37,421 nt of DNA from Syntrophales bacterium (GTDB lineage: Bacteria > Desulfobacterota > Syntrophia > Syntrophales > UBA8958), in the NCBI GenBank assembly GCA_023231165.1, contig JALNVY010000003.1, positions 1 through 37,421 on the forward strand. The letters run 5' to 3'. Below the pieces are notes generated by a model. That model was not told the origin of the DNA. It saw only the letters and a list, made by a program, of their open reading frames with translations, and did no database searches. This document shows positions 1-37,421 of the stretch, piece after piece. The first letter of the stretch is position 1, and each line of letters starts with the position of its first letter. A program made the translations under genes and the position numbers.

Positions 1-22
1 CGCGCCGCCGCGTTAGTTTCAT
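1..22 (-). CDS. 5' end of a host gene running off the window (MKLTRRR..., possible twin-arginine signal)
   Basis: ATG at 22 with an AAGGA SD-like sequence upstream; only 7 codons visible. Confidence 0.35.
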
Positions 23-117
23 CGCCTGTGTCCTTTTGACTCCTTCAACTCAAGCCGTCCACCATTTTCGGACAGTCGCCACAGGAGTAAAGCATGACGT
101 GCTATGCCTCCTCCTGT

Positions 118-123
118 GGCCAT
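118..123 (+). repeat. 6-bp target-site duplication, left copy
   Basis: GGCCAT immediately before the terminal TG. Confidence 0.85.
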
Positions 124-164
124 TGTGGCCGCGTGAGATAAGCCAACCCCAGTAATTGCGATAA
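124..164 (-). repeat. Terminal inverted repeat, methyltransferase end
   Basis: Reverse complement reads TTATCGCAATT-N12-TTATCTCAC-GCGGCCACA, the same blocks and spacing as 37173-37213. Confidence 0.9.
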
Positions 165-173
165 ATCGCTTCC

Positions 174-209
174 CAAATCCTTTTGATTGTATCAAATATC
201 TTTTGATTG
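174..209. repeat. Subterminal repeats (CTTTTGATTG twice; palindrome ATCAAA-N5-TTTGAT at 191-207)
   Basis: Same palindrome at 37102-37118 and 36240-36256. Confidence 0.65.
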
Positions 210-210
210 C

Positions 211-978
211 CTATCCAAAATTCCTAATTAAAAGTTCATTAACCTGCTTCTTTCGGTTTGCTCCTCCGGCAGAATAGGATGTTTCTACCGCCTCGATTTT
301 GAAATCCTTGTATAGATCCCGGATCTCCTCAGCATCGTTTATTGACATGATAAACCGACCATTGATCTGGGTCAGAATGTCTCTAATCTTTGTGAAGTCG
401 GCACGTTTGAATATCTCGCGGCCATAATAATCCTCGTACCCGTAATATGGGGGATCGACATAGAAAAATGTGTCTGGCTTATCAAATCGTTGAATGATTG
501 CATCGTATGGCCGGTTCTCGATATATACTCTGGAAAGACGAAGGTGGACAGCTGAAAGCTCTTCCTCAATTCTCAACAGGTTCAGACGCGGCCGCTGGGT
601 AGTGACGATCGACCACGATGGATTTTCAATGCGCGCTGCATATCCCGATTTCAATAAATAGTAGAATCGAACGGCCTTTTGGATATCCGTCAATGTCTCC
701 GGGTTCTCAAGTTTAAAGCGCTCGAACTCATCCCTGGCCACGAGAATCCACTTCAGATACCGGATGAACTCCTCCAGATGAAGCTTTACGACTCGATACA
801 GAGTAACGAGGTCGGTATTAATATCGTTAATGATTTCTACTTCCGACTCTTCCTTTTTGAAAAATACCCAGGCAGCACCGGCAAATACTTCACAATAGCA
901 ATTATGCTTGGGTATCCTGGCAACGATTCTCTTGGCGAGCAGCGATTTGCCGCCCATGTACGCTAAAAAACTGTTCAT
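211..978 (-). CDS. D12-class N6-adenine DNA methyltransferase (Dam-like), mom position
   Basis: YMGGKS, EVFAGAAWV, NDIN and DPPY motifs; start re-called at 978 (MNSFLAY) behind a GAGGAGG SD. Confidence 0.92.
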   Translation of the reverse strand: MNSFLAYMGGKSLLAKRIVARIPKHNCYCEVFAGAAWVFFKKEESEVEIINDINTDLVTLYRVVKLHLEEFIRYLKWILVARDEFERFKLENPETLTDIQKAVRFYYLLKSGYAARIENPSWSIVTTQRPRLNLLRIEEELSAVHLRLSRVYIENRPYDAIIQRFDKPDTFFYVDPPYYGYEDYYGREIFKRADFTKIRDILTQINGRFIMSINDAEEIRDLYKDFKIEAVETSYSAGGANRKKQVNELLIRNFG

Positions 979-994
979 CGAGTTCCTCCTCAGA

Positions 995-1023
995 TTGCAA
1001 TGTGGGAGTAACCCTGCTATAAG
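995..1023 (+). promoter_or_regulatory. Sigma70-type promoter antisense to the late operon
   Basis: TTGCAA(995-1000)-17 bp-TATAAG(1018-1023) with extended -10 TG. Confidence 0.6.
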
Positions 1024-1039
1024 GCGCGCTGCTCGGTTC

Positions 1040-1118
1040 GCGGATGGTAGCGGGTTATCCCGTCTGGCGTTTGGTTCGCCTGGTCTGGGGAGGTGGTGCT
1101 CCCTGGAATGCCATCCGC
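1040..1118 (+). ncRNA. Candidate four-way-junction (cloverleaf) small RNA
   Basis: Closing stem GCGGAUGGUA/UGCCAUCCGC encloses three hairpins (GCGGG/CCCGU, GGCG/CGCC, UCUGGGGAG/CUCCCUGGA); G-U pairs favour the plus strand. Confidence 0.6.
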
Positions 1119-1121
1119 TCT

Positions 1122-1187
1122 TTATTGCCTGAGATATAGCCATGCGGCAATTAGAGCGGCTATTGTGAGTAGGATACCGTCAAACAT
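1122..1187 (-). CDS. 21-aa hydrophobic micro-protein MFDGILLTIAALIAAWLYLRQ
   Basis: Translated by hand; AAGGGTG SD-like sequence just after the upstream stop; single TM-like segment. Confidence 0.45.
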   Translation of the reverse strand: MFDGILLTIAALIAAWLYLRQ

Positions 1188-1195
1188 CGGCACCC

Positions 1196-1870
1196 TTAAT
1201 CAATCGCTGAGAAGTCCATGCTGATCTCATAGGTGACGGTCAGTTGCGCTCCATTGGGCACTGCCACCGTGGGGGAAAGGATGGAACGCTCCATGAGAAC
1301 AGTTCTGGCACCGTAGCTGGGGACATAAAATATGTTATTTATTCCCACCTCTTTGATGGTGATACTCCCTCCACTATTATTGTTAAATATTCTCGCCACA
1401 GTGGTTTTCCATGTCTGCGTTCCGGAGGTGTATGCCGATATTGCCGCTGCTTGTGCCACATGAGATAGTTGGCCGCTGCTTGTTCCATCCTCGATAGCTG
1501 CGGCAAGTGTGTACTGGTCAATATCGAAGGCCGTATCTGCCGTTCCGACGGATATGATCCCGATCTTTGCTTCGAACTGGCCGCTGGCATACTGTGCATG
1601 TACTCCGGCCGTGTTGTCTTTGAAGTTGGCATATCCAGCTCCAAATGTTGAATCTGCCAAAACCAGTGGTCCAACATTAAACCCGGCGTAAAACAGATTC
1701 CAGAAATTCCTCGTCCAGCTATGTCCTCTCTGGATATCATCGATAATCAGGATGCCATTCTTGTCATGTACTTTCAGACCGATCATGATTTCAGGTGGCG
1801 AGGGGACCTTGAGTTTCACGCATAAGGTTTTCAATTCTGCGTATTTTTTTTCTTCTGTTGGGTTTAACAT
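1196..1870 (-). CDS. Putative virion/tail-associated protein
   Basis: 224 aa, beta-rich, AAGGAG SD, last gene of the tail cluster. Confidence 0.6.
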   Translation of the reverse strand: MLNPTEEKKYAELKTLCVKLKVPSPPEIMIGLKVHDKNGILIIDDIQRGHSWTRNFWNLFYAGFNVGPLVLADSTFGAGYANFKDNTAGVHAQYASGQFEAKIGIISVGTADTAFDIDQYTLAAAIEDGTSSGQLSHVAQAAAISAYTSGTQTWKTTVARIFNNNSGGSITIKEVGINNIFYVPSYGARTVLMERSILSPTVAVPNGAQLTVTYEISMDFSAID

Positions 1871-1886
1871 TTCTTTTCTCCTTTAT

Positions 1887-4619
1887 TTATGCATCGGGAT
1901 ATGGATATTCCGCCGACTGCAATGATGCTGAGAAGTCGGAAGTATATCTTGCAATTCCTTTAGTGATACGGAGGTCGTCTATTATCCCGGCAAAACCAGA
2001 GCCCGCGCCGGAAGTATGCCCGATTCTTGTTGGGGTATCTTCTGCTAACAACGCCGCTGTCCCAATATCAGTCGTGCTACCAAGCACTCCATTAAGAAAG
2101 GCATAAACATTTGGTCCTGAGCGGCATATGGCAACATGTCCCCACGCCCACATGCCCAAATTACCGATAATGGCGCCATTAACTAAATCCCATGCAGTTG
2201 TTTCTGCCATGTACAATTTCAGATTCAGACCATCGTTGTAGGGTTCCACTATTGCGATAGGACTGGCTGCTGCAGTGGCACATTTGCCAAAAAGCCAACC
2301 TCCTGACGGCCAGGGTCCGACGTTATTTGCATACGCCCAAAATTCAACAGTAAAATCCCCGCTACCGAAATTCAAATCTGCATGGTTAGGCGTATAGATC
2401 CCGGAGTTACCATCAAAAAACCCGGCCGCATTACCAAATTTCTTTTCTGCTTGACGGGTAAGAGGTGTACCATACGGAGTCCATATCTTCTCGCTTTCAT
2501 CCGTAAAAACAGTACCGTCCGCTTCACCATTGAAATGGAGTAGCGATACGGTGTAATTCGTAACGTCGTCCGCCACTCCAAAGCATCGATGCACCCCGCT
2601 CTGCGATCCGGACGTGTCTATGAGTGCGCCTCCGGCGGTCAATGAAAGATTAAAATCATCGGTCGTCTTGTTGCGGACATAATACTTTCCGCCGGTTAGC
2701 CAATCACCGGGGGTCAATCCCGTGGGCAGCGCCCCCGTCGTCTTGAAAAAACACATATCGCCATTCGCCATCCCATGCCCGGCACAGGTGACCAGACCCG
2801 GCTCATCAATGGAGATCGTACATTCGCGGGAATTGTGGACGAGGGTTGAGACAGCCAGCGTCGGGACAGCGGGGACGGTCAGGGCGACGGGGGCGTGTTC
2901 TACCGGCGTCTCCTCGATTACGGACGCGGAGACGGATATCATGGGAACATCTGGAACGGTGAGTCGCAGAATCCCATCCCACGGCGTCGGAGCGACATGC
3001 GGGATCGCGGAGCGATAGAAGATTTGCAGCAGCCGGAAGGTGATTTTCCCGGACGCGAAGTCCGGCGCTACGGAGATCACCCGCCAGATATTATCAATCA
3101 GGGCGTTGCTTTCCTGATCGTAGAGGGCATCCGCGGAGTAGATAACTGCATCGCCGACGTCGAGGTGCATCCGCTTGAGCGTGATATCCTCAACCTCGAT
3201 CTCGTAGAGTGGCGAATTGAACTTGCCGACGATGGTGTCCTGGATCAATTGCACCGTCGTCAGATCCCGGCACCAATAGTGTTGATACGGGGTGCCTGGC
3301 TTCCGGATCCCGTAAATGCCTTGAGATATTCCGTCCGCATGGGCGGTGTCGTCGGTTTCGTGCCGGAACTCCTCCGCTGCATAATTATATCCATAATTCG
3401 CCGGGCATTGATTGATCACATTGACCAGGCGCAGGTTTGACTCGATCAGGGTCGTCTCCTGTTTAGGCAGAGTCGGCGGGGTGCCGGCGGAATATTGATC
3501 AATAGTGCCATCGTCGATCTCCAGGACCAACTGACCGGCGCCGTTGAGGTATGCCGAACCGAGGACCGAGGACATCATGGCGGTGATGATCTCCCAGAGC
3601 GTACCGTCCTGGCTGATCACGCCTCCGGCCACGTATCCCCATTTGTCGAATATCTGCGAGGCCTGCGCTTTTTTGCTCGCCTCAAATATAGCGGATGTAA
3701 AATCATTCTCCTCGGTTAGGAGATCATCAACCATATCGACGATGTTTGCGATCATTGTGCCACCGGCCAACGTGACCGGGAGGAATACTTTGCCCTTGCC
3801 CTTGGCCGTAATGACGTTTGTCCCCTGGTCCGCCGTGAATGTTACCGTGGCGATGTTCATGTTTTGCACATGGAGCGCAGGCGGGGGGACCGGCGGTTCA
3901 AAATCGTGTGATGGATTGAAAGTATAGTTCGCCGGATCCACCAGGATCCCGGCGGAATAGATGTTGATCGCGTTCCCGGTACCCAGTACCGGACTATCCG
4001 AAAAACAATAGACATGATTTACGATGTCGATGCAGGGGAGCGTCCAGACGCCCTCATCACCGTCTGAACAGTCCCCGTAAACAATCGGCAAAAGGTCAGC
4101 GGTGTTAAGCGGGTTCGCGTATTTCCCGGCCCGATGCAGATAATAAGTGTCGTCCAGAGTGACCCCGGACGGGCTGTTTGAGGATTTCTCATCCGCCTCG
4201 ATGCTCAAGACCGATAGGGCAGAGACTTCGGAAATCTTCCCCTGAAAAATGCTGATATGGTTCGCCACCGGCTCGTCTTCAAAGCCTATCCAGATGCTGA
4301 TTGGGCGCGACAGGAACGGCTCTTTCCCCAGAAGGATCGAAAAATACTTGTCCGCATTGTCCAACGCGACGGAGATATGCTGCTGCTGTTTGCGCGTGTA
4401 GGAGGCCAGGAGGTTGTCTTTTTTGGGGCCCAGGGTTCGTTCGAACGTCCCGAAATCCAGGACGCGGGGCAGACAACCCAAACTCCCGGCGATCGCCGCC
4501 ACGGTGATCGTCTTTTTCGCATACACCCGGTCGCCCAGGTGTGTCGCGATCTTCAGGTAGAGGATCGGGATCTCACCTCGGACAATGCGATTATGGGTTG
4601 CTATAGGGATGTGATACAT
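1887..4619 (-). CDS. Tail tip/receptor-binding protein with C-terminal LamG-like (concanavalin) domain
   Basis: 910 aa; C-terminal SLLHFNG...FGSGDFTVEFW...WGHVAICR...GIIDDLRITKG pattern; lies downstream of the tape measure gene. Confidence 0.75.
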   Translation of the reverse strand: MYHIPIATHNRIVRGEIPILYLKIATHLGDRVYAKKTITVAAIAGSLGCLPRVLDFGTFERTLGPKKDNLLASYTRKQQQHISVALDNADKYFSILLGKEPFLSRPISIWIGFEDEPVANHISIFQGKISEVSALSVLSIEADEKSSNSPSGVTLDDTYYLHRAGKYANPLNTADLLPIVYGDCSDGDEGVWTLPCIDIVNHVYCFSDSPVLGTGNAINIYSAGILVDPANYTFNPSHDFEPPVPPPALHVQNMNIATVTFTADQGTNVITAKGKGKVFLPVTLAGGTMIANIVDMVDDLLTEENDFTSAIFEASKKAQASQIFDKWGYVAGGVISQDGTLWEIITAMMSSVLGSAYLNGAGQLVLEIDDGTIDQYSAGTPPTLPKQETTLIESNLRLVNVINQCPANYGYNYAAEEFRHETDDTAHADGISQGIYGIRKPGTPYQHYWCRDLTTVQLIQDTIVGKFNSPLYEIEVEDITLKRMHLDVGDAVIYSADALYDQESNALIDNIWRVISVAPDFASGKITFRLLQIFYRSAIPHVAPTPWDGILRLTVPDVPMISVSASVIEETPVEHAPVALTVPAVPTLAVSTLVHNSRECTISIDEPGLVTCAGHGMANGDMCFFKTTGALPTGLTPGDWLTGGKYYVRNKTTDDFNLSLTAGGALIDTSGSQSGVHRCFGVADDVTNYTVSLLHFNGEADGTVFTDESEKIWTPYGTPLTRQAEKKFGNAAGFFDGNSGIYTPNHADLNFGSGDFTVEFWAYANNVGPWPSGGWLFGKCATAAASPIAIVEPYNDGLNLKLYMAETTAWDLVNGAIIGNLGMWAWGHVAICRSGPNVYAFLNGVLGSTTDIGTAALLAEDTPTRIGHTSGAGSGFAGIIDDLRITKGIARYTSDFSASLQSAEYPYPDA

Positions 4620-4620
4620 T

Positions 4621-5706
4621 TTATATGCTCTTCAAAACCTCGGTTAATTGCAGCGGCATATCGTAATAACTGATGGTATTATGTGTGTGCGGCCAGGAAA
4701 TCAGTTTTGCCAATATGACATCCGCCGGCGTGGCCGAATCCGCATTGAACCAGAACCGCTTGAAAACGCCGGTCGCTCGGCTTCCGAGGGCTGTAACAAA
4801 CGCCCGTTTGAGGGTCAGGTCCGCCGATGGCATACGCTCGAATTCATAGGTCAGGGCTTTGCTCTCGCTGTAAAATCTCTCGCGATCCACCCCGTAGGAG
4901 GTGGCATTAGCGTCCATCAAGAAGCCCGGCTCTTCGCCAAAACCTTCTCTGAAATTTTTGGATAACTCCATGTAGGAGCCGAGGAACAACTCCCCGATCT
5001 CGATATAGTCATCGGCATTATCGGTATCCTGGATCTTGAGCCGCGTATATGCCTTGGTGTAGGCTGTGGTGAGGTAATGAAGGATTTTCCCTGCGGCCCA
5101 GGTGACGGACTCCGATAACTCCGGCGCCCCCCCGACGCCACTGTCGAATGTGGCCGCCGCATCCGCCTGCAGGGTGATTGTCGCCGTGGAGGTCAGGTTA
5201 TGATCCCCAATAACCACGGCCTTGACCTGGGAGGCAACGGTGCTATGGATCGTGATGGTATTTTCGGCGTCCGAATCGTCCGAACGATAGCGGCTATCAC
5301 GGTCGAAATCCAGCATCTTGCCGGGATTATAGAGGTTGATGCCCTTGAAATACCATTTATCGCCGACCACAAAATCAGCTCCCGTGCCGCCTGCCCATTT
5401 TACTTTGAAACCATAACTCAATGAGATATCATCATCGTCCGTGGCTATCCCAGTGGCGGCCCAGGTTGCCCCGCCGTCGTAGGAAACCTTAAATGTCGAT
5501 GATCCGATTTCGCCAGTCCCCAATGCGTCTATCTCGACGACACACTCAAGATCGACCGCGCCCGTAAAGTCTCCGGACGGCGTTATCACCGCCGCCCCGG
5601 TTCCCTCTTTCAGGGCCGTCGTCACGACCCCCAGTTTCAGGGAGGAGACGGAAATCATGGATTCGGCAGTGATCAGATTATCGTAAAGAAAACGGCACTT
5701 TGCCAT
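4621..5706 (-). CDS. Tail protein (distal-tail-like position)
   Basis: 361 aa directly after the tape measure gene; YIEIGELFLG motif. Confidence 0.6.
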   Translation of the reverse strand: MAKCRFLYDNLITAESMISVSSLKLGVVTTALKEGTGAAVITPSGDFTGAVDLECVVEIDALGTGEIGSSTFKVSYDGGATWAATGIATDDDDISLSYGFKVKWAGGTGADFVVGDKWYFKGINLYNPGKMLDFDRDSRYRSDDSDAENTITIHSTVASQVKAVVIGDHNLTSTATITLQADAAATFDSGVGGAPELSESVTWAAGKILHYLTTAYTKAYTRLKIQDTDNADDYIEIGELFLGSYMELSKNFREGFGEEPGFLMDANATSYGVDRERFYSESKALTYEFERMPSADLTLKRAFVTALGSRATGVFKRFWFNADSATPADVILAKLISWPHTHNTISYYDMPLQLTEVLKSI

Positions 5707-8700
5707 TTAGTGCCCCCATGATTCGAGCTTTTTGAGCCGCGGATAAATCATATCGGCCAGCTCGTTGACAGCGTTCCTGTCTACCACAACGGCGTTTGGG
5801 AAATTAAAATTGATCGTCATCCTTTTACCGCCGCCACCTGTTTTGGTAGCGGTCATCCCGCTCGTGCTCCCAGATCCGCGCGCGGGACTTGCTCCCATAG
5901 ATTCATCAAATTGCGACTGCGGTATATTTGAGGGGATGAATGACGAACTTGCCGGAACAAAAGCCGCTGCTATGGATGCGGGTATTTGAGCACTTATGCT
6001 GGCAATCGCCGGGGCGATATATGCAGGAATCAAATCAGCGATTGACTGAACCGGATCCGCGACGGGAGCAGCACCAACTGAAAACATGCGGGTTATCTGA
6101 TCCTTTTCTGAAAGCCCTGTCTCCGTCAACGATTGTCCCGCCAATGATCCAAACATTCCTGCAATTCCGCCACCCCACAGCCGCTGGGCATTTTGCTCCT
6201 TGGTCAGTATTCCTTCGCCCTCGTGGGCATTGATCAGAGTGTTATCATTCTCAACATAAGCAAGTCCGTTTTTGGCCGAGATAATTTTTGATCCGGATAT
6301 GCCGGCAAATAACTTATTGAGAATATCCCCCGCTCCGCCGCCATCGCCTCCAAAGAGGGAGAGGGTCAACGCCCCGTTCAGGGCTGAGTCCCCAATTGAT
6401 CCCATACCGGCCCCCGGCGCGCCCTTATCCATTGACGCACTCAGGAGTGATTTAATCGCTATTCCGCCTACCATTTTTGCAATCTGGATGTTACTCATGC
6501 TCGACAGTTCAGGAGTGGTACTCAAATACGAGGAAACCGCCGCTGCCGCTGCCGCGATTGCCGCATTGGTAGGATTTATATTTTTGCCGCTGCTTTCGGC
6601 AAGTTGCTTGGCATAGGTATTTGCTGCTGCCCATGCCGCTGCTGCCGCCCAACCTGCGGGATTGGAGGCCATCATTACAGCGCCCGCCGCTTGTGGAACA
6701 TAACTTAATATTTTCGCTGTTCCTTCGATATTCGAGTCGATTCCTTCACCGATTGTCCGCCCCGTGGCAGCGATTGCCCCGCCGATCTGACCCTGGATAA
6801 GGTTGGTCATAAACCCGCCAAACCCGCTGTCTCCACTTAGATACGAGGCGTTTCGAGCGATAACCGCCGCCTTTTCTGATTCGCTGGCAGTTGCCCACCA
6901 TTGCACAGCAGCGGCATACTCTTCGTTGCCTCGCTGGGCGTACTCCACGCTGCTAACATCCTCTATCATCTGGCCGGTTAGCCAATCATACGTCATCGGC
7001 ACTACCGTGCCACCCGATGCATAACCCGGCGCTTTCCCAAACTTACGGATATGCTCCAGGATTTCTCTCGTATCTGCATTGACTCCAGTTCTTGGCACAA
7101 CAAACTCCCCGGGAGATAGCCATGCGGGGACTGTGTCATTCGCCGGAGAATCGCCACCAAATGCAGTACCGGGGACCATGCCACCGCCCGAAGCAGCAAA
7201 CAGTTCGTCTGCCGACCCAAACACAGTGCCGGCGGCGTCTGTCATTCCTCCACTATCAGAAGAAAAATAGGATGATAAATTGCTGGCCACCCCGGCATAA
7301 CCGAGGAGTTTATCAATAATCCCCAGCGTGGATTTGCCGTCGTCAGTCCAGTCTGGTTGCAAGAAAAGTATAATCTTTTGTTCAGCCATCTCCGTCGCGG
7401 ACTTAAAAAACGTCTGGCGCATCGTGTCCCAGATCGCCGTAGAGTAGTCGCTAATGCTTTTGAGATCCCCTTTGTAAGCGTCCTCAAAAACGTTGGAAAA
7501 CGTGGTGGCCATGCCGGAGGACATGGCCTGAAAGGTTGCCAGCCCAACGGAGCCCCACTTCTTTTGGGCCAGCTCGATTTCCCCAATCCCGGCCTTCATT
7601 CCCTCAAAGAAGTTGTCAGAGGATTTGCCTTTCTGGATATCCAGTTTTTTAAGTTCTTGAGTTCTCCATGTTGCGATTGCGACTTCAAACTTCGCCGCAT
7701 CCTCGGCACTGGTTTTTTCATCGATGAGGATATTTTCGTAATTCTCCGCCTGATCATCGATAAGGGCCTTTTCTACATCATAGTAATTGCCGGAATATTG
7801 CTCTAGATCCTTGTATAGGTTGCGCATTGCTGCCCGCCGATCTTCCGCCCTTTTTTTCGTATCGGCGGCGGCTTTCTCGTCCGCGGCCATCATGTCCGCC
7901 TGCTTCTTTTTTGTGTCATCCTCCCAGGATTTCAGGGCCTTTTTGTATGTGTCGTAGATCTCCTTGTTGACATTGATGAGCTTTTCTTTACGGAGTTCGG
8001 CAATCCGCACTTCAGAAACCCCGGCTTCCCTATATTTTTGAAATCCTGTTTCTATTTCAGCGGCCTTCCATTCAGAGAACGATCCCTCGTATTTTTTGCG
8101 GTCGACAATGGTCTTTTCCAGCTCCAGGGTGAGGTCCTTTTCGGCCTCTGCCTTTTTTTTGGCGGCGGCTTTAAAGGCCTTTTCTGTGTCCGAATGATAT
8201 TTCTGGTTGATCATGGTCCTTTGCGTCGCTGAATATTCCGCAATGGTCTTCTCGTCGACGCCTGCCAGTCTGTATTTGGCAATATTTGCCGCCAATAATT
8301 TCTCCGCACCCGCATAGGTGTCGTCGTTTTTCTTTTTGATGGCCGCCGCGGCCTCCTGGGTCAGCTCGATTATCTTCTTTGTCGCTTTTTCCTGGGCAGA
8401 CAGTTCCTTCGCCGGCGCGGACTGCGCGAGGTCCGCGTTCCTTGTCATCTGATTGTAGATTGCATCCTTTTGTGCCTTCACGTTCGCGCTTATCTTGTCC
8501 CATTCGCTCAGATGCTTTTCCGGACCCGCAGAGCCATAAAGCTCAGCCCCGAACTGCCCATATTCGGACATGTCGTTTTTGTTGGCGCCCGCAAAGGCGC
8601 CCTTTATCATCTTCGGGATCGCCATCGTCTTGTCGACAAAACCATACAGTTCGACGACGGACATTTTAAGCCCGCCAATAAATGCCTGGATGGGAGCGCC

Positions 8701-9531
8701 GGCGTTGCCGATCAGCTTCAATAAATCTGTGAATACGGGGATGACGGCATCACCGATAGCTGCCCGCGTTTCAAATAACGAATTATTGAACCTGTTGATA
8801 TCCGCCTGTCCGCCCTGGGCCGCCTCCATTGCAGCGGCGCCATATGTCTTGTGCAGTTGATCGGCAAGCTTCGGGAGGACGTCCTCGGACATCAACTCGC
8901 CATTTTCCATGTGCTTAAGGAGTTGCTGCGTGGACATCCCCATAGCCTCGGCGGTCAGCCTGACGGCGCCGGGGAGGCGCTCACCCAATTGGCCAGATAG
9001 CTCTTCAGCGGAGATCCGCCCCTTGCTCATCATCTGAGACATGGCCAGGAAAATCCCATTGGCATCATCGGTCTTGAGACGCAGTGCGGTTACAGCCTCG
9101 GAGACGCCGGAGAAGACCCTCTTTGCTCCCTCACCCTCCAGGGAGGTATTTTTAGTCGCGGCGGCAAACTTCCCGTACGCGAGGGACGTATCGCTCAGCA
9201 CCAGCCCCAGTCGATCGGACTCCTGGCGCACAAATTGGAACGCGGCGGCAGCGCCTGCCGCCGTACCGGCCACAGCTTTCATTGTTGACGTAATTCGCTC
9301 CATCTCCAATGAGGCATTAATAGCTTTACCGAGTTCGTAGCTCATGCCGGCAACAGCTACGGTTGCCGCAAGCCAGTGTGTTTTGAGTTCGTCTAGTGCT
9401 CTGTTCGCGCTGCCGACAGATGCCCCGGTCTTGCCCAGGGCTTGCTCTGCGTTATTTGCAAACTGCTTGATCACGACGGAGCCGTCGTCTTTGACGATTA
9501 ACTGAACGGCGATGGTGTTGATGTTGGCCAT
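5707..9531 (-). CDS. Tail tape measure protein
   Basis: 1274 aa, Ala-rich and helical; SQMMSKGRISAEEL..QLGERLPGA tape-measure domain; DTVPAWLSPGEFVV motif. Confidence 0.92.
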   Translation of the reverse strand: MANINTIAVQLIVKDDGSVVIKQFANNAEQALGKTGASVGSANRALDELKTHWLAATVAVAGMSYELGKAINASLEMERITSTMKAVAGTAAGAAAAFQFVRQESDRLGLVLSDTSLAYGKFAAATKNTSLEGEGAKRVFSGVSEAVTALRLKTDDANGIFLAMSQMMSKGRISAEELSGQLGERLPGAVRLTAEAMGMSTQQLLKHMENGELMSEDVLPKLADQLHKTYGAAAMEAAQGGQADINRFNNSLFETRAAIGDAVIPVFTDLLKLIGNAGAPIQAFIGGLKMSVVELYGFVDKTMAIPKMIKGAFAGANKNDMSEYGQFGAELYGSAGPEKHLSEWDKISANVKAQKDAIYNQMTRNADLAQSAPAKELSAQEKATKKIIELTQEAAAAIKKKNDDTYAGAEKLLAANIAKYRLAGVDEKTIAEYSATQRTMINQKYHSDTEKAFKAAAKKKAEAEKDLTLELEKTIVDRKKYEGSFSEWKAAEIETGFQKYREAGVSEVRIAELRKEKLINVNKEIYDTYKKALKSWEDDTKKKQADMMAADEKAAADTKKRAEDRRAAMRNLYKDLEQYSGNYYDVEKALIDDQAENYENILIDEKTSAEDAAKFEVAIATWRTQELKKLDIQKGKSSDNFFEGMKAGIGEIELAQKKWGSVGLATFQAMSSGMATTFSNVFEDAYKGDLKSISDYSTAIWDTMRQTFFKSATEMAEQKIILFLQPDWTDDGKSTLGIIDKLLGYAGVASNLSSYFSSDSGGMTDAAGTVFGSADELFAASGGGMVPGTAFGGDSPANDTVPAWLSPGEFVVPRTGVNADTREILEHIRKFGKAPGYASGGTVVPMTYDWLTGQMIEDVSSVEYAQRGNEEYAAAVQWWATASESEKAAVIARNASYLSGDSGFGGFMTNLIQGQIGGAIAATGRTIGEGIDSNIEGTAKILSYVPQAAGAVMMASNPAGWAAAAAWAAANTYAKQLAESSGKNINPTNAAIAAAAAAVSSYLSTTPELSSMSNIQIAKMVGGIAIKSLLSASMDKGAPGAGMGSIGDSALNGALTLSLFGGDGGGAGDILNKLFAGISGSKIISAKNGLAYVENDNTLINAHEGEGILTKEQNAQRLWGGGIAGMFGSLAGQSLTETGLSEKDQITRMFSVGAAPVADPVQSIADLIPAYIAPAIASISAQIPASIAAAFVPASSSFIPSNIPQSQFDESMGASPARGSGSTSGMTATKTGGGGKRMTINFNFPNAVVVDRNAVNELADMIYPRLKKLESWGH

Positions 9532-9532
9532 G

Positions 9533-9856
9533 TTATTTTCTTTTCAAAAGGTTGATCAGGTTCGTTTGTTCCTTCTCCCGGTTTCGTTGCTGCGTAAACT
9601 CTTCAACTTGTCCGAGATCCTCCCATTCTTCCGTGGTAAGATCATCGGCCCGTAGGGGATAACCGGCCATTTTCAAGTGACGCAGTCGAAATATCTTGGC
9701 CGTGTATTCGCTGATATCCGACGGTTTTTTCTTTTTCTCCGGGCAATTATCGCATGTCCATTTGTGGTGGTCGGCGTCGACCCCCTTCAGGCATTTTTCC
9801 TCAACAAGCTCATCGCAGAGCCCCCGGCGTATCGCCGCCAGGTCTAAGCCAAAGGG
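9533..9856 (-). CDS. Tail assembly chaperone -1 frame extension (gpGT-like)
   Basis: 107 sense codons open in the -1 frame from slippery CCCTTTG (9850-9856) to a TAA one base before the tape measure ATG. Confidence 0.75.
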   Translation of the reverse strand, partial: PFGLDLAAIRRGLCDELVEEKCLKGVDADHHKWTCDNCPEKKKKPSDISEYTAKIFRLRHLKMAGYPLRADDLTTEEWEDLGQVEEFTQQRNREKEQTNLINLLKRK

Positions 9857-10359
9857 GAGCCGCCATCCACACCGTTATCCGCGCTGGCGCCTTCGGGGGC
9901 GCCGCCCGCCGCTTCTAGGCCCAAATCGGGCGATTCATTCCAGTCGTCCTCTGTCGCCGGTAAAATCTCCAGTTCGTCTCCTCTCGCGGTTGCGGAGCGC
10001 ACCAGAGACGATTCAAACGCAATGACCGCCAACATTTCGATGACGTCCGGGGCGTATTGCTTTACGGCCGATTTCCATTCGGGATCGTAATCGTTGTCAG
10101 TTGGGGTTGAGGAGATCAGGCCTTTGCCGGGAACGGAGAAGGCGCCCGTTTTAAACCCGGTCAAAATCGCAGATCCGGCCCTCATCCGGAGTTCTCCTAC
10201 CGTAGAGACAATTTTATTACCCTGCCTGGTAACGTAGCCGTTCGTATATTTCACCCGCTCCGCCGTTGTCGGCGTGCGGTAGTAGAGAGTGATCTTGTCA
10301 CCCGATATCCGGTCATCGAATGTCACTTCGCAGGGGCTATTGCTTAATTCACGGGGCAT
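9844..10359 (-). CDS. Tail assembly chaperone (gpG-like)
   Basis: Lies between tail tube and tape measure; acidic C-terminus ending at a slippery heptamer. Confidence 0.8.
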   Translation of the reverse strand: MPRELSNSPCEVTFDDRISGDKITLYYRTPTTAERVKYTNGYVTRQGNKIVSTVGELRMRAGSAILTGFKTGAFSVPGKGLISSTPTDNDYDPEWKSAVKQYAPDVIEMLAVIAFESSLVRSATARGDELEILPATEDDWNESPDLGLEAAGGAPEGASADNGVDGGSPLA

Positions 10360-10390
10360 GAGTTTAATCCTTTCTTTTTCATGTGTTTGG

Positions 10391-11686
10391 TTATGCCGCG
10401 TAGGCGGCCTGCTTGTTCTTCACTTTGACGATGACGCTGCCGTAGGTGTCGTCTTCCAGCACCTGGAGATCTCCCGATTCACCGAGGCGCTTGCCGTCTA
10501 CAGCGATTGGCGCCGACAGAACGCCGACCTTCGGGAAAATGATCTCGACCTGGTATTTGTGCGACGTTCCGTCGTACCACGCCCCTTCGGCCAGGATGTA
10601 GAGGCCCAGGGTATCGTTCAGCTCCATGTGCTGCTGGAGAATGAATTCCCGGAACTCCCGATCGAGCTTAATCTTTTGCGTCCGGCCGCCCCGTTGCGCC
10701 CGGGAAGCATAGGCCCCGCCGCCGCCGGGAACGAACGAGATCTCCATGTTATTGTTGAAGCTCCATTCGATGGACTTCATTTCCGCCTGCAATTCCCGGC
10801 CGCCGGTAAAAGCCGATCCACCCCAGACGCCGCCGACGATCACGGTCATCTCGGAGACCCGTAGTGGCGTTTCATTCACCCTGGCGGGGAAGGTCATCCA
10901 TGCGGACCCGGACTCTGCCGCAATGTAAAGGATTTTGAAGTCTTTGAGGGTATGCGCGGCGCCCGGAGCGGTGATGGTGATTACGGCAGGGGCCGCATCG
11001 GAAACAGCGGAATAGGCGACTTCCGTCCAGACACCTGTGGCCAGCTCGACCTTGATCCGCTGGACATTGTTAAGGCGCGTTGCTGCGTCAGCGCCTTCGA
11101 CGCCGAGGGCCGCCAGAGTAAGGGATGTTCCGTCGATATAGGCGTTTACCGTTTCTTCAACGACGTTGTCCGTCTTCTTGCCCGTGGCCTTGATTGATCC
11201 GGTCAATTTCACCCATGAATCCCGGGCGAATGTCGCCGTAAGAGAATCCACAAATCCGGAGGCAAATAGCCGTTTCAATACTGTTTTCCCATAGCGGACG
11301 GCAAACGTGAAGGACGGCAGCGATCGATCCGCATCCAGATCCCCGTCGATCGGGGTATTGGTGTGCTGATATCCGCCCGTGCCGGCAGCCGCGGGGGTGC
11401 TCACCCCCAGACCATAGGACGTCAGAAACGCAAAGTGCTGGGGTTGCGCCTTTTCGAAATTCATGGACAGATTTGCCGTTGCCCCCAGATCGTAAATGGT
11501 ATCCGGTTCTTCTTTGCCCGTCGCCTCGCTTTCATTGTTCTCCCGGCGGTATTCCAGGTTAGGTATGTCGCCCAGGGCACATAGCAGGGTCAGATCCAGC
11601 GTCTGTTCCGTGTTGATGGCCGTTTCCTTGGCATACGCGGACACGGCGATCAGGTCATGCGTGGCCATATAGCTGCGAGTGTTCAT
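10391..11686 (-). CDS. Major tail tube protein
   Basis: 431 aa; position after neck genes and before the chaperone; no sheath gene seen. Confidence 0.7.
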   Translation of the reverse strand: MNTRSYMATHDLIAVSAYAKETAINTEQTLDLTLLCALGDIPNLEYRRENNESEATGKEEPDTIYDLGATANLSMNFEKAQPQHFAFLTSYGLGVSTPAAAGTGGYQHTNTPIDGDLDADRSLPSFTFAVRYGKTVLKRLFASGFVDSLTATFARDSWVKLTGSIKATGKKTDNVVEETVNAYIDGTSLTLAALGVEGADAATRLNNVQRIKVELATGVWTEVAYSAVSDAAPAVITITAPGAAHTLKDFKILYIAAESGSAWMTFPARVNETPLRVSEMTVIVGGVWGGSAFTGGRELQAEMKSIEWSFNNNMEISFVPGGGGAYASRAQRGGRTQKIKLDREFREFILQQHMELNDTLGLYILAEGAWYDGTSHKYQVEIIFPKVGVLSAPIAVDGKRLGESGDLQVLEDDTYGSVIVKVKNKQAAYAA

Positions 11687-11937
11687 TATTTCACCTCACC
11701 GTTTTCCGGAGCCAAAGCCGCAGCCCCCTCGTTGGTTTTTGCCTTGGTCGCCTCGGCGCGGATCTGTTTGAATCCTGTCCCGCTATCCGGCGCCTCTTCC
11801 TTGATTTTCCGAAACCGCCCCATTTCCTGCGGCGGGACATCCGCGTAGGCCTGGCCGGGCTTATACGTCTTCCCGGCATAGGGGCCATCCACGACGGTAA
11901 ACGATTCGCTTCCTAGTTTTAATTGGTACATGGTCAT
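11686..11937 (-). CDS. Small hypothetical protein, neck/tail region
   Basis: AAGGAGG SD; stop overlaps the next start. Confidence 0.65.
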   Translation of the reverse strand: MTMYQLKLGSESFTVVDGPYAGKTYKPGQAYADVPPQEMGRFRKIKEEAPDSGTGFKQIRAEATKAKTNEGAAALAPENGEVK

Positions 11938-11945
11938 TTTCCTCC

Positions 11946-12347
11946 TTACGGCAGAACGTTATTCGTCTTATAATTCAAGGCATAGACAAGGATGCCGCCT
12001 CTTGCGAGCATCAGATCTTCACTGACCGGCCAAAGCTTATCGAAACCCTCAACCTGGTATCCGATCAGCACTCCCCTAACTGCCTCGATGATCGCATTGC
12101 AACTCGACACCCCTGCTTTGCGGCTCCGTACATTTTTCCCGACCAGTATGATCATGAAATTCATTGTATGGCCGCCGTCGGTCTGCTTTTCCTCAAAGTC
12201 CGCGCCCCGGTAAACCACATTCAGGGCAGGCAGGCCCTGGGGCGTCTTCAGAAGCTCTTCGATGTCACCCTGCCAGATATCGACGGTCTTCACGCTCGTT
12301 ATGGTTTCCAGTTGTTCGATGATGCCATTTTGATATTCATCGATCAT
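11946..12347 (-). CDS. Mu gp37-like tail terminator protein
   Basis: Size, LPALNVVY motif and position after the gp36-like gene. Confidence 0.7.
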   Translation of the reverse strand: MIDEYQNGIIEQLETITSVKTVDIWQGDIEELLKTPQGLPALNVVYRGADFEEKQTDGGHTMNFMIILVGKNVRSRKAGVSSCNAIIEAVRGVLIGYQVEGFDKLWPVSEDLMLARGGILVYALNYKTNNVLP

Positions 12348-12806
12348 TTAAAACCCTTTCATTTTGTCTCTCGTGAAAACTCGCGTGCTTGCCTCAGAAC
12401 TCATGCAGGTATCCGCCCCGACCGGCGCCGGCGTCGAGACCCCCAGTTTAATCTTGTCATCCGCCACTTTTTCAAGAAACCGGATGGCCTCTTTATTCCG
12501 CTCCGCGCGGATCTCCGGCATTCCCATATCGCGGCGGGAATAGAGATTGTAGATAGCGATATCCACCGCAAGCTGATTGATCTTAGGCGGGACGGGCGAA
12601 AGGGGCACGGGATAGCGACTTTGGCAGTAGGCATCGATCGTCGCATCCGCCGCCGCGATCGCCTCATCGATCCGGCCGATGATCGCCGCATGGTCTTCAT
12701 CCGTTGGATCAATGGCCGCCGGGCTCAGGTTCTCGTCATCCGTGAGCTGGATGATCGTCTCCTCCGGCAAAAGGTTCCTGATATTATCAAGCGTGCAGTA
12801 CGGCAT
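12348..12806 (-). CDS. Mu gp36-like head-tail adaptor (DUF1320-like)
   Basis: MPYCT...IDAY..SRYPVPL...DIAIYNL...AIRFLEKVA pattern. Confidence 0.88.
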   Translation of the reverse strand: MPYCTLDNIRNLLPEETIIQLTDDENLSPAAIDPTDEDHAAIIGRIDEAIAAADATIDAYCQSRYPVPLSPVPPKINQLAVDIAIYNLYSRRDMGMPEIRAERNKEAIRFLEKVADDKIKLGVSTPAPVGADTCMSSEASTRVFTRDKMKGF

Positions 12807-12808
12807 GC

Positions 12809-13147
12809 CTACTTGCCTTTCTTGGCCGGTTTGAACGGCTTTTTCTCGCTCGCATCTTCATTGACCATCTCCTTGCACGGAGGCATTCCGCTCGGACCGA
12901 GCTGTTCACCCGGATCGCCGTTGTCCGGCCGCTCTTCGACCCCCGCCGATACCTCGATACCGGGACCCGTGCAGGGATCGACCAGCGTGTCAGACAAGGG
13001 AACATGAATCACCTCGACGGTCAGCATCGGCTCGGCCTGCAGGATTGCGACGGTTGTGTCATCCACATTCATGACAATGGGATTTCGCGTGAATTCCTTC
13101 CCGGCCCTGCGAAAATTCGGTGGGACGGACTTGATACTGATTTTCAT
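12809..13147 (-). CDS. HI1506-like Mu-phage protein
   Basis: FRRAGKEF...LQAEPMLTV motif; follows the major capsid gene. Confidence 0.7.
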   Translation of the reverse strand: MKISIKSVPPNFRRAGKEFTRNPIVMNVDDTTVAILQAEPMLTVEVIHVPLSDTLVDPCTGPGIEVSAGVEERPDNGDPGEQLGPSGMPPCKEMVNEDASEKKPFKPAKKGK

Positions 13148-13224
13148 AGATTGCTCCTTTCTGCATCGGGGGCGGGACGGCCCGCCCCTTATGATTGATC
13201 GACCGCATCTCGCGCGGGGACCTC

Positions 13225-14103
13225 CTACGTCAGCCAGGGGCAGACAACGAGCTGCGTCGTTTTGTACCAGATGTTCGACTCACCGCCTGCCTTGTTCATC
13301 TTCTCGACGAGCTCCATCCCCGCAGTCCTGTTTGTGCCGCCGACAATCAGGTGGGTGGCCTTGATACCCAGGGGGACATCCTCATCGTTCTTAAGCGCTG
13401 TCAGCGCGTCTCCCCCCGCGATATAGTTGGCCTCACTGAGCGTGTCCTTCGAGCCATACGCTAGCTGCCAGAGGGCAAACCCGACGTTTTTCCGATCATC
13501 AACGCCGTAAACATATTCGTTCCGCATGAAGGCGCGGTCGTCTGTCGGACGATCCTGGGCCACGAAGCGGGGCGGCCTACGCACCTGTAGGATCACCGGC
13601 TTGATGTACCGGGATAGATCCAGGAGAAACCAGGGATTTCCCCCCCCGCCGCCCGTGTTGGAAACGGATACCCCGTTGACCGGGTGGTCGGTGTCGAAAA
13701 AATACTGGCCGTCGTAGCAGGGGGTCGTGAATCCCGCCGCCAGGAGTGCAAACGCCAGGATGTCGGGATGGATCTTAGCGCCGCGGCCCAGCTCAGCAAT
13801 CATCGGGGCATAGATTCCGACCTGATCGTCCTCGATATGATCGGCGTTAACCGCGACGGTCGCCTCGAACCGCTTGTTTCGGACGATGTAATGGTGAGCG
13901 GACAGATCTTTGATAACGCGCTCGCCGAGCCACTCCTTCATCATCGGGAGAGAGCCGAGCCACGTGTAATCCACGAATGCACCCGAAGAAGGTGCTCGCA
14001 TGGCAATCAGATCGACCATGCTTTCGGCCTTATCGAGGGCCTGGTTAAAGATTGTACTGAATGTGCCGTATATCCCTGTAAGTGCGCCCTGATTGATGAT
14101 CAT
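13225..14103 (-). CDS. Major capsid protein, Mu gpT-like
   Basis: YTWLG..P.MKEWLGER, IEDDQVGIY, CYDGQYFFDTDHPV and FALWQLAYGS motifs. Confidence 0.95.
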   Translation of the reverse strand: MIINQGALTGIYGTFSTIFNQALDKAESMVDLIAMRAPSSGAFVDYTWLGSLPMMKEWLGERVIKDLSAHHYIVRNKRFEATVAVNADHIEDDQVGIYAPMIAELGRGAKIHPDILAFALLAAGFTTPCYDGQYFFDTDHPVNGVSVSNTGGGGGNPWFLLDLSRYIKPVILQVRRPPRFVAQDRPTDDRAFMRNEYVYGVDDRKNVGFALWQLAYGSKDTLSEANYIAGGDALTALKNDEDVPLGIKATHLIVGGTNRTAGMELVEKMNKAGGESNIWYKTTQLVVCPWLT

Positions 14104-14179
14104 GATTTTATCCTCCTTGAATCAATGGTTTATGGTGTTGGCGCGGTAGGCCGCGCCCCGTCGTTATTTCGTCTCCCCT

Positions 14180-15244
14180 TTACGAGGTCAGCAGTTTTTT
14201 CTTATACTCGAGCCAGACTCCGTGCAGATAGACAGCATCCCCGGCGTGCGCCTCGGGCATCACGACCAGGGTCATATTGGCATCGGTCTGATTTGCCGGC
14301 AGGTCCGCCAGAGCAATCGTCGCCGTTAATTCCGCCTTGACCTGGGTGATGAGATTGGATGCCCCAGCGGCGGGGAAGCAGTCGCCATCCGATTCTCCGA
14401 AATACGCCTCGCCGTCGATGTGCACAACGTTGGCATCCGCGTCCTTTGAGCAGAGGAAATGCACGACCAGATTTGCTGTGAGGTCGATGTCCGGGGGGAG
14501 AATGACCTGCGCCGCAATCTGATCGGTGTTACCCGCAGCCCACGCAAGGCGCATCGCATCGCCATCCGCGATGTTGGTCAAGATCGGGGTGGTGTCGGTG
14601 GCCAGAATCCCACCATTACCGGCGGCATTGATGAATACCCCTGCCGCCAGTTCCCTGAAGGAAGTCAGCGGGATCGGGATAAATCCCTGAATCGACTTTA
14701 TATGCTGGTAGATCTCTGCCAGGGCGAGCTGGGCATTGGCCGGAATGGCAAGACCACCTGCGACGGCGGAGATCGCCGAGGCGGCATGGGCATTACTCCC
14801 GTCTGCGATGTGGCTGGCAACGTCCGCCTGCTTGATCGCGGGTTCGATGTCGATGTACGCATGTGTGGTATCGATGTATTCCGCAATCACACCGCAGAAA
14901 ATCCCGTTATTGACGTTTCCGATCAGATCGACCGTCTGATCGTCCACCAGGAACACGTTATCGCCGACATTGGCCTGCGTGATCGCCGTGGCCAGTGTTG
15001 CCTTGACCAGACCGCGCCTGCGGGCGATCGCCGTGGCGGAGCCATTGCCCGAGGTGCTCGGGACGTAGGTCCGGGAGATTCCCTGGAAAATGAGGCCCGC
15101 CGCATCATCTCCGGGAACTCCCCAGCCGGTTGCATCCACGCAAAGGAACGAGCCCGCGAAGATCTCTGTAAGCGTCTTGATCGGGACGGGCACTTCCACC
15201 CCTTCCTTGTATTCGAGTTTTTTGTCCTGCGTTAAAGCCGTCAT
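14180..15244 (-). CDS. Capsid decoration/cement protein with long C-terminal extension
   Basis: Lies between protease and capsid; N-terminal ~135 aa resemble small Mu-type decoration proteins. Confidence 0.6.
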   Translation of the reverse strand: MTALTQDKKLEYKEGVEVPVPIKTLTEIFAGSFLCVDATGWGVPGDDAAGLIFQGISRTYVPSTSGNGSATAIARRRGLVKATLATAITQANVGDNVFLVDDQTVDLIGNVNNGIFCGVIAEYIDTTHAYIDIEPAIKQADVASHIADGSNAHAASAISAVAGGLAIPANAQLALAEIYQHIKSIQGFIPIPLTSFRELAAGVFINAAGNGGILATDTTPILTNIADGDAMRLAWAAGNTDQIAAQVILPPDIDLTANLVVHFLCSKDADANVVHIDGEAYFGESDGDCFPAAGASNLITQVKAELTATIALADLPANQTDANMTLVVMPEAHAGDAVYLHGVWLEYKKKLLTS

Positions 15245-15313
15245 ATTGAAATTCCTCCAAGCATTTTTTGGTTTAGGCCGTATCCGGAACTGTCACGCCG
15301 GATGAAAAGCCAT

Positions 15314-16321
15314 CTATTGCTGTTCCTTCGGACCGTACTTTTTGTACGTCTCGGCATCGACGCCGCATTGCTTGTTGATCATTGCCTGGGTCTCATCGAG
15401 CGCACCCTCGGCCGGCTTTTCGTTGCCGACCACTTTGCCCATGACGACTACAACCGGGGCCTTGGCCACAAACACCTTGAATCCTTCGATGTCGCGCTTG
15501 GCGTATTCCCCCGCCCATTCTTTCTGTGCGGGGGTGATTTTCCCCTCCTTCATGGCCAGGGCCACCAGCTCCGTCGCAGCATTCGCGCCCATCTGCTCCT
15601 TCAATTGCGCGACCTCCTGGGCCAACGTGCCGACCTGGCCATGAGACTGTTTCATGGCCATGATTGTGCCGGTAATTTCGGCCTCCGTGGCGGCCTCGGA
15701 GAGCCCCAGCGCCGTCAGCACACCCTTGTTTGCCACGATCTGAACGGGTTCCTTCAGTTTGTTCACCGCCATGATCGCATCCTGCTCCGTTGCCGTCTCG
15801 GCCAGTCCGAGCAACTTCAGTAGCTCCTTCATAGTATCTTCCTCCTTGCGTTGATTGATGGTTTCAAATTGATATTCCGAGCTTTTATTGATCAGCGGGA
15901 CCATCCCGTCGATGTTCGGTTCGTTTGTCAGGGCCACATTGATCAGCCGCACAACCCTGTGATCTGATTTACGCTTCAAAAAAACCGGGGAGACATAGCG
16001 ATACTCCTTATTGGCGAGATACTCTTTTGCCCGCTCCGTCCATTCGACAACGGCCCAGACGCCGTCGGTGCCTTTGTTGATCAGTTTCTTGATCCACCCT
16101 GCCGCGGGTGCCTGGACTCCCATCAAGGTCTGGTGTTCGTAATCGATGACCATGTCATTTTTTTGCGCCTCGAAGGCCGCGACCACGCCCTGCGCGCTTT
16201 CGTCATCGAGCGTGAACGGACCTTTCGGCGTATTGATGTTTCCGAAGGGAATCACCTGGATTTCCGCCGGGACTCCCGCCACTTCCTTGCATATTAAAAC
16301 GAGCGTATTTCCCATGATCAC
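15314..16321 (-). CDS. Prohead protease/scaffold, Mu gpI-like; internal scaffold start at 15832
   Basis: IDYEHQT, APAAGW, EYRYVSPVF and ALTNEP motifs; AAGGAGG before internal MKELLKLLGL. Confidence 0.93.
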   Translation of the reverse strand: MIMGNTLVLICKEVAGVPAEIQVIPFGNINTPKGPFTLDDESAQGVVAAFEAQKNDMVIDYEHQTLMGVQAPAAGWIKKLINKGTDGVWAVVEWTERAKEYLANKEYRYVSPVFLKRKSDHRVVRLINVALTNEPNIDGMVPLINKSSEYQFETINQRKEEDTMKELLKLLGLAETATEQDAIMAVNKLKEPVQIVANKGVLTALGLSEAATEAEITGTIMAMKQSHGQVGTLAQEVAQLKEQMGANAATELVALAMKEGKITPAQKEWAGEYAKRDIEGFKVFVAKAPVVVVMGKVVGNEKPAEGALDETQAMINKQCGVDAETYKKYGPKEQQ

Positions 16322-16767
16322 CGTCCTCTTCCGAGCGCCAGATAGTTATTGACCCCTTCGGTAAACGACCTGTTGGGATCGGTTGCCTTCGCCGCATCCA
16401 TCAAGAAGGGGCGTCCCACCATGCCTTTGACGGACCCGAACGGGTGTCCCGCCCCCGGCCAGAACAGGGCCTTTTTGTTTTTCGGGACTATATTCGTCTT
16501 ATGCGGGCCGTAAAGACCGGTCCCCTCGTGAACAAACTCCGCGTACGGGGCACTGAAGGTAATCGTTCCCTTTGTCCCACCCTCATTGACATTGCTGCTG
16601 CCGGAGTTGGCCAGGTTTGACGTTCGTTTCGGAGCCCCTTTAACGGCGAGCGCCTCTATGTCCGCAACGATATTGATCATCCCCGCCCGACGGGCGCCAA
16701 GAAAGTCCGCTTCGAGATTGCGGGCCCACGCGGCCATATCCGGTAGTTTAATTTCGAAATCCTTCAT
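16318..16767 (-). CDS. Virion morphogenesis/tail completion protein (Mu gpG / HK97 gp10-like)
   Basis: PYAEFVHEGT...KKALFW...GRPFL; start re-called at the ATGA overlap with the portal stop. Confidence 0.8.
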   Translation of the reverse strand: MKDFEIKLPDMAAWARNLEADFLGARRAGMINIVADIEALAVKGAPKRTSNLANSGSSNVNEGGTKGTITFSAPYAEFVHEGTGLYGPHKTNIVPKNKKALFWPGAGHPFGSVKGMVGRPFLMDAAKATDPNRSFTEGVNNYLALGRGR

Positions 16768-18905
16768 TTGACCCTCTTGATCACCTTGCCGTGACAATGG
16801 GGATGGTACGGCGGCAGCAGCCCGCTGGAGACAATGCTGCCCAGGTTTGCCAACGTCGGCGGTATTTTTTTAAGGTCGGCGCTGTACTCTTCCGCGCTCA
16901 TAGCCGTCTGTTCCGTCATTTTTTGGTAAGCGACCGGGACGCTGATGACGCGGCCGTTCATGGACGCGCAAAAAGCGCAATCCATCAGCGGTTCGTAGAT
17001 CTCTATTTCGGCGATGCCCGCTTCATGGAATTGTGAAACGCTTGCACAGTTTCGAATCCGTTGGACGGACGTATCTACGATACGCTGAAGCTGCCAGTCT
17101 TCCACTTCGGCAAGCTTTTGGCTGAAGAGATCCCGGAAAGCCTGCGTATCTTCCGGTGTGCCCCGTCCGAAGATTCCGGCGCCCTGGCCGAGATATTGCT
17201 CCTTTAAAAAATCTTTCACGACAGCCTGGGCGTCGGAATTTTTGAAATATGAGGAGATGTAAAAATTATCGAGCTTTGCCAGAAAGTTTATGGCGCGTGT
17301 ATCCGGCCCTCCCAAAACAAGGCCGATCCCTGGAGCGGCACGATATGCCTGGTAGATCTCATTGACCATTCCGCTGACGGCCGTTTTGTCGAGAGTGGCA
17401 AAAGAGGCGCCGAGCATCCCTTCGATCTTCGTGATAAACTGATCCTGCGGCGGCGGCGATGAAAGCGATCGCAGCCACCCCTCGATGTCGTCAAGGGCTG
17501 ACGCCCTGACGTTCTGCAGGGAAGGGCCGAGGCGTTCCATGTAGCGCGCCACCCAGTCCGTCTCGCCATCGGCGCCGGCATTGACCATTACGACCAGGCG
17601 CTTATTCGCGACGACCGAGGTCGGGGACGGATTTGGATCTGTCCCCGTTGGAAACATCTGCGCGGACCGCAGGGTCTTTTCTCCCGGTTTTGCCCGAGGA
17701 ATCCCGAAGCGTTCATTCACGTGTGTCTCCGGTATGCCCTCAAAATTGGCATCTTTGACAAGGACCCCATAGATCCTGGCAATCTTTTCAAGATCTCCTT
17801 CATCCTCATAATGAAACTTCAATATCGGGACGCCTTTATCAGGGCCGAAATTGAAGGCGACCCAGGGCTTCAGGAGCTGGAACTTATATGTTTTCGTGAG
17901 TGCCTTCGCATCGTCAGCCTTGAGATCCTGGCGAACCAGTTTAGCCTGGTCCTCGCCGCCCAGCTTTCCCGGCGTACTGTCGGAGCTGCCCGTATGCCCC
18001 AGCACTCCTTTGGACATGGCCTTATCGCAAAACTCGGCCAGGGCGGAATATACACCGGCATCGCCCCGGCGCGTCGACTCGAGTAATTCGATGATCGTAT
18101 TGTCCGAGATCACGGCGGCGGCATCAACGCCCAGGTTGAAGACGGCTCGTTTGAGGGCTTCTTTTTCTTCCGCACCCGCGCCCGGTTTATACTTCCCCAC
18201 CCGCATGGGCACAGAGAACAGTTCGTTGAAAATCACCCAGTTTTTGATGTCGTAATTCTTGAACAGGTACATAAAAGAGCATGGCCTCAGCAATCCGCCG
18301 CGTGCCGTTGCCCCGGATCTGGCTCGGTACTTGTGAACGATGAACTTGTTGGGCAGCAACTCCTCACCCCAGGTCGGGCTGGCGTCCGTGAGAAGGCGGG
18401 GATGTTCCAAAAGCACTGTGGCAGTGTTGAAGGTAAAACGCCTTTGATGGATCCACTTTATCTCTTTAGCCCATACCTGCCCTTCAGACATGTCCCAGAG
18501 GATCTCTTGGGCATTGAAGCCCTTACCGACGGCATCCATCGTATCCTTGAGAGCGTCTTCCAAGTTTTCTACATATTCGAGCATCTCCTTGGCGGCAGCG
18601 GCGATCATCTTATCCTCCGCCGAATCGGATGCCGGGAGCATCTCCCAGTCCAGACCCGTTACGGCCAGTTTCCGTGTTTGCAGAATCCCGCCCAGGTGTA
18701 GATCCTTCTCTTCCATCTCCTCGAACAGTTCCGCCTGGCGAGTCACGTCGCCCTGGTCGGCTTCCTTGAAGATCGTCGCAAGTCTCTGCGGTGTGAGCCC
18801 CTGGGATGGGTATGATGCATACCGGTCCCGGATAGACTGGACAGCCACTTCCTCCAGGATCGGCTTGTTGGATTTTATTTCCCTGCCAAACTGGTCTAGC
18901 AGCAT
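16764..18905 (-). CDS. Portal protein (DUF935 / Mu gp29-like) fused to a gpF-like head morphogenesis domain
   Basis: ELFEEMEEKD, GLLR and P.RVGKY portal motifs; C-terminal CAFC and PPYHPHCH. Confidence 0.88.
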   Translation of the reverse strand: MLLDQFGREIKSNKPILEEVAVQSIRDRYASYPSQGLTPQRLATIFKEADQGDVTRQAELFEEMEEKDLHLGGILQTRKLAVTGLDWEMLPASDSAEDKMIAAAAKEMLEYVENLEDALKDTMDAVGKGFNAQEILWDMSEGQVWAKEIKWIHQRRFTFNTATVLLEHPRLLTDASPTWGEELLPNKFIVHKYRARSGATARGGLLRPCSFMYLFKNYDIKNWVIFNELFSVPMRVGKYKPGAGAEEKEALKRAVFNLGVDAAAVISDNTIIELLESTRRGDAGVYSALAEFCDKAMSKGVLGHTGSSDSTPGKLGGEDQAKLVRQDLKADDAKALTKTYKFQLLKPWVAFNFGPDKGVPILKFHYEDEGDLEKIARIYGVLVKDANFEGIPETHVNERFGIPRAKPGEKTLRSAQMFPTGTDPNPSPTSVVANKRLVVMVNAGADGETDWVARYMERLGPSLQNVRASALDDIEGWLRSLSSPPPQDQFITKIEGMLGASFATLDKTAVSGMVNEIYQAYRAAPGIGLVLGGPDTRAINFLAKLDNFYISSYFKNSDAQAVVKDFLKEQYLGQGAGIFGRGTPEDTQAFRDLFSQKLAEVEDWQLQRIVDTSVQRIRNCASVSQFHEAGIAEIEIYEPLMDCAFCASMNGRVISVPVAYQKMTEQTAMSAEEYSADLKKIPPTLANLGSIVSSGLLPPYHPHCHGKVIKRVK

Positions 18906-19035
18906 GTCAAATTCCCCTGCTTGGCGCCCGTTGACATAGTTATAAACAGTGTCAACGAAATCCGCGCCTCGTTGTGGCCGGATAGGTCTGCAAATCGATT
19001 CTGGGGCATTTTTATACGGGACGTGTTTTTCATCA

Positions 19036-20577
19036 TCACCATGCCCCCCTGGTCAGTCCTTTAAAGGATTCTCTATGGCGTACTGTTTCATACTCGACAG
19101 CCATGCCGTATCCTTTTTGTAGACTGCTGACAGACATTTCCGCCGCGTCCGGACCATCGTCATGCACAGTAGGGTTGAAGATGTAGACGAATTGCTCGAT
19201 CAAGATCTTTTGATCACTCTGATTTTTCTCGAACAGTATTTTCCCGTGTTCCCAGAGATACGCGAAGGTACCGACGATTCGGGCAATCTTATTTGTATTG
19301 TGCTGCATGGGAGCCCATGGGAGAAAACGTCCTACATCCTTGGCGTAATTCATGATTGCTTCATGCAGAAAATCTTTGAACATGTTTTCTTCAATGGGGC
19401 ATACTCCCGGATATTGATCGTTTTGCGTATAGGCGGCGGCGAACATTTCACCGACGGTCCGACGCTTGATCCAGGCATGCATACAACGGAAAACCATTGT
19501 CTGGGGGTCCAGACCAAAAGTAACGACGGACCGGAAGTCGCTTCCAGTCGTGGCCGTCCCGGACGGGTCTATTGCGGTTGCAAAAAACAGCTTGCGATTG
19601 ACCACTTCGATCCGCTCGTAATATTTGACCTGCTCTTCCGGAAAAGGGGTATCCTCTGTACCGACCTTGTTGCGCATTTCCTTGTTGAACGTATAAGTGC
19701 CGGTGTCATGCTTCTTTTGCATGAGCCTTTCCATCGGCCACAGTGCGGGCCACAGGGGGCGCTCCTCGGGCGTGCCCTCATCGAGAATGGCGTCATAGAC
19801 TTTGGAGACGTACCGGCGCTGGCCTTCGTCGTCTTCCTCTGCGATCAATTTGGAGATGGCGGAAAGCGGATGGAAGAGGTTGCCGACCATGATGGCGGAG
19901 TAGCCTTTACCCAGAGATCCCAAAACCGCACCGCGTATCCAGTTGATGATTTTCTTTGTGGTCCGGGGATTCTCGACGGTCTCATCATTTTCCATGTCAT
20001 CGAAGATGGCCATGTCCGGACGGAACTGCCGGTAACGGATGCCGCGCACTTTATCTCCACGGCCTCTGGCCATGACCATGACGCCGTTTGACGTTTCGAA
20101 CTCGTCATCACTCCAGTTCTTTGTCTTAAGGTTGCCGAAATCGTGCCTGATGCGCGGGTTCTCTTCCAACTCTAATTTAATCTGGAGGCTGAATGAGGCC
20201 GCCTGCTCATGCGTGTCGGAACACGGCCAAATAAATCGTTTGAGGCGATAGACGATCTTGTGAACCGGATTGCCCAGAGTAAAAAAGGTTGATTTGGCAT
20301 GCTCACGCGGAGCGCCGACCAGGGCGAACTGATCGTTGAACTCGGTAATCTCCTGCCATTCGGAATGAAAATCGCCGAAAGCGACACTGAAATAATGCGG
20401 AAGATAGGTAGCAAAGAAATAGAGCAGGTCTGTCTCCCCGCGCTTCTTGCGTTCGGCCTGCTTTGCGGGCGTGTCGTTTTCAAAGGGAGAAACCGCTTCG
20501 CGAATCCACTTCTTCAGTTCCTCGACCTGTTTGTCGAACTGCCCTTCGGTCAGATTGGGCCGCTTACGCATTGCCAT
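19036..20577 (-). CDS. terL: Terminase large subunit
   Basis: APREHAKS Walker A, RPDMAIFDD Walker B, IDPS and HDDGPD nuclease motifs. Confidence 0.93.
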   Translation of the reverse strand: MAMRKRPNLTEGQFDKQVEELKKWIREAVSPFENDTPAKQAERKKRGETDLLYFFATYLPHYFSVAFGDFHSEWQEITEFNDQFALVGAPREHAKSTFFTLGNPVHKIVYRLKRFIWPCSDTHEQAASFSLQIKLELEENPRIRHDFGNLKTKNWSDDEFETSNGVMVMARGRGDKVRGIRYRQFRPDMAIFDDMENDETVENPRTTKKIINWIRGAVLGSLGKGYSAIMVGNLFHPLSAISKLIAEEDDEGQRRYVSKVYDAILDEGTPEERPLWPALWPMERLMQKKHDTGTYTFNKEMRNKVGTEDTPFPEEQVKYYERIEVVNRKLFFATAIDPSGTATTGSDFRSVVTFGLDPQTMVFRCMHAWIKRRTVGEMFAAAYTQNDQYPGVCPIEENMFKDFLHEAIMNYAKDVGRFLPWAPMQHNTNKIARIVGTFAYLWEHGKILFEKNQSDQKILIEQFVYIFNPTVHDDGPDAAEMSVSSLQKGYGMAVEYETVRHRESFKGLTRGAW

Positions 20578-21061
20578 TATTCATGCACTCCGTTTTAAAC
20601 TGCATCGTCATGGCATCAAAATCCGCCGCCAATACCTTGAGCCCCTCCGGATCGTTTTCCCGCAGCCAGGCAACCATCCATTGCAGGTTTTCTAAAAAGA
20701 CTTTAGCTTTGTCGTATCCGGCCCCTTGGGAATCCTGCGCCCGGAACTTCACGACCAGGGCGCCCAGCTTGGACAAATTGTCCAGGGTGCCTCCCTCAAT
20801 GGCTCCAGCCTCCCGTTCCTCGGCAAATGTCAATTCGCGCTCCAGTAGCGCTTCCATTCGAAGGCCAAACGTCGCTTTGCGCGCTCGGGCCTTGTCCCAT
20901 TCGTCAAACTCATCGGACGGCTTTTTCGTCTGCCCTTTCCAGACCGAGAGGGTTTGGCGAGACACGCCCAGGGCGATCTCTATGGCGGTCAGCGATTGTC
21001 CATCGATGAACATCTGCCGGGCCACGAGCTCCAATTGAGGGCGAGCGCCTTTTTCGGCCAT
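20564..21061 (-). CDS. Terminase small subunit-like HTH protein (DUF1804-like)
   Basis: N-terminal HTH (LGVSRQTLSVWK) and WDKAR; precedes terL; start re-called at 21061. Confidence 0.75.
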   Translation of the reverse strand: MAEKGARPQLELVARQMFIDGQSLTAIEIALGVSRQTLSVWKGQTKKPSDEFDEWDKARARKATFGLRMEALLERELTFAEEREAGAIEGGTLDNLSKLGALVVKFRAQDSQGAGYDKAKVFLENLQWMVAWLRENDPEGLKVLAADFDAMTMQFKTECMNNGNA

Positions 21062-21306
21062 TACTTCAGCTCCTCTTCCAGCCTGGATATCTCGGACATG
21101 GCAACTGCCAGTTCCCCCCATTTGGCCTTAAGCTCATCAAACTGAGTATCGACATCGCCGATCGGCAAATCCTCGGGACGTTTCAGGCTGCAATCGAGGT
21201 TGATGCAGATCAGCCGGGCCAGGGCCTCAATTTCGCCGCGCAGACGCTTGGCGGTGTATTCCAGATTCGTCAGCCTTACCCGCCGCATTTCGTTCTGTAG
21301 GCTCAT
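21061..21306 (-). CDS. Coiled-coil hypothetical protein
   Basis: Start re-called at MSLQNE (ATGA overlap); coupled to both neighbours. Confidence 0.65.
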   Translation of the reverse strand: MSLQNEMRRVRLTNLEYTAKRLRGEIEALARLICINLDCSLKRPEDLPIGDVDTQFDELKAKWGELAVAMSEISRLEEELK

Positions 21307-21653
21307 TGTCCATCCTTTTGACGTTTCATTGAGATCATATTGGCATTGATCAATTGATGGCATGGGGCCTTGGTCCGCAGGAATGTCGTTAATTCCGTGG
21401 TGGCCGCCGTGCTTAGCCTGATCGTGTCCACATGTTCACCCGCCATCTTCTGATAACTCTCGACCAGCTTGACATTTGATTCGTACATCTCGACCACGGC
21501 CTGATGGCGCTTTTCCATGGACCGTGACAGCAGCCACATGACAATCCACGGGCCGAATATGACGGCAGCCAGGACAGAGCCCAGGGGCCAAGTGCCTATC
21601 TTCGAGACAATGGCCGCGATGGCCGTGAGTGCCGCAATCTGTTCAGGTGTCAT
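21303..21653 (-). CDS. Membrane protein, lysis region
   Basis: Hydrophobic N-terminus followed by a helical tail. Confidence 0.6.
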   Translation of the reverse strand: MTPEQIAALTAIAAIVSKIGTWPLGSVLAAVIFGPWIVMWLLSRSMEKRHQAVVEMYESNVKLVESYQKMAGEHVDTIRLSTAATTELTTFLRTKAPCHQLINANMISMKRQKDGQ

Positions 21654-21656
21654 TAG

Positions 21657-22217
21657 TTAGCCTTTTATCGCCGGGGCCTTGGCAAGGAGATCCGTCTTTT
21701 GGGCGCTGCCCTTCGAGGAGCCGAAGAAATACTGAAGCACCTGGCCGAATCCAGTGGATAACGCACCAAAAAGCATAAAAATAACGCCGTTCTGATCGGG
21801 AGGAACGGGGATCTTGAGAAGGAAGGCCAGCAAAGCGAAAAACCCGACTACAATCGTCCATGCGAGAACGTACAGATTGACATCCCGGTTGCCTGTGGCT
21901 TTCTCACTCTCCACTTGTCGCGTCCTGGCGCTTTGCGTGTCAGCAAGCAGCGCTTTCATCTCATCGATGTCCTGATCCCGTTGCCGGAGTTTGAATTCAT
22001 TCTCCGCAACCATGATCTTCAAGGAGGCGTCGTTATCCGCTGCAATGGCGGTTTTTAACTCTTCAGGAGACGGGTTTTCACCCAAGCCAAAGGCTTTTCC
22101 CAGTACCGCGATACCGGCGCCAATGCCCGCACTGACGCCGCCCGTCACTGGTGCCAGCAAGCCGCCCAGGGCGGGGGCCATCGTCACGATCGAATTGCCG
22201 ATGTCTTTCCATTCCAT
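21657..22217 (-). CDS. Holin-like membrane protein
   Basis: N-terminal hydrophobic segment, two C-terminal TMs and YFFGSSKGS motif; next to the endolysin. Confidence 0.75.
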   Translation of the reverse strand: MEWKDIGNSIVTMAPALGGLLAPVTGGVSAGIGAGIAVLGKAFGLGENPSPEELKTAIAADNDASLKIMVAENEFKLRQRDQDIDEMKALLADTQSARTRQVESEKATGNRDVNLYVLAWTIVVGFFALLAFLLKIPVPPDQNGVIFMLFGALSTGFGQVLQYFFGSSKGSAQKTDLLAKAPAIKG

Positions 22218-22260
22218 GCTTCATGCCTCCTTTTCAGCTTTGCGGTGCCGTTTCAATTGT

Positions 22261-22286
22261 GGCTCCAGGCCCTATTGCCTGGAGCC
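22261..22286. terminator. Perfect 10-bp stem-loop between endolysin and holin
   Basis: GGCTCCAGGC-cctatt-GCCTGGAGCC; short T run only on the plus strand. Confidence 0.45.
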
Positions 22287-22365
22287 GTTTTGTGGGTTGA
22301 GCGTGTTACTGCGTGGCCCCTCCCGGCGTCTCAATACGGAACAGGCGGGGCGCTCCCTAAGATTT

Positions 22366-22857
22366 TTAGATTTCAAAATGGGGATAATCCGGCCGTGGCT
22401 TCCCCTTGGCATTTTTGAACCGACCGCCCCAAATAAGGCCGATGCTTTCACCGATCAATCCGGCTTCGGTGTAATCGGGTATCTCGTTTTGATTCACGTT
22501 TACCTTCATATCCCAGATCGGTTTTCCCTGAAGAATAATGGCGATATCAAAGGCACGGGCCTGATCGTTTTTGGGGTCCATGTCATCAAGATCGATGAGA
22601 TGTTTGGATTGGAGTGTCCAGGTTACGGAGACGAGATTTTCTTTCGCGTTAATTGGCGGCATGCCTGCCAGGCGGCGCAGTCCGTTGACATAATTTAATG
22701 GATGCCGACCTTGGGCATAGAGGGCAAACTGTTCCTTGATCAGGCGGGCCGTGCAGGTAACGATAAAGGGGATATTTGCCGCCTTCATTTTCACGCTGAA
22801 CAGGGTTGCCTTTTCACGGAGTTCGGGAACCAGATCCTTGATGTCTCGACTTGCCAT
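22366..22857 (-). CDS. Endolysin, M15-family (L-Ala-D-Glu-type) peptidase
   Basis: R...EQ..LYAQGR, SKH, AFDI, WGGRF and DYPHFE motifs. Confidence 0.88.
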   Translation of the reverse strand: MASRDIKDLVPELREKATLFSVKMKAANIPFIVTCTARLIKEQFALYAQGRHPLNYVNGLRRLAGMPPINAKENLVSVTWTLQSKHLIDLDDMDPKNDQARAFDIAIILQGKPIWDMKVNVNQNEIPDYTEAGLIGESIGLIWGGRFKNAKGKPRPDYPHFEI

Positions 22858-23012
22858 AGCCTTTCCTTTCATAAGTGGGGCCTGTCGGTTCGAGTGGGGA
22901 AGGGCTCCAGCCCGGGCTCTTCCACCACTCGAATCCGAACAGGCTATTTGTGGAGGTATGCGCGGGAAAGGTTATGGCAGATTACGAAAGGGACGTCTTT
23001 TGCGGTGTGCAC

Positions 23013-23047
23013 AAAAAAGCCCCTTCAGGAGATGAAGGGGCTTTTTT
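23013..23047. terminator. Bidirectional intrinsic terminator ending the early/middle region
   Basis: AAAAAAGCCCCTTCA-ggaga-TGAAGGGGCTTTTTT. Confidence 0.85.
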
Positions 23048-23087
23048 AGGATTATGAATTGGCTTATTGCCTTATCAGCGAAAAAAG

Positions 23088-23414
23088 TCAAGCATCATCG
23101 AATAGGGACTGCTGTTTCGATTCTTCCTTGCGGGCGGCAATGATATCGTAAATCTCGCGTATGGACAGGCCCGTTTCCAAGGCAATACGGCGATGGTTAA
23201 AAGGTTTTCCCGGACAGGACTGGGCGTAGCGATCGAGAATGTATTGGACCTTGGCGGGTTTGAACAGTTTGTCCGGGCTCAGAAGGTAAATGTAGATGCT
23301 CGGTAGAGTATGCGCCAGTTTGATGGTATTCTCCAGACCGATCGCACCAACTATGAGTTGATAATCTTCAGGAAGATTTTCTGTTTTGATATAATCACGC
23401 CAAGTCTCCGACAT
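23088..23414 (-). CDS. mor: Mor/C-family transcription activator
   Basis: C-terminal FNHRRIALETGLSIREIYDII HTH ending QQSLF; last gene before the late operon. Confidence 0.8.
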   Translation of the reverse strand: MSETWRDYIKTENLPEDYQLIVGAIGLENTIKLAHTLPSIYIYLLSPDKLFKPAKVQYILDRYAQSCPGKPFNHRRIALETGLSIREIYDIIAARKEESKQQSLFDDA

Positions 23415-23415
23415 T

Positions 23416-23910
23416 TTATGCCCCCTGAATCTGATGGTCAAGCAGACCCTTGAGCCCCTCGATGGTATCATTCGCCTGTTGTGCCGTTTTGATCCGGTCA
23501 ATCTTCATATATTTCCGCCGCCACAGTTCGTATCCGTTCTCAACTTTCCAGGCGATTTTTTTTACCAGGATATCGATCATATCCAGTTGGTCCCTCGACG
23601 GCATGCGAATCACGTTAGGCGGATTCTGCCGGGCACGTTTACGGTCATTTGCCGGTTGCCAGCGGGCGCGCCTGGCCGCACCACTGGTACGGATATAGTT
23701 GGATTGAATCTTGAAACCCAAGGTCTTAACAAAGTAATTTATGACCCCATCCGCTTCGAAGTACGTCAGATCTGCGCTGGACGACTTCTTGCCTTTAGTA
23801 TGCGCCTCAATAATCTCCTCATAGTTCTCTTTCGATAGACCGCATTGGGCCTTTGCTATATGGATCAATTGCACCTGTTTTGGTTCTATCATCTTGACTG
23901 CTGGTCTCAT
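23416..23910 (-). CDS. gemA: GemA-like regulatory protein (DUF1018 / Mu gp16)
   Basis: LIHIAKAQCGL...SSADLT...IEGLK; start re-called at 23910. Confidence 0.8.
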   Translation of the reverse strand: MRPAVKMIEPKQVQLIHIAKAQCGLSKENYEEIIEAHTKGKKSSSADLTYFEADGVINYFVKTLGFKIQSNYIRTSGAARRARWQPANDRKRARQNPPNVIRMPSRDQLDMIDILVKKIAWKVENGYELWRRKYMKIDRIKTAQQANDTIEGLKGLLDHQIQGA

Positions 23911-23911
23911 C

Positions 23912-24415
23912 TTACGATTGCCTCCACTTTTTCTTGAGCTCGGCAATGGCCTGAAGGGACGTGTCGGACATTGGTTCGGGATTGTCCTCTCTCTCCTGAT
24001 GCCGTCTCTGGCGGGAGGCTTCCCGGTCTGATTCCATCTTGGCTGCCAATTCCGCCGCCGTCTCCCAGGCCACATGCCGCAGGTAGTTATGGTTTTTCAG
24101 TCCCTTCGGTCCACTGGCGATAGTGGCCTCCATCGCTTTGCCCCAGATCTCCGGTGTACAGGGCCGCGTCTCGCCACCTTGCCAGTGAACGGTTCCCGTT
24201 TCGACCAGATCCTTCAGGCTCCGGGCAATCACCAGAGCGCGCCGCCAGGGGAGGGCCTTCGTCCCCTGGCGGAACAATCCCAGGTACGCGAGCATCTGGC
24301 GCAGGACCGGAGAGGGCAACTGCACCAGGGCGTCGAAGAAATACCGAATGGCCGAATCGTTCACCCATGCCTCCGCGCTGGCCACGGCCCCGCAACTTGG
24401 ACAAACCAGCCGCAT
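23912..24415 (-). CDS. Mu-like phage early protein with N-terminal CxxC
   Basis: MRLVCPSCG...YLGLFR...LKNHNYL; start re-called at 24415. Confidence 0.7.
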   Translation of the reverse strand: MRLVCPSCGAVASAEAWVNDSAIRYFFDALVQLPSPVLRQMLAYLGLFRQGTKALPWRRALVIARSLKDLVETGTVHWQGGETRPCTPEIWGKAMEATIASGPKGLKNHNYLRHVAWETAAELAAKMESDREASRQRRHQEREDNPEPMSDTSLQAIAELKKKWRQS

Positions 24416-24717
24416 CAGGTTGCCTCCACTCCATGTAAACACCGATGTATTTCACCGCCTACGGTATCAGGAATGCGGCTTTCTATTTTCCGTTGATATT
24501 GCTCAACTCGACCAATCAGTAGCTCGATGCTTTGGACATGTTCCTGATTAGTGCCGATCCTGATACATTCTGCCTTGTATGCTTTAAGCGCGGCTGGAAC
24601 AGCCCTATCTTTGGCGCAAAGCAGCAAGGAATTCTGTTCTGTGTAGAAATGCCCGTTAACCGGGTTTACCGCTAAAATTTCAAACTTTCTGTCTATTATT
24701 TCCATTATGCCCTCCAT
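24415..24717 (-). CDS. Hypothetical protein
   Basis: In operon; AKDRAVPAALKAY motif. Confidence 0.65.
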   Translation of the reverse strand: MEGIMEIIDRKFEILAVNPVNGHFYTEQNSLLLCAKDRAVPAALKAYKAECIRIGTNQEHVQSIELLIGRVEQYQRKIESRIPDTVGGEIHRCLHGVEAT

Positions 24718-24734
24718 TGATGTCTATTTTGCCC

Positions 24735-25271
24735 TTACGACAACAATTCGGGATACAGGGAGTACTCCCTGATATGGGCGCAAAACGCTTTCCACTGGGG
24801 GAGCCGGTGTGTGGTCCGCTGCAGCAGGATATTTCTCAGGCACTTGTAGTTTATCACCCAAATCCGGCGCTGCAAAAAGCCTTCGGGCAGCTCGTTCTTG
24901 AGCCTAACCAGATCCTCGACGGACTTGCTTTCCATGTACGCACTGACCAGGGCGTTCAGATGTAAAAGAGTAGGCGGATAAATCGGCGCCTCAAAATCAT
25001 ATTGTTCAAGGTGCTTTTTCTGGATCGTATGCATCGTGGATCCAGATTGCTTGCTGCTCAGCCGGTATGTGTCCGCTTCCTGCCACCAGTAGCGTGGAGC
25101 CGTGACGTCCAGCCATACCGTGATCGCCTCCAGGACTTTATTGTGCCCACCATCCTTCGGGGCAAGCTTAACCGCAACTTCTTTGGCACGTTCGAACGTT
25201 ATACCGTGCGACAATGACAAGCCGACGATCGCTTCCTGATATCCGGCTTCTCGCATTATTATTAAATTCAC
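24735..25271 (-). CDS. ThyX-like (flavin-dependent thymidylate synthase fold) protein, non-canonical
   Basis: GHNKVLE, APRYWWQEADTYR, SGSTMH, LPEG, NYKCLRN and QRTTHRLPQW motifs; no RHR motif. Confidence 0.6.
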   Translation of the reverse strand: MNLIIMREAGYQEAIVGLSLSHGITFERAKEVAVKLAPKDGGHNKVLEAITVWLDVTAPRYWWQEADTYRLSSKQSGSTMHTIQKKHLEQYDFEAPIYPPTLLHLNALVSAYMESKSVEDLVRLKNELPEGFLQRRIWVINYKCLRNILLQRTTHRLPQWKAFCAHIREYSLYPELLS

Positions 25272-25729
25272 TGTGTCTTCTCCTTTCTGATAGGCGGCTG
25301 CTCTGCCTCATATTCAATTAAAAACGTCTCTTTGAAATCCTCATCCATCGCCATCGGTACAAGCCATTGCGTGTTTGAAAGCGTGTCTAAGGCGTCCAGT
25401 AACACCGCCGGGAAGATCAATACTTTTTCGTCTGTCATCGACCGGCAAGCCTCAATATCAATTTCAGTGAAGAAGAAAAAAACCTCGCCTGCCGGTTCTC
25501 TTTCTTTGTCGATGATCCTCAGAAGCGGCTTCCATTGACTGACTTGAGTAACATATCCGGCCTCTTCAGCAAATTCGCGGACCATAGCCTCGACAGGCTT
25601 TTCACCCTGCCGGATATGTCCTCCCACTCCGTTATAACGGCCCATTTGCCATTGAGGCCTATTTTTCCGGATCAAGAGAACATGTTCTTTACCGTGATCA
25701 AAGGCAAACCCAACGACGTATGAGTTCAT
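25268..25729 (-). CDS. NUDIX hydrolase
   Basis: Nudix box GHIRQGEKPVEAMVREFAEEAG. Confidence 0.9.
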   Translation of the reverse strand: MNSYVVGFAFDHGKEHVLLIRKNRPQWQMGRYNGVGGHIRQGEKPVEAMVREFAEEAGYVTQVSQWKPLLRIIDKEREPAGEVFFFFTEIDIEACRSMTDEKVLIFPAVLLDALDTLSNTQWLVPMAMDEDFKETFLIEYEAEQPPIRKEKTQ

Positions 25730-26253
25730 GCCGCCACCTTTTCCTCGTTCAGGTCATCTTCCTTCAGGAGTGCATCCACGAACTTGTCGATCTCCGAGTC
25801 TGTGCTCTTGATCACTACCTGATCGCCGTCGTCACTGATCGTGACGCCGATCCGCTTCAGGTCGGCGGCGCTGAGGTTCAGGAGGGCGTCCTTGATCGGC
25901 TTTTCCGTGGTTTTGATCAGGACATCCGCCTGGTCGGGCAGGTGTTTTTTAATCAGTTTCACTACCTGATCGCTGTCGTCCCATGAGATCGTCCCCTTCG
26001 ATTTCTGGTATCCGACCTTGATACCATGCATAATCATCGTCTTGGGCCTTACAAACAGGCTCCGGCTTTCCTCGATAGCCGCCTTCAGGCTGGCCTGTTT
26101 CTCCATGACAGTGTTCACGGCGCTCTTTATTCCCGGCAGTCGGCGCCGCTTGATAGCGGTAATAAGATTCTCCAATTCACGGACCCGGCCGGTCAGCAGC
26201 TCACGCGCAGAGGAGAATTCCTTTGTCAATCCGTCAAGGTCTATTAAATTCAT
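25726..26253 (-). CDS. gam: Gam-like host-nuclease inhibitor
   Basis: Coiled coil then KT...GIKVGYQKSKG, K.AL and LKRIGV; start re-called at 26253. Confidence 0.75.
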   Translation of the reverse strand: MNLIDLDGLTKEFSSARELLTGRVRELENLITAIKRRRLPGIKSAVNTVMEKQASLKAAIEESRSLFVRPKTMIMHGIKVGYQKSKGTISWDDSDQVVKLIKKHLPDQADVLIKTTEKPIKDALLNLSAADLKRIGVTISDDGDQVVIKSTDSEIDKFVDALLKEDDLNEEKVAA

Positions 26254-26303
26254 GGTCTCATCCTTTCTTGTCTTGTTGTTGACAACAATTTGATTTGTTG
26301 TCG

Positions 26304-26522
26304 TCAATTTTTAAGCGTCTGCCATTCGGTAATCGTCAGGCCCATGTTATCGCAGACGAATTTAACATCTGTTTTTGCCTCTTCCTCGGTTTCAGGATTT
26401 CTCCTCGGGCCGCATTCCATATAAAACGCGCTGGCCATGATCGACCAACTCCAAGACTTGCCGTCGGCACAGGGCCAGAGATCTACCTTAACCTTACGAC
26501 GCCAGATTCGCTTCTTAGGCAT
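26304..26522 (-). CDS. Small hypothetical protein
   Basis: MPKKRIW...; start re-called after the upstream stop. Confidence 0.5.
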   Translation of the reverse strand: MPKKRIWRRKVKVDLWPCADGKSWSWSIMASAFYMECGPRRNPETEEEAKTDVKFVCDNMGLTITEWQTLKN

Positions 26523-26526
26523 GACA

Positions 26527-26751
26527 TCATCCTTTCCTGAATTGGCCGCATCCTCGGCACTTGCCGGGATCGCGGGTTTGTTGTACAATGCAAACCGCCG
26601 TGTCGATCCGTTCGCTTCGCACCTGGCAGTGGGTTCCATTGCCGATGCGCCGTTCGCCCGTGACCCCCGCAAAGAGATCGGGCTGACCGGTTCCCGCTTC
26701 GGTTCGACGCGGCTTTTCTTTATTCTTTGCCCATCGTTTTTCTCGTTTCAT
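26527..26751 (-). CDS. Small Cys-containing hypothetical protein
   Basis: MKREKRW...CRGC; start re-called. Confidence 0.5.
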   Translation of the reverse strand: MKREKRWAKNKEKPRRTEAGTGQPDLFAGVTGERRIGNGTHCQVRSERIDTAVCIVQQTRDPGKCRGCGQFRKG

Positions 26752-26762
26752 CTCAGATCCCT

Positions 26763-26915
26763 TCATCTCATTAATACCGCGAGGCAACGCGGTCCGAAAT
26801 ACAGAACCGCAATGGCTATGACAGCCCAACTTGCGACCTTCAACCGCTTCTCCTTTTTCAGCAGCTCGGCTTCCCACGGTTCGTTCTCAATGTATGTTAC
26901 GATTCGTTTCAGCAT
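26763..26915 (-). CDS. 50-aa single-TM protein (not in ORF track)
   Basis: MLKRIVTYIENEPWEAELLKKEKRLKVASWAVIAIAVLYFGPRCLAVLMR with AAGGAG SD. Confidence 0.6.
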   Translation of the reverse strand: MLKRIVTYIENEPWEAELLKKEKRLKVASWAVIAIAVLYFGPRCLAVLMR

Positions 26916-26928
26916 GGCCTCGCTCCTT

Positions 26929-28176
26929 TCAGATCGCCATCACCACAGCTTCCGTTACTTTCTTCTCTCCCATTTCATAGGCCATGTTCATGGCCCTGGC
27001 CGCATAATTGTTCACGATAAGCGGGTAGGCGTGACTGATTATCTGGTTTCGGCGGTCCTTCGTGGTCAGGCGACGGCTCAGGGCATCGAAAGCGCTGTCT
27101 TCAAAAATATCGACTACCTTTGCGCCGATCCGCTTGAACTTCATGGTTAGGTATTCCTTGGTGTTTCCGTTCAAACCCTTGATCTCTGCCGTCTGGATCC
27201 TGCGGATAACCTCCCGCATCTCGATATGCGTCGTTTCGTTAAAGAGGTTTTTCAGTTCCACCTGGCCGACCAGGATGATCCCCAGAAGCTTCCGATAGCC
27301 GTCTTCAAGCTCGTAGAAACGCTTCAGGTACTTCAGAGTGTTCGTGTGAAGGTCATGGGCCTCCTCGATGATAAGGACGGCTCTGAAGCCCTGTTTCGCC
27401 CGCTCCAGGAGGAGTTTGTGTACCTGCCTGGTTTTGGCCTCCAGCTTCATGACCGGTTTCTGCTCCGACAGGTCCATGATGATGGCATCGCAGATGCTGG
27501 CCGCATTGACCCGCGTCTTGTCGATCATCTGTGGAAAGATGACTATGACATCTCCGTCCTTTTTGAGCTGCTCGACAACCTTACGGCGCATGACGCTTTT
27601 CCCCGATCCCACCTCTCCGATCACGGCCAGGAACCCTCCGTGACGTGCCGCATCGATCATCGCCGCCTCGATATAGCGGTGCTCCTCGCTCATGAAAATG
27701 TCCGAATCCTTCTGGATGTCGTCAATAAAAGGATTCCTAAAAATCTTAAAATACTTCATTGCTTCCTGGCTGATCATTTCCACCTCCTTGGGAATAAATC
27801 GTTCCGGATCTCCCGGCACCATTGCCGGATGCCGTCTTGTCGCCCACATTTTCTGATTGTCCGCCGCCGGGCTCACATGCCGCAAATCCTTACCCAGGGG
27901 CTGCCAAATATCTGAAATCTTCATCTGCCGGGATGTTAGCCACTGCATGGCCCTCCGGTCTGCCTGGATCATGGCCTCGACCTTTGCCGTAAAATCGGGC
28001 CGCTCTTTAGGTATGTATCCCCGGTTCAATGTCAGGTTGATCGAGGGCCGTGACAGCCCCGTCTCCTGGCCGATCTTGGCCTGACTGATCCCGCAGTCCA
28101 CACAAAGCTCCTTTAAAATGATTGGTTCAAACGCTAACTGATATGGCGTTACTGCAATTAGTTTCGGCCGTCCCAC
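26929..28176 (-). CDS. Transposition AAA ATPase (MuB-equivalent, ExeA-like) with N-terminal HTH
   Basis: GEVGSGKS, LIIEEAH and IILVGQ.EL; GTG start at 28176 behind AGGAGG. Confidence 0.88.
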   Translation of the reverse strand: MGRPKLIAVTPYQLAFEPIILKELCVDCGISQAKIGQETGLSRPSINLTLNRGYIPKERPDFTAKVEAMIQADRRAMQWLTSRQMKISDIWQPLGKDLRHVSPAADNQKMWATRRHPAMVPGDPERFIPKEVEMISQEAMKYFKIFRNPFIDDIQKDSDIFMSEEHRYIEAAMIDAARHGGFLAVIGEVGSGKSVMRRKVVEQLKKDGDVIVIFPQMIDKTRVNAASICDAIIMDLSEQKPVMKLEAKTRQVHKLLLERAKQGFRAVLIIEEAHDLHTNTLKYLKRFYELEDGYRKLLGIILVGQVELKNLFNETTHIEMREVIRRIQTAEIKGLNGNTKEYLTMKFKRIGAKVVDIFEDSAFDALSRRLTTKDRRNQIISHAYPLIVNNYAARAMNMAYEMGEKKVTEAVVMAI

Positions 28177-28343
28177 GCGCTTACCTCCTGCGTTTTTACT
28201 TCCAACACCCATCCACACCTTGAACATGTCCCGAAGAGATCAAGGTATGTGTCCCAACCAATATTAAAACAGGCAGGGCACATGCCCATCTTGCCCGCCA
28301 CACGCTCTACAAATTCTTCTACTGGTACAGTCGGTATTCCCAT
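28158..28343 (-). CDS. Small zinc-ribbon protein
   Basis: CPAC and CSRC; fills the gap between transposase and ATPase. Confidence 0.55.
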   Translation of the reverse strand: MGIPTVPVEEFVERVAGKMGMCPACFNIGWDTYLDLFGTCSRCGWVLEVKTQEVSAWDGRN

Positions 28344-28348
28344 TATTT

Positions 28349-30157
28349 CTATCCCGTCGCTTCCATGCCGCGGAACTCATCCGCTGGCCACGTACCTGCC
28401 TGTATCGACTGAATCACCTCCTCCGCCTCTTTGATCTCGATACCAGTTTCATACCGTTCCCGGAGTTCCCTGTTCAGCTCCGGCGTGATCACGCCGATCT
28501 CCGCTCTGAGCAGCTTGAGAAGCTCCACAAACGATATTCTCCTTGCCGCAATGCCCCGTGGCACCGCCGCCGCCGCATCCACCGTCAACGGTGCGTTCTC
28601 AGGCAGATCCGCATGCTTCACATCCAGGGGTGTCCCCTTCCGTTCGATAAACTCCAGATTCCCCACCTTGTCAGCCTGATGGCCCATGATCCGGAGGGGC
28701 GATTCAAACCCGACCGGCGGGGCCTCGGCCATGCGTTTGTCTCCCGTCCCTTTCCATTTGAGGCCCCAGGTCTCCGCCGTTTTCTCCATCTCCGTCTTGG
28801 CCTTTTGCGTTGCCGTGTGTTTGATGCCCTTGTACGTTCCGTAGGGGACGCCATTCGTAAGGCGACCGTATTCATCCTCCGGGATGGGCTTGCACAGCCA
28901 GACAAAGCCGTTGAAATGGACTTCGATGTTGGGGTATTCGTAGGGATGACGGACCACGTTGACTTTCTGGCCTGCTGCCTGGGGATCTTCGATTTGATAA
29001 AAGCGATTGTCCACTTGGATGATCCGTGAGCCGTCCGCCGTTCTGGGGATCGTCGGCTCTTTGATCAGGAGGCGGTATAGCGATTCGTCGGGGCACAGGC
29101 GCAATTGCTCCGCTGTGATATACGACCAGAGTACCGACCGGGGCGCTACGTCCCGCATCTTTGGGACGGCGTTGGCCCAGATGCACCAGTCGAGCGCCCA
29201 GCGGTTCAATTCATCCAGGTCGGCGGGTCGCTGGAACTTCAGACGTCCTTCAAACCGGTTGATATAGTGCATGAGTCCTTCAATGGCCCCCTTCGCCCTG
29301 GGGTTCCCCGGCATGTGCAGTTGCAGGTCGATCCGGAGCGCGTCAAAAAGGGCTTGGTTAGCCTTGGCCGTCATGATGGATCCCCGGTCGGCAATGAGCA
29401 TGAAAGGAACGCCGTGAAGGCGGTATTTGCCGAGTTTCGTCCCCGATTGACCGTTCCAGGTCCGCTTGATCAGTTCATCCTTGGGCCGCATGGCCGTAAA
29501 CAGAAACGCCGATCCGTCCGCCGCCCGCTCACCCGAGGCGTAGAAGTATTGGAAGAAAAACGCCCCGGAGCAGTGGTCCACCACCGCATACCGGAGCAGT
29601 TCTTTTTTGATAGTTTTGGCCGTTTTGACGAGCTTATTTTTGTAAAGGGTCATTTCTGTATCCCGTTCGCCCAGGCCCTTTTTCGTATCGAGGAAATACT
29701 GGAGGCAGTTCGTCACGTCGAATTGCCAGACATGGTTGGGATGGGCGGAAAGGAGACGCTGATGGGGGGAGGGTTTGAGCAGGTCCTTGGCGGATATCCG
29801 CTCCTGACGCAGGCGGGAGAGAAACCAGCTTGTCGAGACGCCTCCCGTTTCGATCCCCGAATCATCAAGGATCATCTTGGCATCGCAGGCGGGAAGGGGT
29901 ATCTCGTTTGATGTGCGCCGCGATGATAACATGAGCGCCGAGGCTTCCTTCAACATTTCCGCTGACGCCCTGGAAGTTCCCTTTGTTGCCCGTTCCTTCC
30001 GTCGCCCCTCTCCCACCATAGCCGCCCAGCGATTGACCGATGTGGGTTGTACGCCATAATGCTTGGCCAGATCCTTTACTTTTTGCGAGTATTCCCCGCC
30101 TTTCCGGCCCCGCAAACTCGTCTGTACATGATTCAGTATCACCTCTGAGACGGCCAT
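28349..30157 (-). CDS. DDE transposase (MuA-equivalent)
   Basis: HPNHVWQFD, LIADRGS and NPRAKGAIE catalytic motifs; N-terminal HTH. Confidence 0.92.
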   Translation of the reverse strand: MAVSEVILNHVQTSLRGRKGGEYSQKVKDLAKHYGVQPTSVNRWAAMVGEGRRKERATKGTSRASAEMLKEASALMLSSRRTSNEIPLPACDAKMILDDSGIETGGVSTSWFLSRLRQERISAKDLLKPSPHQRLLSAHPNHVWQFDVTNCLQYFLDTKKGLGERDTEMTLYKNKLVKTAKTIKKELLRYAVVDHCSGAFFFQYFYASGERAADGSAFLFTAMRPKDELIKRTWNGQSGTKLGKYRLHGVPFMLIADRGSIMTAKANQALFDALRIDLQLHMPGNPRAKGAIEGLMHYINRFEGRLKFQRPADLDELNRWALDWCIWANAVPKMRDVAPRSVLWSYITAEQLRLCPDESLYRLLIKEPTIPRTADGSRIIQVDNRFYQIEDPQAAGQKVNVVRHPYEYPNIEVHFNGFVWLCKPIPEDEYGRLTNGVPYGTYKGIKHTATQKAKTEMEKTAETWGLKWKGTGDKRMAEAPPVGFESPLRIMGHQADKVGNLEFIERKGTPLDVKHADLPENAPLTVDAAAAVPRGIAARRISFVELLKLLRAEIGVITPELNRELRERYETGIEIKEAEEVIQSIQAGTWPADEFRGMEATG

Positions 30158-30162
30158 GATCG

Positions 30163-31167
30163 TTATTCCTTTGCTTGTTGTCGTTTTTCGACTCGCTCCT
30201 TGTAGGCTTTGCCCATGCCCTTTCCCGCTGTCAGGGGTGCATTATCGATGAGGATCTCCGCTGTCGGGAGTTCCATTTCAGTAATCTCCCAGGGAACTTC
30301 CTCGGCGTCTCGATAGAATTCCTGGAGCTTCAAACGCTCTTCCATTGCGATCTTGCTGATAAAGATATAGAGGAAATACATCTGGCGCAGGGCGATCTCC
30401 GGTGCTTTGCCCGGTTGAATCTTCTTTTTGATGTCCGCCAGGCCCGCGATAAAATCAGACTGCACCTGGGCGAGGAGATTGACGGCGTCTTGCTCCTCCT
30501 CCGTCAGATCCGTCTTTTTGACAGTCTTCTGAAGGCGATTCAACTCCCGGTCCATCTTTTTGATGACATCTTCCTTGGCCTTGATGAGGCGGTCCTTTGT
30601 CCTGATCGTGGCATCGGCCTCTTCCTTTTCGGTTTTGTGGGTTTCTTCAAGGTTCTCCAGGAGGGCCTTGATCTCGTCCTTGTGCTCGGCGTCCAGAGGG
30701 ATGGTTTCTCCGTTATATATGATGGCGTTTTCGGCGATTTCCGCCGATTTTTCATCAACCGCCATTCCCAAGTATTTGATTTTATTTATTGTGACTCCGG
30801 AAAAATTGGCGAAATCCGCCAGAAAATCTGTTCTGAATGGTTTAAGGTCTAACAACTGTTCGTCTATCCGACGTCTATCAACTCCAACATGCTCGCAGAA
30901 TTGCTCCCATGTCATTCCTGTCTTGGAACGGTAATCTTTCGACTCCTTGACCTGCTTCAGCATCAGAAGGCCAAAGAAGGCAGATTGCGATTTTTGAAAA
31001 TTTGTAGCCTTGATCTTCCCTGCCATCTCATAGACGTTGGCAATGGCCTCTTCCCGGTCCTTTTGTGTCTGCTCGGCGCTCTTTTCCAGGCTCCGCTTCA
31101 TCAGTTCCTGTGACTCCGCCGCTTCCGAAAGTGTTTTTACTACAAGATCAGATTCATTTTTTGCCAT
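30163..31167 (-). CDS. Early coiled-coil protein (DUF3102-like position)
   Basis: TWEQFCEHVGVDRR HTH-like segment then coiled coil; precedes the transposase. Confidence 0.65.
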   Translation of the reverse strand: MAKNESDLVVKTLSEAAESQELMKRSLEKSAEQTQKDREEAIANVYEMAGKIKATNFQKSQSAFFGLLMLKQVKESKDYRSKTGMTWEQFCEHVGVDRRRIDEQLLDLKPFRTDFLADFANFSGVTINKIKYLGMAVDEKSAEIAENAIIYNGETIPLDAEHKDEIKALLENLEETHKTEKEEADATIRTKDRLIKAKEDVIKKMDRELNRLQKTVKKTDLTEEEQDAVNLLAQVQSDFIAGLADIKKKIQPGKAPEIALRQMYFLYIFISKIAMEERLKLQEFYRDAEEVPWEITEMELPTAEILIDNAPLTAGKGMGKAYKERVEKRQQAKE

Positions 31168-31467
31168 CTAACATCCCTCCAATTCAGTCAATTCTGCGTT
31201 GATTTTGTTGATTCTATCCTCTGTCAGCGCCTTTTTCCTCGCCCAGAGTACCGCGATCCGCATCCCCAGCATGTACCCATCTCCTATTCGATGCACCCAT
31301 CGGATATCTTCCATGGTTCCCAACTGACGGAAGACGATGTCAACGGACAGGCCCGTCAGCTTTGCCAATTCCGACACGCTGAGGGGGTCCTTTGAATCCT
31401 GAAGCACTCCCAAAATCCGGTCAGCCGTCAGTAAGACATCGATCTTTCTGCAACTCTTTGCGGCCAT
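31168..31467 (-). CDS. IclR-type winged-HTH protein
   Basis: LSVSELAKLTGLSVDIVFRQLGTM...GYMLG. Confidence 0.8.
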   Translation of the reverse strand: MAAKSCRKIDVLLTADRILGVLQDSKDPLSVSELAKLTGLSVDIVFRQLGTMEDIRWVHRIGDGYMLGMRIAVLWARKKALTEDRINKINAELTELEGC

Positions 31468-31479
31468 ACGCACCTCCTT

Positions 31480-31962
31480 TTATTTCGCTGCCACCAGGGC
31501 CTTCTCCAGACCTTTCAGCTCCTGGCTCTTCTTCGTGATTTCTTCCTTCAGCAGCCCGATCCTGGCCCGGACAACGTCCTTTCCCTTCATGGGCGTGTAA
31601 TTCAGGCACTCAAGCATAATAAAGAGTGTTTCACAGTCTCCCGTCGCCGCGCAGAATGCGGGGAGAACGTCACCCGAAATACCCCACCGGCGATTACCGT
31701 TAAAATCGATGCCGTCGTTTGACAGATCCCGGCTTTCTGCAGACCATCCGTCAAGCGTGCCTTTCGAGACCTCTTTCCCGGAGAGCTTGTAAATCTCTGC
31801 GCAGATATCGATCCGGTCTTTCCCGGACTTTTTGATGGCGTTGGATACGGCGTGCCGGAGCCGCATGCTGATGTCCATGCTGCCCGGATTCGGCAGGGTT
31901 TCCGGTTCAAGAAAAGAGAAGAGGCTGGCTTGGTTAACGTCAATTTTTTTTCGACGGTTCAT
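31480..31962 (-). CDS. Phage regulatory protein (CII-like)
   Basis: SKGTLDGWSAESR...LPAFCAATG; ATGA overlap start. Confidence 0.6.
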   Translation of the reverse strand: MNRRKKIDVNQASLFSFLEPETLPNPGSMDISMRLRHAVSNAIKKSGKDRIDICAEIYKLSGKEVSKGTLDGWSAESRDLSNDGIDFNGNRRWGISGDVLPAFCAATGDCETLFIMLECLNYTPMKGKDVVRARIGLLKEEITKKSQELKGLEKALVAAK

Positions 31963-32381
31963 TTGTTTTTCCCCCAAAACATTGAATGTTTACCAAGATT
32001 AACGATATTTTTTAGGAGAGTGGTGACGCGCCATGGCTTTTCTGGTGCGGTCTGAATATGATGCGTTGTCTTTCGTTTTCCTTTGGATGCAACAAGTTCA
32101 GTAGCTATGAGTTTTTTTAAAACCTCAATCCCTTCTTCCTGCCAAAGTATCTTCTCGGAAATATTTAGATATTCTGAAATAGCTCTTTTGATATGGGGGA
32201 CGTTAAGAGATGCTTGAGATCCGTTTTTGAGGATGAAGCTCTTTTGATTCAAAAATCGATTTAAGACCCACAGACTTATTCCTGTTTCCTTAGCAAGGCT
32301 TGTTTGACTTTGCCCTCTAACCTTCAAGAGGGTTTTGATTTCATCAGTGGATACGTAAAATATTTTTGCATCATTTGACAT
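31959..32381 (-). CDS. XRE-type HTH protein
   Basis: SQTSLAKETGISLWVLNRFLN; AT-rich. Confidence 0.65.
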   Translation of the reverse strand: MSNDAKIFYVSTDEIKTLLKVRGQSQTSLAKETGISLWVLNRFLNQKSFILKNGSQASLNVPHIKRAISEYLNISEKILWQEEGIEVLKKLIATELVASKGKRKTTHHIQTAPEKPWRVTTLLKNIVNLGKHSMFWGKNK

Positions 32382-32435
32382 TGCAATCCCCCGCTTTTTA
32401 TGTAAAATCAAACCAACTTTGAACGTACGTTTTGT

Positions 32436-32681
32436 TTATGCGGCCTTTTTTGGCCAGAGATCCTCAACCGCCATACCGAGAGATTCGGCAATGACCTGTC
32501 GAGCTAACTGTCCTTTTTCCTTTGCTCCTCTGCGACGGCCGGTAATGATCATCGATAGGAAGGGTTGTGTGACACCGGCCTTTTCGGCTAATTCGGCCTG
32601 GTTGATGCCGTTCATGATAAGCAGTCCACTGACATAGCGGCCGTTTTTTTTACTCGGCGGTGTTATTTTTATAGCGTTCAT
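32436..32681 (-). CDS. Ner/Cro-like HTH regulator
   Basis: INQAELAEKAGVTQPFLSMIITG...EDLWP; divergent from the repressor; start could also be 32708. Confidence 0.85.
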   Translation of the reverse strand: MNAIKITPPSKKNGRYVSGLLIMNGINQAELAEKAGVTQPFLSMIITGRRRGAKEKGQLARQVIAESLGMAVEDLWPKKAA

Positions 32682-32688
32682 GGTGAAG

Positions 32689-32737
32689 ATGAATAATTGA
32701 ATATTCATCTTTTGTCAAGAATAATATGAATATTCAT
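32689..32737. promoter_or_regulatory. Immunity switch: operators and divergent promoters
   Basis: Palindrome TGAATATTCA at 32698-32707 and 32727-32736 flanking a minus-strand TTGACA (32713-32718). Confidence 0.7.
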
Positions 32738-32750
32738 AAATGGTGAAAAT

Positions 32751-33458
32751 ATGACCGCATCAAATGAAATCGGGAAAAGAATAAAGGACTTACGAAAAGA
32801 ATTAGGCATGACTCAGGAAAAATTCGGCAAAGAAATCTATCGAGACAAAAGTATTATTTCAAAAATTGAAAATGGTGAAGTTGAATTATCAACATCTATA
32901 CGACAAGCTATTTGCAGGACTTTTGATGTCCGGGAAGAGTGGATATTGAGGGGGGTTGGCGAAAAAACGAAAGCATCCCATAATGCGGCTCTGGAGGAAC
33001 TGACCGTTGAACTTGTAACTCGGAAAGTTCCTCATCCAGATCATGAATTCGTTTACATTCGTCAGGTCAACGGCAAAATCTCTGCCGGCGGCGGACTGAT
33101 GCCGGACAATTCGGCGGATATTAAGGCTGCATTCCGGAGAGATTGGATAAAAAAGAGGGGAGGAAACCCCGACAAGATGTCTTTGATTAAGGTTTCTGGC
33201 GACAGTATGGTGCCGACGCTTCTGTCCGGAGACCTCGTTCTGGTAGATCACGGCCGCAATAGCATCGCTTCCCAGGGCGGGATCTACGCCATATCCATAG
33301 ACAATGAGATCATGATCAAACGTGTCCAGCCGGTTTTCCCTGATGGAAAATTGCGTGTAATCAGCGACAATAAGCAGTATGATTCCTTCGAAATCGCAAA
33401 GGATAAGGTCCTGATCAACGGGAAAGTGATCTGGTTCGCCAGGGACATGGAGAGGTAA
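32751..33458 (+). CDS. CI/LexA-type repressor (XRE HTH plus S24 peptidase)
   Basis: N-terminal HTH, SAG cleavage site, GDSM and IKR catalytic motifs, GKVIW. Confidence 0.93.
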   Translation: MTASNEIGKRIKDLRKELGMTQEKFGKEIYRDKSIISKIENGEVELSTSIRQAICRTFDVREEWILRGVGEKTKASHNAALEELTVELVTRKVPHPDHEFVYIRQVNGKISAGGGLMPDNSADIKAAFRRDWIKKRGGNPDKMSLIKVSGDSMVPTLLSGDLVLVDHGRNSIASQGGIYAISIDNEIMIKRVQPVFPDGKLRVISDNKQYDSFEIAKDKVLINGKVIWFARDMER

Positions 33459-33557
33459 AGTTTGATCGGTATTGAAATCAGAGCACCATTATATCTCTGC
33501 TATAAAGACTGAATTGCCAATGTTGATTCAGAAATTTTTAATTACCACGGAGGGAAT

Positions 33558-33968
33558 ATGAAAAGATTCATGTTGTTGTTTGTAACAATAGCTTTCTTAT
33601 CCGGTACCGCCATCGCACAGGCAGCAGAACCTATTCCTTTTAAAGAATTCATCTCAATAACTGAAAAAGTTCTTGATGCGTTAGATGAGATAGAAGTTGT
33701 TTTTTCAAATTCCAACTCAACGAAAATAGAAGTGAAGCAGGCATTTAAAAAATTAGACACGGAAATGCTGAAATACCGGCGTTATGTTAAGGACTGGCGT
33801 AAATCACCAGGAAAACAAGCGGATATTATAAAGGCTATTGCCACGGCTAATATCGATTATGAGATAACCGAACTAAAAGGTATTTATGATAAATCTCACG
33901 AAGAGGCAAAACTCGCAACACAGGAAGCCAGAGAATTATTTATGAGATATAAAAAACGCAGCAAGTAG
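33558..33968 (+). CDS. Exported protein with signal peptide
   Basis: MKRFMLLFVTIAFLSGTAIAQA; GGAGG SD. Confidence 0.7.
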   Translation: MKRFMLLFVTIAFLSGTAIAQAAEPIPFKEFISITEKVLDALDEIEVVFSNSNSTKIEVKQAFKKLDTEMLKYRRYVKDWRKSPGKQADIIKAIATANIDYEITELKGIYDKSHEEAKLATQEARELFMRYKKRSK

Positions 33969-34182
33969 TTCCCATTTTGTCGCTGACCGTGAATTTATGA
34001 AAAAGATTTTCCCGCTGTTCCGCCGTACTCGACTTCGACCGGATGAAGATAAACGGAAAATTGATATGGTACGGAAAGGAAATCTGAACACCATAATAAC
34101 TTTGTTATAAAGACTAAATTGCCATTGTTGAGCTGGGAATCATAAAACATTAACGATTTTACTACTAACGAAGGGGGCAAAA

Positions 34183-35289
34183 ATGGACTTTATTGACAAG
34201 ATCCGCGAACTATCTGCACGCATTCCAAAGCAACTCGATAACATACAAACCGAAGAGGCTACCAAACACGCCTTGGTCATGCCGTTTATATCAGCACTTG
34301 GATATAACGTATTTGACCCGACAGAAGTAACTCCGGAACTATGCGCCGATGTGGGCGTCAAGAAAGGAGAAAAGGTTGACTATGCAATATTGCGCGATGG
34401 AAAGCCTGTTCTTCTATTCGAATGCAAACACCACGCTGCCGACCTCAGCAAGGTACACGCTTCGCAATTGTATAGATATTTCAGCGTCACAGAAGCCCGA
34501 TTCAGCGTATTAACAAATGGCATCGTATATTGGTTCTATACCGACCTCGAAGCGCCAAACAAAATGGATGAAAAGCCTTTCTTTGAATTCAATCTGATCG
34601 AGATCAAAGAAAATGCCGTTGAAGAACTTAAGAAGTTCTCAAAATCTTCTTTCGACCTTGATTTTATTCTTACAACCGCCGCGGAACTGAAATATACGCG
34701 AGAAATAAAGCGACTGCTACTTGAACAAATGCACGAACCAACAGATGAATTTGTCCGCTTCTTCGCCTCCAAAGTTTATGGTGGAAGAATGACACAGGCT
34801 GTGCGAGATCAATTCATCCAACTTACAAAACAGGCCTTCAAACACTTATTAAACGACCAGATCAACGAGAGGTTGAAATCTGCGTTGGCCTCAGACACCG
34901 CTACAGGGGGGACGATGGCGGCAGAGACCCAACCGACAACCGCTTCTGTTTCCCCGGAAGCCTCTTCAGGAATTGAGACAAATGAAGAAGAATTGGAAGG
35001 TTACCATGTTGTGCGAGCCATTCTAAGAGAGGTCACGACCCCTAAGAGGGTGGTTATGCGCGATAAACAGAGTTACTGTGGCATTCTCCTGGACGACAAC
35101 AACAGGAAGCCCCTTTGCCGCTTACATTTTAATAGCGCCCAGAAATACCTAAGTTTGTTTGACACCGAGAAGGAAGATAAATTTCCAATTGAAGGGATTG
35201 ACGATCTATACAAATATGCGGAACGCCTTAAGGCCACAGTGACGAAGTATGACTCTAATAAAAATACTCCGAAACTAAGCGCTGAATAA
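34183..35289 (+). CDS. Stand-alone HsdR-N-like (PD-(D/E)xK) nuclease-domain protein
   Basis: TEEATK..LVMPF..ALGY, EKVDYAI, ECK, QLYRYF and LTNG; no helicase motifs. Confidence 0.85.
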   Translation: MDFIDKIRELSARIPKQLDNIQTEEATKHALVMPFISALGYNVFDPTEVTPELCADVGVKKGEKVDYAILRDGKPVLLFECKHHAADLSKVHASQLYRYFSVTEARFSVLTNGIVYWFYTDLEAPNKMDEKPFFEFNLIEIKENAVEELKKFSKSSFDLDFILTTAAELKYTREIKRLLLEQMHEPTDEFVRFFASKVYGGRMTQAVRDQFIQLTKQAFKHLLNDQINERLKSALASDTATGGTMAAETQPTTASVSPEASSGIETNEEELEGYHVVRAILREVTTPKRVVMRDKQSYCGILLDDNNRKPLCRLHFNSAQKYLSLFDTEKEDKFPIEGIDDLYKYAERLKATVTKYDSNKNTPKLSAE

Positions 35290-35322
35290 GTCGTTACGGA
35301 GTTAGATAAGGGAGGCTATTAT

Positions 35323-35592
35323 ATGGCAAAACAATACAAAGAATTTTCAAAACAGGAACACTTGGAAACATCCACAGCGATTAATGCGATCTGTAAACAG
35401 CTTATAGATCTAAGTGAGAAGATCATTCCGGCTTACGGGGTATCCAGTACCGTTGGCAAAGAAATCCAAAAATTAGTGCTGTCACCAAACATAATGAGTG
35501 ATCTCAAGTTAAAGTTAGAGAATGCCTATTTATGCGAGCATGGCGGCAAAGCGAATGAAAGTCCCTATTACGATGGACGCGGGTATGCTTGA
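35323..35592 (+). CDS. Hypothetical protein
   Basis: GGAGG SD, 89 aa. Confidence 0.65.
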   Translation: MAKQYKEFSKQEHLETSTAINAICKQLIDLSEKIIPAYGVSSTVGKEIQKLVLSPNIMSDLKLKLENAYLCEHGGKANESPYYDGRGYA

Positions 35593-35843
35593 TCTACAGA
35601 GAAAAGGAGATTCTTGTGGCCTTACATGAAGAAATAGATAATCTTTTAAGCAAATTGACGGACAAACAGCGCAGGCTGTTTGCTCACAATATTGAGATGT
35701 GGAGAAAAACTGCTGCGCTTAATGGAAGGCCACAAAATTTCGATAGTTTCGAAGTAGATTCATCCGAGTTGATGCAGGGATGGAAGGCATTTATAGAAGA
35801 CGTTTATGCAATTGAATTCGATTCCGAAATATCTTCTCATTGA
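35589..35843 (+). CDS. Hypothetical protein
   Basis: TTGA overlap with the upstream stop. Confidence 0.45.
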   Translation: MIYREKEILVALHEEIDNLLSKLTDKQRRLFAHNIEMWRKTAALNGRPQNFDSFEVDSSELMQGWKAFIEDVYAIEFDSEISSH

Positions 35844-35909
35844 CAAGAGCTGTTTATTTTTGAATGAACGATGTTGGAGAGTAGAGGTATACCTTAAAGG
35901 AGATGACCA

Positions 35910-36200
35910 ATGATCGAAACTGAAATATGGTATTATGTGAATAGCGAAACGCGAACGGTTAGATTTTCCAGGAAAGCAGTATTTTCAGGTGTTCCATTTA
36001 TAGGGGCAATGTTAGAAATTCCAGGTGATAATCTTGAAGTTACAGCAGTGTCCTTTAAAGATGGAGGCGGAATAACGATCGTCGCCGGTGAAGACCCTAT
36101 TGAGACACTTTGGAAGGACTCTAATCTTGACGATGAAATAGAGGAGATGACATCAGAAAGAGGCTGGATTATGCTAAGCAATGTCAAAAGAAGATCATAA
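35910..36200 (+). CDS. Acidic hypothetical protein
   Basis: AAGGAG SD, 96 aa. Confidence 0.65.
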   Translation: MIETEIWYYVNSETRTVRFSRKAVFSGVPFIGAMLEIPGDNLEVTAVSFKDGGGITIVAGEDPIETLWKDSNLDDEIEEMTSERGWIMLSNVKRRS

Positions 36201-36283
36201 GCTATCCTTCCAACAATTAAGGATTGCCTTACGACGAATATCAAAAACTATTTGATTTTATAAAAATAATTACTAAAATTAAT

Positions 36284-36312
36284 TTGACTCGCAAAAAATC
36301 ATTCTTTATAGT
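36284..36312 (+). promoter_or_regulatory. Sigma70-type promoter of terminal moron
   Basis: TTGACT-17 bp-TATAGT with an AT-rich upstream tract. Confidence 0.75.
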
Positions 36313-36323
36313 GGAGGTCAGAC

Positions 36324-36497
36324 ATGGCGGAAGATAATAAGGGATCTGGATCAACGGTACCCAAAAAAACAATCATCGTACCAAATAGACAACAGACGGG
36401 TGACTCCGTAGAACGCGTTCAAGGTGGTGTTATTTACGAAACGGCTGACACTTTACCACCCCCGCCACCGTTGTCGCCGGATTCCGATAAGAAATAA
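36324..36497 (+). CDS. 57-aa Pro-rich peptide (not in ORF track)
   Basis: GGAGG SD; MAEDNKGSGSTVPKKTIIVPNRQQTGDSVERVQGGVIYETADTLPPPPPLSPDSDKK. Confidence 0.7.
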   Translation: MAEDNKGSGSTVPKKTIIVPNRQQTGDSVERVQGGVIYETADTLPPPPPLSPDSDKK

Positions 36498-36509
36498 GGA
36501 GAGAATGTT

Positions 36510-37046
36510 ATGGAGCCTCAGGATGTTTCGAGAAGATCACACGATCTTTTATTCGGAATTCGCAGATCTGTCCGATATCATAATCGACGCTGCCTTTTTT
36601 TCGATCGCTTGCACAGAATAACCGTATCGTTTTCCTTGGTTTTCGGCTCTGCAACTGTATCCGTTGCTCTTTCACAGGCTGGACGCCCCTGGGTATCCGT
36701 CTGCGCAGCCATGGTTGCCGTATTTGGGGCAATAGATCTTGTGTTTGATGCGCCGCAATTTGCACGCCTTCATAAAGATTTAGCGAGACGTTTCATTGCC
36801 CTGGAAAAGGAAATCGTTATCTTGCCGACACTCACAGAAGATGAGATCCGCCGTTTCACGGCCGACCGTCTCGAAATCGAAGCCGATGAGCCGCCAGTCC
36901 TTCGTATTCTCAATGTCGTTTGCCATAATGAGCTTATGCGGGCCATGGGATACCCGGATAATTCCTTGGCAAAGATTTCACCGTTAAAAAGATTTTTCTG
37001 CCACTTCTTTGACTTAAACGATGCGGCGATAAAGGGATCGGCATAA
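36510..37046 (+). CDS. Two-TM protein, SLATT-like
   Basis: RSVRYH..R, two TM helices, then ARLH.DL.RRF..LE and IEADEPP; AAGGAG SD. Confidence 0.65.
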   Translation: MEPQDVSRRSHDLLFGIRRSVRYHNRRCLFFDRLHRITVSFSLVFGSATVSVALSQAGRPWVSVCAAMVAVFGAIDLVFDAPQFARLHKDLARRFIALEKEIVILPTLTEDEIRRFTADRLEIEADEPPVLRILNVVCHNELMRAMGYPDNSLAKISPLKRFFCHFFDLNDAAIKGSA

Positions 37047-37172
37047 CAAAATGGAGTATATAAGTGAAAATCGTCAAAGAATGATCGCGACGGTTTTTTT
37101 AATCAAAACTCATTTGATTGCAGGTCAAAATCTCCCTCCTGTAAACCATTCGTAAACCATCGTGTAAGTCAG

Positions 37173-37213
37173 TTATCGCAATTTTCCATAGTTAGTTATC
37201 TCACCCCTCCACA
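37173..37213 (+). repeat. Terminal inverted repeat, repressor end
   Basis: TTATCGCAATT-N12-TTATCTCAC-CCCTCCACA. Confidence 0.9.
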
Positions 37214-37219
37214 GGCCAT
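37214..37219 (+). repeat. 6-bp target-site duplication, right copy
   Basis: GGCCAT immediately after the terminal CA. Confidence 0.85.
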
Positions 37220-37226
37220 AATACCA

Positions 37227-37255
37227 TTGACAAGCAAGTCCGTTTTGCCTATAGT
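37227..37255 (+). promoter_or_regulatory. Host sigma70-type promoter in the right flank
   Basis: TTGACA-17 bp-TATAGT. Confidence 0.65.
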
Positions 37256-37421
37256 CAACCCATCGACAACTAACCTCTCGTTCATTAATCAATATTTGGC
37301 TTACGTCTAATCGATATGCGAATTGATTCAGATTTACTTCAACCTCAAGAGTATTTAATAAATCCAAGACAATAATGGGGTGCCTGCATGTTGCATCCCG
37401 AGTGATGCAGAAGGAAATAAA

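Follow-up and report, generated by a model that had tools for sequence, protein, structure and literature searches.

Phages guard their DNA against restriction by means of DNA-modification genes, and the best-studied case of the control of such genes is the multi-layered control of mom in phage Mu, which involves the divergent promoters momP1 and momP2 and in which Com, a zinc-finger translational activator, opens the mom stem-loop. Among regulatory RNAs, DsrA and RprA pair with the inhibitory arm of the rpoS leader and free the ribosome site, and RNAs of this type are trans-encoded and Hfq-dependent. The phage RNAs OOP of lambda and sar of P22 are simple hairpins that repress, and C4 of P1 and CI of P4 are processed from longer transcripts. 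Expression of mom is reported to harm the host and to be kept under strict control, and orthologous Dam-like genes in other Mu-like prophages are described as carrying com (PMC3299994). When the activator is absent, RNA polymerase is reported to occupy the divergent momP2 of Mu (PMC4287176). In restriction-modification systems, an 88-nt antisense RNA (Rna0) with mutual promoter interference is described for EcoRI (PMC3141266), and an antisense promoter for the Eco29kI gene cluster (PMC3113576).

The stretch of Syntrophales DNA analysed here (37,421 nt, referred to as the window) includes a D12-class (Dam-like) N6-adenine DNA methyltransferase gene (211..978, minus strand; 255 aa; Pfam PF02086, E 1.3e-32; PHROG 56, E 7.3e-83), which comes last among the genes of a Mu-like transposable prophage and lies at the prophage end. 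Opposite the leader of this gene lies a predicted small RNA of ~95 nt that folds as a four-way junction (1030..1127, plus strand), and it is best read as a new family of cis-antisense regulatory RNA that would take the place of Com, probably as an activator.

The RNA gene, its fold and its strand

The initial annotation had placed a near-consensus plus-strand promoter at this site, and TTGCAA-17-TGcTATAAG can indeed be read directly at 995-1023, with the -35 element TTGCAA at 995-1000, a 17-nt spacer at 1001-1017, TG at 1015-1016 and the -10 element TATAAG at 1018-1023. This predicted extended -10 promoter of the sigma-70 type is conserved in homologues. Among 88 distinct homologous upstream regions, TGn precedes the -10 element in 82, the spacer is 17 nt in 72 and the commonest -35 element is TTGATT (43/88); the mean best promoter score is 9.15, and shuffles and the opposite strand reach means of 7.28 and 7.13, respectively. 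The -10 element lacks the usual final T both in the window and in most homologues, and the site was not listed by a generic promoter scan because the scan demands T at the last -10 position, which is G here. In divergent members the promoter is TTGACC-17/18-TGCTACAAT. Treponema-type members keep the fold, yet they have no evident sigma-70 promoter and no mimicry of the ribosome site. This distant variant is present in a cultured bacterium, Treponema socranskii ATCC 35536 (L065). The distance from promoter to P1 varies with the form held constant: most loci have 8-17 nt, and one subgroup has 28-61 nt. As judged by sequence conservation, the antisense RNA has a promoter of its own opposite its target gene, from which transcription would start near 1029-1031.

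The RNA was delineated by folds, RNAalifold, pair counts and a covariance model (R1), which matches the window RNA at 1035-1127 with 95.8 bits. A four-way junction had been proposed at 1040-1118, and this fold is both the minimum-free-energy and the centroid fold of the plus strand at 1030-1130 (-45.8 kcal/mol, z -3.06, with 1 of 200 shuffles as good). It comprises the G+C-rich helix P1 of 10-12 bp (1040-1049/1109-1118), P2 with the loop UUAU (1050-1054/1059-1063), P3 with a variable 7-nt loop (1064 and 1066-1069 paired with 1077-1080 and 1082) and P4, also with a variable loop (1084-1092/1099-1107). The plus strand includes G.U pairs, e.g. U1048.G1110 and G1050.U1063. The mirror fold on the minus strand reaches -35.8 kcal/mol (z -4.88, 0/200 shuffles); since both strands fold, a single sequence cannot name the strand.

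Directly after the 3' strand of P1 there is a U-rich tail, TCTTTATTG (1119..1127, plus strand), the presumed termination site, and the run TCTTTATT that had been reported to follow the junction is read directly at 1119-1126. The nine tail columns are 58% T in 87 distinct homologues (457/783). The U tail follows P1, but P1 closes a multi-branch junction and the U run is absent in some members; a simple terminator scan of 700-1500 returned no terminator-like sites. The putative transcript, with the start given above, would terminate at this tail.

The RNA is distinct from a tRNA in the length of P1, the 4-nt loop of P2, the unconserved loop of P3 and an end formed by a U tract and not CCA, and ARAGORN found no tRNA or tmRNA genes in the window. 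A small open reading frame at 1044-1139, with its ATG in P1, was rejected as a conserved ORF, as loop lengths vary out of frame and no Shine-Dalgarno (SD) sequence precedes it. The heptamer GGTTCGC, which had been pointed out as a repeat, is present at 1035-1041 and 1073-1079. One copy falls in the 5' leader and the other in the P3 loop, both of which are variable, and no homologue conserves them, so the repeat is without significance. By a rough estimate, some 7-mer repeats by chance within 132 nt about half of the time.

Comparison with homologues names the strand. When 26 homologues are aligned with MAFFT, 99.3% of cells are paired and double changes occur in 11 of 29 pairs; slid controls pair at 43-52%, and none of 500 shuffles reaches the observed value on four of the five measures. 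When 39 distinct sequences, including Treponema-type members, are considered, 19 of the 29 pairs show double changes. Hence, the compensatory changes sought upstream of homologous methyltransferase genes are present. Of the alignments used, A5 and A6 were fitted to the model and lean towards the structure, and A3 was not model-fitted. Across 87 distinct homologues, 2481 of 2514 cells (98.7%) are canonical on the plus strand versus 2036 (81.0%) on the opposite strand, and the plus strand has 454 G.U against 9 A.C pairs. The homologues thus agree with the earlier proposal of a plus-strand RNA, which had been drawn from the G-U pairs of one strand being A-C mismatches on the other. The tandem U.G/G.U of P1 is conserved (78 and 81 of the 87 sequences), as is the basal G.U pair of P2 (85 sequences). 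Strong model matches, 49 in number (39-104 bits), are without exception antisense to the methyltransferase, and matches on the sense strand score 19 bits or less. As judged by the homologues, the fold is under selection on the plus strand and the promoter is conserved.

These counts bear on whether the sense strand alone matters, as a cis-acting leader of the methyltransferase mRNA with no plus-strand RNA made. The junction fold has its better z-score (-4.88) on the minus strand, and the complementarity of leader to ribosome site described below is a property of the sense strand. Such a reading is nevertheless very unlikely given the 454 G.U versus 9 A.C pairs and the pairing of 81.0% versus 98.7% of cells; moreover, full sense leaders are not predicted to fold as the junction, and the TTG-17-TGnTA promoter is conserved on the plus strand only.

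An element acting as DNA, whether as palindromic protein-binding sites or as a recombination site, would account for the near-perfect dyad symmetry and near invariance of P2, for the promoter sequence CCCTGCTA, which repeats the TAGCGGG of the P1/P2 junction in inverted orientation, and for the truncated or duplicated RNA copies that mark recombination scars (L094, L106, L211). However, G.U pairs are meaningless in duplex DNA, P1, P3 and P4 co-vary over distances of 20-80 nt, CCCTGCTATA is unique in the window, and no Mor/C-family activator was found in the genome, so that this reading is extremely improbable. As a repeated late-activator site, CCCTGCTATA was rejected: 21 matches with up to two mismatches were found versus 20.2 expected, and there is no Mor/C protein.

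Association with DNA-modification genes and absence of com

The methyltransferase gene starts at the ATG at 978, as homologues align from this methionine. The 310-aa ORF listed for the region, which reaches 1143, is spurious, being an unconserved in-frame extension of the gene through the RNA gene, and its recognition is a gain for annotation. The queries used for homology searches covered 211-981, one codon more than the gene. The upstream neighbour on the same strand is the last gene of the tail region, a 224-aa ORF taken from the ORF list (1196..1870, minus strand), which has no Pfam or PHROG match and belongs to no known family. A generic scan called no promoter or terminator on the minus strand at 700-1500, and the methyltransferase leader is presumably transcribed by read-through of the tail operon. 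The sequencing runs listed for the window at 600-1900 are all of DNA, from groundwater, landfill and lake samples, and none is of RNA. A blastn search of a phage collection with 900-1250 gave no match. The nearest annotated phage methyltransferases are those of phiHAP-1 and phiE125 (47-49% identity), and their loci do not carry the RNA (best model score 15.6 bits with filters off).

A pattern built on the RNA only retrieved 79 loci from IMG/VR, 72 of which have a divergent D12 methyltransferase gene 56-107 nt away and three of which are cut by contig ends. In the metagenome set, a divergent D12 gene is present in 56 of 73 distinct loci. None of the four tested neighbour genes was found in 14 metagenome loci, only four of which include the full RNA. 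Eight loci (L163, L168, L178, L184, L203, L215, L220 and L225; L215 scores 20.6 bits with the model) have the 22-nt pattern only and were dropped from the linkage count. The exceptions to the D12 neighbour include an N6_N4 methylase (L136), a DAM-like-phage1 protein together with a GNAT protein (L141, and again L210) and an unknown gene adjoining a BsuBI/PstI nuclease domain (L108). The RNA therefore travels with three unrelated families of DNA-modification genes, and among the loci that allow a judgement it adjoins such a gene almost without exception. Its linkage and orientation are conserved, as is characteristic of a cis-encoded antisense RNA. On the evidence of these loci, phage DNA-modification genes have a portable partner in this RNA gene.

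The same loci can be used to assess whether the RNA acts mainly in trans, as a protein-binding, decoy or anti-defence RNA that merely shares an accessory module with an anti-restriction methylase, the helices of the leader being a separate matter of the sense strand. The near-invariant P2 and the conserved G.U pairs look like a recognition surface and go beyond what antisense pairing needs, the fold is kept in the Treponema-type members that do not mimic the ribosome site, and four loci (L075/L170, L171, L176 and L211) have the full RNA and no recognisable adjacent modification gene. Against this, the position and orientation of the RNA relative to the start codon are fixed across three enzyme families and across phyla, the RNA gene is single-copy and never found elsewhere in its own genome, there is no cognate-specific pairing in trans with the initiation region, and no other target was identified. 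A main role in trans is thus unlikely.

That no com gene was seen at this locus also holds beyond the window, since the best match to PF10122 (Com) in the whole assembly, which is 90% complete, scored 11.4 bits against a cut-off of 22.9 and lies on another contig. Similarly, tblastn found no com in RNA-bearing loci, save one stray match at E 0.26. Two loci with orthologous methyltransferases (L057 and L058, 59-60% identity) include com (35.7 and 56.3 bits, respectively) and lack the RNA. Among the loci examined, orthologous methyltransferases are accompanied by com or by the RNA, never by both. This mutual exclusivity, the three enzyme families and the co-variation of leader arm and ribosome site described below fit the functional half of the initial annotation, an RNA-based switch in place of Com; the role and sign of such a switch would follow from the predictions given next.

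The methyltransferase leader and the putative role of the RNA

The translation initiation region of the methyltransferase, UCUGAGGAGG (984..993, minus strand; AUG at 978-976), is predicted to be the 3' arm of a long-range inhibitory helix, as the minimum-free-energy fold of the sense leader joins 984-993 to the complement of 1084-1093. The 5' strand and loop of P4 (1084..1098, plus strand) are a copy of the cognate ribosome-binding region, and their sense complement is the distal inhibitory arm. In the window, the P4 copy is TCTGGGGAGG and the initiation region TCTGAGGAGG. The longest identical run between P4 and the initiation region has a mean of 6.69 nt for cognate and 5.43 nt for non-cognate combinations (0/5000 permutations), and reaches 15 nt in L091, 12 in L132 and 11 in L121. 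Extended identity of the P4 loop to the spacer between SD and AUG is clear in about one third of loci (20/65 with at least 4/6 identical positions), though this anchored statistic is noisy because the GAG anchor sometimes mis-registers. The predicted energy of pairing between sense leader and initiation region is likewise cognate-specific, with means of -21.45 kcal/mol for cognate and -18.05 kcal/mol for non-cognate combinations (0/5000 permutations). The SD sequence pairs mainly with the complement of P4 in 43 of 68 distinct leaders, as compared with 69 of 204 chimeric controls, and with a local segment in 8 of the 68.

This local anti-SD segment, GGGUUACUCCC (1004..1014, minus strand), falls within the spacer between the -35 and -10 elements of the antisense promoter, and its predicted partner is the SD of the methyltransferase. 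In minimum-free-energy folds of short sense segments, the SD is a paired 3' arm in 54 of 71 homologues, and the two arms vary together (GGUUACUCCC/GGGAGGACC, GUGAUCC/GGAUCGC and UCCCGA/UCGGGA). RNAalifold found a 3-bp helix only in the sense ribosome-site region because the spacing varies, and folds of single sequences were used instead. By prediction, then, the ribosome site of the modification gene is sequestered, as it is under Com control in Mu, with the proviso that thermodynamic predictions on long leaders are unreliable. Masking the antisense target raised the predicted unpaired probability of the SD from 0.18 to 0.26, with accessibility going up in 33 and down in 8 of the 68 leaders (Wilcoxon p 4.7e-5); the effect is small because the local anti-SD hairpin remains.

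Two further mechanisms were considered and rejected. A second contact, made in trans between the antisense RNA and the ribosome site, gave -25.29 kcal/mol for cognate and -25.00 kcal/mol for non-cognate combinations (404/2000 permutations). Repression by an RNA that sequesters the complement of P2 and so frees the local anti-SD segment was discarded, as masking raised the accessibility of the SD instead.

Overall, the RNA is slightly favoured to be a cis-antisense regulator of the adjacent modification gene, whichever its sign, and it probably controls when the methylase is made. Activation, that is, a Com-like role played by an RNA, appears somewhat likelier than repression. The RNA would control translation of the methyltransferase through its leader, in which two helices are predicted to lock the ribosome-binding region of the sense mRNA. 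One is the long-range helix that this region forms with the complement of P4; the other, formed in 59 of the 68 leaders, is an inner helix in which the promoter-spacer segment pairs with the complement of P2/P1. As both inhibitory arms lie within the stretch covered by the antisense RNA, the distal lock would be removed from the ribosome site once the RNA pairs with the leader, perhaps with subsequent cleavage by RNase III, and only the weaker local hairpin would be left. A more specific version, in which RNA alone replaces Com, is put forward tentatively. Here, the P4 copy would pair with the leader arm and displace the ribosome site from its lock, which acts over a range of 100 nt, thereby licensing translation of a potentially toxic enzyme. 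RNA and leader would form a portable 'lock and key' cassette that serves three unrelated enzyme families in the phages of at least four bacterial phyla, and the G.U pairs would stabilise the junction on the antisense strand only, leaving the sense strand free for the lock.

If the regulator were instead a repressor of leaky methyltransferase expression, e.g. in the lysogen, it would act by transcriptional interference, by duplex formation and RNase III decay, or by both, from a promoter that lies across the ribosome site of the methyltransferase and faces the late operon. An RNA of this kind, which is a subset of a regulator of either sign, would resemble Rna0 of EcoRI, sar of P22 or OOP of lambda. 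The geometry is convergent, with the -35 element 2-10 nt from the complement of the SD, and the constitutive-looking promoter suits expression in a lysogen. The published accounts of harmful and tightly repressed expression of mom-type genes (PMC3299994), of the EcoRI antisense RNA and its mutual promoter interference (PMC3141266) and of polymerase at the divergent momP2 without activator (PMC4287176) are in keeping with this. However, translation from the sense leader is predicted to be locked even without the RNA, which would make a repressor redundant, and masking of the antisense target raises, not lowers, the predicted accessibility of the SD. Pure interference also leaves the selection for a four-way junction unexplained. 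Repression is therefore considered rather unlikely.

The near invariance of hairpin P2 and the conservation of the tandem G.U pairs hint at a further partner, which the antisense model leaves unexplained. A four-way junction is not needed by a cis-antisense RNA, an observation that counts against the regulator model.

As a regulator placed beside modification genes in phages with hosts that include Syntrophales, Nitrospirota, Victivallales and Treponema, the RNA suggests that many uncultured transposable and other temperate phages may use a structured antisense RNA, not a protein, to control these genes. The family is new and has strong covariation, and the asymmetry of its G.U pairs gives an unusually clean strand call. 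The proposed mechanism is directly testable by reporter fusions, and so compact and portable a regulatory cassette might serve to control toxic genes.

Comparison with known RNAs and with com-mom

No match to Rfam 15, whose models include c4, D12-methyl, radC, tRNA-like RNAs and ribozymes, was found in the whole window at gathering thresholds. When all 4227 Rfam 15 models were run on both strands of 850-1300 at E<=10, only chance matches to OxyS (14.6 bits, 1199-1295, minus strand) and mir-503 (13.4 bits, 865-914, minus strand) were obtained, none of them over the element. The D12-methyl motif of Rfam is a candidate RNA upstream of D12 methyltransferase genes. It resembles the window RNA in being associated, by name, with a D12 methyltransferase, and differs in that no Rfam 15 model matches over the element at 850-1300. 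The term 'D12-methyl' was absent from the searchable papers and from the main text of PMC5737381, and literature searches for a prior description of the RNA returned nothing relevant.

Thus, of the earlier interpretation, a promoter-driven plus-strand cloverleaf antisense RNA is upheld by covariation, strand asymmetry and promoter. The likeness to P1 C4 and P4 CI is not, as no Rfam family matches the region; nor do the Rfam models of DsrA-type RNAs, OOP or sar. What the window RNA would have in common with OOP, sar, C4 and CI is that it is short, is encoded by a phage and controls the gene next to it. With DsrA and RprA acting on rpoS it would share the proposed logic of an RNA that engages an inhibitory leader arm.

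Rna0 of EcoRI and the Eco29kI antisense RNA are cis-antisense RNAs of similar size that arise from a reverse promoter in a modification cluster and tune potentially toxic enzymes (PMC3141266, PMC3113576). They lie within coding sequence and act by promoter interference, and no conserved multi-helix structure is reported for them. In contrast, the window RNA is intergenic and folds as a covarying four-way junction that recurs across phyla and enzyme families.

The com-mom region of Mu has the same position as the window locus, at the right end of a transposable phage and directly upstream of a DNA-modification gene. In Mu, and by prediction here, the ribosome site lies in an inhibitory structure, and a small factor encoded upstream is placed to open it; in both, a second promoter in the regulatory region faces away from the gene. 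Mu uses the Com protein and a Mor/C-type activator, whereas the window has neither and the candidate factor is an RNA from the opposite strand. Likewise, the predicted inhibitory helix of the window is long-range (~100 nt), in contrast to the local stem-loop of Mu.

Prophage setting and gene order

The window, a complete 37.4-kb contig, is part of a 2.65-Mb metagenome-assembled genome (MAG), the nearest named relatives of which are Syntrophaceae and other deltaproteobacterial MAGs. A Mu-like transposable siphophage on the minus strand fills almost the entire window. Family searches identified an S24/HTH repressor (32751-33458, plus strand), a MuA-like transposase (28349-30157, minus strand), a MuB-like ATPase (26929-28227, minus strand), minus-strand genes for a terminase, Mu portal, Mu protease and Mu gpT capsid protein, a 1274-aa tape measure protein and a 910-aa tail protein with a lectin domain. 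No Mor/C-family activator was found in this phage. Past the repressor lie an HSDR_N-type endonuclease gene (34183-35289, plus strand; PHROG 4225, E 6e-123) and a gene for a PHROG 11791 protein (36510-37046, plus strand), which are either phage cargo or host flank.

The final phage gene (211-978, minus strand) encodes a D12-class (Dam-like) adenine methyltransferase, with its ATG at 978 preceded by GGAGG, and is separated by a 217-nt gap, in which the RNA element sits, from a 224-aa ORF without a known family (1196-1870, minus strand). The methyltransferase gene occupies the position of mom in Mu, which in other Mu-like prophages is taken by a Dam-like gene with com ahead of it (PMC3299994). 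A 310-aa methyltransferase ORF (211-1143, minus strand) starting at 1143 and passing through the RNA gene was rejected, as homologues place the true start at 978 and, judged against them, the in-frame extension is unconserved. This gene may thus be over-extended by gene callers. The methyltransferase query used here (211-981) is one codon longer than the gene.

Structure, strand and promoter of the antisense RNA

The promoter (995-1023, plus strand), the ~80-nt four-way junction (1040-1118), the 3' tail and the two copies of GGTTCGC (1035-1041 and 1073-1079) reported in the initial annotation were all present in the sequence. The junction, in which P1 is formed by 1040-1049/1109-1118, P2 by 1050-1054/1059-1063 and P4 by 1084-1092/1099-1107, is the minimum-free-energy fold of the plus strand (-45.8 kcal/mol, z -3.06). 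As the minus strand also folds to a junction as its minimum-free-energy structure (-35.8 kcal/mol, z -4.88), the predicted fold of the window sequence alone is significant yet strand-ambiguous. No Rfam family matches the element, so the likeness to P1 C4 and P4 CI drawn at the outset is not supported, and no tRNA match was obtained.

In a DNA search, seven of 101 related genomes carried the element, the window's own genome among them, and a methyltransferase protein search yielded 34 IMG/VR loci and 22 genome loci. The regions upstream of these methyltransferase genes align well, with conservation above the usual leader level that includes promoter-like hexamers. In a MAFFT alignment of 26 sequences, free of any structure fitting, 99.3% of cells were paired and both sides had changed in 11 of 29 pairs. 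On four of the five measures, none of 500 shuffles equalled the real alignment (11/500 did for pair types), and sliding the partners by 1-3 columns lowered pairing to 43-52%. The covariance model built from this alignment gave 49 strong matches (39-104 bits) among 64 sources searched, all of them antisense to the methyltransferase gene, with scores on the sense strand of at most 19 bits. The matches take in distant Treponema-type members with methyltransferases only ~33% identical, one of these members being Treponema socranskii ATCC 35536. When these were included (39 distinct sequences), double changes were seen in 19 of 29 pairs, in an alignment that was fitted to the model and leans towards structure; this holds for both later, model-fitted alignments, and related sequences among the homologues are not independent.

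When 87 distinct sequences were compared, canonical pairs filled 2481 of 2514 cells (98.7%) on the plus strand, against 2036 (81.0%) for the same pairs on the other strand. The asymmetry of G.U over A.C from which a plus-strand RNA had been proposed is borne out by these homologues (454 G.U vs 9 A.C) and by the MAFFT alignment (134 vs 1). Several G.U pairs are nearly fixed, namely the tandem U.G (78/87) and G.U (81/87) in P1 and the G.U at the base of P2 (85/87), and one P1 pair varies along C-G, U.G and U-A. Taken together, these comparisons show a pairing pattern for which we see no explanation other than selection acting on the RNA read from the plus strand.

A generic promoter scan missed the promoter, since it demands a -10 hexamer ending in T and TATAAG ends in G; the same scan called no terminator at the RNA. 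Across 88 distinct upstream regions of 90 nt, TGn precedes a TA-initial hexamer in 82 and the spacer is 17 nt in 72. As -35 hexamer, 43 have TTGATT and most others have a different hexamer that begins with TTG. The mean best promoter score was 9.15, as compared with 7.28 for shuffles and 7.13 for the opposite strand, and the most divergent loci come closer to consensus (TTGACC-17/18-TGCTACAAT). Most loci have 8-17 nt between the promoter and P1 and a subgroup has 28-61 nt, whereas the form of the promoter is constant, as expected of a promoter rather than of a piece of the fold. By these measures the predicted antisense promoter is shown to be conserved. The nine positions past P1 are 58% T, making termination after P1 plausible as a prediction.

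The Treponema-type members have TTGACA but no -10 at the proper spacing. In these loci (L039-L041, L064 and L065, about 1436-1500, minus strand) TTGACA is perfect. This variant also has a GATC site just ahead of the RNA, the 5' edge of which carries a CCTGTACAGG palindrome. The promoter and control of this type may be different, perhaps methylation-sensitive.

Association with DNA-modification genes

Loci were also collected with a 22-nt P1/P2 pattern, which is blind to the neighbouring gene. Of 79 IMG/VR loci, 72 have a divergent D12 methyltransferase starting 56-107 nt from the pattern, and contig ends cut three of the other seven. The neighbour is an N6_N4 methylase (PF01555) in locus L136, a protein with DAM-like-phage1 and phage-GNAT domains (PF22555, PF22559) in L141, a 288-aa gene of no known kind followed by a BsuBI/PstI nuclease domain in L108, and small unknown ORFs in L075. 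In L136, L141 and L108 the far-side genes are co-directional with the modification gene, so the RNA gene is inserted there in antisense among genes that all run one way.

Metagenomes gave at least 119 pattern matches; among those listed, 80 came with DNA, 73 of them distinct. Among these 73, a D12 gene was present in 56 and an L141-type gene in one (L210), two had too little upstream DNA, and 14 had none of the four neighbour genes tested. The full RNA is present in only four of these 14 (L170, L171, L176 and L211), the rest being two CRISPR arrays, in which a spacer is directed at the element, and eight occurrences of the short pattern alone. The partnership of the RNA gene with DNA-modification genes is thus shown, as a matter of gene neighbourhood, to be fixed.

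The two CRISPR arrays (L151:490-554 and L174, about 647-679) have 32-nt repeats in about 31-32 copies and one spacer each matching the P1/P2 part of the RNA gene, pointing to hosts immunised against element-bearing phages. Three loci carry recombination scars. On one IMG/VR contig (L094/L095), a copy truncated after P3 lies beside a 39-residue methyltransferase remnant, ~2.8 kb from the intact copy; in L106 (2114-2201) the 3' half of the RNA is partially duplicated in tandem; and in L211 (1530-1600) a methyltransferase 5' fragment is fused directly upstream of the RNA in the same orientation.

Predicted control of the methyltransferase and comparison with Com

Folded from junction to start codon, the sense strand is predicted to form two nested long-range helices and no junction. 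The outer helix pairs the ribosome-binding region with the complement of the P4 5' strand and loop (in the window, CCUCCCCAGA with UCUGAGGAGG, 9/10 pairs), and the inner helix pairs the complement of P2/P1 with the segment encoding the spacer and -10 of the antisense promoter. In predicted folds of 68 distinct leaders, the main partner of the Shine-Dalgarno (SD) sequence was the P4 complement in 43, a local segment in eight, elsewhere in eight and none in nine, and the inner helix was predicted in 59. In the sense RNA this helix joins CCCTGCTA (1012-1019, in the promoter) to TAGCGGG at the P1/P2 junction (1048-1054), of which CCCTGCTA is an inverted copy; both sides are nearly invariant, placing this pairing beyond a covariation test. 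The promoter-spacer segment is also predicted to pair locally with the SD, in a weaker hairpin, in 54 of 71 leaders. The arms of this hairpin vary together, and it would account for the otherwise unexplained conservation of GGG...CCC in the spacer.

In chimeras joining one locus's leader to another's ribosome site, the SD had the P4 complement as its chief partner in just 69 of 204. Duplex energy was -21.45 kcal/mol for cognate and -18.05 kcal/mol for non-cognate pairs (0/5000 permutations as low). In antisense orientation, the 5' strand of P4 and its loop copy the cognate ribosome site, with a mean longest identical run of 6.69 vs 5.43 nt (0/5000 permutations). Runs of 15 nt (L091), 12 nt (L132), 11 nt (L121 and L074) and 10 nt (L004, L137 and L140) extend into the variable SD-AUG spacer; beyond the SD core, roughly one locus in three shows a clear match (20/65 with at least 4 of 6), and Treponema-type members show none. 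Complementarity of leader to ribosome site is thereby shown, at the level of predicted pairing, to track the cognate gene.

The sense leader would, on this reading, lock translation, and both inhibitory arms would lie within the stretch covered by the antisense RNA, so that its pairing, perhaps with cleavage by RNase III, would undo the distal lock. When the antisense target was masked, predicted SD accessibility rose modestly, from 0.18 to 0.26 (up in 33/68, down in 8/68, p 4.7e-5), a small effect in a thermodynamic prediction that favours the RNA as an activator. Repression by convergent-promoter interference or duplex decay is a serious rival, with precedents in EcoRI Rna0 (PMC3141266) and in RNA polymerase parked at Mu momP2 (PMC4287176). 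The fixed G.U pairs suit a design that keeps the junction stable on the antisense strand only, so that the sense strand can form the lock; these pairs and the invariant P2 hairpin could equally be a binding surface for another partner.

Two of 56 methyltransferase-selected loci have no upstream DNA; the RNA is present in 41 and absent from 13. In two of the latter, the MAGs of Polaromonas (L057) and Aquabacterium (L058), the methyltransferases are 59-60% identical and com lies directly upstream (PF10122, 35.7 and 56.3 bits, respectively). No com-like sequence was found in any RNA-bearing locus searched, and the RNA was not found in the nearest annotated phages, phiHAP-1 and phiE125. Other loci differ again. 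Three with orthologues 66-67% identical (L036, L037 and L055, a Methylocaldum MAG; 1300-1500) have neither RNA nor com. Their leader is a different one, 200 nt long, G+C-rich and containing several hairpins, and may be a third type of control element. In L021 (454-1476) a 340-aa ORF, which looks like a reverse transcriptase, replaces the RNA ahead of an orthologue of 71% identity. Two Nitrospirota loci missing the RNA (L050 and L059, about 1395-1480) retain, in sense orientation, a short remnant (GAGCGGACAGGTAATAAC) resembling the complement of the P1 3' strand and, after it, right ahead of the methyltransferase, a hairpin with a T run, which suggests that the element was lost.

No earlier description was found in the literature searched, and the element is set apart from the D12-methyl motif by the Rfam scan alone. 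We rate it as a candidate new family of structured antisense RNA, with an unusual hairpin mimicking the ribosome site, across several phyla and enzyme families. Com is a protein factor, and the element is not part of the Com system; as had been noted, com is missing here, the whole assembly having no PF10122 match above the cut-off. The activation favoured for the RNA has the same sign as that of mom by Com, and we infer that the element acts in the manner of a cis-antisense regulator and takes the place of Com.
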